Position numbers and translations under genes: made by a program. DNA of 64,000 bases, taken from the IMG/VR virus record IMGVR_UViG_3300032247_000689, positions 31,816 through 95,815 of that record. One strand, 5' to 3'. The notes beneath the pieces were generated by a model, which saw only the letters and a list, made by a program, of their open reading frames with translations, was not told the origin of the DNA and made no database searches. Positions 1-64,000 of the stretch are shown here, one piece after another. Numbering within the stretch: the stretch's first letter is position 1; the number at the start of each line of letters is the position of its first letter. Origin of the DNA: a virus (lineage: Duplodnaviria; Caudoviricetes).

Positions 1-24
1 TCGTGCGGATATGGAAAGAGACAA

Positions 25-258
25 GTGAGCAAAGACCCAGGACTATACACAGACTCAACTGGCGAAGGCATGGCTGGAGCAGAAGACGTCAGCTTAGAGA
101 CCCAGCGCGAGCTAAAGCGCACCACATATAACGGTACAGGCTCCTGCAAAGCATGCGGCATGCAAATCGACCCTGTACAATCGTTGATGAATCAAGAATT
201 GTGTCCTTCTTGCCGTCGCAGGAAGATGCATTCACGAGTGAAAGGACGAATGGCATGA
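25..258 (+). CDS. Small Zn-finger hypothetical protein
   Basis: CKAC...CPSC motif; GGAAAGAG upstream of GTG. Confidence 0.6.
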   Translation: MSKDPGLYTDSTGEGMAGAEDVSLETQRELKRTTYNGTGSCKACGMQIDPVQSLMNQELCPSCRRRKMHSRVKGRMA

Positions 259-464
259 CCGTTCGTAAGTCTATGTCACAGAACGTGGCTATGGTAGAGG
301 GCGCAACAGACGGTAAGTACCGCAAGCGTCGTCCTAATACTACAGTTGCACCAGCAATGGGTGACGAACTAATGGTTAAGAACCGTGCAGACCTGCACCC
401 ATACATGAACTACGGTTTCATTAACTCAGAAGAAACCGCTAAGGTTAACCCAGCAGGTAACTAA
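255..464 (+). CDS. Hypothetical protein (start moved to ATG 255)
   Basis: ATGA overlap with the previous stop; coupled to the next ORF by TAATG. Confidence 0.55.
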   Translation: MTVRKSMSQNVAMVEGATDGKYRKRRPNTTVAPAMGDELMVKNRADLHPYMNYGFINSEETAKVNPAGN

Positions 465-796
465 TGGTTGAAGACCGCGCCAATAACCCAGCACGTAAGG
501 TTGACCTACCAAACAGCCTCGGTGGTGTTTCCTTTATGCAACAGCAGATTCCAGATAATGTAAGTGCCGCGTTGCTTCCAGGGTCTGGTGTTAGTAAAGC
601 AGGTAATGGTGTGCGCGTTATTGACCGCTCAAAAGATAGACTAGGACTTGCTCATAGCGCAGAGTCCTATAACAAGATTAGTACAGATGTAACAAACTTA
701 CGTAAGTCAGGTGACGCTGCAAAGTACAGTGCTTCAGTTGTTGAGGGGCGTAACGCAGGTACTCCAAAGAAAACTGTAAAGATTAAGAGCAACTAA
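464..796 (+). CDS. Hypothetical protein
   Basis: Part of a TAATG-coupled ORF chain. Confidence 0.6.
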   Translation: MVEDRANNPARKVDLPNSLGGVSFMQQQIPDNVSAALLPGSGVSKAGNGVRVIDRSKDRLGLAHSAESYNKISTDVTNLRKSGDAAKYSASVVEGRNAGTPKKTVKIKSN

Positions 797-987
797 TGAG
801 CGCGCCAGATAGAAGCGGTGATGCAAGCCGTCAGGCTAATTACGAAAAGCTATTAGGCAAGTATGCCGACGAGCTCATGCATCCTAAGAAGTACGACCAT
901 GAAGAGAGCAAGGCTGATAAAGCCGCTAATGATGAGTCGTTATTTGCAACAGAAGGACGAATACCAGAAAGCTGGACGGAGAAGTAA
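796..987 (+). CDS. Hypothetical protein
   Basis: Part of a TAATG-coupled ORF chain. Confidence 0.55.
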   Translation: MSAPDRSGDASRQANYEKLLGKYADELMHPKKYDHEESKADKAANDESLFATEGRIPESWTEK

Positions 988-1214
988 TGGCTACAAAGAA
1001 AGCAGCAGCGCCTAAAGAAGCAGCTCCTAAAGCAGCAGCGCCAAAGAAAACAGCCGCACCTAAGAAGCCAAAAGAAATTGGTATGGCTGGCGGAAAATTA
1101 GAGACATTTAAAGCAAGTAATCCTGAATCAGTAGAGAAGTTTAAAGATGCACTACACGCTGGCAAAGTTGGCTCAATGGGTCATGCTGGCGGTCAATGGG
1201 AATTTCTTAAGTAA
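987..1214 (+). CDS. Small Lys/Ala/Pro-rich basic protein (histone H1-like repeats)
   Basis: AAPK repeats at the N-terminus. Confidence 0.6.
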   Translation: MATKKAAAPKEAAPKAAAPKKTAAPKKPKEIGMAGGKLETFKASNPESVEKFKDALHAGKVGSMGHAGGQWEFLK

Positions 1215-1270
1215 TAGCCCCATTAAAAAACTGAAGGTTAAGCCTGTCGTCAATGACAGTAGCCTTCTTA

Positions 1271-1285
1271 TGTTAGGATTACGAC
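1271..1285 (+). promoter_or_regulatory. Extended -10 promoter for a leaderless mRNA
   Basis: TG-T-TAGGAT, then 6 nt, then ATG 1286; no SD. Confidence 0.6.
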
Positions 1286-1852
1286 ATGGTATACGACTTA
1301 GCCCAGTTTAAAAAAGCCGCAATAGACCCTAAAGAACCGCATATGCGCGTTCTTAAGTGCATCAAGTGCCGTTCTATTGAAGAAGTCCCAGATTATGAGG
1401 GGCCTGAGGGCGGAGAGAATACCCAAGAGTTTGACCTTTCGCTGAAGTTCTTTACAGACCAGCATGTTAATAAAGGGTGTAAACGAGACGATTTCGTAAC
1501 CGTCCGATTTCCAACCCGTTTTTGGATTATTCCTAAAGTAAAAGAAAGCATCATTGCACAGTTCAATGAGGGCGCCCAAGGCCTTGATGTATTTGGCACA
1601 CACTTCTACGACACCAAGAATAACTTTCAAGCAGACGCTATGAATTGCTGGATGAAAGAACATAACCAGACAGAAGACTGCGGTGATTATAAGTCTGATA
1701 AGAAACGCCTAAAACCAGGCACATCTGTAGAGCGTATGCAGTTGGGTATGGAAAAGGAAAGCACAGGGCCAAAGGTATATCTATGCGATTACTGCCCTTA
1801 CAAGTCCCTTGTGCAGAAGAAAGCATTTAAGAGGATGGGCTTAGATAAGTAG
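1286..1852 (+). CDS. Cys-rich (Zn-binding) hypothetical protein
   Basis: CIKC, H..GC, C..H..C and CDYCP motifs. Confidence 0.7.
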   Translation: MVYDLAQFKKAAIDPKEPHMRVLKCIKCRSIEEVPDYEGPEGGENTQEFDLSLKFFTDQHVNKGCKRDDFVTVRFPTRFWIIPKVKESIIAQFNEGAQGLDVFGTHFYDTKNNFQADAMNCWMKEHNQTEDCGDYKSDKKRLKPGTSVERMQLGMEKESTGPKVYLCDYCPYKSLVQKKAFKRMGLDK

Positions 1853-1903
1853 GCTTTCTAAAGCCGTTGTATACTGTATTTACAGGCTATCTAAGGGGGA
1901 ACA

Positions 1904-2110
1904 ATGTTTCTCGGAATGACTTGTAGTTGCGGCGCATCGTTAGAGGCGGATGCCTATGAAAACGATACGCTTATCATGCTATGGGCTAATTCATTTATCA
2001 GCGCGCATCAAGCGTGTGGGTATATGAGTCAATTTAAAGAGCCCAATGCAAAGGAAAACACTGTTCGCTACGACGTTATGCCCAAGGAACGCCACGAGAA
2101 AGAACTATAA
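1904..2110 (+). CDS. Small Zn-binding hypothetical protein
   Basis: CSCG...H..C; SD AAGGGGGA. Confidence 0.6.
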   Translation: MFLGMTCSCGASLEADAYENDTLIMLWANSFISAHQACGYMSQFKEPNAKENTVRYDVMPKERHEKEL

Positions 2111-2117
2111 TACTTAG
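2106..2117 (+). promoter_or_regulatory. -10 promoter for a leaderless mRNA
   Basis: TATAAT, 6 nt, ATG 2118. Confidence 0.65.
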
Positions 2118-3050
2118 ATGGACATCTACTCAACGCTCGCTGCACAAGCCGAGCCCGTATCAGTAGAGCCATCTGAAACTTCGTATTTTAGTACCCCAGG
2201 GGCAGGGTTAGACCCAAGACTATTTATCAACAATAAGCTTGTGCCATCTGTTCGCTCATCAGTTTTACGCATTTTAATTGAGCACTTAAAGTTTCACTAT
2301 TACAACCCAGAAGCGTTTATCACCGTTTGGTTGGCTGGGTCAGCCGTAAGTTATCAATGGAGCGCCGCTCGTAAACCTGCCGATTTAGATTGCCTTATCG
2401 GGGTCAACTACCTACAGTTCAGGCAGACCAACCCAGAGTTTAAATCTTTGAGCGATGCTCAGATTGCCGCTATGTTCAACGAGGACTTTAGACAAGATTT
2501 ACATCCGTTGACCAAAGACTTTATGGGCACGTTTGAGTTGACCTTTTACGTCAATGTTAAATCAGACATCCGTTCTATCAAACCATACGCAGCTTATTCA
2601 TTAACCCACGATGACTGGACAGTTCAACCTGAGGTCAAAGCGCCACCCCGTAATAAAGCGTGGGAGCAAAAGGTAACAAAAGATACATCTATGACTACCG
2701 AGATTCTATCTCGTTACTCAGTAGCCCTTGACGGTATTAGTCAAGCAACTACCGATTCTGCACGACGCAACTCAGAGGCTGCGTTAAAACTTGCGGTAGA
2801 ACAAGGTGCTGCTTTATTTGATGATATTCACAAGGGTCGTACTTATGCTTTTAGTCCCTCAGGACAAGGATATTCCGACATCTATAACTATCGCTGGCAG
2901 GCTGGCAAACAAGCTGGTACTGTTCAGGCATTGCGTAAATTAAAGGATATATCCGTTAAGGGACGCAAAGCATTTGAAGAGTCAACCTATGGGATGTCAC
3001 TTCCAGATGCTAGTACGCTAGTGCGCAGAGCACTTGGCGCACGTCGTTAA
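2118..3050 (+). CDS. Pol-beta superfamily nucleotidyltransferase
   Basis: WLAGSAVSYQW...ADLDCLIGV = hG[GS]x(9-13)DhD signature; a third acidic residue in ELTFYV. Confidence 0.7.
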   Translation: MDIYSTLAAQAEPVSVEPSETSYFSTPGAGLDPRLFINNKLVPSVRSSVLRILIEHLKFHYYNPEAFITVWLAGSAVSYQWSAARKPADLDCLIGVNYLQFRQTNPEFKSLSDAQIAAMFNEDFRQDLHPLTKDFMGTFELTFYVNVKSDIRSIKPYAAYSLTHDDWTVQPEVKAPPRNKAWEQKVTKDTSMTTEILSRYSVALDGISQATTDSARRNSEAALKLAVEQGAALFDDIHKGRTYAFSPSGQGYSDIYNYRWQAGKQAGTVQALRKLKDISVKGRKAFEESTYGMSLPDASTLVRRALGARR

Positions 3051-3074
3051 TTTAATAACAGGAGAACTCTATTC

Positions 3075-3539
3075 GTGGCAACACTTATCTTTGTCGACCA
3101 TGTATTGCGCAGTCATACAGGTACGCCCGTCAAGCAGGGCATCGCGTTATATAGAACCCTAAAAGAAAAAGAACGCGTACTTCTTCTTTGCTCGCATAAA
3201 AGTAAAGATGAGCGTTGGTTGCGCGAAAACAAGATTAATTTAGTTGATGACCTAATCGGCCCTGATGTTCCTTTTCTTGAAGAGAGTATGGAGTTTCGCC
3301 AAGTCCAGCATTGCCGCGCTAACTGGCCTATTGATTTAGTTATCACAGGGGACACAGAGTTAGCCGCCCGTTTACTTGAGGCGGGGATGACCACGATGTT
3401 ATTCCTACACCCTACCTACATTAGCGAGAAGTTCAGACCTGATAGCCGTCAAGGAGTTAAACCGTGGGCTGAGATGACTGAGCAATTGATTAAGCAACAA
3501 GAGTCCTACGTTGAAGACCATCGAGTTCAAGAACTATGA
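3075..3539 (+). CDS. Degenerate HAD-like fold protein
   Basis: LIFVDHVLR resembles HAD motif I with the first Asp lost; SD GGAG. Confidence 0.45.
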   Translation: MATLIFVDHVLRSHTGTPVKQGIALYRTLKEKERVLLLCSHKSKDERWLRENKINLVDDLIGPDVPFLEESMEFRQVQHCRANWPIDLVITGDTELAARLLEAGMTTMLFLHPTYISEKFRPDSRQGVKPWAEMTEQLIKQQESYVEDHRVQEL

Positions 3540-4990
3540 GACTTATCTATTTGGGGGCAGATGTCCCTAGCAATCGCACCCTTCTTGAAACAACCACCGC
3601 TAACCATGTGGGGGTAAGTTACTGGCGCTTAGTTCAACGGGGGCTACCTAAGAAGAGCCATTACCTGCTGAAGAACTACTTTAAGGATGACTTCTACATC
3701 TATGTGCACCCTGGAATACCTAAAGACAATAGGCTTAGCCCAGAGGAGTTAGACGCTTTTCAAGCTGAGTACGAAGAGTTCATCGCCAACAATATCGAGC
3801 GCATAACCACCTTCAATGAGATTAACGCTGACTGGGTTCCACAGTCATTTGTAGAGCAACAGCGTTCTACCTGCTGGTCACAGGTTCCGCCTATTAAGTT
3901 TCAGCCTATCTGGGAGCCGTCCACAGGGTTTGCAGAACTGAACAAGATGGCTGAGTATTATCTGGACATTGCCGTTCCTGGAGACGCTTTAGAGGCTGAG
4001 ACTCAACTAGCCACGGTAGCCCGCACGTTGGCGCGTAAGGGCACTAGGTTTCATATCCTAGGCTCAGCCAAGCCCGACAACCTTAGGTCTGTCCCTGCTG
4101 AGACCGCCAGCACTATGTCATGGCTTAGCCCTATGATGAATGGTGAAACTATTGTCTGGGACGGTATGAAGTTGGTTCGCTATCCCAAGCGGATGAAAGA
4201 CCAAGCCCGTTCTCGATACCGCAACGTGTATCTGAAAGCTGGTATAAATGCAGATAGGATTCTGGAAGATGACGATAAGGAAGTCTGCCGTCTGGCGGTC
4301 TGGTCTTACCAACAGTATGAAGCGAGGTTAAACGGCGTGAGTAATGAAGACTTCTTATCTGATAAGAGCGAGTGGAGTGAAGTGGAGCGAAGTGGGGAAA
4401 GCACCCCCTCTGATATTGATAAGAAGGTAGGTGAGGTGCGGAAACTTGAGCCTCGAAATCCTGCTGAAATGGGTAATTTACCTGTCTTTGGATTCAATAC
4501 AACAACCGAGGTAGAAGACGATGGAACCATCAAAGATGTGACCACCGTAAGCTCGCAACATGTGTCTTTGCGTATGTGCGATACCTGCTTTGTAGCCGCT
4601 AACTGTCCTGCTTTTAAGCCCGCAAACACCTGCGCTTTTAAGTTACCTGTCGAGGTTAAGACCAAAGAACAACTACGCGCCCTACTCAATGCAATTATAG
4701 AAATGCAGGGACAACGCGTTGCTTTTATGCGTTTTAGCGAAGAATTGAACGGTGGATACGCTGACCCTAATGTTTCTCAAGAGATTGACCGCCTATTTAA
4801 ATTGGTTAAAACAACAAAAGAGTTAGATGACTCACGTGAGTTTATCCGCATGACTGTCGAGCGCCAAGGCTCGGCTGGGGTACTATCATCCATCTTCGGA
4901 GACAAGGCAAACGTCCTCAAAGAACTTCCAAATGAGGGGCTTGATGAGGAGCAAACAACGAAGATTATTAAGGATTTAACAGAAGAATAG
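3536..4990 (+). CDS. TGT/DpdA-like TIM-barrel protein with a C-terminal Cys4 cluster
   Basis: FHILG...ASTMSW...NG resembles the HxLG/DSTSW motifs of phage tRNA-guanine-transglycosylase-like proteins; CDTC-x5-CP-x7-C near the C-terminus. Confidence 0.45.
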   Translation: MRLIYLGADVPSNRTLLETTTANHVGVSYWRLVQRGLPKKSHYLLKNYFKDDFYIYVHPGIPKDNRLSPEELDAFQAEYEEFIANNIERITTFNEINADWVPQSFVEQQRSTCWSQVPPIKFQPIWEPSTGFAELNKMAEYYLDIAVPGDALEAETQLATVARTLARKGTRFHILGSAKPDNLRSVPAETASTMSWLSPMMNGETIVWDGMKLVRYPKRMKDQARSRYRNVYLKAGINADRILEDDDKEVCRLAVWSYQQYEARLNGVSNEDFLSDKSEWSEVERSGESTPSDIDKKVGEVRKLEPRNPAEMGNLPVFGFNTTTEVEDDGTIKDVTTVSSQHVSLRMCDTCFVAANCPAFKPANTCAFKLPVEVKTKEQLRALLNAIIEMQGQRVAFMRFSEELNGGYADPNVSQEIDRLFKLVKTTKELDDSREFIRMTVERQGSAGVLSSIFGDKANVLKELPNEGLDEEQTTKIIKDLTEE

Positions 4991-5104
4991 CCTGTCCTTT
5001 TATCATATAAAAAACGACTAGCACAGGCGGGAATTACCTTCCCGCTGAACTGACACAACTTTATATCTAAACTTAAAAACTCAACTTAATAGAACGGGGT
5101 AAGT

Positions 5105-7123
5105 ATGGCTTTGTCCTTCCATCTGGCGGACGATTTCGTTTCTGGCTACAAAACTAAGAGAGTGCCGTGGGGTTATAAAGACGCTGGCGGTAACTCGGTA
5201 GGAGAGATTACCTTCCTACGAACCTACTCCCGTAAGAAAGAAGATGGGACTAAGGAGACTTGGGTTGAGGTATGCGAGCGCGTAATCAACGGTATGTACT
5301 CTTTGCAGAAAGACCACGCTAAGACTAACCGCCTACCATGGAATGACGCTAAGGCACAGGCTTCTGCTAAAGAAGCTTTTGACCGCCTCTTTAATCTAAA
5401 GTGGACTCCGCCTGGACGTGGGCTTTGGGTTATGGGTACGCCTCTCGTTAATGAACAACGCAACTCAGCCGCCCTACAGAATTGCTCTTTTGTCTCAACC
5501 GAGTCAATGACTAAGCTTAACCCCGCTAAACCTTTTGCTTTCCTAATGGAAGCGTCGATGCTTGGCGTAGGCGTAGGTTTTGACGACAAAGGCGCGGATA
5601 AAGACTTTACTATTTATGCACCGCAACAAGGAGATACATATGTCATCCCAGATACCCGAGAAGGATGGGTTGAAAGTACCTCTGCCCTCATCAATAGTTA
5701 CCTTAAGCCAGATTCGAAGTCGCCTACTTTCGACTACGGGCTCATTAGACCAGCAGGAACTCCGATTAAAACCTTTGGCGGAACCGCAGCGGGGCACGAA
5801 CCGCTAGAAAAACTACACAACTACATTCGAACTCTTTTTAAGGAGCGTTCAGGTGAAAAGCTTACTCGCAAGGATATTGCTGATATTGGTAATCTCATCG
5901 GCGTGTGTGTGGTTAGTGGAAACGTGCGCCGTTCTGCTGAACTTTTAATGGGTCGTTTGGATGACAAGGACTTTCTCAATCTAAAGAACCCAGAGGTATA
6001 CCCAGAGCGTAACTCGTATGACCCTAAGAACCCTGGTTGGGCTTGGATGTCAAACAACTCGGTCGAAGTTTGTGTTGGAGACGACATGAGCCACATCATT
6101 GATGGCATCGCTCTCAACGGTGAGCCTGGGGTTATTTGGATGGACGTGACTCGTAAGTATGGTCGTCTCATTGACCCACCTAACAACAAGGATTGGCGCG
6201 CTGCTGGGTACAACCCATGCGCAGAACAATCTCTTGAATCCTTTGAGTGCTGTACATTGGTGGAGACTTACATCAACCGCCACGATTCTCTTGATGACTT
6301 CAAGCGCACATTAAAGTTTGCGTATCTCTATGCCAAGACGGTAACTCTCTTGCCTACCCACTGGGAAGAAACAAATGCAATCATGCAACGCAACCGTCGT
6401 ATCGGTACATCTATCTCTGGTATTGCTAACTTTGCAGACCGCGTAGGACTTCCAACTCTTCGTGAGTGGATGGACTCTGGCTACGAAGTTGTACAGGCAT
6501 ATGACAAATCGTATTCAGAGTGGCTTGGTATCCGTGAGTCAATCAAGACTACAACCGTTAAGCCTAGTGGCACGGTCTCTATCTTGGCGGGAGAATCTCC
6601 TGGTGTGCATTGGACTCCTGGTGGACAATACTTCCTTCGTACTATCCGCTTTGCAAACGATGACCCTATGTTGCCTCTCTTTCAGTTTGCAGGATATAAA
6701 GTTGAACCCGCTTCTGAATCACCTAAGACTACTTCGGTAGTGTACTTTCCTATTCAATCTCAGGCTCTTCGAAGCGAGAAAGATGTCTCTATCTATGAAA
6801 AGACCTCTCTTGCCTCTATGGCGCAACGCCATTGGTCTGATAACTCTGTATCTGTAACGGTCTCTTTCCAGCCCAACGAAAAGAAAGATGTTGGTACAGT
6901 ATTACATATGTTTGACGGGCAGCTCAAAACCGTTTCCTTCTTACCTATGGGGAACGAGACCTACCCGCAAATGCCATACACACAGATAACTAAAGAAGAA
7001 TACGAAGCGAATACATTAAAACTCTTGCCGATTGACTTTACTGACGTATATGCAGGCATGGCGGCTGACGCTATTGGTGAAAAGTATTGCTCTACCGACT
7101 TCTGTGAAGTACCTAAGCCATAA
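5105..7123 (+). CDS. nrdJ: Class II adenosylcobalamin-dependent ribonucleoside-triphosphate reductase (monomeric type)
   Basis: PPGRGLW, LQNCSF, GNVRRSAE, NPCAEQ, TVKPSGT, and a C-terminal CxxxxC. Confidence 0.93.
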   Translation: MALSFHLADDFVSGYKTKRVPWGYKDAGGNSVGEITFLRTYSRKKEDGTKETWVEVCERVINGMYSLQKDHAKTNRLPWNDAKAQASAKEAFDRLFNLKWTPPGRGLWVMGTPLVNEQRNSAALQNCSFVSTESMTKLNPAKPFAFLMEASMLGVGVGFDDKGADKDFTIYAPQQGDTYVIPDTREGWVESTSALINSYLKPDSKSPTFDYGLIRPAGTPIKTFGGTAAGHEPLEKLHNYIRTLFKERSGEKLTRKDIADIGNLIGVCVVSGNVRRSAELLMGRLDDKDFLNLKNPEVYPERNSYDPKNPGWAWMSNNSVEVCVGDDMSHIIDGIALNGEPGVIWMDVTRKYGRLIDPPNNKDWRAAGYNPCAEQSLESFECCTLVETYINRHDSLDDFKRTLKFAYLYAKTVTLLPTHWEETNAIMQRNRRIGTSISGIANFADRVGLPTLREWMDSGYEVVQAYDKSYSEWLGIRESIKTTTVKPSGTVSILAGESPGVHWTPGGQYFLRTIRFANDDPMLPLFQFAGYKVEPASESPKTTSVVYFPIQSQALRSEKDVSIYEKTSLASMAQRHWSDNSVSVTVSFQPNEKKDVGTVLHMFDGQLKTVSFLPMGNETYPQMPYTQITKEEYEANTLKLLPIDFTDVYAGMAADAIGEKYCSTDFCEVPKP

Positions 7124-7135
7124 CGATTAAATAAT

Positions 7136-7168
7136 GAAGCCCCTGTGTGAGTGTTGCACAGGGGCTTC
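7136..7168. terminator. Hairpin between convergent nrdJ and the minus-strand island
   Basis: GAAGCCCCTGTG / CACAGGGGCTTC 12-bp stem. Confidence 0.75.
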
Positions 7169-7286
7169 TTAGTATTAAACGCAGGTACGGCTATCTCTCT
7201 CTTCCTAAAACCAATAAAAGAAAGTGAAAGGTCTTGACCGCCCTTAGCATGGAAAGGGTGTGCTTTAACGCCCAATACTATAGGGA

Positions 7287-7442
7287 TTAAATCTCTTCTT
7301 CGTCGTCCTCTTCTTCATCATCACAGAGGCAATCATCTCCACACTCTCCGCAATCGAAGCATTGGTCATCTTCCCACTCTTCAAGGTCATCTTCATCTTC
7401 AAGTTCAATCTCTTCAATATCAGGGGTTACTTCATCAGCCAC
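7287..7442 (-). CDS. Extremely acidic 51-aa Cys-containing protein (start GTG 7442)
   Basis: 30 of 51 residues are D/E with no K/R; CxxCxxC..CxC. Confidence 0.6.
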   Translation of the reverse strand: MADEVTPDIEEIELEDEDDLEEWEDDQCFDCGECGDDCLCDDEEEDDEEEI

Positions 7443-7446
7443 TCTC

Positions 7447-7734
7447 TTATGCCTCTCTCTTGAAGGATACTGTACCTGACCAAGACATAGGCTTGCCTTT
7501 AACATCAAGGTCTGCGCCAGCAATCATCTTGCAACTCTTTCTAGTTGTCATGGCTTGGACTCTCTCTTTAACCCAACGCTTGCCAGCACTAGCGTTAGAC
7601 CACGCTGTTTTTTCTACAACATAGCCTTCGTCAATTCCTTCATCTCTTACGCTAACGCTTGCTAACCATGCGCCACCCTTTTCAGGGTTCTTTTTTAGTG
7701 TTGCCTCGAATATAGCAGTTACTTTTCTAGCCAT
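7447..7734 (-). CDS. Hypothetical protein
   Basis: SD AAGGAG; in the operon chain. Confidence 0.7.
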   Translation of the reverse strand: MARKVTAIFEATLKKNPEKGGAWLASVSVRDEGIDEGYVVEKTAWSNASAGKRWVKERVQAMTTRKSCKMIAGADLDVKGKPMSWSGTVSFKREA

Positions 7735-8146
7735 TGTTATTCTCCTTTGTGACCCAATAGTACGGCATATCAGGCAATACGTTTGGGAACTTGTCTGAGT
7801 AGTATTCAGGGTTCTTTCTTATTAAGTTGCTTTGGTGAGATAGGTGAAGCCGTCTCTCTCCTAACCATGACGGTAGGATTACTCTACCATCATAGTTAAA
7901 TCTCTCTAGCATATTATCCGTGTAGCCACGCGCGCTCCACTCTATGCACATCTCTCTCCCATACTCTTTAAGCGCGCTCTCATAGCCCGCCCACATGAGT
8001 ACGGCAGGGTGGTTACGCCAGCCCTTTGTCTCTCCACGCAGGGCTCTTAATACTTGCCACGCTTCGACTCTCTGTTTACCTAGTCTCTTATAGTCCAGCA
8101 CTTGCGCCGTCTCTCTGAAACTAGGATAGGGAAGGAAGGTCTGCAC
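7727..8146 (-). CDS. Pyrimidine-dimer DNA glycosylase / endonuclease V-like protein (MSMEG_6728 family)
   Basis: MQTFLPY...LDYKRLGKQRVEAWQ...HPAVLMW...HLSHQSNLIRK. Confidence 0.8.
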   Translation of the reverse strand: MQTFLPYPSFRETAQVLDYKRLGKQRVEAWQVLRALRGETKGWRNHPAVLMWAGYESALKEYGREMCIEWSARGYTDNMLERFNYDGRVILPSWLGERRLHLSHQSNLIRKNPEYYSDKFPNVLPDMPYYWVTKENNNG

Positions 8147-8147
8147 G

Positions 8148-8300
8148 TTACGCCTCTAGGTATTGCACTATGACCCCAAGCGTTGTGTGTATAGCGCAAT
8201 CACAATCGCTCTCTTTATGGTCGTTGAAAGAATTAAAGTGTTCTAAATTATCCTCATAGATTACGTCAATAAGTTCGTTTATTGTATATAAATCACTCAT
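8148..8300 (-). CDS. Hypothetical 50-aa protein (not in the ORF track)
   Basis: MSDLYTINELID...YLEA fills the gap between two genes. Confidence 0.5.
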   Translation of the reverse strand: MSDLYTINELIDVIYEDNLEHFNSFNDHKESDCDCAIHTTLGVIVQYLEA

Positions 8301-8301
8301 C

Positions 8302-8742
8302 TTATCTCTCTCTCATACTGTTGAAGGCAATATCAACTGCGATATTAAACTTTATATCCATTTCCTCTGTCCACTCGATAGAGTTCATCTCTCCCCAGTT
8401 GATAAGGTTATGCTCATCTATGAAGTTATGAATCTCCAGCGCGGTATCCTCATTAACGGATAACATCTTACCTATCCACATGGTAAAGATATTCGTTTGG
8501 TGCGGTTTGCGTGTAGGCACTTCATAATCGTTGCAGATAGCGTCCACTAGGGCTACCCCTGCTATGTCTCTCTTGCTCCCCACATAGGTAAGGCGCAATC
8601 CTGAATCGGATAGGGCTTGAAGTACAGTTATATATTCTATATCTACATTTATATCTTTGTTAAGTTTGATTAGTTCTTCTAGCCTTATACCTAGTACGCA
8701 AGCGTAATCCTTCTGCGCAGTAACCTTATCGTTGTCGTTCAT
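8302..8742 (-). CDS. Hypothetical protein
   Basis: SD AAGGAG upstream. Confidence 0.65.
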   Translation of the reverse strand: MNDNDKVTAQKDYACVLGIRLEELIKLNKDINVDIEYITVLQALSDSGLRLTYVGSKRDIAGVALVDAICNDYEVPTRKPHQTNIFTMWIGKMLSVNEDTALEIHNFIDEHNLINWGEMNSIEWTEEMDIKFNIAVDIAFNSMRER

Positions 8743-8784
8743 ACTTCTCCTTCGATATTGGTCGAGTTACACTCGGCGCACTCA

Positions 8785-8910
8785 TTACATCTCATCTTTC
8801 TTATGCTTCCGTTTCCTAGTGTATCGCTTCTTATTCTTTATGGGGGTAGCGGAATTACTACGGCGTAACTCTAATAAACGGCGTAGTTCCTCTGCTGACT
8901 TCTTAAACAT
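8785..8910 (-). CDS. Basic 41-aa protein with an ArfA-like C-terminal motif (not in the ORF track)
   Basis: MFKKSAEELRRLLELRRSNSATPIKNKKRYTRKRKHKKDEM; SD AAGGA. Confidence 0.6.
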   Translation of the reverse strand: MFKKSAEELRRLLELRRSNSATPIKNKKRYTRKRKHKKDEM

Positions 8911-8930
8911 CTTTCCTTATCCTTTGTTAG

Positions 8931-9009
8931 ATAACCCTAGCGCGTACTACGTCCTTAGTGTGTCGAACGGTACGTTGCAAGTCAATTCGCGTAATCGCGC
9001 TAGGGTTAT
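8931..9009. repeat. 14-bp perfect inverted repeat enclosing a promoter-like spacer
   Basis: ATAACCCTAGCGCG (8931-8944) / CGCGCTAGGGTTAT (8996-9009). Confidence 0.75.
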
Positions 9010-9012
9010 TCT

Positions 9013-9173
9013 GTAACTCAATAGGTACTGCGCTTTCGTGTCTATCATTTACTCGATACTATGCTGGCGAAACTATACTGCTGGTTACGGCTATCATAGT
9101 TTTCACCGTAATCCGTCGCGTTGTTATGGAGTAAGACCCTGTTTCATAGGCTAGACCAATCCTATTAAGTAAC
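9013..9173 (-). ncRNA. Putative structured RNA, unit A of a tandem pair
   Basis: Closing stem GUUACUUAAUAGG/CCUAUUGAGUUAC; shares UAGGAUUGGUC and CGCAGUACCUA with unit B. Confidence 0.5.
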
Positions 9174-9179
9174 TTTGCA

Positions 9180-9338
9180 CCCCGTTAGGTACTGCGACAC
9201 CATAGTTCACTCGAATCTATTACATAAACTCATTGGAACACTTTTGCTAATTGCCTATTGCCTTATTAAAGATAGCCCATGCCTATCTCATTGGGGCTCA
9301 CGTTCGCCATGTGGGGCTCTTGACCAATCCTAACGGGG
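9180..9338 (-). ncRNA. Putative structured RNA, unit B of a tandem pair
   Basis: Closing stem CCCCGUUAGG/CCUAACGGGG; same conserved 11-mers; length 159 vs 161 nt. Confidence 0.5.
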
Positions 9339-9358
9339 AATCCTCTATGTAGTTTTAT

Positions 9359-9973
9359 TTACCAACTCGCTTGGTAGTGGTAATCGTACTCTCCCTCAAT
9401 ATCACTCGCAAGTATTGAGTTAATCGTCTCTGCTGTCTCTGCAAGTTCACGATAGTAATACTCGTCCTTATCGGTACTACCGAAAAAGAATCCTGATACG
9501 GGTGGGATAGGGTCATCGCCTTCATCAAGGATAACCCTACTCGAACGCGCTGTCTCTTTGGCAAACGCTTCCATAATAGATTTGACCGTACTGTTCTCTG
9601 AACCCGAATCTATTGTATAAACTTCTGAATCTTGAGTAGGTACTGCCTTATGCCTATCCTGTAAGCCTACGACACACGCGTTACGCAACGCGATAAGGTC
9701 GTCTCTGCTCATTGAGATACGCTGGCACTCATCTACGCCGTTGGCGCAGTTGCGAACTATCCAACCGTGAATAGCGTTAGCCTTACGCCAATACGCTACG
9801 CACTTAGTAACTCTAACGCTACCGTATTCTGCGGTCGGTATCGAGTTTAGACCCGACGCTTCGATAACATTATCGTATTCAAGATTATCTTTGCGAGTCA
9901 TTTCGCCATTAACGCTCTCGAAGTCATACGCGCTTATGTGCTTCTCTGCATATAGGTACATATCTAATCCCAT
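9359..9973 (-). CDS. Conserved phage protein (MGLDMYL...YWRKANAIHGW...YQASW family)
   Basis: Recognisable widespread phage family of unknown function. Confidence 0.8.
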   Translation of the reverse strand: MGLDMYLYAEKHISAYDFESVNGEMTRKDNLEYDNVIEASGLNSIPTAEYGSVRVTKCVAYWRKANAIHGWIVRNCANGVDECQRISMSRDDLIALRNACVVGLQDRHKAVPTQDSEVYTIDSGSENSTVKSIMEAFAKETARSSRVILDEGDDPIPPVSGFFFGSTDKDEYYYRELAETAETINSILASDIEGEYDYHYQASW

Positions 9974-10104
9974 TTGTGTTTTCCTTTATTGTCTAATTGT
10001 TCGACGTCGCACCATACGAAGCCGTCCTGATGTCTAGTTATCTGTCCTAATATGTCGAACCATTGTTCGTCCACTTCGGCAGTAATTCTGAACGTGTCGG
10101 TCAT
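9964..10104 (-). CDS. Hypothetical 46-aa protein (not in the ORF track)
   Basis: MTDTFRITAEVDEQWFDILG...; ATGA coupling to the upstream ORF. Confidence 0.5.
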   Translation of the reverse strand: MTDTFRITAEVDEQWFDILGQITRHQDGFVWCDVEQLDNKGKHKWD

Positions 10105-10295
10105 AGGATTACCCTTCTGTTGTCCTCTAGGTAGAACATATAATCGAGCGCGGTCGTTATTAAATTGTTTAAGTTCGGTATATCTAACGCGGTATCCGCG
10201 CTATTTATTCCGTCCTGTAATCGAAGTAATACGTCCTTCATAAGTTTCGCGTAATCTACGGGAGACTCGTCGAAGGTAATCGTATCCTTGTCCAT
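10101..10295 (-). CDS. Hypothetical protein
   Basis: SD TAAGGAG. Confidence 0.6.
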   Translation of the reverse strand: MDKDTITFDESPVDYAKLMKDVLLRLQDGINSADTALDIPNLNNLITTALDYMFYLEDNRRVIL

Positions 10296-10407
10296 TAGAA
10301 CTCCTTACTGTTGTAGGTATATCCGCTAACCTTATTTGAGTTATGGATAATAGCAAGCGTTACGGCTACCGTGTATAGGGCTAGTACGCCTAGCCCTATC
10401 GCGGTAA

Positions 10408-12288
10408 TCATGCGACCCTGTTTGTGTTGAGCGTGGATTTGACTAGGCTCTGCGCCACTTCAAGAACGTCCTTTGGCTCGGCAACCGCGTGAAAGATACT
10501 CGCGCCATGATTTATACGCTTGATAGTGCTTCGCGCAGACTCGCCATAATCATCTCCGAGACGGCTCTGCTCTAATAATTCTTGGTAATACTTATATCCA
10601 CCTAAGAATACTACGCAAGTGATGAAGCCCTTATCGTTTAAGGATTTAATAATCGCGTTGCAATCATCGTCCATATCCCACTCGCCGTCGGTAACTATGA
10701 AGGCTAACTTTATCGAACGCTTGCTCATAGTGAGAATACGCTCTGCTTCAATTAAGCCACGAATAGGATTAGTGCTACCCGAAGCGTGGAGATAACGATA
10801 GGTACTAGGCTTAGCCTTGTCCTTCTTGTCATAGATAAGGCTACTCTCATGGTTGAAAGATATAGTAGTCACGTTGCCGTTGATACCTTCGATACCGCGC
10901 TTGATAATCCACGCGTTCTCCATGACCGAGCGCATGAGCCCACCCATACTGCTACTGTGGTCGGTTAAGATTACCGCTTCAATATCTGTATTAGGGTTAC
11001 CCGTATCCCATTGGTCGAACATGGTACGGATAGAGTTCACGTTAGGGCTCATGGTACGGGTGATATTTAACTTACCGCGCGCGTTAAACTTATCCCACTT
11101 AGGGTCGCCGTTGCGAACGATACGCTCTAATTCTTGACCGAAGCGACGGGCAATCGAGCGCGCTGACTCTGATACGCTCATCTCTGAACATGATACCTGC
11201 TTAACCGCACCGCGTACTTCGTCGCTATTAAGGATAGCCTTACGCGTTTCATTGACTTCGCGCTTGATAGTTTCGTTTTCCTTGATAGCCTTCATGCGGT
11301 TATTGAGTAACTTAGAGATAGCCTTATCTTTATCGTCGAACTCTACGTCCGCGCCTTCGTAAGTGCCGTCTCCACCCACGCCGACATTAGGATTATTACC
11401 GATAGTTTCGATAGGGTTATCCTTGTTCATGCGAGCGTTGCGTTCTTGTAAGCGTTCTTGCTCTGCGTTCTTTGCAGGACGACCCTTTACAGGGAACTCG
11501 CAACCGCCATGTGGGGGTAGGTGAATCTCACCCTGTTGCTCATCTAAGCCGACAATCTCTGCCATGCGAGCGATAAGCACCTTAGCCTTATCGAAGTCGG
11601 CAGGGAATACCAATACGCGATAGGCGTGGATAAGTGTGTGTAGTTCTTGCGCTAAGGCTACGCCATGAGTAGCGATAAACTCATCTGCAACCGCTTGGCG
11701 TACTTCGATAGGTAGATAGGTGCGACCCGTAATAATATGGAAGTAATTGCCAATCGTATCTTGATTATCGAGTAGGTACTGCGTGGTCGCGCTCTCTAGG
11801 AATAGTCGAGTCACGGGATATTTAGCCACTAGTAACGCTTCCGCGCGCGCTTCCTCTAGGATATAGGTTGCGCGACGGTACTTATTATCCTTGACATATT
11901 GGATAAGGTTACTTCCTGCGCGTGGCGAGAATAGAACGTGAGCGACTTCGTGGTAGTTGAGCCCGTGAAGGTGCATGATATTATCTTGAGATACATCTGC
12001 AATAAGGTTATCGTTAAATATAATCTCGCGACCGTTGCTCATAGCATTAGTTTCCATAGACGGGTCATTAACTACCGATACGGTTAGTTCAGAGTCGCCC
12101 GTGATAATTCTATCGGCGCGCTGATATACCGCGCTGATAGCGTTAAGGCGGTTAGCCCTATCCTGATAGTCGGCGAGAATATTCTCTCTAGTGCGACCGA
12201 ACTCGTCGGTCGCACCCCACCGTAAGTCTCCGCTTTCTAGGGCAGAGAGTTCATCGTTGTATCTAGCCCTAGCCACGAAGCACCTCAT
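10408..12288 (-). CDS. Zincin-motif + VWA domain protein (CobT-like partner of a MoxR ATPase)
   Basis: HEVAH (HExxH); MIDAS DHSSSM, T(NP), VTDG. Confidence 0.8.
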   Translation of the reverse strand: MRCFVARARYNDELSALESGDLRWGATDEFGRTRENILADYQDRANRLNAISAVYQRADRIITGDSELTVSVVNDPSMETNAMSNGREIIFNDNLIADVSQDNIMHLHGLNYHEVAHVLFSPRAGSNLIQYVKDNKYRRATYILEEARAEALLVAKYPVTRLFLESATTQYLLDNQDTIGNYFHIITGRTYLPIEVRQAVADEFIATHGVALAQELHTLIHAYRVLVFPADFDKAKVLIARMAEIVGLDEQQGEIHLPPHGGCEFPVKGRPAKNAEQERLQERNARMNKDNPIETIGNNPNVGVGGDGTYEGADVEFDDKDKAISKLLNNRMKAIKENETIKREVNETRKAILNSDEVRGAVKQVSCSEMSVSESARSIARRFGQELERIVRNGDPKWDKFNARGKLNITRTMSPNVNSIRTMFDQWDTGNPNTDIEAVILTDHSSSMGGLMRSVMENAWIIKRGIEGINGNVTTISFNHESSLIYDKKDKAKPSTYRYLHASGSTNPIRGLIEAERILTMSKRSIKLAFIVTDGEWDMDDDCNAIIKSLNDKGFITCVVFLGGYKYYQELLEQSRLGDDYGESARSTIKRINHGASIFHAVAEPKDVLEVAQSLVKSTLNTNRVA

Positions 12289-13153
12289 TGAAGTAGTTCA
12301 TATCTGCTTGGCGGTATCCCATAGACTCTAGGATATTGTCCTTATGTGTATCACACGCTAGGCGTACCCCACCGCGCTCCTCACGGTTGAAGCCATTAAC
12401 GAAGGACATAATTGCGAAGTCCACGTCGAAGTTGCGAGCGTTATTTATGAAGGCAACGAGCGAACGGGTTGAGATAGGGGTAGATAACTCCTCTTTAGCG
12501 TATTGCTCGCGAAGTTGGTCGGCTAGGATTAGAAGTGCTTTATTACCGACTACCTTGTTCTCGATAGCCCTATCGTAAGGGAACTCCAACTTAATATGGA
12601 AGCGGTCATTGAAGGCTTGGTTGAGTTCTTGTGTGCCTTTATAGCCATAGTTCATATCGGCTACGATTAGTAAGTCCTTATGCGCCTTGATTACTTCGCC
12701 ACCGTTCTCCAATAGTTGAATCTCACGGCGGTAATCGAGAAGTGAGAATAGGACGGTAGAGACACGGGTAGGGAGAAAGTTCACCTCATTGAGAAGTAAT
12801 ACGCCACCATGTCGGACGATTTGGGTAACTGCACCGTCCTGCCAACGATAACCCTGTCCGTCTGCGCGTGGAATCCATGCGCCGAATAGTTGAGAAGGGT
12901 CGATAGCATTAGAGTTCGATACATTGAAGTAACGCATACCCTTAGCCGAAGCATAACTCTGAACGGCGATAGTCTTACCGCTACCTGCTTCACCTTCGAT
13001 AAGGATATTAGTGCCGTCGGCAAGCGCGCGGTCAAAGATTTCCCACTCGGTTTTACGTCCGAAGTGGCGGTTGATATACCCGTGAGATAGAGATATATCG
13101 GGTACTGTAATCATGGAGTAGGTCATATCCTGCTCATTGGTCGTTGTATTCAT
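12269..13153 (-). CDS. MoxR/CbbQ/CobS-like AAA+ ATPase (start moved to ATG 13153)
   Basis: Walker A GEAGSGKT; WQDG; Walker B variant LLLNE; AFNDRF; STR sensor II; SD AGGAAGG. Confidence 0.85.
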   Translation of the reverse strand: MNTTTNEQDMTYSMITVPDISLSHGYINRHFGRKTEWEIFDRALADGTNILIEGEAGSGKTIAVQSYASAKGMRYFNVSNSNAIDPSQLFGAWIPRADGQGYRWQDGAVTQIVRHGGVLLLNEVNFLPTRVSTVLFSLLDYRREIQLLENGGEVIKAHKDLLIVADMNYGYKGTQELNQAFNDRFHIKLEFPYDRAIENKVVGNKALLILADQLREQYAKEELSTPISTRSLVAFINNARNFDVDFAIMSFVNGFNREERGGVRLACDTHKDNILESMGYRQADMNYFNEVLRG

Positions 13154-13205
13154 TGTGCCTTCCTGTGCGCCATTGGCGCGGTTATGGGTTTGCCTTACAT
13201 AGAGA

Positions 13206-13234
13206 AAGATAGGGGAAGGGATAGGTATAGGCAA
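13206..13234 (-). promoter_or_regulatory. SigA-type promoter of the MoxR-VWA operon
   Basis: TTGCCT-N17-TATCTT on the minus strand, downstream of an ATAAC pair at 13255/13266. Confidence 0.5.
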
Positions 13235-13496
13235 CTTCCTACTACGCGTGGAGTATAACGATTTGATAACGATTTCCTGCTCTCTCTGCCTCTCTTATCC
13301 GATAACTCTCCCCAACCGATAGCCCTAGACGTGGCTGTATCGCCATGCTCTCTCCACTACCATAGGTAGTAGCCGAAAGTCAATAGCGGAAAGGTGTGTT
13401 CTCTCTCACTCTCTAAGGTTAGCGGGCTCTCTCGCCTCTCTCGCGCAAAATTGTTATGAAATCGTTATAAATCTCTCGGCGTGTCGATTTGACAGA

Positions 13497-13612
13497 GTTT
13501 GTGTTGGTTAATAGCTAGCTATTAACCAATTAACAATAAGCCTAAGCTTATTGTTAACGGGGTTTAAGGGGTGTCCCCTGATAGGGTTATGGGTGGGTGG
13601 GTCAACACAAAC
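13497..13612. repeat. Branched palindromic element Y1 (divergent copy)
   Basis: GTTTGTGTTG...CAACACAAAC ends; 26-bp perfect palindrome 13504-13529; hairpin 13530-13557; G-tract 13584-13601. Confidence 0.75.
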
Positions 13613-13626
13613 ATTTCGCGCCCAAT

Positions 13627-13640
13627 GTTTCACGTGAAAC
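13627..13640. promoter_or_regulatory. parS-consensus site
   Basis: GTTTCACGTGAAAC, an exact 14-bp actinobacterial parS palindrome (15/16 to TGTTTCACGTGAAACA). Confidence 0.7.
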
Positions 13641-13730
13641 GGTGATAGCCCTAGCGCGCTAGGCACTAGGGCTATCGTTACCCTGTTTCCGAAAGGTTAG
13701 AAACTCAACAGGGCGCTAGGGGTAGACGAC

Positions 13731-14300
13731 CTACTCCCCCTTATCCCCGCGAATTACTCCGCGAAGGACATCTAATATGTTAGAGGGGAAATCGGTTGGT
13801 ACTGCCCCTGATTCAGTAAGGAGTTCAAGTGGGTCGTATTCACCTGAAAGTATCTTGTATGGGTCTAACTTAGAGAACTTATCCACCTTGCAGTTACTAC
13901 GAAGGAAGGCTGTCGCTAGGTCAGGTGCTTCCATCTCGAATTGGGAGATAAACCTACCCAATACGCCCATAGTAGAGAATAACTCCGCCGCATGACCGCA
14001 AGCCCATAGGATATTGCAAGCGATAGCGAGGGCGTACATATCGTCCTCGTTAGGCTTATCGTTCTGTATTACATTGGTAATCGCAGAGTTGGCTAGGGTT
14101 ACGCTCATTTTTTGACGGAACTCGAAGTCACCCTTGAGTGTTTGGCAAATAATTGCCGAATAGAGTTCAGGTTCGTGAAGGTCACGGGTAAGGTTAGGGA
14201 ACAACGGGTCAATGTTGTCCCCTTCCTCAATATCCTGCGCGTCAGGCAAGAGGTTAATAGTGGCGATAATCTCGTTAAAACGATACTTGAGGTCGCTCAT
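13731..14300 (-). CDS. Hypothetical protein
   Basis: 189-aa ORF, ATGA-coupled. Confidence 0.7.
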   Translation of the reverse strand: MSDLKYRFNEIIATINLLPDAQDIEEGDNIDPLFPNLTRDLHEPELYSAIICQTLKGDFEFRQKMSVTLANSAITNVIQNDKPNEDDMYALAIACNILWACGHAAELFSTMGVLGRFISQFEMEAPDLATAFLRSNCKVDKFSKLDPYKILSGEYDPLELLTESGAVPTDFPSNILDVLRGVIRGDKGE

Positions 14301-14788
14301 TGCTCGCTCACATCTGTATCGAAGTCAGAGTCATCTAACTCCCAAGAGTCGATGTCAATATCGTAACTACCTGACTCGCCCTTGTAGGAGATTGTCACGC
14401 TAATACTAGCCTCGATGTCAGCGTCCTCTAGGACTATTTCACCTGCGCGTTCCTCGTTCTCGGCTTCTACGTCCTCGAACTCGGCAACTGTGTACCCCTT
14501 GTAATTAACGGCAACTGTGAACTTGCGCATTAGGGTTTCAATGTTATCCCAACCTAAGCGGTCAGCGATAGTGTTATAGGTCTCGATGGCTTCATCGTTG
14601 GTAAGTGTGCCGTTGTCGGCTAGGTCGCGGAGTGCGCCAAGAACGCCCTCTGCGTGTGTGGCGTTAAGGTTGTCCTTAGCGCGCTGGATACGAAGGTCTA
14701 CATCTGCGTAGGCTTCGTTTACTGCCTTAGTTGTCTGTGCTACCACATCATCTGCGGTAAAGAACAACTGTGTCTGTTCGTATGACAT
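14297..14788 (-). CDS. Acidic hypothetical protein
   Basis: D/E-rich C-terminal half; first gene after a cassette promoter. Confidence 0.7.
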   Translation of the reverse strand: MSYEQTQLFFTADDVVAQTTKAVNEAYADVDLRIQRAKDNLNATHAEGVLGALRDLADNGTLTNDEAIETYNTIADRLGWDNIETLMRKFTVAVNYKGYTVAEFEDVEAENEERAGEIVLEDADIEASISVTISYKGESGSYDIDIDSWELDDSDFDTDVSEQ

Positions 14789-14832
14789 TTGTACTGCTTC
14801 CTGTGGGTGGTCGTTATCCCACTACCTGATTT

Positions 14833-14921
14833 AACCATACTCTCCCCCTCTCTATTCCAACTCTTTTATAACGATTTGATAACGAAAAGATAACATTTCG
14901 TTATTCTCAGCCAACTCTCAG
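14833..14921 (-). promoter_or_regulatory. Cassette promoter: GGAAT-N18-GTT + ATAAC array + TCTCAG-N5-TCTCAG
   Basis: Promoter 14833-14858; ATAAC at 14868/14879/14890, GTTAT at 14900; TCTCAG at 14905/14916. Confidence 0.7.
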
Positions 14922-14931
14922 GAATCTCCCA

Positions 14932-15018
14932 TGTTTGTGTTGGTTTATTAGCAAAATATGACGTGTCATATTTTGCAGACATAGCTGCTATGTCTGCGCT
15001 AATAAACCAACACAAACA
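14932..15018. repeat. Three-way-junction (T/Y-shaped) element Y2
   Basis: 21-bp outer stem enclosing abutting hairpins 14953-14974 and 14975-14997; all Watson-Crick pairs. Confidence 0.9.
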
Positions 15019-15019
15019 A

Positions 15020-15049
15020 TAAGCCTAGCGGGGGAAGCCGCTAGGCTTA
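15020..15049 (-). terminator. Terminator-like hairpin after the DUF3846 gene
   Basis: TAAGCCTAGCGG/CCGCTAGGCTTA; the U-rich tail is supplied by the Y2 arm. Confidence 0.65.
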
Positions 15050-15057
15050 CTGCTGAC

Positions 15058-15435
15058 TTATGAAAAGGATACGAACCCTGGCGCGTTGGTATTCCATATT
15101 TGGCTATCGTATTTGAGGAAGTAATCTACTTGCTCATCGGATAATCCTAGTGTGTAGCCCTCATCATCTGCGCCACCTGTGATAATGACATCGCCCATGA
15201 TTACATCTGACATATCGTACATATCAACCCATAGCGCGGTTGCGGTTGGGTTTTGAGTTAGCCCGCTAAACTTTCCGTTCTCGTTGAGCCACATATCAGG
15301 TTGGCTAGGCTTATCGTGTAGAGAGACACACTCAATCATGCCACCTACGGCTTCAGATAGAACTTCGTAACAGGTATCGTTGGTGAACTCAACCACAGAC
15401 TTCTCACCTGTGGTCGTAATCTTAATTGCTTTCAT
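15058..15435 (-). CDS. DUF3846-like protein (start moved to ATG 15435)
   Basis: LSEAVGGMIECV...WLNENGK...NPTAT...IMGDVIITG; SD GAAAGG. Confidence 0.75.
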   Translation of the reverse strand: MKAIKITTTGEKSVVEFTNDTCYEVLSEAVGGMIECVSLHDKPSQPDMWLNENGKFSGLTQNPTATALWVDMYDMSDVIMGDVIITGGADDEGYTLGLSDEQVDYFLKYDSQIWNTNAPGFVSFS

Positions 15436-15583
15436 CGGGTTTCCTTTCGGTCGGGGTGTGGGGTGGATAGCCCTAGACTTGGCTCTAGGGCTATCCTGCA
15501 ACCTGCTGACCCGTAGCGGTTGCGAGATAGGCAATTACGGCTTGTACTGGCTCGGATAGCCTATCCCAAACTTAATGCGGGTC

Positions 15584-15889
15584 TTACTTCTTTACTCCAA
15601 GAGTTTTGCGGAGATTCTTAATGCGCTCATAGAGAGTGCCTTCGGATACTCCTAGTGATTCAGCCATAAGGCTAATAGGTAGCCCTGCCTTGTGTGCTTG
15701 CCATGTAATGGCGTCGCGGTTGATGATGGCTTCCTTAAGAGCCACATCTGCTTCAACTAGGCTTTGGCAGAACTGTGCTTTCTGCTCTAGGCTTAGTTTT
15801 GACTTGCGGTACTTGCGCGTAGGTGCTTTACCTGTCGCGCGCGCTGTACGGATACGCTCCTTCAGCGCGTCTATGTCCTTGTGTGACAT
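15584..15889 (-). CDS. Helix-turn-helix DNA-binding protein
   Basis: GLPISLMAESLGVSEGTLYERIK. Confidence 0.7.
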   Translation of the reverse strand: MSHKDIDALKERIRTARATGKAPTRKYRKSKLSLEQKAQFCQSLVEADVALKEAIINRDAITWQAHKAGLPISLMAESLGVSEGTLYERIKNLRKTLGVKK

Positions 15890-15930
15890 ATATTCTCTTT
15901 CCGTGAGGGGTCGTTCTCACTATCTAATAG

Positions 15931-16002
15931 AACCACACCTCTGCGGATTCTCTTTCACTTTTTTGATAACGATTCGGTAACAATCTCATAACGAAATGTT
16001 AT
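15931..16002 (-). promoter_or_regulatory. Cassette promoter (variant GAAAG-N18-GTT) + ATAAC array
   Basis: ATAAC 15966, GTAAC 15977, ATAAC 15988, GTTAT 15998. Confidence 0.6.
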
Positions 16003-16005
16003 AAA

Positions 16006-16096
16006 TGTTTGTGTTGGGGTTTATATGCAAAAAATAACGTGTTATTTTTTGCAGACATGGCTTCCATGTCTGCGCATATAAACCCCAACACAAACA
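16006..16096. repeat. Three-way-junction element Y3
   Basis: 23-bp outer stem; hairpins 16029-16050 and 16051-16073. Confidence 0.9.
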
Positions 16097-16099
16097 AGA

Positions 16100-16125
16100 C
16101 AGCCCCAGCCTTTCGGCTGGGGCTG
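16100..16125 (-). terminator. Terminator hairpin after the DUF932 gene
   Basis: CAGCCCCAGCC-GAAA-GGCTGGGGCTG on the minus strand, followed by TCTTGTTT. Confidence 0.75.
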
Positions 16126-16140
16126 CTTTATAACGTTTCG

Positions 16141-17088
16141 TTATAGTGCCATTACGGCTTCTAGAACCCGCGCCTTTTCTTGCTGGATTCCAGTCTCGAA
16201 TCCACTAGCGGCAACTGCCATGCCCTCTGTCATAGGGTTATCGCCATTGCGGTACCAGTCGATTCTTTCGGTGAGCGCGTTAAGCGCGCCCCACTTAGTG
16301 CCAGTAATATTGGCGTTAGTTGGAGATGAGACATAGAGCCCACGAGTGAGGTCGAATTTTGCTTCCCACTTAGTAAGTTGAGCCTTCTTATCGTCCTCGG
16401 GCTTTGGATAGATAGTCTCGAATACCTTGTCGAATTGCGCGGTTGTGATTGGTGTCTGGTAAAGACCCTGTGCGATTGCATCGAATTCATCTAAGTAAGC
16501 ATGTGTGAGCGCAAGAGCCTCGCGCGCTTCTGTGATTCTGCCCTGTGTGCCTTGAGTGTGGCGAACAGACCATGATTGCTTAGCGCGCTTGAAGGCTAGG
16601 CTTAGCGTATTTTGGCAGATAACGCGAACAGGCGTTACACATGCGCGGATTGAACTAGAGCCGTCATGTGATGATGAAACTAAGAGATATGTCTTAGTTG
16701 TGTCATTTGCGCCAGTTGGGTCGATTGTAAACTCGCGGTCGATTGTGAGCGCACCGAAGATTGTGCGACCCTTGCGGAAGAAACCTGCGGATTCCCATTG
16801 GGCTCCGCCGTCAAGAAGATTGTCGCCGAAAGCGAGTAAATCCTCATTTTGGTATACATCGTATTTTTCGCCTACGATTGCGAGAGATTCCACGCCGTTA
16901 GGGGTATCGCGTAGCACCATATATTCATTAGAGAGAGGCTTGACGCCAGTTGGGTAATTTACAGGCTCCTTGCGGACATTCCAGTTGGCAAGACCTGCGC
17001 GGTTGAGCATTTCGCTCGTTGTGACATGCTCATTAGGGCGGAAAATCTCCCGCGCTAATGTGTGCCACGTTGGTGTGCGTAGTGACAT
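16141..17088 (-). CDS. DUF932-family phage/plasmid protein (start moved to ATG 17088)
   Basis: WH.L, AGLANWNV, VGEKYDVYQNE, YLLVSSSHDGS, TPVRVICQNTL, VRHT, GTKWGALNALTE. Confidence 0.85.
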   Translation of the reverse strand: MSLRTPTWHTLAREIFRPNEHVTTSEMLNRAGLANWNVRKEPVNYPTGVKPLSNEYMVLRDTPNGVESLAIVGEKYDVYQNEDLLAFGDNLLDGGAQWESAGFFRKGRTIFGALTIDREFTIDPTGANDTTKTYLLVSSSHDGSSSIRACVTPVRVICQNTLSLAFKRAKQSWSVRHTQGTQGRITEAREALALTHAYLDEFDAIAQGLYQTPITTAQFDKVFETIYPKPEDDKKAQLTKWEAKFDLTRGLYVSSPTNANITGTKWGALNALTERIDWYRNGDNPMTEGMAVAASGFETGIQQEKARVLEAVMAL

Positions 17089-17134
17089 TTTTAACCTTTC
17101 GATATTGCTAGCCCTATGGCTAGGCACCCAATAT

Positions 17135-17245
17135 AACCTAATACGCGGTAGTGCTATTCCACTCTCACATAACGATTAGATAACGATTCCATAACATTTC
17201 GTTATACAGGTATCTCTCAGGAAACTCTCAGGATTCTCCTCTCAG
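17135..17245 (-). promoter_or_regulatory. Cassette promoter: GGAAT-N18-GTT + ATAAC array + TCTCAG repeats
   Basis: Promoter 17135-17160; ATAAC at 17169/17180/17191, GTTAT at 17201; TCTCAG at 17215/17226/17240. Confidence 0.7.
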
Positions 17246-17252
17246 CTGAAAA

Positions 17253-17343
17253 TGTTTGTGTTGGGCTGTATATGAAAAATATGCATGGCATATTTTTGCA
17301 AAGACCGCTTCGCGACTTTGCCATATACAGCCCAACACAAACA
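17253..17343. repeat. Three-way-junction element Y4
   Basis: 22-bp outer stem; hairpins 17275-17297 and 17298-17321. Confidence 0.88.
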
Positions 17344-17345
17344 AG

Positions 17346-17377
17346 TTATCCACAGGCGGGGAAGTGCCTGTGGATAA
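17346..17377. promoter_or_regulatory. Inverted pair of consensus DnaA boxes
   Basis: TTATCCACA (17346-17354) and TGTGGATAA (17369-17377) within a 12-bp inverted repeat. Confidence 0.65.
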
Positions 17378-17585
17378 GTTAGCCGCCGCGAAAAAGGTTA
17401 GGGAAAACGCGGCGGCTAAGGCTAGGTTGTGCTATTCCAGCACTCGTCACAAGTAAAGCCATCTGGATATGCGTCTGGAAGTATTGGCGTTAGTACAGAC
17501 CCATCAGGGAGCTTCTTTGCGCACTTCATACAGATTAGTGAGCCTTCCGCGTCCTCAACGCCGATAAGCCTAGTGAACGGAGTAA

Positions 17586-17774
17586 TCACGCTGGCACCCA
17601 TGTAGTCCAGCGCGTTTCAAGGTTATCCTGCAAGAGGCGTAACCTTACGCTACCTGTGCGATTGCGTACCTTCTCGACTACAAAGCCTACTTCTTTAGAT
17701 TGCTCGGTTTCGTATAGGTCGCCAATCTCGGGCTCGAAATTGAGTGGCAAGATGTGGTCGGTGAGTATTGCCAT
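17586..17774 (-). CDS. Hypothetical small beta-rich protein
   Basis: SD GAAAGG; in the operon chain. Confidence 0.6.
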   Translation of the reverse strand: MAILTDHILPLNFEPEIGDLYETEQSKEVGFVVEKVRNRTGSVRLRLLQDNLETRWTTWVPA

Positions 17775-17927
17775 TTATTTATTCCTTTCGTAATGGAAGT
17801 CACAGATTGTGGCGTCCGCGTCTATTGAGTAGTGACAATTAGTTTTTACTGTGTGGTGAGTGTAATGAAAGTGGGCGAGCCCTGCAAGGGTGGCTATTGC
17901 CACCCCTGCAAGAATTACGCGCTTCAT
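17775..17927 (-). CDS. Small membrane/secreted protein, 50 aa (not in the ORF track)
   Basis: MKRVILAGVAIATLAGLAHFHY...; ATGA coupling. Confidence 0.5.
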   Translation of the reverse strand: MKRVILAGVAIATLAGLAHFHYTHHTVKTNCHYSIDADATICDFHYERNK

Positions 17928-18082
17928 GGTTTCAATCCAAATTGCTCAACGACAGTCTTAGTACATTCCTCAATTCCCGAAATCTTGCCTTCTGTGTAGG
18001 CAATCTCGATAATGTGCGCCACTAGATTAGTGGTAGTGGTATCTAGGCTCGCTTCTGCGAGTAGGGCTAGGGCTTGCTTCAT
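17924..18082 (-). CDS. Hypothetical 52-aa protein, first gene of the island (not in the ORF track)
   Basis: SD GAAAGG; MKQALALLAEASL... Confidence 0.55.
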   Translation of the reverse strand: MKQALALLAEASLDTTTTNLVAHIIEIAYTEGKISGIEECTKTVVEQFGLKP

Positions 18083-18128
18083 GTTCGTAACCTTTCGTTA
18101 TGAAGGCGTTGTTGCCTTCAACTACTAT

Positions 18129-18247
18129 AACCGAGAGCGCGCTAGTGCTATTCCCACTATATATAACGAAATGATAACGATTAGATAACAATATGTTATA
18201 CAGCCTGCTCTCAGGTACCCCCCAGGGTTAACTCAGACAATTCTCAG
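18129..18247 (-). promoter_or_regulatory. Cassette promoter: GGAAT-N18-GTT + ATAAC array + four 11-bp-spaced TCTCAG-like boxes
   Basis: Promoter 18129-18154; ATAAC at 18163/18174/18185, GTTAT at 18195; boxes at 18209/18220/18231/18242. Confidence 0.7.
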
Positions 18248-18308
18248 GAACGGGGCCAGGAAACATCCGCACCTATTACATAGTTCTATAGGCAGTAGCC
18301 CTTTTTGC

Positions 18309-18343
18309 TTGACATGGTGAGGCAGTAGCGCTATGGTGCGGTA
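18309..18343 (+). promoter_or_regulatory. Consensus SigA promoter, leaderless
   Basis: TTGACA-N17-TATGGT-N6-ATG. Confidence 0.75.
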
Positions 18344-18517
18344 ATGGATGTGGATGATGCGCTTGCTCTGATTGAGAAGCAATTTGGTAATAGAAAACCA
18401 CGAGAAGAGTTCTTGCAGAATTTGGTGGAGCGGGGTAAGCTATGTGCTACCTGCCGTAAAATTCAATGCGATTGCGATTGTGACTGTAAGAGTTGCTGGG
18501 GGAAGATATGCATCTAA
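18344..18517 (+). CDS. Cys-rich 57-aa protein (not in the ORF track)
   Basis: ...CATCRKIQCDCDCDCKSCWGKICI. Confidence 0.55.
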   Translation: MDVDDALALIEKQFGNRKPREEFLQNLVERGKLCATCRKIQCDCDCDCKSCWGKICI

Positions 18518-18659
18518 CAGAGGTATTCACTGCTTATTGTGCTAGGTGTCGCCATGAGGTGAGTACATCGGAGTATGAAGTAACCGCGACAAATTCAGAC
18601 AAGAAGAGCGCGCACAGTAGATGCCCCCAGTGCGGAACACCGATTCAGAAAGTAATACA

Positions 18660-18863
18660 ATGACACACGAAGAACTATTAAGAGCAATTGAGTGGGAAGG
18701 CAGAACTAACCTTCACAGAACTCTCCGCGCAGTAGTAGAGCTGCATAGCTCTGAGGGTAGAAAGTCCCATCCAACAGGACCTGTCATAGCGCATTTTTGC
18801 ACCTTCGATAATGAACTCTATCCTTGCAAAACTATCCAAGCCATAGAGAAGGAGTTAGCATGA
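18660..18863 (+). CDS. Hypothetical protein (actinophage-type RAVVELH...YPCxT family)
   Basis: LRAVVELH...C...YPCKTIQAI. Confidence 0.65.
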   Translation: MTHEELLRAIEWEGRTNLHRTLRAVVELHSSEGRKSHPTGPVIAHFCTFDNELYPCKTIQAIEKELA

Positions 18864-18954
18864 TTATTGGTCTACTCGTATATATTGTCACCATCAACAC
18901 TTTAGGTGTACTATTTGGCATCTACGGCTACGGCAGCGCGAAAGGATGGTGGAG

Positions 18955-19209
18955 ATGAGCCTACTACTCATACCTCTACTTATTCTCGGCGCGGGAATTA
19001 TCTACCTTACATCCCAAGCAAGCGAAATACAGAGAGAAGAAACCATCGATGACTCTGGAGATGAAGAGCTAGGATGGTACGACTGGGAAGAGACCTTCTC
19101 CTGCGAACTCTGCGATGACATCATCTATGAGGGCGAAGCTCTCGTCTACATCCGCTGTGAAGATGAACACATCCTCTTCTGCGAGTACTGCCTCAACCCT
19201 CTCCTTTAG
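18955..19209 (+). CDS. Membrane-anchored Zn-finger protein
   Basis: N-terminal TM segment; CELC, C..H, CEYC. Confidence 0.6.
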   Translation: MSLLLIPLLILGAGIIYLTSQASEIQREETIDDSGDEELGWYDWEETFSCELCDDIIYEGEALVYIRCEDEHILFCEYCLNPLL

Positions 19210-19245
19210 CCTTACACTTTTCCCTAAAAGCGCCATACTTCCTTC

Positions 19246-19482
19246 GTGCGCTTTATTACATGGCTATTCGAACAGATAGGGGATGCCACCCCCACATCCC
19301 GCTTTGCCAAAATCTGCTGGGACGATATCAACAATGGGTGTGCTCATACAAGATTTTCTTTTAAACAGTGGCAAAATCATTTTTTAGAGAAGCATAGAGA
19401 TAGCGCTGACGAGCTCCTGAAGATGTTATTCACAGCGTATATTCAGTATCAGAACGAGATGGGTAACCGAGTTGTCTTCTAA
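19246..19482 (+). CDS. Hypothetical protein (YozE-like start, leaderless)
   Basis: CATACT-N6-GTG; MRFITWL. Confidence 0.55.
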   Translation: MRFITWLFEQIGDATPTSRFAKICWDDINNGCAHTRFSFKQWQNHFLEKHRDSADELLKMLFTAYIQYQNEMGNRVVF

Positions 19483-19506
19483 CCGCGCCAACGGTAGACT
19501 AAGCTC

Positions 19507-20007
19507 ATGAGAGACTTTAAGACCTTCTGGTACGCAGGCGAACACCACTTCCTATTGACTACGGGCGAGACTTTTCTAGGCACTCCTTCTGGAGTCTGGG
19601 CCTCTTATATTCCTCCTAAGGGCGGTAAGAAGGGCACCGTGATGATGCTCTACGCAACAAGAGAGTCTCGCTTCTTTGTTCCTCACGTTCTGGGCGCCTT
19701 AGCTGTGCATAGCCTTAATACATACGGAGAGTTACCTGAGGGCTCCCATGATGTCTCTTGCCACTCTATCGGCATTCAGCGCCGTTTAGCAGACCTTCTA
19801 GGACAACTACCAGCAAGCGCGGTATTAAATAGAGAGAATTGGTTTAGCAGTATCAGAAATATTAAGTTCTGGTCTAGCCTGCCTAACGTTCAAAACACAC
19901 GTATCCTAGACCTAGAGCTTCTACGTGAAGGTAAAGAGTTCATACTTAATGTATTGAAGAGCCCTCACGCAGTGCAGATGGAGTTGCCTTTCTATCAGGA
20001 GGTCTAG
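19507..20007 (+). CDS. Hypothetical protein (leaderless)
   Basis: TAGACT-N6-ATG. Confidence 0.65.
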   Translation: MRDFKTFWYAGEHHFLLTTGETFLGTPSGVWASYIPPKGGKKGTVMMLYATRESRFFVPHVLGALAVHSLNTYGELPEGSHDVSCHSIGIQRRLADLLGQLPASAVLNRENWFSSIRNIKFWSSLPNVQNTRILDLELLREGKEFILNVLKSPHAVQMELPFYQEV

Positions 20008-20838
20008 GTGCCCCGCAATAACGATGATTTTGTAAAAGGAACATACCTTCACAATACTGGTAATAGCTCTTTTAGTATCCTTCACGGCGCTGGGCAGAAT
20101 GCAATTGGTACTCAATCAGGTGGGGTAATTAAAGTAAACCGAAGCGGAGAGTATAGAGATTATAATCAGCTTGCTGATAGAGCTGAGCGCATAGGCAACG
20201 AACCTCAAAATGATACTCAAGCTTTTCCACCAGTATCTGATAATAATGGGGATTATGTACGCGAAACTGATTCAAAAGGTAATCGTCAAATTGTTAGACA
20301 GGGTGTGTTATTTCAAGATACACGCAAACCCCCTAAAGCAGAATTAATAGCAGTCACTAAGGATATAGACCATATGGTTCCTGCTTTATTAGAAGCTGCA
20401 AATAGAGAATCTAATAAACGTTTTGGACAAAATGTTCAACACTCTGACAATCTTTCTCAATTTAGTCGTCCTTTAGTAAACCGTTTAATTAGAGCTGGTT
20501 TAACGCCAGGTCCTGAAATAGAAGAAAACGGAAATGATTTTGATTGGAACGAAGCTCACTCAATAGTACAAAATGCTGTAGGAGAAAAAAGATATATAAA
20601 TCCTTCCGAAATTAATCGGATAGACTCTGATGAGTTTTCGCGTGGCGGACGAGACTTTGTAAGAACGCTGAAGAAAGCGGAAAGAGAACGAGGAATTACT
20701 AAAGGCAAAGCTCAAAAAGTCTCTGATGTAGTTAGCAGCGTTGCAGATAAAGCCGCATCTCGTGTAAGGGCTTTTCAAGAAGCTCTTCCAGGAATGAAGT
20801 TGGGCGCTGGTGAATATCAACCTAGGGATACTAAATAA
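20008..20838 (+). CDS. Hypothetical protein
   Basis: SD AGGAGG; 276-aa ORF. Confidence 0.7.
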   Translation: MPRNNDDFVKGTYLHNTGNSSFSILHGAGQNAIGTQSGGVIKVNRSGEYRDYNQLADRAERIGNEPQNDTQAFPPVSDNNGDYVRETDSKGNRQIVRQGVLFQDTRKPPKAELIAVTKDIDHMVPALLEAANRESNKRFGQNVQHSDNLSQFSRPLVNRLIRAGLTPGPEIEENGNDFDWNEAHSIVQNAVGEKRYINPSEINRIDSDEFSRGGRDFVRTLKKAERERGITKGKAQKVSDVVSSVADKAASRVRAFQEALPGMKLGAGEYQPRDTK

Positions 20839-20950
20839 TGTCAAATCTAGGTATAGTACGCGCTCGCGTATGTAAGAAGTGTGAGCACACAACGGATTAC
20901 GGCATCTGCGTTGTAGATGAGTGTGAATGCGTTTGTTCGGAGTACACAGC

Positions 20951-21181
20951 ATGAAAGACCCAGCACTAGGACGTACACGCGCTGAGCGCGCTTTAGGAGA
21001 GCACTTGGACCCTAAGAAGAAGAGTACACAGATGAAGCCTAAGCGCTCACGTGTCAATGAATTTAGAGTTGTACATGTAGGTCAATATGATGGCCCTCGC
21101 GCCTCATACGGACGCTACAACGTATCTGAGCAGGCATCAGATATTCTTAACCGTCAAAAGCGTAATCAGGATATGAGGTAA
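20951..21181 (+). CDS. Basic hypothetical protein
   Basis: ORF in a + strand chain. Confidence 0.5.
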   Translation: MKDPALGRTRAERALGEHLDPKKKSTQMKPKRSRVNEFRVVHVGQYDGPRASYGRYNVSEQASDILNRQKRNQDMR

Positions 21182-21183
21182 CA

Positions 21184-21450
21184 ATGGCATTCTTCGCAGC
21201 ATTACCAGAGATATTTGCCGCAGGCGCCGCAGAGACTGCGGGCGCTGCAGGTGGCGCAGCCGCTGTAGGGGCTGGAGAAGCAGCAATGGATGGAGCAGCT
21301 CTATCTGAAGGTGGCGCAAGCAAGCTTCAAAACTTTGCTGCAGGCATGAATAGCAACAACAATTCAGATAGTAAGCCTAAGAGCGTTACTATCTCTGATG
21401 TGACCGCACCTGTAACCCCATCTCATAACGTAGGAGAAAACTTTGGCTAA
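21184..21450 (+). CDS. Ala/Gly-rich hypothetical protein
   Basis: SD GAGGT. Confidence 0.6.
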   Translation: MAFFAALPEIFAAGAAETAGAAGGAAAVGAGEAAMDGAALSEGGASKLQNFAAGMNSNNNSDSKPKSVTISDVTAPVTPSHNVGENFG

Positions 21451-21631
21451 GACAATTAAAGTGGCTGGTGAAGGCCATACAATTAAAAAGAATAAAAAGG
21501 GCGACGTTATCGTTGACCATGCTGGTAACAAGGGCAAGTACGACAAGATTAACTTGACCAAGAAAGCTGGCGCTAAGACTGTTAAGCAAGGTGTTAAAGC
21601 AACTAGAGATTGGCATAAGAAAAATGGCTAA
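21443..21631 (+). CDS. Small Lys-rich protein
   Basis: SD AGGAG; strongly basic. Confidence 0.6.
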   Translation: MAKTIKVAGEGHTIKKNKKGDVIVDHAGNKGKYDKINLTKKAGAKTVKQGVKATRDWHKKNG

Positions 21632-21782
21632 GAAAGTATGGGAAACCCCAGACCCAACAGGTAAGGATAAGAAGCTATCACCAGCTAAAAAAGCTGCAGC
21701 AAAAGCACGTGCTAAAGCTGCTGGTCGTCCATACCCTAACCTTGTTGACAACATGAACGCTGCAAAGAAGAAGAAGAAATGA
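21624..21782 (+). CDS. Small basic protein (LSPAKKAAAKARAKAAGRPYPNLVDNM family)
   Basis: Recurrent phage micro-protein motif. Confidence 0.65.
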   Translation: MAKKVWETPDPTGKDKKLSPAKKAAAKARAKAAGRPYPNLVDNMNAAKKKKK

Positions 21783-22312
21783 TTAAAAGAGTTACTGTTG
21801 GTCTATTTATTGCCCTTTTAACATCCACTACTGCTTTTGCACATGTTGATACAAAAGTTAGCATTAAACCTAACTCTATCTACACTCCTGGAGCGCTAAA
21901 CCCTGCAGTTACTCAAGCTAATATTAAAGATAACATTTGCAAGGCTAACTGGACCACAACAGTTCGTCCACCCGTTTCATATACAAATAAACTTAAAGCC
22001 GCTCAACTAGCTGGTAACTACCAGTTCTTTATCGCTATCTATGGCGCTGACCCTAAGAGCTACGAAGAAGACCACCTCATCTCGCTACAACTTGGGGGTT
22101 CTCCCACAGACCCTAAGAATTTATGGCCTGAACCATATTCTGGAGATAACGCGCATAAGAAGGATGTAGTTGAAACTGCCCTTAAGCGTTTAATTTGCTC
22201 TGGCAAAATCACACTTGCAGATGCTCAAAAAGCTATTGCCACCGATTGGATTGCTGCGTACAACAAGTATGTAAACGCTGCAGACCTTAAAGCAGTTGAC
22301 TCAAATGGCTGA
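21779..22312 (+). CDS. Secreted HNH-like protein
   Basis: Signal peptide (AFA site); YEEDHLISLQLGGSP...NLWPE...NAHKKD. Confidence 0.65.
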   Translation: MIKRVTVGLFIALLTSTTAFAHVDTKVSIKPNSIYTPGALNPAVTQANIKDNICKANWTTTVRPPVSYTNKLKAAQLAGNYQFFIAIYGADPKSYEEDHLISLQLGGSPTDPKNLWPEPYSGDNAHKKDVVETALKRLICSGKITLADAQKAIATDWIAAYNKYVNAADLKAVDSNG

Positions 22313-22598
22313 GACTAAAAAGTTTGGTCCCTACAAAGGTTCCGAAGCAAATGGAGGTCGCCCTATCTACGTCTACAAGAAAAAAGTAGGCGGTAAGTGG
22401 GTTACTACTTCTAAAAACAAAGCTCGCGCTGATTACGAGTCTAAGAACGGCAAGATTAAATCTAAAGACGTTACTGTCGACCATAAAGACAATAATCACA
22501 ATAACGACTCTAAAGGTAACCTTCGGGCTATCTCTCGCAGTAAAAACACAGCTAAAGAAAACAAGCGCCGTGCAGGTAAAAAGGAGAATGAGAAATGA
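22305..22598 (+). CDS. Basic HNH-motif protein
   Basis: VDHKDNNHNNDSKGNLRAISRSKN. Confidence 0.65.
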   Translation: MAETKKFGPYKGSEANGGRPIYVYKKKVGGKWVTTSKNKARADYESKNGKIKSKDVTVDHKDNNHNNDSKGNLRAISRSKNTAKENKRRAGKKENEK

Positions 22599-22906
22599 TT
22601 TATCGTAAAGGCGAAGGTCAAATGAATGATGAAGGCAAGCACACAGGCCTTATCAACAAGGCTGTAGAGCAAAGAATTGCACGTGAGTCAGAGCGACGTG
22701 ATATTGGAACTGCCGCCCAAAATACACGTGATTATGAAAGAGGAATCACAACAGCGCGTTACCTTACAGACCTTGGTCACTCAGCTGACCTTAATGAATT
22801 AAGCCCTAAAGAACTTGGTCCAGTTAGCGGTTCAGAGATGGCAACTTATAAAGCTAAGAAGTCTGCTGCAAGTCGCACTACCGCAAGGGAAATGAAGCGC
22901 CGTTAA
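22595..22906 (+). CDS. Hypothetical protein
   Basis: ATGA coupling; SD AAGGAG. Confidence 0.6.
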   Translation: MIYRKGEGQMNDEGKHTGLINKAVEQRIARESERRDIGTAAQNTRDYERGITTARYLTDLGHSADLNELSPKELGPVSGSEMATYKAKKSAASRTTAREMKRR

Positions 22907-23262
22907 TGAAGAAAAAAGCTGTGGTATTTGACCTTAATAAAACTCTGCGTAAAGGGTCAGGTGAGCCACTCCAACATATTCTAAAGAAGGCTAAGAAAGA
23001 CAAAGATAAAGAAGCTGTCCTTGTTATCAGCGGTGAGTCTGATAAAGACCGTGGTGAAGCAAGAGAGTGGTTAGATGAGCACCATTTAAAAGATGCACAG
23101 CTTTATATGCGCCCAAGAGGTGAAAGAGCTCATGATGATGTTGAGAAAGCTAAAATCTTAGATAAGGTATCGCGCCAATTTAAAATCAAGAAGGCGTATG
23201 ATGATAAGCCAGAGAACGTTGAGATGTACAGGGAAAAGGGTATAAAGGCTAAGCGCGTATGA
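22906..23262 (+). CDS. PNKP-type HAD phosphatase-like domain (degenerate)
   Basis: VVFDLNKTL, ISG, LYMRP, D...K, AYDD. Confidence 0.65.
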   Translation: MKKKAVVFDLNKTLRKGSGEPLQHILKKAKKDKDKEAVLVISGESDKDRGEAREWLDEHHLKDAQLYMRPRGERAHDDVEKAKILDKVSRQFKIKKAYDDKPENVEMYREKGIKAKRV

Positions 23263-23507
23263 AAAAACATCGCCACTATATGCAACACCCTCAGTTTCCT
23301 TGGCTTGGTTTATATTCAGACCCAGTTCGTCCGTCATATATGACTATTGGCGGCAGCGGTATTGTAGGTAACTTTGGAGCAGAGTCTCCGATGTCAGAGA
23401 TGCATGAAGGTACATGGCAAGATGATGTACGTGCAGCTGGGCCGACATCAGGTGACGGCGCTGCAGCAGGCGCAGGTATTACAGGAGCAGGAAGCGGAGT
23501 AGCATGA
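23259..23507 (+). CDS. Hypothetical protein
   Basis: ATGA coupling. Confidence 0.5.
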   Translation: MKKHRHYMQHPQFPWLGLYSDPVRPSYMTIGGSGIVGNFGAESPMSEMHEGTWQDDVRAAGPTSGDGAAAGAGITGAGSGVA

Positions 23508-23674
23508 AGCACAACGACTCACAGGGATTTCCAGACCCATTTACAACGATGACAAGTGAAGACTGGGCAGAGTTTGATAAACATGCTGAAGAAGAGCATA
23601 AGAAGTCAGAGAATTGGCCAAAGAACCAACCGTTTATTCCACAAAACCCAAACCCACCATTCTAAGGAGGAACC

Positions 23675-23875
23675 GTGCAGACGACCACTGAGGGAAGAGA
23701 AATAACAGCGGTTGACAGATGCGATACATGTGGCGCTCCAGCAAAGGTTGTTGCTACATTTCTTAATGGTGAACTTTTATTCTGCGGCCATCACGCGCGC
23801 GAAGCTGGGACTAATCTAGTATTAAAGGCGCTTCACGTATACGACCCTGACGGTGAGTTTAATTTGATACACTAA
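23675..23875 (+). CDS. Small actinobacterial-type Zn-binding protein (TAxDRCDxCGA...ELLFCGHH)
   Basis: Motif typical of a conserved actinobacterial chromosomal protein; SD AAGGAGG. Confidence 0.75.
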   Translation: MQTTTEGREITAVDRCDTCGAPAKVVATFLNGELLFCGHHAREAGTNLVLKALHVYDPDGEFNLIH

Positions 23876-23900
23876 GTTCACTAATTTAGGGAGAGTCTAG

Positions 23901-25841
23901 ATTAAAGCACTGCGTCTAATCGCAGCACTATCTGTAGCAACATTTGCCGCTTTCTTTCCATCACTATTTGCATCATCAGCACAAGCATCTTGTGTAACAA
24001 CCGCACAGTCTATAGTGACTGCGGCAACAGCTTCTACCTTTTTAAACACCGATAGCGTAACAGTAGGCGCGGATGGTGCTGCCACCACATCAACTCCCGT
24101 TGTTGTACAAAATACATGTGGTGGAGACGATGTCTCATATCAAGTAGCGCTTCCAACAACTATTAATTTTGCGGGTACTGATTACAACGCTGTATACGCT
24201 ACTACTAACTCAACTATTGTTTTTGGGCGTCAAGATAATACCTATTGGGATTTTCCACGCACTACATCTATATCAGTAAACTCTTATGACTGGGTAGTCC
24301 TTAGTACCGCTAATACCCCTGGTTATCCAGCACAATGGCAATCTACAGATGAGCATTTAATTGTTACATCAAGCCAAGCAGGTTTTCAAGTAGACCTTGC
24401 TGTTCGTCCTTATGGAGCTAACGTAGCAAATACGCCGCTGTCAACTATTGTTGTTACTGCCGCAATTAACGCAGATAACACATTAAACATTACTTATCTA
24501 TCTGATGTCCAACAAGGGCTACAAACAAGAACAGGAGTTCGTCTTCCTGATGGACGTGTAGTAAGCCTTGAAGATGCTGGTCTTACTCGCGTGTACGTTG
24601 CTCCTGTTGTAACCGCTGAAGAGATAGCTCCTGCGCCAACCGTGAGTCCCTCCGCCAGTCCAGAGCCCACTCATTCACCAACTCCTTCTCCAAGTGCCTC
24701 ACCCTCGGTAGCGCCGACAAGTACCCCAACACCATCCCCAAGCCCAACGCCAACACAAACACCACAACCAAGTCCATCACCTACTCCTTCCCCATCGCCT
24801 TCGCCATCTGATAGTCCAGCGCCATCTCCAACTCCGACACCCGAAGTAACGCCTTCTCCAACTCCGTCTCCAACTCCTGAACCCGAGCCAACCAGTACCC
24901 CTGTGTTGCCAGAACCATCGCCTACTCCCCCACCCGCTCCGCAACCAGAACCTGCTCCACGACCAGACCCTGTTGTTGCTCCTGTCCCACCCGTTGTCGA
25001 GCCAGAACCTTTGCCAATGCCACCTGAGCCGCCCGCTCTAGAGCCTGAGCCGTCTCCAGAACCTGCTCCTGAGGTAATTCCTGACCCACAGCCTACTCCT
25101 GACCCTGTGCCTGTTGTAGAGCCTGTTCCAACCCCTGAGCCGCAACCAGAGCCGCAACCAACCCCAGAACCCGCACCTGCTCCTGAGCCAGCTCCAGAAC
25201 CCGCTCCTGAGCCTGCTCCAACGCCTGAACCAATGCCTGCACCTGCACCTGAACCCCCTGCTGTAATAGAAGTGACTGCTGATACTACTGCAGAAACATG
25301 GGTTCCTGCTGTAGCGCCAGAAGAATACCTTACACAAGCTGAAATCAAAGCATATGACAAAATTGGTCTAGTCCCTAACAACCCAGACCAGCTTCCAACA
25401 GATGTTCCAAAAGAAGCACCAAAAGAAGCGCTAGTTCCGCATATTCAAGTAGACGTGCCTGGCGTTGAAAACGGCGGTATTCAGTTCTTTGGTACTAAAA
25501 CCTCACCTCAAGTTGTAAATGAGGATGGAACACTTACACCCCCAGCGCCGCCTCCTGGTTCAGGCCTCCCAATACCTGCTGATGCAATTACAATTGCAGA
25601 TACATTCATCGGGCAACCAGGCGGAACAACATTCAATGCACCTGACGTTGCCGTACCCGTAATTGAAACTCCAGTAACTGGAGCTATTGCAGCCGTACCA
25701 GGCGTTCAAGCACTCAATCATGCATTCGTTGCTATGGCAAACATTGGCAACGATATGAGCCCAGTTACTCGTAAAAAAGCTAAAAAGATATTAGTTATCA
25801 CAACCGTGATAGCTGCAGTGAGAAGGAGATTCGGTAGCTAA
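23901..25841 (+). CDS. Secreted/surface Pro-rich protein with a C-terminal membrane anchor (probable ATT start)
   Basis: In-frame signal peptide [29 protein letters not shown] upstream of the ORF-track start; long SP/TP/EP linker; [16 protein letters not shown]. Confidence 0.7.
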
Positions 25842-26023
25842 TGCGACAATTCTTTAAAGACATTTCTAAAGATTTCTTTAGTGAAATTTGGACCTTTGTA
25901 GGTTTATTCTCTGCGTGGCTTGTTCTAACAGGTAGCGCAAAAAACGTTATTGGAAAAGTAACACTTGCATCTTTTGTTGTATGGTGCATCACACTCCGAC
26001 TTCGTAACCCAGGAGATGAATAA
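25841..26023 (+). CDS. Small two-TM membrane protein
   Basis: Two hydrophobic segments; TAATG coupling. Confidence 0.65.
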   Translation: MRQFFKDISKDFFSEIWTFVGLFSAWLVLTGSAKNVIGKVTLASFVVWCITLRLRNPGDE

Positions 26024-26385
26024 TGAAAAGTGGATTTAAACTAACAGGAAATATCCTGCTTCGTATCGTAGCTGTATTTGCAGCTAGCGGCCTCGGAGTA
26101 ATCGGTGCTGGTTCTATTGCAGGTATTTCGGTTCTTAAAGCAGTAACAGTTGCTGGTCTTACAGCAGTAGCCGCCGTAGTAGAAAAGCTAGCACGTGGCT
26201 TTATGAATGACGGCAAGCTATCACTAGACGAGATTAATTCCGCATTTGCAGCAGTTGATGTAAATTCTAAGACAGCAGCTGACCTTCAGGTTGAGGCTAA
26301 TCAATCAGGTACAGCAATTACAATTGCACCAGAAAAACCTAAAGCAGACTCAGCAGCACCAGAAGACGACCCACACTACAACTAG
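26023..26385 (+). CDS. Putative holin
   Basis: Two TM segments immediately before the endolysin. Confidence 0.55.
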   Translation: MKSGFKLTGNILLRIVAVFAASGLGVIGAGSIAGISVLKAVTVAGLTAVAAVVEKLARGFMNDGKLSLDEINSAFAAVDVNSKTAADLQVEANQSGTAITIAPEKPKADSAAPEDDPHYN

Positions 26386-26394
26386 GAGTAAAAA

Positions 26395-27201
26395 ATGGCA
26401 TTAGGAAACGTAGGAAATCCCGTACCACCAGTCACAAACGCTAAGCCAGGAACATCAGCTCGTATGCTTGAGGTGGCTAGGTCACAAGTTGGTGTTATTG
26501 AAGGACCAAAAGATAACGAAACAATTTACGGCGCCTTTACAAAAACTAACTTCCAAGCATGGTGCGGAGCGCTTATGATGTGGTGCGCCGATAAAGCTGG
26601 AGTAAAGATTCCTAATACTGTCTACACTCCAACAGGTGCGGCAGCATTTAAGAAGGCTGGAACTTGGGCGGATGCAGCAGATGCTCACCCACAGCCAGGT
26701 GACCTTGTTTACTTCTCATTTATTCCCCATGCCCTACCAACATCACCAATCCAACACGTAGGTATTGTGGTTAAGGACAATGGCGATGGCACAGTAACAA
26801 CTGTTGAAGGAAACACCACACCAGACTCAAAGCCAAAGGGTTCACCTAATAATGGTGGCGAATGCGCTATGAATGTCCGTGCCTACAAGGTTGATAATAA
26901 GCGCCACCTCTGGTGCTCAATCGTTGGTTTTGGTCGTCCCGCTTACAAAGATGGCACTGTTCTAACCCCATCAACTCCAGTAGCAAAGGTACTACCAGAG
27001 TTCCCAGGTCAGATTAAGCCTGGAGATAAAGGAGAAGGCGTAAAGCTCATCCAGCAGGCCCTTGACCTAGATGCTGATGGAGATTACGGCCCAGCTACAA
27101 AGAAAGCGATAATTGCTATCCAAGACAGCCATGACCATCTAGATTCTAATGGAATCGTTGGCCCAGCTACTTGGGCAGAGATTATGAAGCACCTCGATTA
27201 A
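26395..27201 (+). CDS. Endolysin: CHAP domain + peptidoglycan-binding domain
   Basis: AWCG, PQPGDLVYF, HVGIV, TVEGNT; C-terminal DGDYGPAT...NGIVGPATW. Confidence 0.88.
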   Translation: MALGNVGNPVPPVTNAKPGTSARMLEVARSQVGVIEGPKDNETIYGAFTKTNFQAWCGALMMWCADKAGVKIPNTVYTPTGAAAFKKAGTWADAADAHPQPGDLVYFSFIPHALPTSPIQHVGIVVKDNGDGTVTTVEGNTTPDSKPKGSPNNGGECAMNVRAYKVDNKRHLWCSIVGFGRPAYKDGTVLTPSTPVAKVLPEFPGQIKPGDKGEGVKLIQQALDLDADGDYGPATKKAIIAIQDSHDHLDSNGIVGPATWAEIMKHLD

Positions 27202-27313
27202 TTGATGACTGATGCTGAACGCATAAGGCGCTATACCTGCGCCTTATGCGACAAGCGGTTTGTTGTACCTGATTTAGCACGAATGTGCGAACAAAAACAC
27301 TTAGAATCAGAAG

Positions 27314-27679
27314 ATGAAATCACGACACTCTACCGCTCTTGACGCCGCTGATGCTATTGGCGCTATGGTCAAGCAGGGCACCCGTACAACTGGCAAATCT
27401 CTTCTTACTAAGAAGAAGATGACTGCTTCAAAGAAAAGCTCTAATAAGCCAACAACATCTAAGCCCGCGGCAGAGGTTAAGCCAGAGCCTAAAAAGCCTG
27501 CACCAAAGCCAACTAAAGCTCCTGCTAAAAAAGCTCCTGCAAAGAAGACAGAGCCAAAGATAGAGAAGAAACTTTACTCAGAGCCTAAGCCAAGTTTTAA
27601 GTTTACAAGTGAGCCTGTTGATTTAACAAAGATTGATAGTTCTTCTGGATATAAAGTAACTGATAAGCGTTCTAAATGA
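27314..27679 (+). CDS. Lys/Pro-rich basic protein
   Basis: PAKKAPAKK repeats. Confidence 0.6.
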   Translation: MKSRHSTALDAADAIGAMVKQGTRTTGKSLLTKKKMTASKKSSNKPTTSKPAAEVKPEPKKPAPKPTKAPAKKAPAKKTEPKIEKKLYSEPKPSFKFTSEPVDLTKIDSSSGYKVTDKRSK

Positions 27680-28045
27680 GAAAGAAGAAGCAACCAGGCA
27701 TTACCTCTGAGGTAAAGTCGGCTATAACTCCCCCAGTAAAGGGGCGTCAATGGAGAGAGCGCCTTACCAGAGTTGGCGTGGTTACTTCACCTGTTAAAGG
27801 CAAAGACACTAACGCAAAGCAATGGAACCGCTGGACTCCATGAAAAGAAAGTCTGAGTTTAAGCAAAGCGTTGCAAAACCAGCAAAATATATAGACTCTC
27901 GTTTTGGCATTCGCCGCATATTCCTTACCAAGCAGGAGCGCCCTAGAGTTGCTCAATACACACGGCCTGGAAAAGGACCTAACGGAGAGCATTTAAATTA
28001 ATCGTTTTCACTGTAAACTTTAAATAGCCTATCGAAAGGACCCAT

Positions 28046-28696
28046 ATGGCGGCCTCCTACCCTAGTTCCGTTAAGGTCTTTCCTACCCACGTTAACGTAA
28101 CTGAAGTTATTGACGCTGGTCACCCAAATACCATTCAAGATGAAGTGGTTGCGGTTGAGAGCACACTTGGTGTTCTCCCTAGCCTTTCTACAACCCCATC
28201 ACCTAGCGGTTCGTTTAACGGCACCTCATACCTTTTCTCAACTGTCTCAGACCGTATTGCCAACATAGAAACTGGCGTTGTTGCAGATACTCATACCCAA
28301 TATATTCGCAAGTCTGGTGACACAGCAAACGTCATCCAACCTGGCGCAAATACCACTAAAGGTTTAGTGATTAAAGGTGCAGCTAGCCAATCTGCAAACC
28401 TATTAGAGCTTCAGAACAATGCAGGCACCGTCGTTGCTTATATTGACGCAAGCGGTAACTTAACTGCTAATAACGTAACTGGCGGCGCATATGTTCTTTT
28501 ATCCACAGTAACAGCAAAAGGTGATTTGATTGCGGCTACTGGCTCAGGGGCTGTGGCTAACCTTCCAGCTGGAACTAATGGATATGTTCTTACAGCAGAC
28601 AGCGCCCAAACCACAGGACTCAAGTGGGCAGCCGCATCTAGCGGAACAGATAGCTCATCAGGTTTTGTTGGAAACTTCTTATTAGGCGGTATGTAA
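28046..28696 (+). CDS. Virion structural (fibre-like) protein
   Basis: TAKGDLIAATG...LPAGTNGYVLTADS...GLKW fibre motif; ends FLLGGM. Confidence 0.7.
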   Translation: MAASYPSSVKVFPTHVNVTEVIDAGHPNTIQDEVVAVESTLGVLPSLSTTPSPSGSFNGTSYLFSTVSDRIANIETGVVADTHTQYIRKSGDTANVIQPGANTTKGLVIKGAASQSANLLELQNNAGTVVAYIDASGNLTANNVTGGAYVLLSTVTAKGDLIAATGSGAVANLPAGTNGYVLTADSAQTTGLKWAAASSGTDSSSGFVGNFLLGGM

Positions 28697-28971
28697 TGGC
28701 AACATCAGAAGCATGGCAGCGCTCAGCGGGTAAGAACCCAAAGGGCGGTCTTAATGAAAAAGGACGTAAGTCCTACGAGAAGGCACACCCAGGTAGTAAT
28801 CTTAAACCACCCGTTAAAAAAGAGCAGGCAAAGAAATCACCTAAGTCTGCTGCACGTCGCAAGTCTTTCTGTGCTCGCATGGAAGGCATGAAGAAACAAA
28901 ATACGTCTACTAAAACCGCTAAAGACCCAAACAGCCGTATTAATAAATCCTTGCGCGCATGGGATTGTTAA
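28696..28971 (+). CDS. Basic phage protein (DUF6321-like)
   Basis: GKNPKGGLNEKGR...RRKSFCARM...SLRAWDC. Confidence 0.75.
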   Translation: MATSEAWQRSAGKNPKGGLNEKGRKSYEKAHPGSNLKPPVKKEQAKKSPKSAARRKSFCARMEGMKKQNTSTKTAKDPNSRINKSLRAWDC

Positions 28972-28997
28972 TACTCTTATCTAGATAAAGGAAACAT

Positions 28998-30137
28998 ATG
29001 TCAAGTTATATCTCACCTGCACCACAGGGTGACCCAAAGGCTACAGGAGCATATGCTGTAGCAATTGCGGCAACCTCAGGTTCAGTAAACAATGATGGGC
29101 ATGCTACAGACTCAGCGGGCAACGTAGCCGTTGACCAGGTCTGGGGTAACTTCCCACTACAGCCAAACGATGTCCGCCGTGTTGCAGCAAGTAACTTTGG
29201 TGGAGCCCGCGGAAGCGATGTAGTAACAATTACTTCTGGTGGAACAATGCAGAACGTTCCAGGAAAAGATGCAGACTATGGATGGTCTGCAACTACTATG
29301 GTTGCATCAGACAACCTAGCTTACGGCAATCTTACAAAATCCCTTAACAATGGAATCACATTTGCTGTTAAGCCAGATAGCCATGAGCTTGCAGAATCAG
29401 GTTACTCAGGATATCCAGCAAACGTTCGTGGAAATCAAGCTGTATACATCATTACACAGGCAACTGGTAATGGAAGTACACAGACTTACACAGCTCCAAA
29501 CAACTTCCTTAAGGCAGGGGATACAGTAAACATTACTGGAACTGGCCTTGATGGAAACAGCCTCACAGTAGCAACAGCAAACCGCTACACATTCACAGTA
29601 TCTGCTTCAGGAACTGGGACCTACATCAACATCTCTGGTCGTGTTCGTTATACAGATGAAGTCACTGCAAACGATGGTTCTTATGTTTCTGGTGTTGCTT
29701 ATGTAAGGGTACCTAGCGTTCTAGGATTTACCACAGCTTCTGCTGTAGACGTTATGACCGATGTTGAACTCATTCAAACAACGGCATCTGCAGCTACAAA
29801 CACAGCTACACAGCCAACTCGTATTAACGTAACAGCAACTGACACAGCAACTGTATACGTTTCTGGCGGAACAAGTACATGGCCAGTTGGTACTAAGGTA
29901 ACTATTGCAGCGGGTACAGGTATCCCAGCAGCACTTGTTGGTACTTGGACAGTAACTGGTGGCTCAGGAAGCACACTCGTTATTACAGGTTCAGGATGGA
30001 CTGTTGCAGACACAAGTTCTATCACACCTGGAACACGTCTCACTGGTACATCTGGAACAATCAAATCTCAATCTATTGCGGCTGGCACAGGCTCAATTGC
30101 AGCTGGTGCAGCGGTCACGATTACACCTTGGGCTTAA
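28998..30137 (+). CDS. Putative virion protein with an interrupted PASTA-like domain
   Basis: VPSVLGFTTASA...[insert]...GTIKSQSIAAG...GAAVTITP. Confidence 0.6.
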   Translation: MSSYISPAPQGDPKATGAYAVAIAATSGSVNNDGHATDSAGNVAVDQVWGNFPLQPNDVRRVAASNFGGARGSDVVTITSGGTMQNVPGKDADYGWSATTMVASDNLAYGNLTKSLNNGITFAVKPDSHELAESGYSGYPANVRGNQAVYIITQATGNGSTQTYTAPNNFLKAGDTVNITGTGLDGNSLTVATANRYTFTVSASGTGTYINISGRVRYTDEVTANDGSYVSGVAYVRVPSVLGFTTASAVDVMTDVELIQTTASAATNTATQPTRINVTATDTATVYVSGGTSTWPVGTKVTIAAGTGIPAALVGTWTVTGGSGSTLVITGSGWTVADTSSITPGTRLTGTSGTIKSQSIAAGTGSIAAGAAVTITPWA

Positions 30138-30148
30138 TAGCCTAATAA

Positions 30149-30183
30149 CAAAAAGCCCCTGGCAGTTTGCCAGGGGCTTTTTG
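30149..30183. terminator. Bidirectional intrinsic terminator
   Basis: AAAAAGCCCCTGGCA-GTT-TGCCAGGGGCTTTTT between convergent genes. Confidence 0.9.
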
Positions 30184-30462
30184 CTATGCAATGCGTTTTG
30201 TCTTACGCATGCGTACACGGTCCCATTCTGTAGTTCCTCCCCAGATGCCGAACAGCTCCTCGTGTTTGAGTGCGTATTCAAGGCACGGATGCTTGAAGTC
30301 ACACGCCCCACATATGGGGCGCACTAGCCTTATCTTCTCTCGTGCATCTATCTTGTTCTCTGGGAAGAACAGCTCTGGGTCTACTTGTGCGCAGACCTGT
30401 GAGCCGTCAAAGGATGGTGCATTAGTACCACCCGTGCTTAATCCAGAATGCTTTTGCTCCAC
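30184..30462 (-). CDS. whiB: WhiB-family Fe-S transcription factor (WhiB2/WhmD-like; start probably GTG 30462)
   Basis: CAQVDPELFFPE...CGAC...CLEYAL...GIWGG. Confidence 0.92.
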   Translation of the reverse strand: MEQKHSGLSTGGTNAPSFDGSQVCAQVDPELFFPENKIDAREKIRLVRPICGACDFKHPCLEYALKHEELFGIWGGTTEWDRVRMRKTKRIA

Positions 30463-30946
30463 ATGCGCTCCCGTATCGTTTTTCAATATAACGTAACCCA
30501 TACTTAACCTGAAGTTGTGCTGACTGTGTTTGTGTGACCTTATAGTTACCCCAGGTGCTTGGCAAGAACTGTGCTATGCCAAACGCGCCCGAGTGCTTAT
30601 TTAAAGCTTTTGGATTGAAATGGCTCTCGTTTTTCCAGACGTACTGGAGACACTTCCATTCAGACATACTCCAACCATTGGAATACACAGTGAGGAACGT
30701 AAGCGCTTCAGCGTCAAAATACTTAGCTTGGTTGCTAGTAATTGATGCCCGAGCCTGTGAGCGAGTTGTTTGTACTTTTAAGTAAGCCAGCGAAACGGTG
30801 ACAGGCTTTTCTTTTACTGTCGGCACCGTTGACGCCTGTAACGCATAGGCAGGTGTTACGACATGCGATAAGGCTATCATCATCGCTGCTCCTGCGTATG
30901 TTACCTTCTTTAGATTAATCGTTAGATTAATTCTGATATTGAGCAT
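30422..30946 (-). CDS. Secreted lytic transglycosylase (SLT-like)
   Basis: Signal/TM segment; ESHFNPKALN...GAFGIAQ...GLRYIEKRYG. Confidence 0.85.
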   Translation of the reverse strand: MLNIRINLTINLKKVTYAGAAMMIALSHVVTPAYALQASTVPTVKEKPVTVSLAYLKVQTTRSQARASITSNQAKYFDAEALTFLTVYSNGWSMSEWKCLQYVWKNESHFNPKALNKHSGAFGIAQFLPSTWGNYKVTQTQSAQLQVKYGLRYIEKRYGSACGAKAFWIKHGWY

Positions 30947-31162
30947 ATTATTGCTCCTCTCAGTTGGCGAAAGCCACTATCGCTAGTGGCCTCTGTCATG
31001 TACTAGCAAAGCAGAGAGTTACAGAGCGTGTCAAGTCTAAACACAGACATTTAACATTTATTTATATAAATTACGTGTAAACTATTAAAAATAACGCTTT
31101 TTGGGCTATAAATCGTAGAACTATTCTGTTAAGAAGTTAACATCATCACAGAATAGGTTTGT

Positions 31163-31414
31163 ATGAGCATAGATACATGGATTGGCATAACCGCAAGCGA
31201 AATTGCAATTTTAGCGGCAGCTGCTGCTGGTGTCAAGTTTTTAGTTAAGAAGTATTTATCAGAGCTTCGCCCTAATGGCGGAAGTTCTATTCACGATAAG
31301 ATTAACAAAGAGATTGTTCCTATGCTTAAAGAGCTACGCGAACATCAGATTGAAATTGGAGAGAAGGTTGCTAAGCTCGAGGGTCGTTTCGAGCAGCATG
31401 TAGACGAGCAATAG
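31163..31414 (+). CDS. Membrane protein (TM + coiled coil)
   Basis: ELRPNGGSSI motif after the TM segment. Confidence 0.7.
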   Translation: MSIDTWIGITASEIAILAAAAAGVKFLVKKYLSELRPNGGSSIHDKINKEIVPMLKELREHQIEIGEKVAKLEGRFEQHVDEQ

Positions 31415-31469
31415 GAGTATGCTAGAGTTTAAGTACGCGGAAATGCCGCGGAAAGAAAGAGAGCATAAA

Positions 31470-31661
31470 GTGGACCTAACCACACTCAAGTCGATGGGCG
31501 GAACATGGCTTCGCGCATCAGTAGCAGCAGTACTCGCGCTTTACCTAAACGGCGAAACTGACCCAAAGAAGTTGTCAGCGGCCTTTCTAGCAGGTATTGC
31601 GGGACCAGCACTTAAGTTCCTTAATCCAAAGGATAAGTCTTACGGCCTAGGCGCAAAGTAA
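31470..31661 (+). CDS. Holin-like membrane protein
   Basis: Two hydrophobic helices; LKFLNPKDKSYG. Confidence 0.6.
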   Translation: MDLTTLKSMGGTWLRASVAAVLALYLNGETDPKKLSAAFLAGIAGPALKFLNPKDKSYGLGAK

Positions 31662-31676
31662 CAATTTAATAGGAAT

Positions 31677-31709
31677 AGGGGTCGCAGAACACACCTGCGG
31701 CCCCTTTTT
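31677..31709 (+). terminator. Intrinsic terminator
   Basis: GGGGTCGCAG...CTGCGGCCCC + TTTTT. Confidence 0.75.
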
Positions 31710-31725
31710 CATTTATACTTACGCT

Positions 31726-31932
31726 ATGGTTAAGTGCGACAACTGCGTGAATCCAGCCTCCTACACACAGGCTGACCCTGGAGTTAATCCAGTCAACTAT
31801 TGCCAAAAGTGTTTACCTGGATGGTTACACAGCCGCGCACTTGCTGGACACTTCCCACTTGTAGAGCCTGTAGCGGATGCTCCAAAAACAACAAGACGGA
31901 AGAAAGCAGCATCCTCAGATGAGAGTGATTAG
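31726..31932 (+). CDS. Small Zn-finger protein (leaderless)
   Basis: TATACT-N6-ATG; CDNC...CQKC. Confidence 0.65.
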   Translation: MVKCDNCVNPASYTQADPGVNPVNYCQKCLPGWLHSRALAGHFPLVEPVADAPKTTRRKKAASSDESD

Positions 31933-32179
31933 ACAACAAGCTATTCAGGTACACCCAGTACCAGATAAGATTACGCCTGAACGTGGGCCATTTCCACGTG
32001 AGCTATTTGATGAGCCAGAGATTGTCTACGCAGACCCAGCATATAGCGAAGATGGTACAAGTTATCTTCCAGGAGCTACCGTGCAAAATAACTATAAGCC
32101 TGTTAAGTATCTACGATGTGTAGTGTGCAACTCTAGAGTTCTTGAGAGTGAGACTTCCCTGCACATATGTGAGGGATAA
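31919..32179 (+). CDS. Hypothetical protein with a C-terminal C2HC motif
   Basis: CVVC...HIC. Confidence 0.55.
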   Translation: MRVIRQQAIQVHPVPDKITPERGPFPRELFDEPEIVYADPAYSEDGTSYLPGATVQNNYKPVKYLRCVVCNSRVLESETSLHICEG

Positions 32180-32766
32180 TGGCTGATAATTACTATGCTA
32201 ATACCCGCCAGCAAAGAGACGAGAACTTAAACCGTATCCTTAATCTTGCGCTTCGTAGCAAAGAAAAAGTAGAACAACAAAGCTCTGTTGACCTAGAGGG
32301 TAAGTTTGCTTGGGACGACGTAACGGTTCTAGCTAATGCTGAATCTGAGGCTACACCTAACTTTGATATCACTATTCCCACAGATGTGATGAGCTCCGCT
32401 GTTGAGATGGAGACCGCCCCTACCTCTAATCCTAAACGACCACGCGCGTGGACTATCGGATACAACCCAGGAACTAGAGCATTACTTGTTATTTTCCGCG
32501 ATAACACATGGTGGCAATATAATAACGTTCCTACTGATTTATGGATTGCACTTAAATCATCTCCGTCAACAGGAAAGTTCTTACGCGAAAGCGGCCTTGA
32601 CCAGTGGTCAGACATGGGGCCTGCAGATATGGATTCATTAAGTGCGGCTACAAAAGAACAGTTTAGTTATACTGCCGCCATCGCATCTAACATTCAGAAT
32701 ACACCGATGTATCAGAGCGTAAAGAAGATTATCCAAGACGAAGGGGTGCCTGACATCAGTCAGTAA
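32179..32766 (+). CDS. KTSC-domain protein
   Basis: IGYNPGTRALLVIFRDNTWWQYNNVPTDLWIALKSSPSTGKFL. Confidence 0.75.
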   Translation: MADNYYANTRQQRDENLNRILNLALRSKEKVEQQSSVDLEGKFAWDDVTVLANAESEATPNFDITIPTDVMSSAVEMETAPTSNPKRPRAWTIGYNPGTRALLVIFRDNTWWQYNNVPTDLWIALKSSPSTGKFLRESGLDQWSDMGPADMDSLSAATKEQFSYTAAIASNIQNTPMYQSVKKIIQDEGVPDISQ

Positions 32767-32767
32767 C

Positions 32768-33064
32768 ATGAAATCATTCGGACCACTATACGCAGGCAAA
32801 CTACGCTATTGGCATAAGAAAGCCCTACCAGTATTAGAGGTAGGCTCTACTCAAGAAACTGAGCACCCATACCGCACAGGCAAATGCTTGGTGGCGCGCA
32901 TACCTTTTACTGAACCTGGGTACTATCTGGGCATTTTCTATAAACGACCTGACATCCATGTAGACGACGATGATGCTATTGATGCGCTATTATCTGAGGC
33001 TATGAAAGGCCGTGTGGCGTGGAAACCAGAGGACGGGTTGTTTGATGAAGTTTTTAAAGCGTAA
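32768..33064 (+). CDS. Hypothetical protein
   Basis: In the operon chain. Confidence 0.6.
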   Translation: MKSFGPLYAGKLRYWHKKALPVLEVGSTQETEHPYRTGKCLVARIPFTEPGYYLGIFYKRPDIHVDDDDAIDALLSEAMKGRVAWKPEDGLFDEVFKA

Positions 33065-33290
33065 TAAGAATTGGGACAAGCCGTTCTCAGAGAAGATAGC
33101 TAAGCGCGTTAATCGAATACCTACAGCCGAGCTTGAAACCTATGTAGACCAGTCTATCTACGATATCGGTCGTAACATGTCTACTTATGCCAGAGGTAGA
33201 AACGCTGCGTATCTAGATGAGGCTCTTTTAGCTTCTGAGGTCCTACACGCCATTATTCATGAGCTCAACCTGCGCATGTCGCAAAAGTAG
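33045..33290 (+). CDS. Hypothetical protein
   Basis: Helical ORF before the terminase. Confidence 0.6.
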   Translation: MKFLKRNKNWDKPFSEKIAKRVNRIPTAELETYVDQSIYDIGRNMSTYARGRNAAYLDEALLASEVLHAIIHELNLRMSQK

Positions 33291-33406
33291 TTTTGTCGAC
33301 AATTGTGCTAGTATTGCACTTGCCTCTCTTCTCTCCCCGTAGTGGCAACAAGGAGTCTGAGTTTAACAATTCAGGCTCCTTGTTCTAATTTAGACTAAGG
33401 TTTCAT

Positions 33407-34993
33407 ATGGAGCTAATAGACGACCAAGACGAAGAGTTTTTTCCCGATATCAATAATGATGAGGAAGAGCTACAGCCAGAAGACGAAGAGATAGAACTGG
33501 ATGAGCTCTCTGCTGAATTCGTACGCAAGCTTGTGGACCGCTGCATCCAGTTTATGAATACCCTTGTGGGGCATGAGCTTCATCCATACCAAATGCCTTT
33601 AGCGCGCCGTATCATTGAGTCAGTCATCATTAATGATGGTGAAGAAATTACAGCCCTTGCCGCACGTCAGAGCGGTAAATCGGAGACTATTGCTAACACC
33701 GTTGCTACTCTCATGGTGTTGCTCCCGCGCTTAGCCAAGATGTATCCAGACCTTCTAGGGAGATATAAAGATGGCATCTGGGTAGGTATGTTTGCTCCAG
33801 TTGAAGGTCAGGTAGAAACTCTCTTTGGCCGTACAGTAAATCGCCTTACATCGGAGCGCGCTCTTGAGATTCTTGGCGACCCCGAGATTGATGATTCTCT
33901 AGGAAGAGTGCCTGGCGTGACGCGCCAAATCAAACTTAAGAATTCAGGCAGTAGCCTTATGATGATGACCGCTAACCCTCGCGCAAAGATTGAATCTAAG
34001 TCTTTCCATCTCATTGTTATTGACGAGTGTCAGGAGGCAGATGACTTTGTTGTATCTAAATCTATTAGCCCTATGCTTGCATACTACTCAGGAACTATGG
34101 TTAAGACAGGTACGCCAACAACAAGTAAGAATAACTTTTACCGCTCTATTCAATTAAACAAACGTCGACAGACTACCCGAGGCAAGAGACAGAACCACTT
34201 CCAATGGGACTGGCGCGATGTATCCAAGTTCAACACAAACTATGCCAAGTTCATTAAGAAGGAGATGCTGCGCATTGGTGAGGACTCAGATGAGTTCCAG
34301 ATGTCGTATAGCTGTAAGTGGCTTCTCGAACGCGGCATGTTCGTTACCTCATCTGTTATGGATAAGCTTGGCGATACCTCTCAAGAAGTCGTCCGCGCAT
34401 GGCACAGGACTCCTGTAGTTGTGGGTATTGACCCTGCGCGTAAGATTGACTCTACCGTTATTACCGTTGTGTGGGTTGACTGGGATAGACCAGATGAGTT
34501 TGGTTACTTTGACCATCGCGTTCTTAACTGGATGGAGCTTCAAGGTGATGACTGGGAAGACCAATACTTCCAAATTATAAAGTTCTTAGAAAGCTACGAT
34601 GTTATGTATGTTGGCGTAGACGCCAACGGAGTTGGTGATGCAGTAGCTCAGCGCCTCAAACTTCTTCTTCCTAGAGCAGAGGTTATCTCTGTAGGCAGTA
34701 GCCAGCCAGAACAGTCCAAACGTTGGAAGCACTTAAAAGCGCTTATTGACCGCGAGATGATTGGTTGGCCTGCTCATGCTAAGACCCGCCGCCTTCGTAC
34801 ATGGAAGCGTTTCTATCAACAGATGACCGACCTAGAAACCAAGTTCACTGGGCCTAACTTCCTTGCTAAGGCGCCAGATGAAGCCCACGCCCATGATGAT
34901 TATGCGGATTCTTTAGCAATTGCTTGCTCTTTAACTATGGATATGACTATGCCTCAGGTAGAGGTTTCCTCATCCCCGTTCTTCTTTAGATAA
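33407..34993 (+). CDS. terL: Terminase large subunit
   Basis: Walker A AARQSGKS, Walker B IVIDE, TGTP, VGIDPA, HDDYADS. Confidence 0.93.
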   Translation: MELIDDQDEEFFPDINNDEEELQPEDEEIELDELSAEFVRKLVDRCIQFMNTLVGHELHPYQMPLARRIIESVIINDGEEITALAARQSGKSETIANTVATLMVLLPRLAKMYPDLLGRYKDGIWVGMFAPVEGQVETLFGRTVNRLTSERALEILGDPEIDDSLGRVPGVTRQIKLKNSGSSLMMMTANPRAKIESKSFHLIVIDECQEADDFVVSKSISPMLAYYSGTMVKTGTPTTSKNNFYRSIQLNKRRQTTRGKRQNHFQWDWRDVSKFNTNYAKFIKKEMLRIGEDSDEFQMSYSCKWLLERGMFVTSSVMDKLGDTSQEVVRAWHRTPVVVGIDPARKIDSTVITVVWVDWDRPDEFGYFDHRVLNWMELQGDDWEDQYFQIIKFLESYDVMYVGVDANGVGDAVAQRLKLLLPRAEVISVGSSQPEQSKRWKHLKALIDREMIGWPAHAKTRRLRTWKRFYQQMTDLETKFTGPNFLAKAPDEAHAHDDYADSLAIACSLTMDMTMPQVEVSSSPFFFR

Positions 34994-35072
34994 TTAGCCG
35001 TTTAGGCTGAAATTTACAGCAATACAAGTCAAACTTTTATCTGAGGTCCTCAACCTTTATAAGGAGATTAAA

Positions 35073-35471
35073 ATGGCAATTGCCCCATCACCAAAGTTCC
35101 CAGAACGTCCAGGAACTGTTTACGACCGTAAGATGTCACCTGCTACACCAGGTCAGCGCGGTCCACTTCGCTTTGAAGAAGGCGTAGCAACAGATACAGA
35201 TGTTCCACAGGAATTCACAAAGGGTGCTATGCAGGGATACGCTCCTGCACCAGGTCGCCCAAATCGCAATCAGAATGTGTTTGAAAAGCTTCCAGAAGAG
35301 ACAATGCGCGAACGTGCACACGTTGGTTCAGCGGCTTGGGTTGAAGCTCCAGAAAACCTTTCTGAGTTTGCAGCAGGTGGTTTTGCAGACCATGGAGACA
35401 ACCGTATCGAGCGCGCAATGCGCAACGGTGGTCCACAGAAGTCTGGCAATCCTGCAGTCGTAACTGACTAA
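35073..35471 (+). CDS. Conserved virion-associated protein
   Basis: SD AAGGAG; lies between terL and portal. Confidence 0.7.
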   Translation: MAIAPSPKFPERPGTVYDRKMSPATPGQRGPLRFEEGVATDTDVPQEFTKGAMQGYAPAPGRPNRNQNVFEKLPEETMRERAHVGSAAWVEAPENLSEFAAGGFADHGDNRIERAMRNGGPQKSGNPAVVTD

Positions 35472-35536
35472 TTTAAATAACTGCTGGGGTGCCGTGTAGA
35501 CGCGCGGCACTACCAGCGTTTTTAAGGAATTAATAA

Positions 35537-35845
35537 ATGGCACTTATTGCTGGTAAAGAAGTTAAGAAGGCCCCTAAGCAGGAGCCTGCTAATCCAAAAC
35601 TATGGAACATGCTTACCGCGCAAGCGCGTTCAAAGTTCCGTACATATCCTTCACCTGCCGCCGCTCACTGGGTACATTCTCGTTATGTTCAGTTGGGCGG
35701 TAGATTTGTTCCTAATAAAAGCGATGTAGACCCTCGCTTCCGTGATTATGTTCAGGAAGCAAAGGACAAGAAAGAAAAAGAACAAAGACAACAGGTTACT
35801 AAACCTGTTGGTAAACAGCTTATCCGTGGAGAGCGTTTCCGCTAA
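35537..35845 (+). CDS. Basic hypothetical protein (PANPKLW...YPSPAA...GG)
   Basis: Recurrent phage motif. Confidence 0.7.
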   Translation: MALIAGKEVKKAPKQEPANPKLWNMLTAQARSKFRTYPSPAAAHWVHSRYVQLGGRFVPNKSDVDPRFRDYVQEAKDKKEKEQRQQVTKPVGKQLIRGERFR

Positions 35846-35909
35846 GCGTGTCGCTTAGTATATTTGTCGACATTTAGTACCATTAGGGCACTAGTAACGA
35901 AAGAGGTGA

Positions 35910-37640
35910 TTGGTGAGCGGTATTGATTTTTCGCCACCGAGTTATAGAGCTGCCTCATCTGATTTAACAATCTCCATCTCTCCACTTGGATTGGTGGAAC
36001 TGGCGGATGAAGAGTTTGAAGTTCACGGCCCTCGACTAAACCGTTACTCTCTTAACTGGGCCATGTATCTTGGCCATCATTATTCTTATCGCCGTCAAAC
36101 AGGCGAAACACAGATGGTGCTTAATTATTACCGCGCCTTCACAGACTTTATTATCAACTTTACATTCGGCAAGGGCGTTAACTTTCGCAGCCCTAAAGAA
36201 ACCGAAGCAATTGTCCCAGACCTACTAGAGCGCGTGTGGGAAGTAGATAACAACAAGGCAACAGTGCTTTGGGAAATTGGTCAGCAGGGCTCAGTCTCTG
36301 GTGACTGCTTTATTAAGGTGGCTTATGAAGAAGCTTATGTTGACCCTAGCGGTCGTACTCATCCTGGACGTGTTCGTGTCCTCCCTCTCAACTCATCTTT
36401 CTGTTTTCCTGAATTTCACCCTCATGACCGTGAGCGCCTTGTACGTTTTAAACTTAAGTACCGTTTCTGGGGCACGTCGCTTGAAGGAACGCGTCAAGTA
36501 TTTACTTACACGGAAATCTTAACTGATGATGTTATTGAAGAGTACATCAATGATGAACTTATTGATTCTCGTCCGAATCCGCTTGGCACGATTCCTGTTA
36601 TTCATATTCCAAACGTTCGTATTAGTGGTAGCCCTTGGGGTCTTGCTGACTGCTTCGATATTATTAACATTAACCGTTCTTATAACGAAACCGCTACAGA
36701 CATCGCGGATATTGTTAATTACCATGCGGCGCCAGTCACCGTCATCATCGGTGCTAAAGCTTCTCAGCTTGAAAAGGGCGCTAACAAAGTCTGGGGTGGA
36801 CTACCAAAAGACGCCAAGGTAGAAAACCTAGAAGGTGGAGCTCAAGGATTAAAGGGCGCAATGGAATTCCTTGCAATGATGAAGAAGTCCATGCACGAAA
36901 TGATTGGTGTACCTGAGACTGCACTTGGCCAGGCTCAACCTATCTCCAATACATCTGGCGTTGCTCTTTCAATCCAGTTCCAGCCTTTGATGAATCGTTA
37001 CCATCAAAAGATTATTCAATATGCGCATGGGCTTGAGCGCGTTAACGAACTTATTCTTCTTAACCTTGCTCTTAAAGAACCAGAAACATTTATGTGGGAC
37101 CCTAATACAAGCACCGTCCCTCTTAAACCAGGTCAGCTTCCACAGCTTGACCCTAATGACCCAATTACTTATCGTTCTATTGTTCAGTTCCCACAGCCAC
37201 TTCCACTTGATAAATTGATTGCGCTCAATGAAATTCAGACCAAACTATCTCTTGGCCTTGAGTCTAAAGAGGGCGCACTTCGTTCTCTTGGCGAAGAGTT
37301 CCCAATTGAGAAGCTCACAGAAATCCGTCAAGAGCTACAAGATGACGCAGTAGCCGATGGCGCACTTAAGCTTATTCAAACTCAGATTGAACAAGACATC
37401 ATGACCCTTACAGGTCAGATGCCTGCCCCAGTAGGTCCTGGCGGAGCCTCATCTGGCTCATCGGCCTCGGCTGCAACCGCGCAAGCCCCAGCACCTGCTG
37501 CCTCAGGAAACCCTGCAATCATGGATGACACCTTGATTGCAGACCAAATTGGAGACCAAGACCTACGTAACCGATTGGTAACTCAAGCTTATGGTACAAA
37601 ACTTCCACAACGAAGGGTGCCAGAAGGCTACGAGAAATAA
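35910..37640 (+). CDS. Portal protein
   Basis: Position and size; NYYRAFTD, IPVIHIPN, SNTSGVAL motifs of SPP1-like portals. Confidence 0.88.
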   Translation: MVSGIDFSPPSYRAASSDLTISISPLGLVELADEEFEVHGPRLNRYSLNWAMYLGHHYSYRRQTGETQMVLNYYRAFTDFIINFTFGKGVNFRSPKETEAIVPDLLERVWEVDNNKATVLWEIGQQGSVSGDCFIKVAYEEAYVDPSGRTHPGRVRVLPLNSSFCFPEFHPHDRERLVRFKLKYRFWGTSLEGTRQVFTYTEILTDDVIEEYINDELIDSRPNPLGTIPVIHIPNVRISGSPWGLADCFDIININRSYNETATDIADIVNYHAAPVTVIIGAKASQLEKGANKVWGGLPKDAKVENLEGGAQGLKGAMEFLAMMKKSMHEMIGVPETALGQAQPISNTSGVALSIQFQPLMNRYHQKIIQYAHGLERVNELILLNLALKEPETFMWDPNTSTVPLKPGQLPQLDPNDPITYRSIVQFPQPLPLDKLIALNEIQTKLSLGLESKEGALRSLGEEFPIEKLTEIRQELQDDAVADGALKLIQTQIEQDIMTLTGQMPAPVGPGGASSGSSASAATAQAPAPAASGNPAIMDDTLIADQIGDQDLRNRLVTQAYGTKLPQRRVPEGYEK

Positions 37641-37769
37641 TGCTATTTAAGCAGACAATCGCGTAGTAACTTGTCAAAATAAAGACAGTAATATAAACGT
37701 TTGGTCATATGTGCAAAGGGCTCAGGCCCACATTCGGAAAACGACCTCTAGGACACAAAGGATATATGC

Positions 37770-38564
37770 ATGGAAACTGCAGAAAACATGGCTAATGCTT
37801 TTGAAGCAGAAGCAGGAACAGCTCCAGTAGTAAACGTGTCGGGCGTTGACGCGCCGACTGTTACTTCATCGGGAGAAGCTACTAACTCATCTAAGTTCTA
37901 TACTGAAGATGATTTAGCAAAGGTTCGCTCGCAGGAGAAGGACAAACTCTATCCTGAGATTGAAAGATTAAAGGAAGAACTATCTTCTCTTAAAAAGGAG
38001 AAGGAAGAAAAAGCCGCTCGTAAAGCAGCTAAGGACGCCGAGGAATTGGCAACCAAAGAAGCTAAACAAAAAGCTAAGCTTGAAGATGACTTGGACGCCA
38101 AGGAACTCATCAAGATTAAAGAGCAAGAGTGGCAGGAGCAGTTGGAGCGTGAGCGCAATGAGCGTGAACGAGCCTTCGCTCTTCTGGAGCAAGAGAGAAA
38201 GTTTGCAGACCTTCAAGCATATCGCCAACAGGTGCTTGACACTGAACGAGATAACATCATTCCGCAACTAGTTGATTTCATTCAGGGCAGTACTCCTGAA
38301 GAGATTAACACTAGCGTTGAAGAATTAAAGTCCCGTTCACAGAGCATTCTTGAGTCTGCGCAAGCTGCCCTCACACAGCAGCGCAGAGACCAGGTGGGTA
38401 CAAGAGCAACTTTGCCACCCGCTGGACCGCTGGAAACCAATTCGGAACAACGCATGCCTACGGCTGAAGAAATTGCAGCCATGCCGATGAATGAATACGC
38501 AAAAATCCGCAATCGAATCCTAAGCAATCGCGCTCAGGGTAAGAACAGCGGAATTCTGGGCTAA
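37770..38564 (+). CDS. Capsid scaffolding protein
   Basis: Highly charged coiled coil between portal and MCP; C-terminal MPMNEYAKIR. Confidence 0.8.
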   Translation: METAENMANAFEAEAGTAPVVNVSGVDAPTVTSSGEATNSSKFYTEDDLAKVRSQEKDKLYPEIERLKEELSSLKKEKEEKAARKAAKDAEELATKEAKQKAKLEDDLDAKELIKIKEQEWQEQLERERNERERAFALLEQERKFADLQAYRQQVLDTERDNIIPQLVDFIQGSTPEEINTSVEELKSRSQSILESAQAALTQQRRDQVGTRATLPPAGPLETNSEQRMPTAEEIAAMPMNEYAKIRNRILSNRAQGKNSGILG

Positions 38565-38603
38565 CACACAACTAACAACTTACTAACAAGGAGTCATAGC
38601 TAA

Positions 38604-39674
38604 ATGGCATCAAGTATCACAGGTACAGGCAATCTTGCCGCGTCACCTACAGCTTACTCAGGTACCAACACCCAGCTAACTCAAGCGATTCAGACAATCT
38701 GGTCTAAGGAAATCCTTTTCCAGGCTATGCCTATCCTTCGCTTTGAGCAGTTCGCAGTCAAGAAGACTGAACTCGGTGTTGCTCCTGGTCTTCAAATCAA
38801 CTTCATGCGTTACAACAACCTAGGTTTTGCTACACCTTTGGTTGAAGGTGTACGTATGACAACTAACGCGTTGACAGCACAGCAGTTCTCAATCACAGTA
38901 TCAGAGCATGGTTATGCTCTTGCTGTTTCAGAACTTCTTCTCAACGCATCATTCGATGACGTAATGGCTTCAGCCTCACGTCTTCTTGGTCGTAACATGG
39001 CTATCTATCTAGACCAGCTTTCACGCGACACCCTTTATGCAGCAACCTCAACCATCTACGGTGAAGACCGTTCAAGCCTATCAGCTGTTAACAACTGGTA
39101 TGCAGATGGCACAACTGCTTCTTCACGTGCGCAGATGACAGGTACATTCTACCTAACACCTCACACAGTTAAGGATGCAGTAGAGACACTTGCAACAAAG
39201 AACATTCCAAGACTCGGAGAGACTTATGTCTGCTTCGTTCACCCACACCAGTCACGTCACCTTCGTGATAATCCTGAATTCATTGAAGTAACCAAGTACG
39301 CAGCACCTGGTAACTTCATGCTCGGTGAAATCGGCCGTCTCTATGACGTTGTCTTCATCGAAACAACTCAGGTCCTTAAGGTCGCTGGCGGTGCTGGTAA
39401 CAGCTACAGCGCAGATTCAGCTGTTGCTAACCCAACAGTAACTCCTGGTGGAGGATACACAACCCCAGCTACCTACACAGGTAACGGTGGTTCAGACCGC
39501 TATTCAGCTATCTTCATTGGAGATAACGCATTCGGTCACGCAATCTCACTTCCAGTCGAACTCCGCGATGGCGGTATTCTTGACTTCGGTCGTGAGCATG
39601 CACTTGCTTGGTACTCAATCTTTGGACTTGGTCTAATCACAGACCAGTCTGTAATCATTGCAGAAACCAACTAA
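38604..39674 (+). CDS. Major capsid protein (N4-gp56-like)
   Basis: PLVEGV, VHPHQ, GEIGRLYDVVFIET; strong codon bias; downstream terminator. Confidence 0.9.
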   Translation: MASSITGTGNLAASPTAYSGTNTQLTQAIQTIWSKEILFQAMPILRFEQFAVKKTELGVAPGLQINFMRYNNLGFATPLVEGVRMTTNALTAQQFSITVSEHGYALAVSELLLNASFDDVMASASRLLGRNMAIYLDQLSRDTLYAATSTIYGEDRSSLSAVNNWYADGTTASSRAQMTGTFYLTPHTVKDAVETLATKNIPRLGETYVCFVHPHQSRHLRDNPEFIEVTKYAAPGNFMLGEIGRLYDVVFIETTQVLKVAGGAGNSYSADSAVANPTVTPGGGYTTPATYTGNGGSDRYSAIFIGDNAFGHAISLPVELRDGGILDFGREHALAWYSIFGLGLITDQSVIIAETN

Positions 39675-39691
39675 TACAATTAAATAGGTTG

Positions 39692-39715
39692 AGGGTGGGC
39701 CTTCGGGCCCACCCT
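39692..39715 (+). terminator. Hairpin after the MCP gene
   Basis: AGGGTGGGCC-TTCG-GGCCCACCCT. Confidence 0.75.
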
Positions 39716-39753
39716 GTCAACTACCGTAACCGAGTTATTAATTAGGAGAACTA

Positions 39754-40116
39754 ATGGCAAAAGCAAAGCCCACTGATGCAACTGGCGTAATGCGTGAGAA
39801 ACTGATGGCAGAAGCCGCAGACGCTCAAGCAGACCGCGCAGTAGAAATGTCTATGGCAACCGCGCAAGCTAAAGTAAAGCTTGAAACCGAGGTCATTGAC
39901 GCAACTGTCCCATCTCGTCAATCTATTATTGTTGATGAGGTCGTTACTGTTTCTAATGCAGACGATTCTGTTGAAGTCCGAGTCATTGAAGATATTGAAA
40001 ACATGACACTTGGAGCAGGAAACAACTACAACTTCAAAGCAGGACAGAAGTATCGCGTAACGAAGCAAGTCGCCCTACACCTTAAGGAAAAGGGTTATCT
40101 AGCGGGAGTTATCTAA
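39754..40116 (+). CDS. Head-associated hypothetical protein
   Basis: SD AGGAG; directly after the MCP. Confidence 0.7.
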   Translation: MAKAKPTDATGVMREKLMAEAADAQADRAVEMSMATAQAKVKLETEVIDATVPSRQSIIVDEVVTVSNADDSVEVRVIEDIENMTLGAGNNYNFKAGQKYRVTKQVALHLKEKGYLAGVI

Positions 40117-40201
40117 GACATACTTAGCGGAGTGGGCGCCTCTTTTTATGGGGCGCTTCTTCGTTTATACAGATATTATTAGAAGGTCAAAGGAGTAATA
40201 G

Positions 40202-41266
40202 GTGGCCAATATCTACGACCTTACCTATAGGGTCCGTTTAGAGTTGGGCGACCAGCCTCAGCAGTTTACCTTTACTGCTACAGGAGACGGCTCAACCACC
40301 GACTACCAACTTCCTTGTAAACCAATAGACCAATACACCTTAACTGTGTATGTTAACGGCAGCCCAGTGCTAGTAGAAACTGGGTATACCTTAGAGGAAG
40401 ACGCTGGGGTTGTTCATTTTGTTCACACCCCGCCTGCAAATGCGGCTATCCTAATCACAGGAAATAAGTTTAGATACTTTACAGATGATGACATCTGTCT
40501 ATTTATCAACACAGCCGTAGAACAACATACCTATAATCGCACAGACGCATTTGGGTCTGTGGTAACGCTGCAATCTATCCCAGCGGTAGAAGAATACCCT
40601 CTTGCTATTTTAGCTGCTATTGAAGCGCTTTGGGTACTAGCAACAGATGCCGCATTTGATATTAACATTACCGCTCCCGACGGAGTTGTAATTCCCCGCG
40701 CTCAACGCTATCAACAGCTTACTGCGATTATTCAACAGCGCTGGGACCAATATAAGCAGTTATGTGCTCAATTAAATATTGGCCTATGGCGCATTGAAAT
40801 AGGAACTTTACGGCGCGTATCTCGCACTACTAATAAGCTTATTCCTGTTTATATCCCACAGGAGGTAGACGATGCCCGTCGCCCAGAAAGAGTATATCTA
40901 CAGAACGATTTGCTAGGCCGTAGCCCAATCCCTTCTTATGTTAAAATCCAAGACTTAATGATTTATCAAGGTGACTCATATGAAGAAGAAATAGATTTTC
41001 CATTTGATATCACAGGCTTACAGTTTAAATCTCAAATTCGTACATATCCAAATGCGCCATCGTTATATGCAACCTTTACTATTGAAACAATATTTGTTTC
41101 AGAGACTTTAAGTAAAATTAAACTATCTTTAACTAAACAAAATACTGCCTATCTTCCAGTTCGCGCATTTTGGGATTTACAAGCTACAGCCGAAGATGAC
41201 GCAACATATGAGGTAACATATCTTCGTGGCCAAGTATTTGTTCAACAGCAGGTGACCCTTGACTAG
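40202..41266 (+). CDS. Head-tail adaptor/neck protein
   Basis: VRLELGD...YFTDDDI adaptor motif split by a beta insert; C-terminal Ig-like domain. Confidence 0.65.
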   Translation: MANIYDLTYRVRLELGDQPQQFTFTATGDGSTTDYQLPCKPIDQYTLTVYVNGSPVLVETGYTLEEDAGVVHFVHTPPANAAILITGNKFRYFTDDDICLFINTAVEQHTYNRTDAFGSVVTLQSIPAVEEYPLAILAAIEALWVLATDAAFDINITAPDGVVIPRAQRYQQLTAIIQQRWDQYKQLCAQLNIGLWRIEIGTLRRVSRTTNKLIPVYIPQEVDDARRPERVYLQNDLLGRSPIPSYVKIQDLMIYQGDSYEEEIDFPFDITGLQFKSQIRTYPNAPSLYATFTIETIFVSETLSKIKLSLTKQNTAYLPVRAFWDLQATAEDDATYEVTYLRGQVFVQQQVTLD

Positions 41267-41942
41267 ACCTAGATGTAGATGTGTAGGTTCCCAACATACG
41301 TGTGGGATTCAAAATACTAATCCAAATGTCATATACGTTGGTCAAGGCGGCCCTAAAGGCGCGCAAGGTGTTCAAGGCGCCCAAGGTGTTGCAGGCGCGT
41401 ATGCTGCACAAGGTATCCAAGGTACTCAAGGTCCTTCTGGCGGTGCTCAAGGTGCTCAAGGTGCTCAAGGTGCTCAAGGAGCAACTGGCGCTGGAACACA
41501 AGGTGCAACTGGGTCTGGAACCCAAGGCGTTCAGGGAAGACAAGGAACTACAGGCACACAAGGTACAACTGGGTCTGGAACCCAAGGTGTTCAAGGTCTG
41601 CAAGGGAGAACAGGTGTACAAGGTGTACAGGGTGTAGCTGGTGGCGGAGTCACCCTACAACAGCTGTCTGATGCTATTTCGGCATCAGCTTTAGGTTCTA
41701 CAGATGATTTACCAGAAGGTATAAGTAATCTGTACTTTAAGACCTCTCGTGTGGCTTACACCCATACGCAGGGTGTTGCCAGCAGTACTTGGGTTGTTAA
41801 CCACAATTTAAGTTTCTACCCTAACGTTACAGTTAAGGATTCTGCTGGTACTATTTATGAAGGTGAAATATCGTATACATCATTGGGCTCACTAACTCTC
41901 ACCTTCTCATCCGCTTTTTCAGGAACAGCATTTTTATCTTAA
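41259..41942 (+). CDS. Collagen-like fibre protein
   Basis: (G-X-Q) repeats; STDDLPEG motif; HTQ..ASSTWVVNHNL domain. Confidence 0.75.
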   Translation: MTRPRCRCVGSQHTCGIQNTNPNVIYVGQGGPKGAQGVQGAQGVAGAYAAQGIQGTQGPSGGAQGAQGAQGAQGATGAGTQGATGSGTQGVQGRQGTTGTQGTTGSGTQGVQGLQGRTGVQGVQGVAGGGVTLQQLSDAISASALGSTDDLPEGISNLYFKTSRVAYTHTQGVASSTWVVNHNLSFYPNVTVKDSAGTIYEGEISYTSLGSLTLTFSSAFSGTAFLS

Positions 41943-41953
41943 GGAGATAAACA

Positions 41954-44803
41954 GTGGCCCGTAAGTTTTTAACCCCAATTGATTTAACAAAGCTTGAACT
42001 GCAAAATGCAAGAATCCAAAACCTTGCGTCTGCGCCAAGTGACCCAGTTGTAGGTCAAATCTACTTTGATACAACACTTCACTATCTTCGCACATGGAAT
42101 GGCACATCTTGGATTAACACCAGCACAGGTGCACAAGGTACCACTGGTACTCAAGGCACAACTGGTAGCCAGGGTACAACAGGCTCACAAGGCACAACTG
42201 GTACGCAAGGTACAACTGGTACCCAAGGAACAACAGGCTCACAAGGTACAACAGGAACACAGGGAACCACTGGTTCTCAAGGAACTACTGGAACACAAGG
42301 TACAACAGGTTCGCAGGGTACAACAGGTGCGCAAGGTACTGCAGGTTACATTGGTGCAGACGGAGCGCAAGGTACAACTGGTTCACAAGGAACAACAGGT
42401 AGCCAAGGTACAACAGGAACCCAAGGTACAACTGGTTCTCAAGGAGCTACTGGAAGTCAAGGTACTCAAGGAACAATTGGTTCGCAGGGTACAACAGGAA
42501 CACAGGGAACAACAGGTTCTCAAGGCACAACAGGTGCTCAGGGTACAACTGGTTCACAGGGTGTACAAGGACATAGTGACCGCTATAAGACAACATCAAA
42601 TGGTTCTTTATATATTGTCGCAAGCGGTAGCGGAAGACTTACAGTTGAAGCAGGACTTTCATATTCAGTAGGTCAAGATATTGTAGTAGCACATGATGCT
42701 ACAAACCTTATGCACGCAACAGTAACTGGGTACAACGATTACTACGGTCAACTTGATTTTGATATTAAGGATGCAGTTGGAACGGGTAATGGTCCATTTT
42801 CTTATTGGACAGTAAACCTAGACGGTGCTACAGGTGTACAGGGTACACAAGGTATCCAAGGTCACGTTGGTGATACTGGTTCACAAGGTACGCAAGGCAC
42901 AACTGGTAGCCAAGGTGTTCAAGGCTACAACGGTGCGCAGGGTACACAAGGTATTCAGGGTGTTCAAGGCACAAATGGAACACAAGGTTCAACAGGAACA
43001 CAAGGTATTCAAGGTTTACAAGGTAATACTGGTTCTCAAGGCGCAACTGGTAACACTGGTTCACAAGGTACAAACGGTGTTCAAGGATTACAAGGCGTTC
43101 AAGGTACAGATGGTCTCCAAGGCTACACTGGTGCACAAGGCACAACAGGAAGCCAAGGAACTACAGGTTCACAGGGAACCACTGGAAGCCAAGGAACTAC
43201 AGGTTCACAGGGAACACAGGGAATTCAAGGCATCCAAGGAACTGTTGGTTCACAAGGAACTACTGGTACACAAGGAACCACAGGTACGCAAGGTATTCAA
43301 GGCTTTGATGGAACTCAAGGTACGCAGGGTATTCAAGGACACTCTGACCGTTACCGTACAAGTTCTACAACATCCTTTACTATTACAAGTAACGGCTCTA
43401 CAACAATTACAGTTGAGACCGACTTAAGCTACTCTGTTGGTCAGACAATTGTTGTTGCCTATGATGCAAACAATTATGTTATTGGAACAGTTAGCTCTTA
43501 TAACTCAACTACTGGCTCCCTTACCTTTACTAACGATTCTAAAAATGGTAATGGAACTCACGCTGTTTGGTCAGTTAACCTTGATGGTGCCGTTGGTATC
43601 CAAGGTACTACAGGAGCGCAGGGAACTACTGGTTCACAAGGCACTACAGGTAGCCAAGGCACCACTGGAACTCAGGGAACTCAAGGAACAACAGGTTCAC
43701 AAGGAACGACTGGTTCACAAGGTACTCAGGGCACAACTGGTTCACAAGGAACTACTGGTACTCAGGGAACTACAGGTTCACAAGGAGTTCAAGGTCTACA
43801 AGGCGTACAAGGTGAGCAAGGCCTACAAGGTTACACAGGCGCTCAGGGTACAACAGGTAGCCAAGGTACTACTGGTACACAAGGTAATACTGGTTCACAG
43901 GGTATCCAAGGAATCCAAGGTTACACAGGTTCACAGGGTACGACTGGAACTCAAGGAATTCAAGGTTACACAGGTGCTCAAGGAACCACTGGTACACAGG
44001 GTGTACAGGGTATCCAAGGACAGAACGCTGGAATTCTAAGCGTTGGTTCTGGTCTATCACTTAGCGGTGGTGGAGAGCTTTCTGTTGATACTACAACAAT
44101 TGCCTCTAAATCTTATGTAGATTCAGTTGCTAAGGGACTCTTTGTAATCGGTTCAGTCCGAACAATGTCTAGTGCAAATGTATCTAACCTAACCTCAGTA
44201 ACCTCTGTTGGTGGAGTAACTCTCTCTAACAATGACCGTGTTCTACTTAAGAACCAGGCTACAGCTACTGAAAACGGCATCTATATCTACAACGCTTCAA
44301 CAACAACTCTTGTAAAGAGTACAAATGCTGAAGATGCAGATATTAAAGAGGGCTCGTACACATTAGCAACAGAGGGTGACCACGCTACTCAAGGTTGGAT
44401 TGTTACAGCATATGCTGCTGGAGCATCTAGTTGGACACAGTTCTCAGCCGCTGGTGAATATACCGCTGGTAACGGAATTGATATCACCGCTAATGCAATC
44501 TCTGTAAAACTTGACCCAACATTCTCTGGTCTTGCAGAAGATGGTTCTGGTCTTCGAGTTGATAAGACAAAGGTTGTTACTAAATATGCAACCACAATCA
44601 CCCCAGCATCTCCATACTCAGCTACAGAGTTCACTCTTAGCCACAACCTAGGAACCACAGACATTCAAGTGACTGTCTATGAAATTTCTAGCGCCATGGA
44701 AGTTATTACTGATGTAACTTACATTACTACTAACACAGTAACTATCGGATTTGCAGTTGCTCCTGCTCTAGGAGAGACATACCGAGTTGTGGTACACGCA
44801 TAA
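41954..44803 (+). CDS. Long collagen-like fibre protein
   Basis: Three (GTT-GSQ)n blocks separated by two homologous beta domains. Confidence 0.85.
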   Translation: MARKFLTPIDLTKLELQNARIQNLASAPSDPVVGQIYFDTTLHYLRTWNGTSWINTSTGAQGTTGTQGTTGSQGTTGSQGTTGTQGTTGTQGTTGSQGTTGTQGTTGSQGTTGTQGTTGSQGTTGAQGTAGYIGADGAQGTTGSQGTTGSQGTTGTQGTTGSQGATGSQGTQGTIGSQGTTGTQGTTGSQGTTGAQGTTGSQGVQGHSDRYKTTSNGSLYIVASGSGRLTVEAGLSYSVGQDIVVAHDATNLMHATVTGYNDYYGQLDFDIKDAVGTGNGPFSYWTVNLDGATGVQGTQGIQGHVGDTGSQGTQGTTGSQGVQGYNGAQGTQGIQGVQGTNGTQGSTGTQGIQGLQGNTGSQGATGNTGSQGTNGVQGLQGVQGTDGLQGYTGAQGTTGSQGTTGSQGTTGSQGTTGSQGTQGIQGIQGTVGSQGTTGTQGTTGTQGIQGFDGTQGTQGIQGHSDRYRTSSTTSFTITSNGSTTITVETDLSYSVGQTIVVAYDANNYVIGTVSSYNSTTGSLTFTNDSKNGNGTHAVWSVNLDGAVGIQGTTGAQGTTGSQGTTGSQGTTGTQGTQGTTGSQGTTGSQGTQGTTGSQGTTGTQGTTGSQGVQGLQGVQGEQGLQGYTGAQGTTGSQGTTGTQGNTGSQGIQGIQGYTGSQGTTGTQGIQGYTGAQGTTGTQGVQGIQGQNAGILSVGSGLSLSGGGELSVDTTTIASKSYVDSVAKGLFVIGSVRTMSSANVSNLTSVTSVGGVTLSNNDRVLLKNQATATENGIYIYNASTTTLVKSTNAEDADIKEGSYTLATEGDHATQGWIVTAYAAGASSWTQFSAAGEYTAGNGIDITANAISVKLDPTFSGLAEDGSGLRVDKTKVVTKYATTITPASPYSATEFTLSHNLGTTDIQVTVYEISSAMEVITDVTYITTNTVTIGFAVAPALGETYRVVVHA

Positions 44804-44806
44804 ACC

Positions 44807-45070
44807 ATGAGCAAAAAAGCACTGGTACCTATCAATGTACTGGCAACTCCTTCAGAGCCAACAGGACGATACAAGGGCGATGTGTATTTCAATGAGAATG
44901 CACAAAGCCTGTTCGTCTACAATGGTGGTTCGTGGATTGAGTTTGTACCAACTGTTGCTTCTGAAAATGGTGGAAGCCCAACTTCTACCTACGTAGGAAC
45001 AACAATAAATGGTGGAACTCCAACTTTAACTACTTTTGACTATGTATACGATGGAGGTACTTTCCAGTGA
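44807..45070 (+). CDS. Small fibre-associated protein
   Basis: GDVYFN...LFVYNGGSW. Confidence 0.65.
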
Positions 45071-46686
45071 CAGTTAAGATTCAGGTACGCAGAGGAACCG
45101 CTACCCAGTGGAATACAGCAGACCCAATACTGTCAGAGGGTGAGATTGGGTACGAAAATAACACCGACAAGTTTAAGATTGGTGATGGCGTACATCACTG
45201 GTCTAACCTTGAGTACTTCATTGATGCTGCAGGTGTTTCTAGCCTTATCTCAGGCTCTGCGCTTAACACCACAGATGACCTCACTGAAGGGGTTATAAAT
45301 AAGTACTTCACTACTCAGCGCGTAGCAACCGCCCTTAATAGTGGTACACGTAACAACATCTCATTTACATATAACTCAGGTCCAAAGACTATTGATGTAT
45401 CTGTTCCAACAGTTCAAGGAACAACAGGAACTCAAGGTACACAGGGTGTACAAGGCACTCAAGGTTACACAGGTGCTCAAGGCGCAACTGGTTTTCAAGG
45501 TGTTCAAGGTTATAACGGAGCACAAGGTACAACGGGCGCTCAAGGAACCACAGGTACACAAGGAGCTGTAGGAACACAAGGAATCCAAGGATTACAGGGC
45601 ACAACAGGAAACACTGGCGCTCAAGGTATTCAAGGAATTGTAGGTAGCCAAGGCACAACTGGCTCTACAGGTTCACAAGGAACAACTGGTTTTCAAGGTA
45701 CTCAGGGCATAACTGGTTCTCAAGGAGCTACTGGTACCCAGGGAACAACTGGAGCACAAGGTATCCAAGGAAATGCTGGAGACCATTACAGCACATCTTC
45801 TACAACATCTTTTGCGCTTTCATCAACAGGTACCACTACAATTACAGTTGCTACAGGACTTCAATATTCTGTAGGACAAAACGTAGTAGTTGCTTATGAC
45901 GCTACTCATATTGTTTATGGAACTGTAACTGCTTATACATCTGGTTCAGGTTCTTTATCCTTTACCAACGACAGAATTGTTGGCACAGGAACTTTTTCAT
46001 CTTGGTCAGTTAATTTAGATGGTGCCGTAGGTATTCAAGGAACTACAGGTGCACAGGGTGTTACTGGTACTCAGGGCGCAACTGGTACACAGGGCATCCA
46101 AGGCACCATTGGTACACAGGGAGCTACAGGCTCTACTGGTTCTCAAGGTACAACTGGTAATACTGGTGCTCAAGGTTCTACTGGTACTCAGGGTACAACT
46201 GGTACAACTGGTTCACAGGGAACTACAGGTACTCAAGGTGCTACAGGTACTCAAGGAACAACAGGTGCTCAGGGAACAACAGGTGCTCAAGGCACTACTG
46301 GTACAACTGGTTCTCAAGGCACCACTGGCGCTCAGGGAACAACAGGTACAACAGGTGCTCAGGGTGTACAGGGAACTACTGGTACTCAGGGAACTCAAGG
46401 TATTCAAGGTGGGTTTGCTTTTAACTTAGGCACAGGTGTTCAAGGGTTCTTAACTACGCCATCATCTGCAAACCTAGCAACAGCCCTTACAGATGAAACT
46501 GGTTCTGGTTCCCTTGTATTTGGCACTAGCCCAACTATCTCTAACCTAACTGCTACTGGAACGATTACCGCAGGCGGTGGAACAGGTACATCGGGGCAGG
46601 TTCTCTCCTCAACAGGCTCTGGAGTTCAATGGTCTACACCAGCTGCTGGAGCGGCGTTTAGCGAATTTATGCTGATTGGTGCCTAA
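45067..46686 (+). CDS. Collagen-like fibre with an Mtd/hyaluronidase-type N-terminal domain
   Basis: [11 protein letters not shown]...[18 protein letters not shown]; G-X-Y repeats. Confidence 0.82.
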
Positions 46687-46705
46687 CTAACGCTACACTT
46701 CTTCT

Positions 46706-47704
46706 ATGAATCTGGTCCAACAGTCGGTGCAACAAGGCGGTAAATTACGACCGCTTATTATTCCTGCGGAGATAACTAACGGCACAGGGTTGATGAACCC
46801 GTCCATCTTTATTGATGATGACGGGGACATCCTTTGCATCTTGCGCCATATCAACTACACGCTCTATCACGCGGAAAATAATCAACGGTTTCCTAGTATT
46901 TGGGGCCCGCTCTCTTATCTACATCCAGAAGAAGACCAGCGCTTAGTAACAGACAACTATCTTCTGCGCCTTGATAAAGACCTTAACATTACTGACTACT
47001 GCTCTATCGACACCAGTAAGTTAGACGTTACCCCCATCTGGACCTTTGTAGGTTTAGAGGATGCGCGCCTTGTTAAATGGGGCAAAAAGTATTACGGCAC
47101 AGGCGTTCGTAGAGATACCACTACCAACGGTCAAGGCCGTATGGAGCTTTCAGAGCTAAAGATAGATAAGAAGAAGTGGACCGCTAAAGAGGTCAAGCGC
47201 ACACGCATACCAGCGCCTATTGATGAGAGCTCATACTGTGAGAAGAACTGGATGCCTGTTATTGATAAAGACTTTCATTATATTAAATGGACCTCTCCTA
47301 CAGAGCTAGTCAAAGCTAGCCCAAGTGAATCTAAGTGTGAACAAGTTGTTTTAAATCCAGGAAAAGTAGTTAATGCTGACCAACGTGGCGGCTCACAACT
47401 TGTGCGATGGGGTAATTACTACATCGCTATTACCCACGAGGTTGTCCTCTTTAAGAACTATCTTAAACAGAAGAACGGAACTTACCGCCATCGCCTATGC
47501 GTGTGGGACACTGACTTTAATCTTATCGGAGTATCCCCAGAGTCTTGGTCGTTTTTAGATGGACAAATTGAATTTGCCGCTGGTGCAGCGGTGTTAGATA
47601 ACAATTTACTTATTAGTTTTGGGTTTCAAGATAATGCGGCTTTTATCTTAGAGGTGCCCGCTACAGTTGTTTATAACATGATTGTAGAGGCGCTCAATGT
47701 ATAA
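46706..47704 (+). CDS. Five-bladed beta-propeller glycoside hydrolase/phosphorylase-like protein (GH130-like)
   Basis: NPSI, GLEDARL, EKNWMP, RGG, IEFAAG; leaderless TACACT-N6-ATG. Confidence 0.7.
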   Translation: MNLVQQSVQQGGKLRPLIIPAEITNGTGLMNPSIFIDDDGDILCILRHINYTLYHAENNQRFPSIWGPLSYLHPEEDQRLVTDNYLLRLDKDLNITDYCSIDTSKLDVTPIWTFVGLEDARLVKWGKKYYGTGVRRDTTTNGQGRMELSELKIDKKKWTAKEVKRTRIPAPIDESSYCEKNWMPVIDKDFHYIKWTSPTELVKASPSESKCEQVVLNPGKVVNADQRGGSQLVRWGNYYIAITHEVVLFKNYLKQKNGTYRHRLCVWDTDFNLIGVSPESWSFLDGQIEFAAGAAVLDNNLLISFGFQDNAAFILEVPATVVYNMIVEALNV

Positions 47705-48971
47705 CCGCATTAACAGCCTTATCATCACCTTATCTAATGACCCTTTTAACCCTGTGCTCAGCCTTAATATTGCTACTGAGTACGAGAACATTGGTCAAAC
47801 CGCATCGGCAGTATCTTTCTATCTAAGAACTGCTGAGTATGGTTATTACTCACACCCAGAGTATGTATACGCATCATTATTAAAATCAGCTCATTGCTTC
47901 TCTAGCCAGAAGAACCGTGAGAACACCGTAGTTAATCTTTATCTTAAAGCTATTGCCTACCTTCCTTCACGCCCTGAGGCTTGGTTCCTCCTTGCTCGTT
48001 GGTATGAGCGCAATCAAAAGTGGCAAGAGGCCTACACCATGGCTGAGGTTGGGTTATCTTTTGGGCATTTAAAGTCTGGCCCCCTTCCTGTATGGGTTGA
48101 CTATCCAGGAGAGTATGGTTTGCGCTTTGAGAAGGCGGTAAGTGGTTGGTGGGTAGGTCGTAAAGATGAAGCCATCAATATAATGAAAGAGCTTTTACAA
48201 GAAGATATCCACTATATCTATAGAACTGCTATCCATAATAACCTTAATATGATTGATGACACGCCAGGTTATATTGACCCATTAGAGCCTGTAGTAACAA
48301 ACTACCGTAAGTATTTTGGCGCCAAAGCTCTGCTTATCATTGATATTGGAACTAGAGATGGAGATGACGCTTTCTATCTTTACAAAGAACTACAGGGCAG
48401 CAAGGTAATAGCCGTAGACGCTAACCCTAAGTGTTTCCAGATAACAAAGAATAAATACCCATGGATGCATACATACCAGTGCGCAATTACAGATAAAGAT
48501 GGTGAGAGCAACTTTACTCAAGTAATAGATGACAATATAGAGGTGCTGGGAACATCCTCTATCTTTAATAAAGATACATCTATTGACCCGCCCGCCTCTT
48601 ACTTTGAAGGTAAGACTCGTGAGATTACAGTCCCTACCAGCCGCCTAGATACACTTCTATTAAAGACTGAAGACGCGGGAACTATTGATGTGGTTAAGAT
48701 TGACACCGAGGGGTACAGCTGGCAAGTCCTTCAGGGCTTTGGTGAGCGCCTTAAGGATGTAAGGATTCTTCATATAGAGACTGAGAACTACCAACTTCAC
48801 CCAGACCATGTGACAGGGGATAAGGTAGCTGACTTCATGCGCACCCATGGGTTTGTGTTGGTAGACACATCTCACGAATGGGGCGGTAAAATGGAAGACC
48901 AGATATGGGTAAACCCAGCCCTAGCCCTAAGAAACAAAGAATGTTTTACCCCTACACCAGAAGCGTTATAG
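47697..48971 (+). CDS. TPR + FkbM-family methyltransferase fusion
   Basis: PSRPEAW TPR; IIDIGT, IDVVKIDTEG, IETE. Confidence 0.78.
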   Translation: MYNRINSLIITLSNDPFNPVLSLNIATEYENIGQTASAVSFYLRTAEYGYYSHPEYVYASLLKSAHCFSSQKNRENTVVNLYLKAIAYLPSRPEAWFLLARWYERNQKWQEAYTMAEVGLSFGHLKSGPLPVWVDYPGEYGLRFEKAVSGWWVGRKDEAINIMKELLQEDIHYIYRTAIHNNLNMIDDTPGYIDPLEPVVTNYRKYFGAKALLIIDIGTRDGDDAFYLYKELQGSKVIAVDANPKCFQITKNKYPWMHTYQCAITDKDGESNFTQVIDDNIEVLGTSSIFNKDTSIDPPASYFEGKTREITVPTSRLDTLLLKTEDAGTIDVVKIDTEGYSWQVLQGFGERLKDVRILHIETENYQLHPDHVTGDKVADFMRTHGFVLVDTSHEWGGKMEDQIWVNPALALRNKECFTPTPEAL

Positions 48972-49007
48972 GGCATAATTTAACCACCACCTTATCAAGG
49001 AGTCTTA

Positions 49008-49370
49008 ATGGCAACAACATACAAAGTCTTGGCTCAGACAGGTTCGTCTGGCAGTACAGGTAACGGTTCAGCAACCCTGACCGCGACTACCAATACCAAC
49101 CTCTACACAGTGCCTTCATCTACATCTACTGTAGTTTCTACAATCACTGTCTGTAACCAGGCTTCTACAGCAGGCACTTTCCGTATCGCTGTACGTCCTT
49201 CTGGCGCATCAATTGCGGCCCAGCACTACGTTGCATACGACACACCAATCGCTGCTAATGACACAATTGCTTTGACTCTTGGAATCACTTTGGCTACTAC
49301 AGACATCATCACTGTCTATGCATCAGCAGCCACAATGTCATTTACAGCATTCGGTTCTGAAATAGCATAA
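49008..49370 (+). CDS. Virion structural protein
   Basis: YKVLAQ...LYTVPSST...FTAFGSEI family. Confidence 0.7.
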   Translation: MATTYKVLAQTGSSGSTGNGSATLTATTNTNLYTVPSSTSTVVSTITVCNQASTAGTFRIAVRPSGASIAAQHYVAYDTPIAANDTIALTLGITLATTDIITVYASAATMSFTAFGSEIA

Positions 49371-49382
49371 GGGGACTAACTC

Positions 49383-49970
49383 ATGGCAGTTAGTCGTCTC
49401 TCTCAACAGAGTATCCAGCAGTCATTTCCAAAAGGTAATACCGTTTGGGATGGCACTACTAATACTTCTTCTTTTGATAGTTTGGGTACAGTGCTTTTAT
49501 CTTCTACTTCTGGGGTTTCTTTTACAAATATTCCGCAAACATACACGCATCTTCAAATTCGTGCATTAGTGCGTACTAGCAGAAGTGATGCAACTACTGA
49601 TGTTTTAACATTTACTTTTAATGGAGATGGTGCAAATAACTATGCAACTCATGGATTAATAGGTAATGGAACTTCTGCTAGTGCTTATGGGTATACACCT
49701 TACGCTACCCCAATTTACTTAGATGGACTTCCTAGTTCTACTGCTACCGCAAATACATTTGGTACAGGAGTTATAGATATTTTAGACTATACAAATACAA
49801 ACAAATATAAAACTGTAAGAGCCCTTGGTGGAGCAGATTATAACGGTTCGGGTCAAGTTAGACTAGTTTCAGGAGTTTGGCTTAATACTGCTGCTGTAAC
49901 TTCCATAACATTTGGTTCTGTTGGAAGTTATCTTGCCAACTCATCATTTGCACTGTATGGGATTAAATAA
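49383..49970 (+). CDS. Virion protein, paralog 1 (NIPQTYTHL...LYGIK domain)
   Basis: Domain shared with five neighbouring genes. Confidence 0.75.
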   Translation: MAVSRLSQQSIQQSFPKGNTVWDGTTNTSSFDSLGTVLLSSTSGVSFTNIPQTYTHLQIRALVRTSRSDATTDVLTFTFNGDGANNYATHGLIGNGTSASAYGYTPYATPIYLDGLPSSTATANTFGTGVIDILDYTNTNKYKTVRALGGADYNGSGQVRLVSGVWLNTAAVTSITFGSVGSYLANSSFALYGIK

Positions 49971-51323
49971 ATGGCTACATATAAACCACTACAATCAGTA
50001 GTCTTAACTGCTGCTACTTCTAAAGTTACATTATCTGGAATTGACCAAAACTATACTGATTTAGTATTAGTAGTAAGTGGGCAGTCAGATACTGCAGGAA
50101 ATTTACGACTTACTTTTAATGATGATTCTAGTTCAACTAACTACTCTTACACATTTCTTGATGGAGATGGAACTTCGGCTACTTCATCTAGGGCATCTAG
50201 TCAATCATTTGCAACAGGTGGTTATATACCTACAGCCAACTTTGATATTTGTAAAATAGATATTAATAGTTATTCAAATAGCAATACTTATAAAACAATT
50301 GTTGCTAGAGCAGCCGCACCAAATAGAGGTCTTTCTTCCGCTATTGTAAGCGGTTGGAGAAATGTTGCAGCAATAACTTCTATTTCTTTTGAAGTGTACG
50401 GAAGCGGTTCTTACAGAAACTGGCAACCAGGAACAACTATCTCTCTATACGGCATTAAATCAGGTGCTCCACAAGCACTTGGTGGTGATGTAGTTGTTAC
50501 TGATGGTACTTACTGGTACCACGCATTTAAGAGCACAGGAACATTTACTCCACTTAAAACTTTATCTGCTGATGTCCTTGTAGTTGCAGGAGGAGGGTCA
50601 GGTGGTTATACCTACGGTGGCGGTGGTGGTGCTGGTGGACTTATATACACACCAGCAAATTCACTCACAGCAACTGGTTATTCAGTAACAGTTGGAGCAG
50701 GTGGTGCTGGTGTAACTTCTAACATAGTTTCTAATGCTGGAAATAATTCAACATTTAATTCATTGACAGCCATTGGTGGCGGCGGTGGTGGGCGTCAAAC
50801 ATCTCCATTTACTGGTTTCTCAGGCGGTTCTGGCGGTGGTGCAGGAGGCGGAAGCGGTAGCACTGGAAGTTTTGCTGGTGGTAGCGCTACTACGGGTCAA
50901 GGTAACGCTGGTGGTACAGGAACTGGAACAGGAAACACAATTACATTCGCAGCATCAGGCGGTGGTGGAGCAGGCTCTGCTGGTGTAGGTAACTCTGGAA
51001 ACGCTGCAGGAAATGGCGGAGCAGGTATCAATACTTATTCTTCTTGGGCGACGATTACTTCTACAGGTGTTAGCGGTTACTACGCAGGTGGTGGTGGTGG
51101 TGGAACAGGCGATTTAGCAGGAGCAACAAGAGCATCAGGTGGTGCTGGCGGTGGTGGTGCAGGAGAAGTTGCATATCAAAGCGGTTCTGATTCTATCGCT
51201 GGAACTGCTAACACAGGCGGCGGTGGTGGTGGCGGTTCATACGCAACTGGTTCTGGTGGAGGCAATACTGGCGGGGGTAAGGCAGGCGGTTCAGGTATCG
51301 TAATTGTGAGGTATGCAGTATGA
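49971..51323 (+). CDS. Virion protein, paralog 2 + Gly-rich domain
   Basis: Shared domain + LVVAGGG...GGSGIVIVRY. Confidence 0.78.
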   Translation: MATYKPLQSVVLTAATSKVTLSGIDQNYTDLVLVVSGQSDTAGNLRLTFNDDSSSTNYSYTFLDGDGTSATSSRASSQSFATGGYIPTANFDICKIDINSYSNSNTYKTIVARAAAPNRGLSSAIVSGWRNVAAITSISFEVYGSGSYRNWQPGTTISLYGIKSGAPQALGGDVVVTDGTYWYHAFKSTGTFTPLKTLSADVLVVAGGGSGGYTYGGGGGAGGLIYTPANSLTATGYSVTVGAGGAGVTSNIVSNAGNNSTFNSLTAIGGGGGGRQTSPFTGFSGGSGGGAGGGSGSTGSFAGGSATTGQGNAGGTGTGTGNTITFAASGGGGAGSAGVGNSGNAAGNGGAGINTYSSWATITSTGVSGYYAGGGGGGTGDLAGATRASGGAGGGGAGEVAYQSGSDSIAGTANTGGGGGGGSYATGSGGGNTGGGKAGGSGIVIVRYAV

Positions 51324-52684
51324 GTCTAGAGACAATGACAAAACTTGCTTCAACTACTTTAGGAAGTTCTCAATCATCTGTAACTTTTTCTAACATACCA
51401 CAAGGATATACAGACTTAAAATTAGAGTTTTCTATTCGCACAGATAAAGTAGCAGTTAACGAAAACGTGTTTTTATCTTTTAATGGTTCTACATCTAATT
51501 TTTCTGCGGTATGGACTTATGGAGGTGGTGGAAGCGGTGTTGGAAATAGTACAACTAGTCGTATTGCAGGTTTTGGAACAGGTAGTTCAGCAACTGCCTC
51601 AACGTTTGGTTCTTCTGGTATTTACATTTTTAATTATTCTAATTCAACTTACAAGTCATATTCGGGTGAAGCAACTCTTGAAACAAACGCAAGTACAGCC
51701 TATGACGGACTTATTACGGGATTGTGGTCAAACTCAGCTCCCATTACAAGCATTACCTTAACCCCAGAAACTGGTCCAAATTTTGTTCAAAACTCTACCT
51801 TTACTCTATACGGAATTAAAAATGCCGCCCAAACAGCAGGTAACTCAATCAAAGCAACTGGTGGAAACATAGTATTTGATGGTACTTATGTTTACCACAT
51901 TTTTAACGCTACTGGAACGTTTACTCCTACTCAACCTATTATTGCTGACTACCTTGTAGTAGCAGGTGGCGGTGGCGGTGGCGGTCAAGCAAACGACAAT
52001 ACTTCAGGTGGTGGCGGCGGCGGCGCTGGAGGTCTTCGCTCAACAGTTGGGGCAACAGGCGGTGGTGGTTCTCTTGAATCAGCATTATCCCTTTTAGCAA
52101 CATCTTATGCAGTAACTGTAGGCGCTGGTGGGTCGGGTGGAACTTCTAACCGTGGAACAAATGGAAGTGACTCATCTTTTTCCACACTGACGTCTACTGG
52201 TGGTGGTGCAGGTGGCGGAAAAACAAATACATTAGGTAATACTGGCGGTTCGGGTGGCGGTTCCGCTTATCCAAATACATCTGCAGCAACTGGTACTACA
52301 AATCAAGGTTATGCAGGTGGCGCAAACAATGGCGCAAACGGCTGTGGCGGTGGTGGCGGTGGTGCTGGTCAAGCAGGACAAATTAACCCAGCCTCTGCTG
52401 GTGGTTACGGTGGTTCAGGTGTAGCAATTTCTGCTTTTGCAACTCCAACTGGAACTGGCGTAAGTACATATTACGCAGGTGGTGGTGGTGGTGGTTCTTA
52501 TGCTGCTGCAGGACAAACTGGCGGCGCAGGTGGTGCAGGCGGTGGTGGAATTGGCGCAACTGGAGTAGGCGGAATTGGTACAGCAGGAACAGCAAACACA
52601 GGTGGCGGTGGCGGTGGCACATCAGAAACTAGAACTGGTGGCGCTGGTGGTTCTGGCGTAGTTATCATTAGGTATAAAGGATAA
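51320..52684 (+). CDS. Virion protein, paralog 3 + Gly-rich domain
   Basis: Same architecture as paralog 2. Confidence 0.78.
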   Translation: MSLETMTKLASTTLGSSQSSVTFSNIPQGYTDLKLEFSIRTDKVAVNENVFLSFNGSTSNFSAVWTYGGGGSGVGNSTTSRIAGFGTGSSATASTFGSSGIYIFNYSNSTYKSYSGEATLETNASTAYDGLITGLWSNSAPITSITLTPETGPNFVQNSTFTLYGIKNAAQTAGNSIKATGGNIVFDGTYVYHIFNATGTFTPTQPIIADYLVVAGGGGGGGQANDNTSGGGGGGAGGLRSTVGATGGGGSLESALSLLATSYAVTVGAGGSGGTSNRGTNGSDSSFSTLTSTGGGAGGGKTNTLGNTGGSGGGSAYPNTSAATGTTNQGYAGGANNGANGCGGGGGGAGQAGQINPASAGGYGGSGVAISAFATPTGTGVSTYYAGGGGGGSYAAAGQTGGAGGAGGGGIGATGVGGIGTAGTANTGGGGGGTSETRTGGAGGSGVVIIRYKG

Positions 52685-52692
52685 AGGAACTC

Positions 52693-52866
52693 ATGGCACA
52701 AGATAAAACTACAAACTGCTATACTTATGAGGTAACCATGCTTCTTCAAGTTCTAGCAGAAGATGAAGAAGGCGCCAGAAATAAGTTAGATAAAGATGGC
52801 GGATACATTACCAAGCGTGAGGTATCTTTAAAGGATACTATTTCACTATATAGTGGATTGAACTAA
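52693..52866 (+). CDS. Hypothetical 57-aa protein (not in the ORF track)
   Basis: SD AAGGA; MAQDKTTNCYTYEVTM. Confidence 0.55.
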   Translation: MAQDKTTNCYTYEVTMLLQVLAEDEEGARNKLDKDGGYITKREVSLKDTISLYSGLN

Positions 52867-52875
52867 GGAGAAACA

Positions 52876-53247
52876 ATGGCTCATTGGGCAGAAGTAGATA
52901 GTGACAATATCGTCACTCGTGTACTTGTCGTTGCTGACGATAAGGAAGACGGTCAGAAGTTCCTAGCTGAGGACTTAGGTCTTGGCGGCACATGGAAGAA
53001 GACCTCATACAACACTATCGGTGGTGTACACACTCTTGGTGGTACTCCATTCCGTAAGAACTTTGCTGGGGTCGGATTTTCATACGATGCCGCTAAGGAT
53101 GCGTTCATTCCACCAAAGCCATTTGCTTCATGGACATTGAACGCAACATCATGCCTTTGGGAGGCGCCAACACCAATGCCTGTTGTAGAAGGAAAGTTCT
53201 ACACATGGGACGAAGCAACAACTTCATGGAAGGAAGTAACTGAATAA
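52876..53247 (+). CDS. Fibre-associated protein (MAHWAE...RKNFAGVG.SYD...FIPPKP)
   Basis: Family usually found next to Gly-rich fibre genes. Confidence 0.75.
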   Translation: MAHWAEVDSDNIVTRVLVVADDKEDGQKFLAEDLGLGGTWKKTSYNTIGGVHTLGGTPFRKNFAGVGFSYDAAKDAFIPPKPFASWTLNATSCLWEAPTPMPVVEGKFYTWDEATTSWKEVTE

Positions 53248-53477
53248 TGTCAGATACAAAGATTATCGTAGATTGCTCTACAGGAGAGCAGAAGATTGTG
53301 GCGCTTACAAGCGCTGAACTAGCACAGCGCGACCAGGATGCTGCAGCAGCTGCTGAAGCACAAGCGGCTCGTGAAGCAGAAGAAGCACGTGTAGCGGCGC
53401 TTAAGGTATCTGCTAAAGCAAAGCTCGTCGCTGGTGAGCCTCTCACAGCAGACGAAGCAGCAGTACTCGTTCTTTAA
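53247..53477 (+). CDS. Fibre-associated small protein
   Basis: TAATG coupling; SAKAKL..LTADEA. Confidence 0.65.
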   Translation: MSDTKIIVDCSTGEQKIVALTSAELAQRDQDAAAAAEAQAAREAEEARVAALKVSAKAKLVAGEPLTADEAAVLVL

Positions 53478-53501
53478 TCCCGCCCCTTTTAAGGAGTCCC
53501 A

Positions 53502-54110
53502 ATGTCAATTAAAAGATTAAGTGGTGCTGGTTTAACCACCCCTAAATCTAATAAACTTTGGGACCAAACTACTTTTCAAAGTGGAATGTTTGCTTTGGCA
53601 ACTATTTCACTTACTAGTGCTCAAGCATCTGTATCATTTAGCGGAATTTCGTCCTCTTATACCCATCTTCAATTACGTGTTATTTCTAGGACAGACGATG
53701 GTGGGCCAGGACAATCTGCAGTTTATCTTCAATTTAACAGTGATACTTCTACTAATTATTCGTGGCATCGTTTATACGGTAATGGAAGCAGTGCTTCTGC
53801 TGGAGCATCTTCAACTTCTACAACTTGGGCTTTAAGTGGGATTGGCGCCTATGCAGCAAACCCTGCCTCTGAATTTGGGGCATCTGTAATTGATATTTTA
53901 GACTACACAAGTACTGTAAAGGCTAAAACTATTAAAGGTTTATCAGGAGAAGATGAAAATGGTGCTGGGTATGTTGGTCTTCACTCAGGTCTTTGGTTTA
54001 AAAACTCTGCTTCTGTGTACGAATCAGTGTCATCTATTCAAATTAAACCTGGTTCAGGAAACTTTGTAGCAAATTCACAGTTTGCCCTTTACGGAATAAA
54101 AACAGCATGA
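53502..54110 (+). CDS. Virion protein, paralog 4
   Basis: YTHLQLR...FALYGIK. Confidence 0.75.
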   Translation: MSIKRLSGAGLTTPKSNKLWDQTTFQSGMFALATISLTSAQASVSFSGISSSYTHLQLRVISRTDDGGPGQSAVYLQFNSDTSTNYSWHRLYGNGSSASAGASSTSTTWALSGIGAYAANPASEFGASVIDILDYTSTVKAKTIKGLSGEDENGAGYVGLHSGLWFKNSASVYESVSSIQIKPGSGNFVANSQFALYGIKTA

Positions 54111-54547
54111 AAACACAAAGAAAACCTTGGAACTTTATTTCTACTACTTGCACAATAGATGGGTGTCAAAAAAAACATGCTGCAAAAGGCATGTGCCAAA
54201 TGCACTACAGAAGAAACTCTCTTTATGGCGACCCTACAGTTATCGTTAATATTGGGAAAAAATACGATGATGGGTATGTTCATATACGTACTACTTCAGG
54301 AAACGGAAAGTTAGGAAAATATACCTACGAACATCGTTTAATTATGGCTGAATATTTAGGGCGTGATTTACTTCCAAACGAATCAGTTCACCATAAAAAT
54401 GGTGTAAGAGACGATAATAGAATTGAAAACCTTGAACTTTGGTCAAAAGTTCAACCAGCAGGGCAAAGAGTTGAAGATAAAATTATGTATGCAGTAGAGA
54501 TACTTAATCTTTATGCTCCAGAACTTTTGCGGGAAAAGGATAACTAA
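54107..54547 (+). CDS. HNH homing endonuclease
   Basis: CTIDGC...CQMHY; EHRLIM..YLGR..VHHKNGVRDDNRIENLELW. Confidence 0.85.
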   Translation: MKTQRKPWNFISTTCTIDGCQKKHAAKGMCQMHYRRNSLYGDPTVIVNIGKKYDDGYVHIRTTSGNGKLGKYTYEHRLIMAEYLGRDLLPNESVHHKNGVRDDNRIENLELWSKVQPAGQRVEDKIMYAVEILNLYAPELLREKDN

Positions 54548-55935
54548 TGGCTATAACAACTACACCAAGTGGTGGTCCTCAAGGAGAGTTTAGTACTTAT
54601 ACTCCTATTTATTCACAGACTTTAAGTAGTGCTGCTGCTTCCATTACCTTTTCTAATATACCTACAACGTTTACTGATTTAGTTATTATTGCTAATTTCA
54701 ATACAGCAACAGGAAATCAATCTACCAATATTACTGTTAACGGAGATACTAGTTCTAATTATTCTTGGACTTATATTTTAGGTAATGGAAGTGCGGCGTC
54801 TAGCAGTAGAGGTTCTTCAGATAGTCGTATTTTTAATGGTTCATCGGCTACTGCAACAAGTGGCAATACCACTAACTCAACTATTCAGTTTCAAAATTAC
54901 TCAAATGCAACAACATACAAAACTATAATTTCACGTTCAAATGCTGCTGATTATTTTACTCAAGCAACGGTAGGGCTATGGCGTTCAACTAGCCCAATTA
55001 CATCTATAACTTTAACTTGCCCCTCTTATAATTATACTTCTGGTTCTACATTTACTCTTTACGGAATCAAAGCAGCAGTAAGCGCTCCTAAAGCAACTGG
55101 TGGAGACCAAGTTTATACAGACGGCACTTATTGGTATCACATTTTTAATAGTTCTGGAATATTTGACGCAAAACAATCATTAACTGCAGACTTTTTAGTA
55201 CTTGCTGGGGGCGGTAGTGGTGCAGGCTATTCTGACGCCTCTGGAGGTGGCGGCGCTGGCGGTTATAGAACTTCTGTAGGAACATCTGGTAGAGGCGCAT
55301 CCGCAGAGTCTCAGTTAAGTTTAAACCCAGTTCAATATCCAATTATAGTCGGTGCTGGTGCGCCTTCTTATGGAATTACTGTTACTTATGATAGTTTTGG
55401 TTACAATGGTTCTAACTCTTCATTTAGCACAATTACCTCTATTGGTGGCGGTGGAGGCGGTAAAGCATACGGATATGCTGGACTTAATGGTGGCGCTGGT
55501 GGTGGCGGTGGTTGGGGTGCTCCTCAACAAGGTGGAGGATTAGGAACTACAGGACAAGGTTACGATGGTGGTGCTGGTTCAGACTACAATGGCTATAACG
55601 GTGGAGGCGGTGGCGGCGTAGGTGCACCAGGAAATAGTCCAAATTCATCCCCATATAACAGCAATGGTGGCGCTGGACTTACATCAACAATTTCTGGTTT
55701 TTCTGTGACTCGTGGTGGCGGAGGCGGAGGCGGACGAGCAAGTGCTGGAGCAGGAATTGCAAGTGGTGGCGCTGGTGGTGGTGGTAATGGAGGTAACCCA
55801 GCAAATCGTCCTACTGCGGGTGCAACAAACACAGGTGGCGGAGGCGGCGGTTCACGCACAGACGCTGGTTGGAACTCTTATGCACAAACAGGTGCAGGCG
55901 GTTCGGGAGTAGTTATTGTGAGGTACACAGTCTAA
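54547..55935 (+). CDS. Virion protein, paralog 5 + Gly-rich domain
   Basis: Shared architecture. Confidence 0.78.
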   Translation: MAITTTPSGGPQGEFSTYTPIYSQTLSSAAASITFSNIPTTFTDLVIIANFNTATGNQSTNITVNGDTSSNYSWTYILGNGSAASSSRGSSDSRIFNGSSATATSGNTTNSTIQFQNYSNATTYKTIISRSNAADYFTQATVGLWRSTSPITSITLTCPSYNYTSGSTFTLYGIKAAVSAPKATGGDQVYTDGTYWYHIFNSSGIFDAKQSLTADFLVLAGGGSGAGYSDASGGGGAGGYRTSVGTSGRGASAESQLSLNPVQYPIIVGAGAPSYGITVTYDSFGYNGSNSSFSTITSIGGGGGGKAYGYAGLNGGAGGGGGWGAPQQGGGLGTTGQGYDGGAGSDYNGYNGGGGGGVGAPGNSPNSSPYNSNGGAGLTSTISGFSVTRGGGGGGGRASAGAGIASGGAGGGGNGGNPANRPTAGATNTGGGGGGSRTDAGWNSYAQTGAGGSGVVIVRYTV

Positions 55936-57269
55936 TGGCTAATACACTTATTCCTATTCAGACTTATACTCTTGGGTCTACATCTACCTCTGTAACGTTT
56001 TCTAATATTCCGCAGAATTACACTGATTTAAAACTTGTTGTAAGCGCAAGGTCATCTGCAACCCCTGCCGAAGGCATGTATGTGTCCTTTAATGGTTCAG
56101 CCTCAAGTTTTACAGGCAAATACCTTCTTGGTGATGGAACAAACGCTACGTCAGGGTCTCTTGCACAATATGTTGGTTCTATATTTGGTGCGGTTGGAAC
56201 CTCAAATGTATTCAACAATACAGAGATATACGTCCCTAATTATACAAGTTCAAACAATAAATCTTTTTCTGTAGATAATGTTGCAGAAAGCAATGGAACG
56301 ACTGGTTATCAAAATATTATTGCAGGTCTTTGGTCTAACACAGCAGCAATTACAAGTATTACACTTACTTGTACAGGATTTTTAACCAACTCTACATTTA
56401 CTCTTTATGGCATTTCTAATGGGGTAAAAGCAACTGGTGGAACACTCATCTGTGCTGGTGGTTATGCTTACCATACCTTTACTTCTACTGGTTCTTTCTT
56501 ACCTAATCAACAGATTAAGGGCGCAGAAGTTTTAATGGTTGCTGGCGGCGGTGGAGGCGGTGCTGAATCTGGCGGAGGCGGTGGAGGCGGCGGATACGTC
56601 TACCAACCTGCTTTAACTTTAACTGCTGGGACTTCTTACACAGCGCTAGTAGGTGCTGGTGGAACTGCAGGTGCTGCAGTTCTCTCAAATGGCGGTACTG
56701 GCTCTCGTTCAGTTTTTTCTACAGTTTCACCTTATGGCGGTGGAGGTGGTGGTACTAACGGAGTAAATGCTGCAGGAACTTACGGCTCTGCTGGCGGTGC
56801 TGGTTCTTCAACTGGTGGAGGAACAACTACTGCAAATGGAACTGCAACTCAAGGATATGCAGGTGGTGCTGGTCAAGGAGTTGGTTCATTTCCTCACCGC
56901 TCAGGCGGAGGAGGCGGAGGCGCTGGTGGCGTAGGAGTTGACGCAACCACTGATGCTGGAGGAAACGGCGGAGTTGGATTTACAACGTACTCAACCTGGA
57001 ATGCAGTAACTGCAACTGGTGTATCAGTTGGAAGTTCTTATTATCTTTGTGGCGGTGGCGGTGGTGGCGGTAATTCATCTGTTAGTGCTGGAGGCGCTGG
57101 TGGTGGCGGCGCAGGTGGTTCAGGAACTGGAAACGGTACTGCAGGAACGGCTAACACTGGTGGTGGTGGCGGTGGTGGAGCAGCATCTGCTAACTACCCA
57201 ACTAACACTCAAGGACAAGGTGCCGCAGGCGGTTCTGGTTTAATTATCGTTCGTTATCCACTGTCTTAA
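55935..57269 (+). CDS. Virion protein, paralog 6 + Gly-rich domain (start ATG 55935)
   Basis: TAATG coupling; shared architecture. Confidence 0.78.
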   Translation: MANTLIPIQTYTLGSTSTSVTFSNIPQNYTDLKLVVSARSSATPAEGMYVSFNGSASSFTGKYLLGDGTNATSGSLAQYVGSIFGAVGTSNVFNNTEIYVPNYTSSNNKSFSVDNVAESNGTTGYQNIIAGLWSNTAAITSITLTCTGFLTNSTFTLYGISNGVKATGGTLICAGGYAYHTFTSTGSFLPNQQIKGAEVLMVAGGGGGGAESGGGGGGGGYVYQPALTLTAGTSYTALVGAGGTAGAAVLSNGGTGSRSVFSTVSPYGGGGGGTNGVNAAGTYGSAGGAGSSTGGGTTTANGTATQGYAGGAGQGVGSFPHRSGGGGGGAGGVGVDATTDAGGNGGVGFTTYSTWNAVTATGVSVGSSYYLCGGGGGGGNSSVSAGGAGGGGAGGSGTGNGTAGTANTGGGGGGGAASANYPTNTQGQGAAGGSGLIIVRYPLS

Positions 57270-57282
57270 GGAAAGGGAATAA

Positions 57283-57807
57283 ATGTCCCGCGCCTGTAGC
57301 CCTGGTGGTCGCTTTACTAGTGACTTTGAAACTCAAGCCATTAATGGCGCCATTACCATGGACCTACGCAATCCTGTAGGAACATTGGCGCAGTGGTGGA
57401 TATTTAACTCTACCCTTACATCTGTAGACCCTATCTACGATACGGGCGATAGCTTGCCAAGTTACACTGGCGGTAAAGTTTGGGACGGCCCTTATACCGT
57501 ACCTATTGTCCGCGCCCTTATTACACAAGGTCAGACAAAGACAAGCCAGCAAGGTTTCTATAACGCTGACTTATTACATCTAACAGTCAACTCTCCAGAT
57601 ATGGAGAAGCTCATTCCTGGCATCATGGCTAACCCAGATGACTTAGGGCGCCATAGAGTTGTATGGAAGAACGAAGTCTGGCGCCCATATCAGGCACAGC
57701 AAAAGGGCATTGTTGCTGAAAACTTTACGCTCCTATCTATTGACTGTATCCAGGTTATGCCTGAAGAGCTTGTCAATGACCCACAATTCTTAGAGTACGC
57801 AAACTAA
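57283..57807 (+). CDS. Putative head-closure/neck protein
   Basis: Position before the tail genes; size. Confidence 0.55.
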   Translation: MSRACSPGGRFTSDFETQAINGAITMDLRNPVGTLAQWWIFNSTLTSVDPIYDTGDSLPSYTGGKVWDGPYTVPIVRALITQGQTKTSQQGFYNADLLHLTVNSPDMEKLIPGIMANPDDLGRHRVVWKNEVWRPYQAQQKGIVAENFTLLSIDCIQVMPEELVNDPQFLEYAN

Positions 57808-57817
57808 GAGGGACTTT

Positions 57818-57961
57818 ATGCCGTTTAAATCACAAGCGCAAAAGGGTTGGATGTATGCTAATCATCCAGAGATGGCAAAGCAATGGCAAGAAGAAACCCC
57901 TAAGGGCAAGAAGCTTCCAAAGAAAGTAGGAAAAAAGAATGGCAAAAGCAAAGCTAGGTAG
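57818..57961 (+). CDS. Small basic protein (MPFKSQAQ family; not in the ORF track)
   Basis: SD GAGGG; MPFKSQAQKGWMYANHPEMAKQW. Confidence 0.65.
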   Translation: MPFKSQAQKGWMYANHPEMAKQWQEETPKGKKLPKKVGKKNGKSKAR

Positions 57962-58106
57962 TGGTGCTCGCTTTAAAGCTGTTGAAAAATCAGCCGCCAA
58001 AAGTGGAGCTGAAGACCCAGCAGCAGTGGCGGCAGCCGTAGGTCGTAAAAAGTACGGACAAAAGAAAATGACAAAGTTAGCCGTAAAAGGCAAGAAAGAC
58101 AAATAA
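57939..58106 (+). CDS. Small basic protein (KLGSGARF...GRKKYG family; not in the ORF track)
   Basis: 55 aa, Lys-rich. Confidence 0.65.
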   Translation: MAKAKLGSGARFKAVEKSAAKSGAEDPAAVAAAVGRKKYGQKKMTKLAVKGKKDK

Positions 58107-58574
58107 TTGAAAACATGTCCTAGATGCAAAGTAGAGCAGACGTTAGAGAGCTTTCATAAAGGTAACGGTTACTGCAAGCCGTGCAAAAAGGAATACGATA
58201 AAACGTATAAAGTTAATTGGAACTTTAAACCGTATAACAGAATCGTGCGATACAAAAGCTATTTAAAGAACCGATACTCGATAACCCTTGAAGAGCTTGT
58301 ATCAATGTATGAATCTCAAGGTGGTGGGTGTTCTATCTGTAATAAAGGGCTACCCCACCCAGCAGATGAGTATGGGGATAGATGGCAATCAAATATTGAC
58401 CATGACCACGCGTGTTGCCCTACAGATACATCCTGTGGGAAGTGCATAAGGGGTCTATTATGTAGAGACTGCAACCTTATGTTAGGGCATTCTAAGGACA
58501 ACTTAGACACCCTAAAAAAGGCTGTAGAATACTTAGAAAGAACTCAAATGAAAGTGGGTACCCAAAATCTGTAG
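58107..58574 (+). CDS. Endonuclease VII-like homing endonuclease
   Basis: CPRC...CKPC; YSITLEE; CSIC; IDHDH...RGLLCRDCN.MLG. Confidence 0.85.
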   Translation: MKTCPRCKVEQTLESFHKGNGYCKPCKKEYDKTYKVNWNFKPYNRIVRYKSYLKNRYSITLEELVSMYESQGGGCSICNKGLPHPADEYGDRWQSNIDHDHACCPTDTSCGKCIRGLLCRDCNLMLGHSKDNLDTLKKAVEYLERTQMKVGTQNL

Positions 58575-58665
58575 CAAATGTGGATGTGGATGCAAGGCTG
58601 GTAAGCCAGCAAAAGGATGCAAGTGCACCTGTGCAACTTGCAAGGCAGCTCGAAAGAAGAAGTAA
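58567..58665 (+). CDS. Cys/Lys-rich micro-protein lacking ATG (ATC start or pseudogene)
   Basis: (I)CSKCGCGCKAGKPAKGCKCTCATCKAARKKK; paralogous to the N-terminus of 58806. Confidence 0.4.
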   Translation: MCSKCGCGCKAGKPAKGCKCTCATCKAARKKK

Positions 58666-58806
58666 ATGGAAAAGAAACTATCACCAAAGCAGATGAAGAT
58701 TGCAGGCGCTGCTAACCCAAAGGACAAGATTACTGGCGCTGACTTCAAGGCTCTCAAAAAGGGCAAGAAAGCTAAGCCAGCCATGAACAGAAAGAAGGGC
58801 ATGTAA
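58666..58806 (+). CDS. Small basic protein (LSPKQ...KITGADFKAL; not in the ORF track)
   Basis: 46 aa; coupled to neighbours. Confidence 0.6.
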   Translation: MEKKLSPKQMKIAGAANPKDKITGADFKALKKGKKAKPAMNRKKGM

Positions 58807-59024
58807 TGTGTAAGTCATGTGGATGTGGCTGCTCAAAGCCCAACTGTAACGGAGCTTGCAAGAAAGCCGATAAGAAGCAAGACGCTAAGGTCATGAAAAG
58901 CATGTCTCCAAAGCAGAAGGCAGCTTTTAAGAAGGCTGATAAGAAGATGGATGCAAAGAATCCGTCAGCTAAGGCAGATGCCAAAATGGACAAGGCGTTA
59001 GCCAAGAAGGTTAAAAAGAAGTAA
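58806..59024 (+). CDS. Cys- and Lys-rich small protein
   Basis: MCKSCGCGC...; KKADKK repeats. Confidence 0.65.
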   Translation: MCKSCGCGCSKPNCNGACKKADKKQDAKVMKSMSPKQKAAFKKADKKMDAKNPSAKADAKMDKALAKKVKKK

Positions 59025-59029
59025 GCGTT

Positions 59030-59052
59030 AGAGGCCCGCGAGGGCCTCTTTT
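59030..59052 (+). terminator. Intrinsic terminator
   Basis: AGAGGCCC-GCGA-GGGCCTCT + TTT. Confidence 0.75.
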
Positions 59053-59134
59053 GCTTTATTCTAATAATAGGTTTTCCGTGCGGAAGACCGAGCTGTACCC
59101 TTGCGATATATACTGCGTCTCTTTAGGAGAAACC

Positions 59135-59290
59135 GTGCCTGAGAAAGATAAGCTGGATAAACCCTCACAGATTCAATTTGCTGAGGCGATTACAGCTAAC
59201 ATCCCAGAGGTGGATAAGTCAGTTCTCGCAATAGCGGTAGCAGCATATATGGCGCCAAAGGTGTACAAGCGTGTCAATAAGAATCGATAG
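59135..59290 (+). CDS. Hypothetical protein (start GTG 59135)
   Basis: SD AGGAG. Confidence 0.5.
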   Translation: MPEKDKLDKPSQIQFAEAITANIPEVDKSVLAIAVAAYMAPKVYKRVNKNR

Positions 59291-59606
59291 CGTTGACTAC
59301 ATCGCGGAAGATGCCGCGGACATTCTCAAAGAACCACTTACTCTAGAGCTTCGTACCATTGCCCATGCTAGCGGTTGGCCATCACGCCTTATAAGCGCTA
59401 TGGAGATTAACTACGAAGATGGCGATTTGGTCATTAACTGGCCCGAAGAACTCAACGAAGATATTGACAATCTAGAGTACGGCGATATTAACAGCCTTCC
59501 TAACTCAGCCATACGCCCTTTTATCTTACGCGCCCCATCTACTATCTCAAAGGTATTAGAGCGTGAATCTCTTGGTCAGCTATTTGTGGCATTGGGGGTT
59601 GTGTAA
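59271..59606 (+). CDS. Putative tail-completion protein
   Basis: LEYG...P...RPF motif; position. Confidence 0.55.
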   Translation: MSIRIDSVDYIAEDAADILKEPLTLELRTIAHASGWPSRLISAMEINYEDGDLVINWPEELNEDIDNLEYGDINSLPNSAIRPFILRAPSTISKVLERESLGQLFVALGVV

Positions 59607-60256
59607 TGGGTAATCCATTTATTGTTGCTGAGGACTTGGCGCTTAAGACGCTTCTTCAAGGACTTATTGTAAAAGACGACAAGAACCAAGCGCGCCCTGT
59701 TAAAGTTTGGTTTGGATACCCTGACGTTGAAATTCGCGACCAGTCTTTTCCTTACATCACTATTGATTTGATTGATATTGTCCCTGGCAACAACCGCCAA
59801 ACCTACGGCTACCTGACTGACAATGATTATCAAGGCACCGTTACACCTGTCAACGGATATGTTTACTCTTATATAACCCCAGTAGCGTATGATTTGGTAT
59901 ATCAAATAACCTCATGGGCGCGACACCCACGCCATGACCGCTCTATACAGCATCAGCTGTTCAATAAGTTTCCATCAAAGTACGGGTACTTAATCGTGCC
60001 TAATGAGCTTGGCACTGAAACCAGTAGCCGTTCTCTATTCCTTGATGGGTTTGTCAAAAGAGATACGGTGGACAGTGAAACTGGTAACCGCCGTCTTTTG
60101 AGAAACGTGTATTCAATCCGTGTAATAAGCCAGATGACGCCTACACAGGCAGCAACTGCTATTAAGCAGGTTGATACCGTTAAAGTTAATGACACTACAT
60201 CGTATATCCCGTCTGGTCTAACAAACGTTCCACTATATGTTAATACGTCAAACTAA
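59606..60256 (+). CDS. Putative tail terminator/completion protein
   Basis: FPYITIDLIDI, YDLVYQI; precedes the sheath gene. Confidence 0.6.
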   Translation: MGNPFIVAEDLALKTLLQGLIVKDDKNQARPVKVWFGYPDVEIRDQSFPYITIDLIDIVPGNNRQTYGYLTDNDYQGTVTPVNGYVYSYITPVAYDLVYQITSWARHPRHDRSIQHQLFNKFPSKYGYLIVPNELGTETSSRSLFLDGFVKRDTVDSETGNRRLLRNVYSIRVISQMTPTQAATAIKQVDTVKVNDTTSYIPSGLTNVPLYVNTSN

Positions 60257-60271
60257 TAAGGAGATTATTTA

Positions 60272-61777
60272 ATGCCAGCGTATCTTCGCCCAGGGGTATA
60301 CGTCCAAGAGACGCTCAACCCTATTCAACCTGTTGTTGGTCCATCTTCGGATTCAGTAGCTGCCTTTGCTGGCGCTAATGACCGTGGTCCAACAACACCA
60401 ACTCTAGTAACTTCATGGAGCCAGTACGTAACAAAGTTTGGTTCTTGGAACTCAGTTGCAAGCAACGACCTTCCAATTGCAGTTTACCTATTCTTTGCTA
60501 ACGGTGGAAACCGAGCATATGTAAACCGCGTTGCGGGCTCAGGGGCTGCAGCAGCCTCTCGTACTCTCAATGACCGCCAGGGCTCACCTGCGGCAACTCT
60601 TCAAGTTAATGCGCTTAACGCAGGTACTTGGGGTAACAGCATCAATATCAGCATTGTAAACTCCTCTACTACAGGGTACTTTAACATTGTTGTTTACTAC
60701 GGTGGTTCTTCTGCCTCAAACATTGTTGAGCAGTGGAATGAGCTTTCAATGGTAAATTCAAACTCTCGTTATGCCATCAATGTAGTAAACGGAAACTCTA
60801 ACTATATTTCTTTGGTAGACCAGAACTCAACTGCTACAGCTCCAGCTGATAATCCATCAGTTGTAACTAATCAAGCTCTTAGCACTGGTGCTAACGGAAG
60901 CGCAATCTCTGGAACAGATATTGCAACATCACTTAGCTTGTACGATACTATCGAACAGTCACTTATCCTAAACGCTCCAAACTTTACAGATGCAACAACC
61001 GTTAACGGCCTCATCTCATATGCAGTTGGTCGCGGTGATGTATTTGTAGTTGTTGATGGCATTGATGATACAGCTGCTAACCAGCTTACTTTGGCTGCTA
61101 GCTACACAGCATCATCCGCTGCGGCTGTCTACTACCCACGCATTACAATTGCAGACCCAACAGTAACTGTCGGCTCACCTGCAGGTGCAACAAAGACTGT
61201 AGGCGCAGCAGGAGCTGTTGCTGGTCTCTTTGCTGCTACTGATGCATCACGTGGAGTCTTTAAGGCTCCAGCTGGTCTTCAGGCTCGTCTTGCTGGCGCA
61301 GTATCAGTTGCCCCACTTACAAGCTCAGAGTTGGATTCTCTTAACAGCGCGTCAGCTGCGGTTAACGCAATCCGCTATATCTCAGGCTCTGGAATCGTAG
61401 TTATGGGCTCACGTACACTTAAGGCTGGGTATGTAGACCGCTACGTCCCAGTTCGTCGTACACTCATCTATCTCGAGAAGTCTCTCAAGGACTTAACTCG
61501 TTTTGCAATCTTTGAACCAAATGATAACCGTTTGTGGAAGCGACTTGATGCCACAGTAAGTTCATTCCTCACATCATTCTGGTCTCAAGGCGGCTTGACT
61601 GGAAACGTTCCATCTCAAGCATTTTTCGTGAAGGTAGACGCTGAGAACAACACTCAGTCATCTGTCGATAACGGAATCGTAAATATTCAGGTGGGTGTTG
61701 CTCTGCAGCGTCCAGCTGAGTTCGTTGTTATCAACATCGGACAGTACAGCGGTGGAACCACCGTTACCGTGGCGTAA
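60272..61777 (+). CDS. Contractile tail sheath protein
   Basis: RPGVYVQE, FFANGG, RGVFKAPAG, YVPVRR, FEPND, PAEFVVI. Confidence 0.95.
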   Translation: MPAYLRPGVYVQETLNPIQPVVGPSSDSVAAFAGANDRGPTTPTLVTSWSQYVTKFGSWNSVASNDLPIAVYLFFANGGNRAYVNRVAGSGAAAASRTLNDRQGSPAATLQVNALNAGTWGNSINISIVNSSTTGYFNIVVYYGGSSASNIVEQWNELSMVNSNSRYAINVVNGNSNYISLVDQNSTATAPADNPSVVTNQALSTGANGSAISGTDIATSLSLYDTIEQSLILNAPNFTDATTVNGLISYAVGRGDVFVVVDGIDDTAANQLTLAASYTASSAAAVYYPRITIADPTVTVGSPAGATKTVGAAGAVAGLFAATDASRGVFKAPAGLQARLAGAVSVAPLTSSELDSLNSASAAVNAIRYISGSGIVVMGSRTLKAGYVDRYVPVRRTLIYLEKSLKDLTRFAIFEPNDNRLWKRLDATVSSFLTSFWSQGGLTGNVPSQAFFVKVDAENNTQSSVDNGIVNIQVGVALQRPAEFVVINIGQYSGGTTVTVA

Positions 61778-61791
61778 GGAGAAATCAATAA

Positions 61792-62442
61792 ATGGCAAGT
61801 AGCACATTAAGCACCTACAACTCAAGCCTAGCGACTGACCCTTTACGCGGGTTTAGGTTCACCGCTAGCTTTACCCCGACCGCTGGCGCAGCCGCCTTTG
61901 ATGCCCGTATCGTTGATACAGGTAACGCAGGAAAGGTACCAGTAAACGGAGTATCAACAGGATGGGTGGGCGGTTTCACTAACATTAGTGGATTGCAGAT
62001 TAACACTCAAAACATTACCTATCGTGAGGGCGGTTACAACACCACTGTCCACCAGATTCCTGGCATGACAACCTTCACACCTATTACATTCACACGTGGC
62101 GTTCTCTACGGAAACGACCAGGCTATTACTTGGATGCGTGGCCTTTTTGCCGCAGCAGCTGGTGCTGGCCTCAACGGAACAGGAAACACTAACCGTAACT
62201 TCCGTTGCGATATCGTTCTTCAGGTTAACGACCACCCAAATACAAATGCATCAGTTGACGCGCCTAAGATGTCATTCAAGATTCACAATGCTTGGATTAC
62301 AGGACTTAGCTACACAGACCTCGATGCAACTAACGGAGCAATCCTATTTGAAACAATGCAGCTAGTACATGAAGGAATTTCTGTATTCTTTACCAAGGCA
62401 GACGGCACACCAGTCGATGGCCTAGGGGCATCTAGCTACTAA
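61792..62442 (+). CDS. Tail tube protein (T4 gp19-like)
   Basis: DPLRGFRF, YREGG, PGMT.F.PITF.RG, LDA....ILFETMQLVHEG. Confidence 0.9.
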   Translation: MASSTLSTYNSSLATDPLRGFRFTASFTPTAGAAAFDARIVDTGNAGKVPVNGVSTGWVGGFTNISGLQINTQNITYREGGYNTTVHQIPGMTTFTPITFTRGVLYGNDQAITWMRGLFAAAAGAGLNGTGNTNRNFRCDIVLQVNDHPNTNASVDAPKMSFKIHNAWITGLSYTDLDATNGAILFETMQLVHEGISVFFTKADGTPVDGLGASSY

Positions 62443-62467
62443 TCAATAAATAAAAGGAGCACAATAC

Positions 62468-63250
62468 GTGTCAGAAGTTATTAGTGATGCAGAGCTTGTA
62501 AACAAGTTTGCACAAAAAGCGATGGAGGCGCCTGAGTCCGCAGTTAAGACTCAGGCCCCTTCAAAGCCAGAAGTTAAATTACCAGGCGGCTTTATCGAGA
62601 ACGGTGAGGTTGTGAAGACCGTAGAAGTACGAGAGCTTAATGGCGTTGATGAAGAGGCGATTGCCAAAGCACCAACAACTGGCAAAGCACTTAATCTTCT
62701 TCTACAACGCGGTTTGGTAAAAATTGGTTCACGAGAAGCAACTTACGAAGATTTAGACCAACTACTATCGGGTGACCGAGACGCCATTCTTGTAGGCATT
62801 CGCAGAGTTACCTTTGGGAATACCGTTGATTTTGCTGTTCAATGCGAAAGCTGCAGCGAAATACAAGAGGTATCCGTAGACCTATCAGAAGATGTTCCTA
62901 TGAAGGAGCTTGATGGTGAAAGAGCTTGGACAGTTAAAACCAAGAAAAACACCATTGATGTTTCTCTACCAACAGGGGCAACACAAAAGAAGTTATTAGA
63001 GAACTCAGATAAAACAGCGGCAGAAATTAACACCATCCTGCTATCTGGCTGTGTTCTTTCAGTAAATGGAATGCCTTCTATGGGCGCAAGCACTGTTCTT
63101 AATTTAGGAATGGCGGAGCGCGCAAAGGTAGTAGAAGAGATTATTAACCGTATCCCAGGCCCACGCCTAGGGGAGGTGGTTAAGACTTGCAAGGCATGCG
63201 GTGAGAAGATGTCAACACCGTTGAGTCTTGTTGACTTGTTTCGTGTATAG
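62468..63250 (+). CDS. Tail/baseplate-hub assembly chaperone (T4 gp26-like)
   Basis: VRELNGVDEE, LLSGDRDAIL..IRR.TFG, CxxC pairs. Confidence 0.75.
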   Translation: MSEVISDAELVNKFAQKAMEAPESAVKTQAPSKPEVKLPGGFIENGEVVKTVEVRELNGVDEEAIAKAPTTGKALNLLLQRGLVKIGSREATYEDLDQLLSGDRDAILVGIRRVTFGNTVDFAVQCESCSEIQEVSVDLSEDVPMKELDGERAWTVKTKKNTIDVSLPTGATQKKLLENSDKTAAEINTILLSGCVLSVNGMPSMGASTVLNLGMAERAKVVEEIINRIPGPRLGEVVKTCKACGEKMSTPLSLVDLFRV

Positions 63251-63389
63251 CGAACAAGACTACGAGAACTTGCAAGACCAGTATGAGTTCCTTACCAGAA
63301 CGTTTACTGGGTGGTCTTTAACAGAGATTAGAACCCTTCCTGTTAGAGAACGAATGAATTGGATTGAACGAGCAAAGAGAGGTAGATAG
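63243..63389 (+). CDS. Short downstream chaperone segment (gp51-like), +1 frame; not in the ORF track
   Basis: GWSLTEIRTLPVRERMNW motif. Confidence 0.6.
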   Translation: MYSEQDYENLQDQYEFLTRTFTGWSLTEIRTLPVRERMNWIERAKRGR

Positions 63390-64000
63390 TGGACGACCCA
63401 AAGCGCGGCCTGAATCTGGTCAGTAGCACCGTTGCCAATATCAAGAACGACCTGCTCGGCCTTGCCAGCGTTATTGAAAATCAGGTACTGCCTAAGATAA
63501 ATAAGATGGCATCTGGTCTTCAAGGTGCTCGCCTTCTTGGCCCTAATGGCCAACCTATCTCTAGTGGTAATAAGGTTTCTGAAAACGGAGCTAAAAGCTC
63601 AACAACTCCAGAGGTAGACCCAACTACTTCTGGAAACAATAAAGTTTCTAGTAATGGAACTGAAGCCGCTAAAGGCGGCGGTGGCGGAAATGCATTTGCT
63701 CAAACTGCTGCTGCTTTTGGCGGATTCTTTGGTGGAGCTAATTTAGTTGCTAGCGCTATGCCAGGGGCGGCAACTGCTGTAAGACAGGACCTACTTACAA
63801 ACCAATCTGCTTTTTATGGGCAAGGTGGATTTGGCGGGGGTCTTCAACAACAGACTTCAGCTGTTCGTGCAATGCAAAATGCTTTGGCTAAACGCGGTAT
63901 TGCAACTAACTCAATGGATACAACCAACGCTCTTGCTATGGCACAAAGCTTAGGTTTATCAGGAGCAACTAATTTTAATCAAGTAATGCAGGGTGCAGCT
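63389..64000 (+). CDS. Tape-measure protein, N-terminal part (runs off the window)
   Basis: GTG with SD GAGG; open to the window end; Ala/Gly/Gln-rich; follows tube and chaperone genes. Confidence 0.7.
   Translation, partial: MDDPKRGLNLVSSTVANIKNDLLGLASVIENQVLPKINKMASGLQGARLLGPNGQPISSGNKVSENGAKSSTTPEVDPTTSGNNKVSSNGTEAAKGGGGGNAFAQTAAAFGGFFGGANLVASAMPGAATAVRQDLLTNQSAFYGQGGFGGGLQQQTSAVRAMQNALAKRGIATNSMDTTNALAMAQSLGLSGATNFNQVMQGAA

What the first reader, a model, noticed from the sequence alone, without database searches (positions are those of the whole stretch)
14932..17343. Three perfect T/Y-shaped three-way-junction elements with invariant TGTTTGTGTTG ends and full covariation
Seen: Y2 (14932-15018), Y3 (16006-16096) and Y4 (17253-17343) each have a 21-23 bp outer stem beginning TGTTTGTGTTGG. 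It encloses two abutting hairpins of 22-24 nt with zero unpaired bases at the junction: an A-tract/T-tract arm (AAAATATGAC, AAAAAATAAC, AAAAATATGC) and a GCA-starting arm. Sequences diverge, but nearly every change is compensated (one internal loop in Y4). There are no G-T pairs and loops are only 1-3 nt; on the minus strand Y4 carries the ultra-stable DNA mini-hairpin GCGAAGC and Y3 carries G-AAG-C. This favours a DNA (cruciform or ssDNA) structure over RNA. Established: the fold matches the rabbit-ear ends of parvovirus ITRs and Streptomyces linear-replicon telomeres, and N4 virion RNAP uses hairpins with 3-nt loops. Inference: possible roles are injection pause signals, priming or resolution sites, recombination joints for shuffling early-gene cassettes, or decoys for structure-sensing defence proteins.
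Basis: partly seen in the sequence, partly recalled or inferred. Interest (0 to 1): 0.88.

Follow-up and report, generated by a model that had tools for sequence, protein, structure and literature searches.

The report
Palindromic spacers between phage early genes
A family of 60-140 bp perfect DNA palindromes with fixed 11-12 bp ends sits after a terminator and before the next promoter throughout the early-gene block of a group of uncultured freshwater phages. The elements are real, conserved and undescribed, but the three-armed shape seen here is a local variant and their job is still unknown.

Summary
Y2, Y3 and Y4 fold on either strand into fully paired three-way junctions (DNA dG -36.6 to -41 kcal/mol, z about -13).

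They belong to a larger family ("E elements"). I found 67 distinct copies in about 35 viral contigs of one myovirus family: capsid protein 87-94% identical, 72% to Streptomyces phage BRock. No convincing copies turned up in 185,000 bacterial species genomes.

What is conserved is not the junction. It is an 11-12 bp terminal inverted repeat plus, in half the copies, a copy-specific 18-25 bp perfect stem (757/757 Watson-Crick pairs, no G-T). The three-way junction occurs only in this genome and one relative.

Every genome carries 4-7 copies in one syntenic early block. Each typically lies between an intrinsic terminator, whose T-tail usually runs into the left end, and the next promoter region (a DnaA box in most relatives, then 11-bp-phased repeats).

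Sub-lineages use variant ends, sometimes flipped. No integrase, DDE transposase or giant virion RNA polymerase is encoded.

Best reading (about 0.4): a DNA-level, hairpin- or cruciform-prone boundary element whose ends are bound by a protein. Telomere-like and N4-promoter readings fail their membership tests. The cassette-shuffling role is only partly supported.

Other first-reader notes of this scan cover the same stretch of this genome. None concern other DNA.

The parts
17253..17343 (-). E element Y4: 22-bp outer stem plus two hairpin arms (three-way junction), upstream of the DUF932 gene
   Evidence: Fold on both strands, z about -13. Orthologous to L004:10316-10407.
16006..16096 (-). E element Y3: 23-bp outer stem plus two arms, between DUF932 and the HTH-like gene
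   Evidence: Orthologous to L004:11618-11714.
14932..15018 (-). E element Y2: 21-bp outer stem plus two arms. By interior identity (0.84) and a shared first arm it is the closest paralogue of Y3.
   Evidence: and sequences.
13496..13613 (-). E element Y1, class B: 10-bp ends only. Interior has two perfect hairpins and a C-rich run (G4-like on the + strand). Lies upstream of the CobS-like AAA_5 gene.
   Evidence: The same class sits at the same syntenic place in G002, L007, L019, L017 and L030. The 13588-13625 segment is 90-97% identical in relatives whose genes are about 67% identical.
17346..17377 (-). Terminator-like hairpin made of two inverted perfect DnaA boxes. Its T-tail runs into the left end of Y4.
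   Evidence: sequence.
16099..16126 (-). GC-rich terminator-like hairpin whose T-tail is the left end of Y3
15021..15048 (-). GC-rich terminator-like hairpin whose T-tail is the left end of Y2
   Evidence: sequence.
17154..17245 (-). Promoter region downstream of Y4: CTGAGAG repeats, a 15-bp ATAAC..GTTAT palindrome, two TCGTTAT repeats 11 bp apart, and GGAAT-N18-GTT
14852..14921 (-). The same promoter-region architecture downstream of Y2
15966..16002 (-). GTTAT-type repeats downstream of Y3
16141..17088 (-). DUF932 gene, the cassette between Y4 and Y3
   Evidence: PF06067, 3e-49.
15058..15889 (-). HTH-like 101-aa gene plus DUF3846 gene, the cassette between Y3 and Y2. Not found at this position in the relatives mapped.
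13731..14788 (-). Two conserved ORFan genes (163 and 189 aa), the cassette between Y2 and Y1

Best explanation
Y2-Y4 are members of a phage-family-specific class of cis-acting DNA palindromes ('E elements'). They punctuate the early-gene block as part of a composite intergenic cassette: gene stop, intrinsic terminator, E, host-type boxes (a DnaA box in most relatives, then 11-bp-phased direct repeats), promoter, 5'UTR hairpin, next gene.

I propose that they act on DNA, not as RNA. The 11-12 bp ends would be a sequence-specific protein site present twice in inverted orientation. The copy-specific perfect stem would let the two ends pair within one strand, as a hairpin on single-stranded DNA or a cruciform under the negative supercoiling generated behind RNA polymerase at the adjacent promoter. 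The resulting protein-clamped structure would work as a boundary that isolates each early promoter from the unit upstream, by blocking read-through or sliding polymerase and by absorbing torsion.

The three-way junction of this genome is a derived way of pairing the whole interior. It minimises the unpaired loop and should make extrusion easier. As a by-product, the repeated cassettes supply homology for reshuffling early genes.

Shown: family, conservation, context, strand symmetry and clade restriction. Inferred: protein binding, extrusion in vivo and the insulating effect.
For: 1. Real, structured and repeated.
2. There are 67 distinct copies. Stem length is bimodal: 36 copies have 18-25 bp uninterrupted Watson-Crick stems (757 pairs, no G-T). 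At positions 11-18, 288 of 288 pairs are complementary, against 156 +/- 9 when partner arms are swapped between copies, and there are 23 distinct extensions.
3. Variant ends are compensated in both arms: position 8 T>C in four class-A copies and position 9 in one. L018 and L007 have identical interiors but a T:A to A:T swap in the stem.
4. Position is fixed. The element follows a terminator-like hairpin, usually within a few nt. In 27 of 36 long-stem copies a DnaA box lies 1-33 nt downstream, always in one orientation, against 2 upstream (element orientation was partly set by these motifs).
5. Each genome has 4-7 copies, all in one syntenic block, in genomes whose genes are only 65-75% identical at DNA level.
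6. Interiors are rich in structure-prone DNA: perfect sub-palindromes, GT alternation, G-run/C-run tracts and AT-rich cores.
7. The ends are conserved while interiors diverge. In sub-lineages the end motif occurs in either orientation relative to the palindrome centre, as expected for a duplex protein site.
8. The scan of 185,579 species genomes gave 26 hits against roughly 17 expected by chance (my estimate). Only one has an extended stem preceded by the family's full end motif, and it lies on a 91.9 kb phage-sized contig.
Against: - No binding protein is identified. The early-block proteins are ORFans.
- Palindromes interrupted by 30-50 unpaired bases extrude poorly from duplex DNA (established biophysics), so many family members may form hairpins only when single-stranded.
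- Distances from E to the DnaA box and promoter vary, which argues against a precisely phased promoter element.
- BRock shares the genome plan but shows no E-like palindrome in its first 50 kb. One natural variant (L009) has lost the class-B copy. The element is therefore not indispensable.
- Perfect stems can be kept perfect by template-switch correction of quasi-palindromes during replication. The covariation therefore does not by itself prove selection for structure.
Confidence: 0.4

Rival explanations
1. Recombination module. The repeated terminator-E-promoter cassettes, or E itself as a folded single-strand site in the manner of integron attC, are primarily the joints at which early-gene cassettes are excised, inserted and permuted. 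The phage's own UvsX-like recombinase or an unknown structure-specific enzyme would catalyse this.
For: - Cassette order permutes between E copies. A 140-aa gene lies before DUF932 in L017 and L030 but after it in G005. The HTH-like gene lies before DUF932 in L004 but after it here.
- The cassette not seen at this position in relatives is flanked by the two most similar copies, Y3 and Y2.
- The phage encodes a UvsX-like recombinase.
- The attC-like anatomy matches: 57-141 bp, conserved inverted ends, variable and sometimes branched middle.
- There is a PeSL precedent in T4-type phages (PMC2839356, PMC4122927).
Against: - The genome encodes no tyrosine recombinase and no DDE integrase.
- Stems are perfect, without the extrahelical bases attC needs.
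- Every cassette has its own promoter.
- Both recent indels I could map have breakpoints outside the repeat ends: a 1.84 kb deletion in G002 and a 116-nt loss of E in L009.
- No joints were seen in public contigs, though contigs are weak evidence.
- In L004 the HTH-like gene sits inside an operon, not in an E-flanked cassette.
Confidence: 0.15
2. Single-strand-stage function. E folds only when the early block is single-stranded and serves as a priming, helicase-loading or origin-like signal. Or, together with the adjacent DnaA boxes, it stalls or anchors the first-entering DNA, as proposed for the T5 injection stop region.
For: - Long stems with large loops suit ssDNA hairpins better than cruciforms.
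- DnaA boxes adjoin most copies. In Y4's case they form a hairpin stem, recalling DnaA-box hairpin primosome sites (established knowledge).
- In T5-like phages, DnaA boxes are paired with inverted repeats in the untranslated first-step-transfer region (bioRxiv 10.1101/866236, a hypothesis paper).
- In BRock the equivalent oppositely oriented block lies at the left end of the linear record.
- The phage has its own DnaB-like helicase and polymerase.
Against: - Four to seven copies spaced by single genes, each tied to a terminator and a promoter, fit transcription units better than replication or entry signals.
- In most relatives the DnaA box is outside the stem, so it would be single-stranded and unbound in that state.
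- The physical ends of this genome are unknown; the record closes on a 123-bp repeat.
Confidence: 0.15
3. RNA element. Polymerases that read through the terminator transcribe E. Its 20-bp duplex is then an RNase III site or a back-up, U-tract-independent terminator that separates early transcripts.
For: - E sits directly after terminators.
- A perfect duplex of 20 bp or more is an RNase III substrate.
- T7 early RNA is cut at intergenic hairpins, and actinobacterial terminators often lack U-tracts (both established knowledge).
Against: - No G-U pairs in 757 stem pairs, and equal folds on both strands.
- Nothing near any Rfam threshold.
- The left arm doubles as the terminator's T-tail, so most transcripts should end before E.
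- Flipped-end variants and short-end class-B copies have no long RNA stem.
- Conserved end sequences are not needed for either RNA role.
Confidence: 0.1
4. Selfish miniature inverted-repeat element that has spread into terminator-proximal sites and is merely tolerated.
For: - Terminal inverted repeats starting TGT and ending ACA, as in many DDE transposon ends (established knowledge).
- Size of 60-140 bp and a variable interior.
- Presence/absence difference between genomes that are 97-98% identical.
- No E-like palindrome in the first 50 kb of the cultured relative BRock.
Against: - No target-site duplications.
- No rve-type DDE transposase/integrase or tyrosine recombinase in the phage.
- Copies are not scattered. 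They occupy the same syntenic junctions in genomes only 65-75% identical, with consistent orientation.
- The ends stay conserved where an orphan element would decay.
- The L009 loss is an imprecise deletion, not an excision.
Confidence: 0.07
5. Telomere or ITR-like replication ends, or N4-type hairpin promoters for a virion RNA polymerase.
For: The T/Y-shaped fold and GNA-type 3-nt loops in Y3 and Y4.
Against: - The copies are internal and multiple.
- The fold is not conserved in relatives.
- No ORF exceeds 949 aa, so there is no N4-like virion polymerase.
- Promoter-like motifs lie downstream of E, not in it.
Confidence: 0.02

Closest known systems
PeSL cassettes (promoter-early stem-loop) of T4-type phages (PMC2839356, PMC4122927)
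   Same: Small composite terminator/promoter modules repeated between short early genes of unknown function in a plastic region. They are associated with gene gain, loss and reordering.
   Different: A PeSL is only a promoter plus a terminator stem-loop. It has no separate 60-140 bp palindrome with conserved inverted ends and no DnaA boxes. PeSL mini-circles were shown experimentally; nothing comparable is shown here.
Integron attC sites
   Same: The size range is the same. Only the inverted ends are conserved, the centre is variable and sometimes branched, and structure rather than sequence is kept. The sites lie between gene cassettes.
   Different: attC pairing is imperfect, with extrahelical bases that pick the strand, and it needs an IntI tyrosine recombinase. 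Integron cassettes lack promoters. Here stems are perfect, no PF00589 protein is encoded and every cassette has a promoter.
REP/BIME and other bacterial intergenic palindromes (Correia/NEMIS, ERIC, RUP)
   Same: Extragenic palindromic repeats at the 3' ends of transcription units. Proposed roles include supercoiling (gyrase binding), termination and RNA processing.
   Different: Those are chromosomal, dispersed in tens to hundreds of copies, usually transcribed, and imperfect. E is confined to one block of one phage family, lies in apparently untranscribed spacers and is perfectly paired.
Injection-stop (iss) repeat region of T5-like phages (bioRxiv 10.1101/866236)
   Same: Conserved untranslated DNA in the early region of a lytic phage in which inverted repeats and palindromes are paired with DnaA boxes. 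It is more conserved than the neighbouring genes.
   Different: T5 has one or two large repeat regions, not one element per intergenic junction. It shares no sequence and has no terminator-promoter context. Its mechanism is itself only a hypothesis.
17-bp dyad repeats of Cluster O mycobacteriophages (PMC4351075)
   Same: A function-unknown, invariant dyad-symmetric repeat in many intergenic sites of an actinobacteriophage group.
   Different: Those are 17 bp with a 3-bp spacer, occur more than 30 times across the whole genome, and have no long copy-specific stem or structured interior.
Parvovirus ITRs / Streptomyces linear-replicon telomeres
   Same: The T/Y-shaped three-way DNA fold with short loops, in the three copies of this window.
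   Different: Those sit at molecule ends and prime or patch end replication. E is internal and multicopy, and its three-way fold is absent from most family members.

Membership tests
Parvovirus ITR / Streptomyces telomere 'rabbit ears' | Located at the physical ends of a linear replicon | tested here: not met
   The copies lie at 45.3-49.2 kb of a 95.8 kb record, 4 per genome. The true physical ends were not mapped.
Parvovirus ITR / Streptomyces telomere 'rabbit ears' | The three-way fold is conserved across relatives | tested here: not met
   Among the copies folded or inspected (67 catalogued plus ~25 further ones seen) only 5 show it: 3 here and 2 in L004. The closest relatives have plain hairpins.
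N4-type hairpin promoters | Giant virion RNA polymerase encoded by the phage | tested here: not met
   The largest ORFs are 949 and 841 aa (tail fibre, unknown). No sigma region 2 either.
N4-type hairpin promoters | 5-7 bp stem with a 3-nt loop and conserved flanks, with transcription starting just downstream | tested here: not met
   The arms are 9-10 bp with non-conserved loops. Genes start 90-250 nt further on, behind separate promoter-like motifs.
Integron attC | IntI-type tyrosine recombinase in the element | tested here: not met
   PF00589 is absent from the 95.8 kb genome, while the control genomes all ring.
Integron attC | Imperfect pairing with extrahelical bases and R/L boxes (RYYYAAC..GTTRRRY) | tested here: not met
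   Stems are perfect and the ends differ from the R-box consensus.
Integron attC | Conserved inverted ends, variable centre, position between cassettes | tested here: met
MITE | Target-site duplication and dispersed, non-syntenic copies | tested here: not met
   The flanks show no duplication, and the copies are syntenic and clustered.
MITE | Cognate transposase with matching ends somewhere | tested here: inconclusive
   No PF00665 in the phage. The bacterial species scan gave only chance-level hits. Other transposase families were not searched.
PeSL-type regulatory cassette | Repeated terminator plus early promoter module flanking small early genes | tested here: met
   Terminator-like hairpins and repeated promoter-region motifs occur at the junctions with E in this window. 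Activity was not tested.
PeSL-type regulatory cassette | Indels and replacements between close relatives break in the cassette | tested here: inconclusive
   Order permutes at cassette resolution, but the two mapped recent indels break elsewhere.
RNase III site / structured RNA | Strand-specific structure (G-U pairs, one strand folds better) and transcription of the element | tested here: not met
   No G-T in 757 pairs, equal dG on both strands, and no Rfam family. Transcription itself is not testable: no RNA run was listed.
Cruciform-forming palindrome | Extrusion from supercoiled duplex DNA | not testable with these tools
   This needs nuclease or chemical probing of supercoiled clones.

The most novel reading that the evidence does not exclude
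E elements are protein-clamped cruciform or hairpin switches: a new kind of cis-regulatory DNA device in lytic phages. The torsional state of the incoming genome and host factors bound next door (DnaA, response-regulator-type repeats) would decide whether each early cassette fires. The same folded sites would serve as integrase-independent, structure-specific joints that let early or anti-host genes be exchanged as promoter-carrying cassettes.
Probability: 0.12. Interest if true: 0.85.

Novelty: new variant of a known kind. Interest (0 to 1): 0.6.

Why it matters
Early regions of lytic phages hold most of the unknown host-takeover and anti-defence genes, and how they are wired and exchanged is poorly understood.

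This is a sharply defined non-coding element that is more conserved than the genes around it. It is maintained as a perfect palindrome on both strands and tied to terminators, DnaA boxes and phased repeats.

If it is a structural DNA boundary or a recombination joint, it would give a concrete, testable case of non-B DNA used for gene regulation or modular evolution in a virus. It would also provide a marker for finding early-gene cassettes in metagenomes. If it merely persists by palindrome-correcting replication errors, it is still a clean natural example of that process.

Tried and rejected
- Near-identity DNA search of the region against GenBank phages: no match.
- Rfam at a permissive threshold: only generic hairpin (miRNA-precursor) matches at 23-29 bits against cut-offs of 74-97.
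- Bacterial/archaeal species genomes scanned for paired ends: 26 hits against roughly 17 expected by chance (my estimate). 24 have exactly the 10 searched pairs. Of the two with longer stems, only L053 (stem 22, full end motif) looks real.
- Public runs: no RNA holder listed. Contigs of four DNA runs laid on the region show no joints, and short contigs simply end at the palindromes, an assembly effect.
- The DnaA-box and terminator counts use element orientations that were set partly by those same motifs, so they overstate the asymmetry somewhat.
- Looked for a partner protein:
  - Pfam/PHROGs on 19 early-block proteins gave only DUF932, DUF3846, AAA_5, a pyrimidine-dimer glycosylase, two function-unknown PHROG matches, a sub-threshold HTH and a sub-threshold Use1 hit.
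  - Atlas look-alikes for the two conserved ORFans all scored 0.80 or below, or TM below 0.5.
- Hoped to contrast E-plus and E-minus genomes of one family. The E-minus DUF932 carriers turned out to be unrelated phages with no capsid homologue, so no phyletic contrast was possible.
- BRock and LuckySocke lack the 10-mer and the CobS-like gene. BRock's first 50 kb has only two ordinary hairpins.
- RNAalifold on the MAFFT alignment recovered only the outer stem because the inner arms were out of register.
- Considered and dropped:
  - invertible promoter segment: the interior orientation is constant;
  - protelomerase site: it has a long spacer and is multicopy;
  - single-strand promoter in the stem: no -35/-10 spacing fits;
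  - Chi-like sites: only a G-rich bias.
- A literature search found no description of these elements.


Full report
THE OBSERVATION

- The 11-nt end motif occurs 13 times in the window at up to one mismatch, against 1.84 expected; no shuffle reaches that.
- As single-stranded DNA, each element folds on either strand into a 21-23 bp outer stem enclosing two abutting hairpins with no unpaired junction base. dG is -36.6 to -41 kcal/mol, z about -13, and 0 of 200 shuffles fold as well.
- Loops are 3-4 nt in the computed folds rather than 1-3.
- A fourth, divergent copy (Y1, 13496-13613) shares only the 10-bp ends.

GENOME AND LOCAL CONTEXT

The window is 31816-95815 of a 95.8 kb IMG/VR virus record closed by a 123-bp repeat.

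Gene content:
- It is a myovirus with terminase, portal, capsid, sheath and collagen-like fibres. It also encodes ribonucleotide reductase, a DpdA-like transglycosylase, a DnaB-like helicase, PolA and a UvsX-like recombinase.
- Its capsid protein is 72% identical to Streptomyces phages BRock and LuckySocke. The DUF932 protein matches mostly actinobacteriophages. The host is therefore probably an actinobacterium (inference).

Organisation:
- Long ORFs lie almost entirely on the + strand, except an 11-kb block (window about 7.2-18.2 kb) read on the minus strand.
- Read in that direction, each of the three intervals has the same order: gene stop; GC-rich hairpin; a T-tail that runs into the left end of the element; the element; CTGAGAG repeats (after Y4 and Y2); an ATAAC..GTTAT palindrome; TCGTTAT repeats 11 bp apart; a GGAAT-N18-GTT motif (after Y4 and Y2); then the ribosome site and start codon.
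- The terminator scan finds the three hairpin-plus-T-tail sites directly abutting Y2, Y3 and Y4.
- On this reading the elements lie in spacers that should be largely untranscribed.

THE FAMILY

Size and stem classes:
- An exact-pattern scan of IMG/VR returned 29 loci. With syntenic regions fetched from five complete relatives, I catalogued 67 distinct elements.
- Stem length is bimodal. 36 copies have uninterrupted Watson-Crick outer stems of 18-25 bp. 31 have only the 8-12 bp ends, with asymmetric interiors.
- In the long stems, 757 of 757 pairs are Watson-Crick, with no G-T. Beyond the shared ends, positions 11-18 are complementary in 288 of 288 cases, against 156 +/- 9 when arms are swapped between copies. 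There are 23 different extensions.

Compensated changes:
- Even the 'invariant' ends covary. Four long-stem copies carry C instead of T at position 8 in both arms, and one changes position 9 in both.
- Orthologues L018 and L007 have identical interiors but a T:A to A:T swap in the stem.
- One natural copy (L005) shows a single uncompensated mismatch.

Interiors:
- They are diverse: none, one or two hairpins, GT alternation, G-run/C-run tracts, AT-rich cores and a recurrent AGCT-containing motif.
- The fully paired three-way junction exists only in this genome and in two copies of L004, which are orthologues of Y4 and Y3.
- The closest DUF932 relative (L073) has 61-67 nt plain hairpins.

CONTEXT AND DISTRIBUTION IN RELATIVES

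- Each relative has 4-7 copies confined to one block, between the same conserved genes... E DUF932 E x E 163-aa gene E 189-aa gene E(short-end class) CobS-like ATPase. The genes themselves are only 65-75% identical in DNA.
- In most cases the left end follows a terminator-like hairpin within a few nt. In 27 of 36 long-stem copies a consensus DnaA box follows 1-33 nt after the right end, always in the same orientation (element orientation was partly set by these motifs).
- A profile search with DUF932 gave 80 more loci. Most carry no such palindromes, and none of the 12 I tested has a homologous capsid gene, so these are different phages that only share DUF932.
- Contigs of the same capsid family (87-94% identity) do carry the elements, but some sub-lineages use variant ends. 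L128 has seven plain hairpins with 23-39 bp stems in 5.9 kb. In L081, L100, L128 and L091 the end motif is sometimes flipped relative to the palindrome centre. The core GTTGG..CCAAC is constant.
- The context is the same there: terminator, element, 11-bp-phased direct repeats, promoter.
- BRock has the same genome plan, with the oppositely oriented block at the left end of its linear record. It lacks the motif, and its first 50 kb has no long interrupted palindromes.
- A scan of one genome for each of 185,579 prokaryotic species gave 26 hits against roughly 17 expected by chance (my estimate). 24 show exactly the 10 searched pairs. L058 (stem 17) lacks the family's extended end. L053 (stem 22) looks real and lies on a 91.9 kb phage-sized contig.
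- The element is therefore a trait of one sub-family of phages, not a host site.

WHAT THE ELEMENT IS NOT

- No Rfam family comes near threshold.
- The genome encodes no tyrosine recombinase, no rve-type integrase, no sigma region 2 and no ORF above 949 aa. Integron-type, DDE-transposon-type and N4-type mechanisms therefore lack their enzymes.
- There are no target-site duplications.
- The copies are internal and multiple, so the ITR/telomere analogy is a resemblance of shape only, and only for the five junction-type copies.

DYNAMICS

- Cassette order differs between relatives at element resolution. A 140-aa gene is upstream of DUF932 in L017 and L030 and downstream in G005. The HTH-like gene is upstream in L004 and downstream here, where it is flanked by the two most similar copies, Y3 and Y2.
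- The two recent events I could map at base resolution do not use the repeat ends. G002 carries a 1.84 kb deletion from inside one gene to the next terminator. L009, 97-98% identical to G002, lacks the short-end copy through an imprecise 116-nt deletion.
- Public contigs show no joints, and no RNA run holds the region.

INTERPRETATION

Three points indicate a constraint on DNA, or on both strands, rather than on one RNA:
- the perfect, strand-symmetric pairing;
- the compensated end variants;
- the placement in non-transcribed spacers.

The sequence conservation of the ends, and their occurrence in either polarity, point to a duplex-binding protein. The copy-specific stem points to intrastrand pairing.

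My best model (0.4) is a protein-recognised, hairpin- or cruciform-prone boundary element between early transcription units. The three-way junction of this genome would be a derived form that pairs the whole interior.

Caveats:
- Palindrome-correcting template switching can keep stems perfect without selection (established mutational mechanism).
- Large unpaired interiors disfavour extrusion from duplex DNA.
- No partner protein emerged.
- The element is dispensable in at least one natural variant.

Rivals are a primarily recombinational role (0.15), a single-strand-stage or entry role linked to DnaA (0.15), an RNA role (0.10), a selfish element (0.07) and telomere- or N4-like roles (0.02).

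COMPARISON WITH KNOWN SYSTEMS AND NOVELTY

The nearest described systems are:
- PeSL terminator/promoter cassettes of T4-type phages;
- integron attC sites;
- REP/BIME-type palindromes;
- the DnaA-box-rich repeat region of T5-like phages;
- the 17-bp dyad repeats of Cluster O mycobacteriophages.

None combines conserved inverted ends, a long copy-specific perfect stem, a variable structured interior and a fixed place between terminator and DnaA box or promoter. I found no description of this family in the literature searched. I rate it a new variant of a known kind (phage intergenic palindromic or regulatory repeats), with real but unresolved function.

Noticed in passing
window 13627-13640: A perfect 14-bp palindrome matching the chromosomal parS consensus lies 13 bp from Y1. 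The same palindrome lies next to an E copy in L025/G005. No parAB was looked for.
   Followed up: partly
window 17346-17377; relatives L005-L032: The terminator-like hairpin before Y4 is built from two inverted perfect DnaA boxes. In relatives a DnaA box follows the element instead, and several intervals carry two to four boxes (L014, L019, L027, L113).
   Followed up: partly
window 13255-13272, 14868-14885, 15966-15994, 17169-17186, 18163-18180; L081 and L100 after each element: Direct repeats phased 11 bp apart lie upstream of each early promoter. Here they are TCGTTAT; in most relatives GTTAT-N6-GTTAT; in L081 and L100 GTTTACC-N4-GTTCACC. The last resembles actinobacterial PhoP (PHO box) repeat units, suggesting response-regulator-type control of the phage early genes.
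   Followed up: no
window 14833-14858, 17135-17160, 18129-18154 (minus strand): GGAAT-N18-GTT, an ECF-sigma-type spacing, occurs upstream of three early genes here but is not conserved in relatives. Those relatives share a different box (ATAGTACTAGCGCG-like). No sigma factor gene was detected in the phage.
   Followed up: partly
window 13581-13602 (+ strand), inside Y1: Four G-runs form a G-quadruplex-type motif next to the right end. The run plus end motif is the best conserved non-coding stretch of the block (90-97% identity in relatives). It also occurs as a solo half-element after the first terminator of the block in G002, L007, G005 and L030.
   Followed up: partly
window 7200-18250 versus the rest; BRock NC_048650.1 1-12130: This is the only minus-strand block of the genome. 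In the cultured relative BRock the equivalent oppositely oriented block occupies the left end of the linear record. The block may therefore be next to a physical genome end and enter the cell first.
   Followed up: partly
L009 around 4070 versus G002 (L038/L037); L009 2142-3979: Two indels separate genomes that are 97-98% identical. One is loss of a 109-bp element by an imprecise 116-nt deletion. The other is a 1.84 kb deletion removing one element and three genes.
   Followed up: yes
L053 (CAITUP010000138.1, 91.9 kb): A contig binned into an Acetobacteraceae MAG carries an E-like element with a 22-bp stem and has phage-genome size. It is probably a mis-binned phage contig.
   Followed up: no
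window 10419-10429 and syntenic sites in G002, G004, L009: A solo copy of the right-end motif is found at or just after the 3' end of the 626-aa gene here and in G002, L009 and G004.
   Followed up: partly
window 12269-13234 and 10408-12288: An AAA_5 (CobS/MoxR-like) ATPase is followed by a 626-aa protein with no family hit. The pair is conserved in all E-bearing relatives examined but absent from BRock and LuckySocke.
   Followed up: partly
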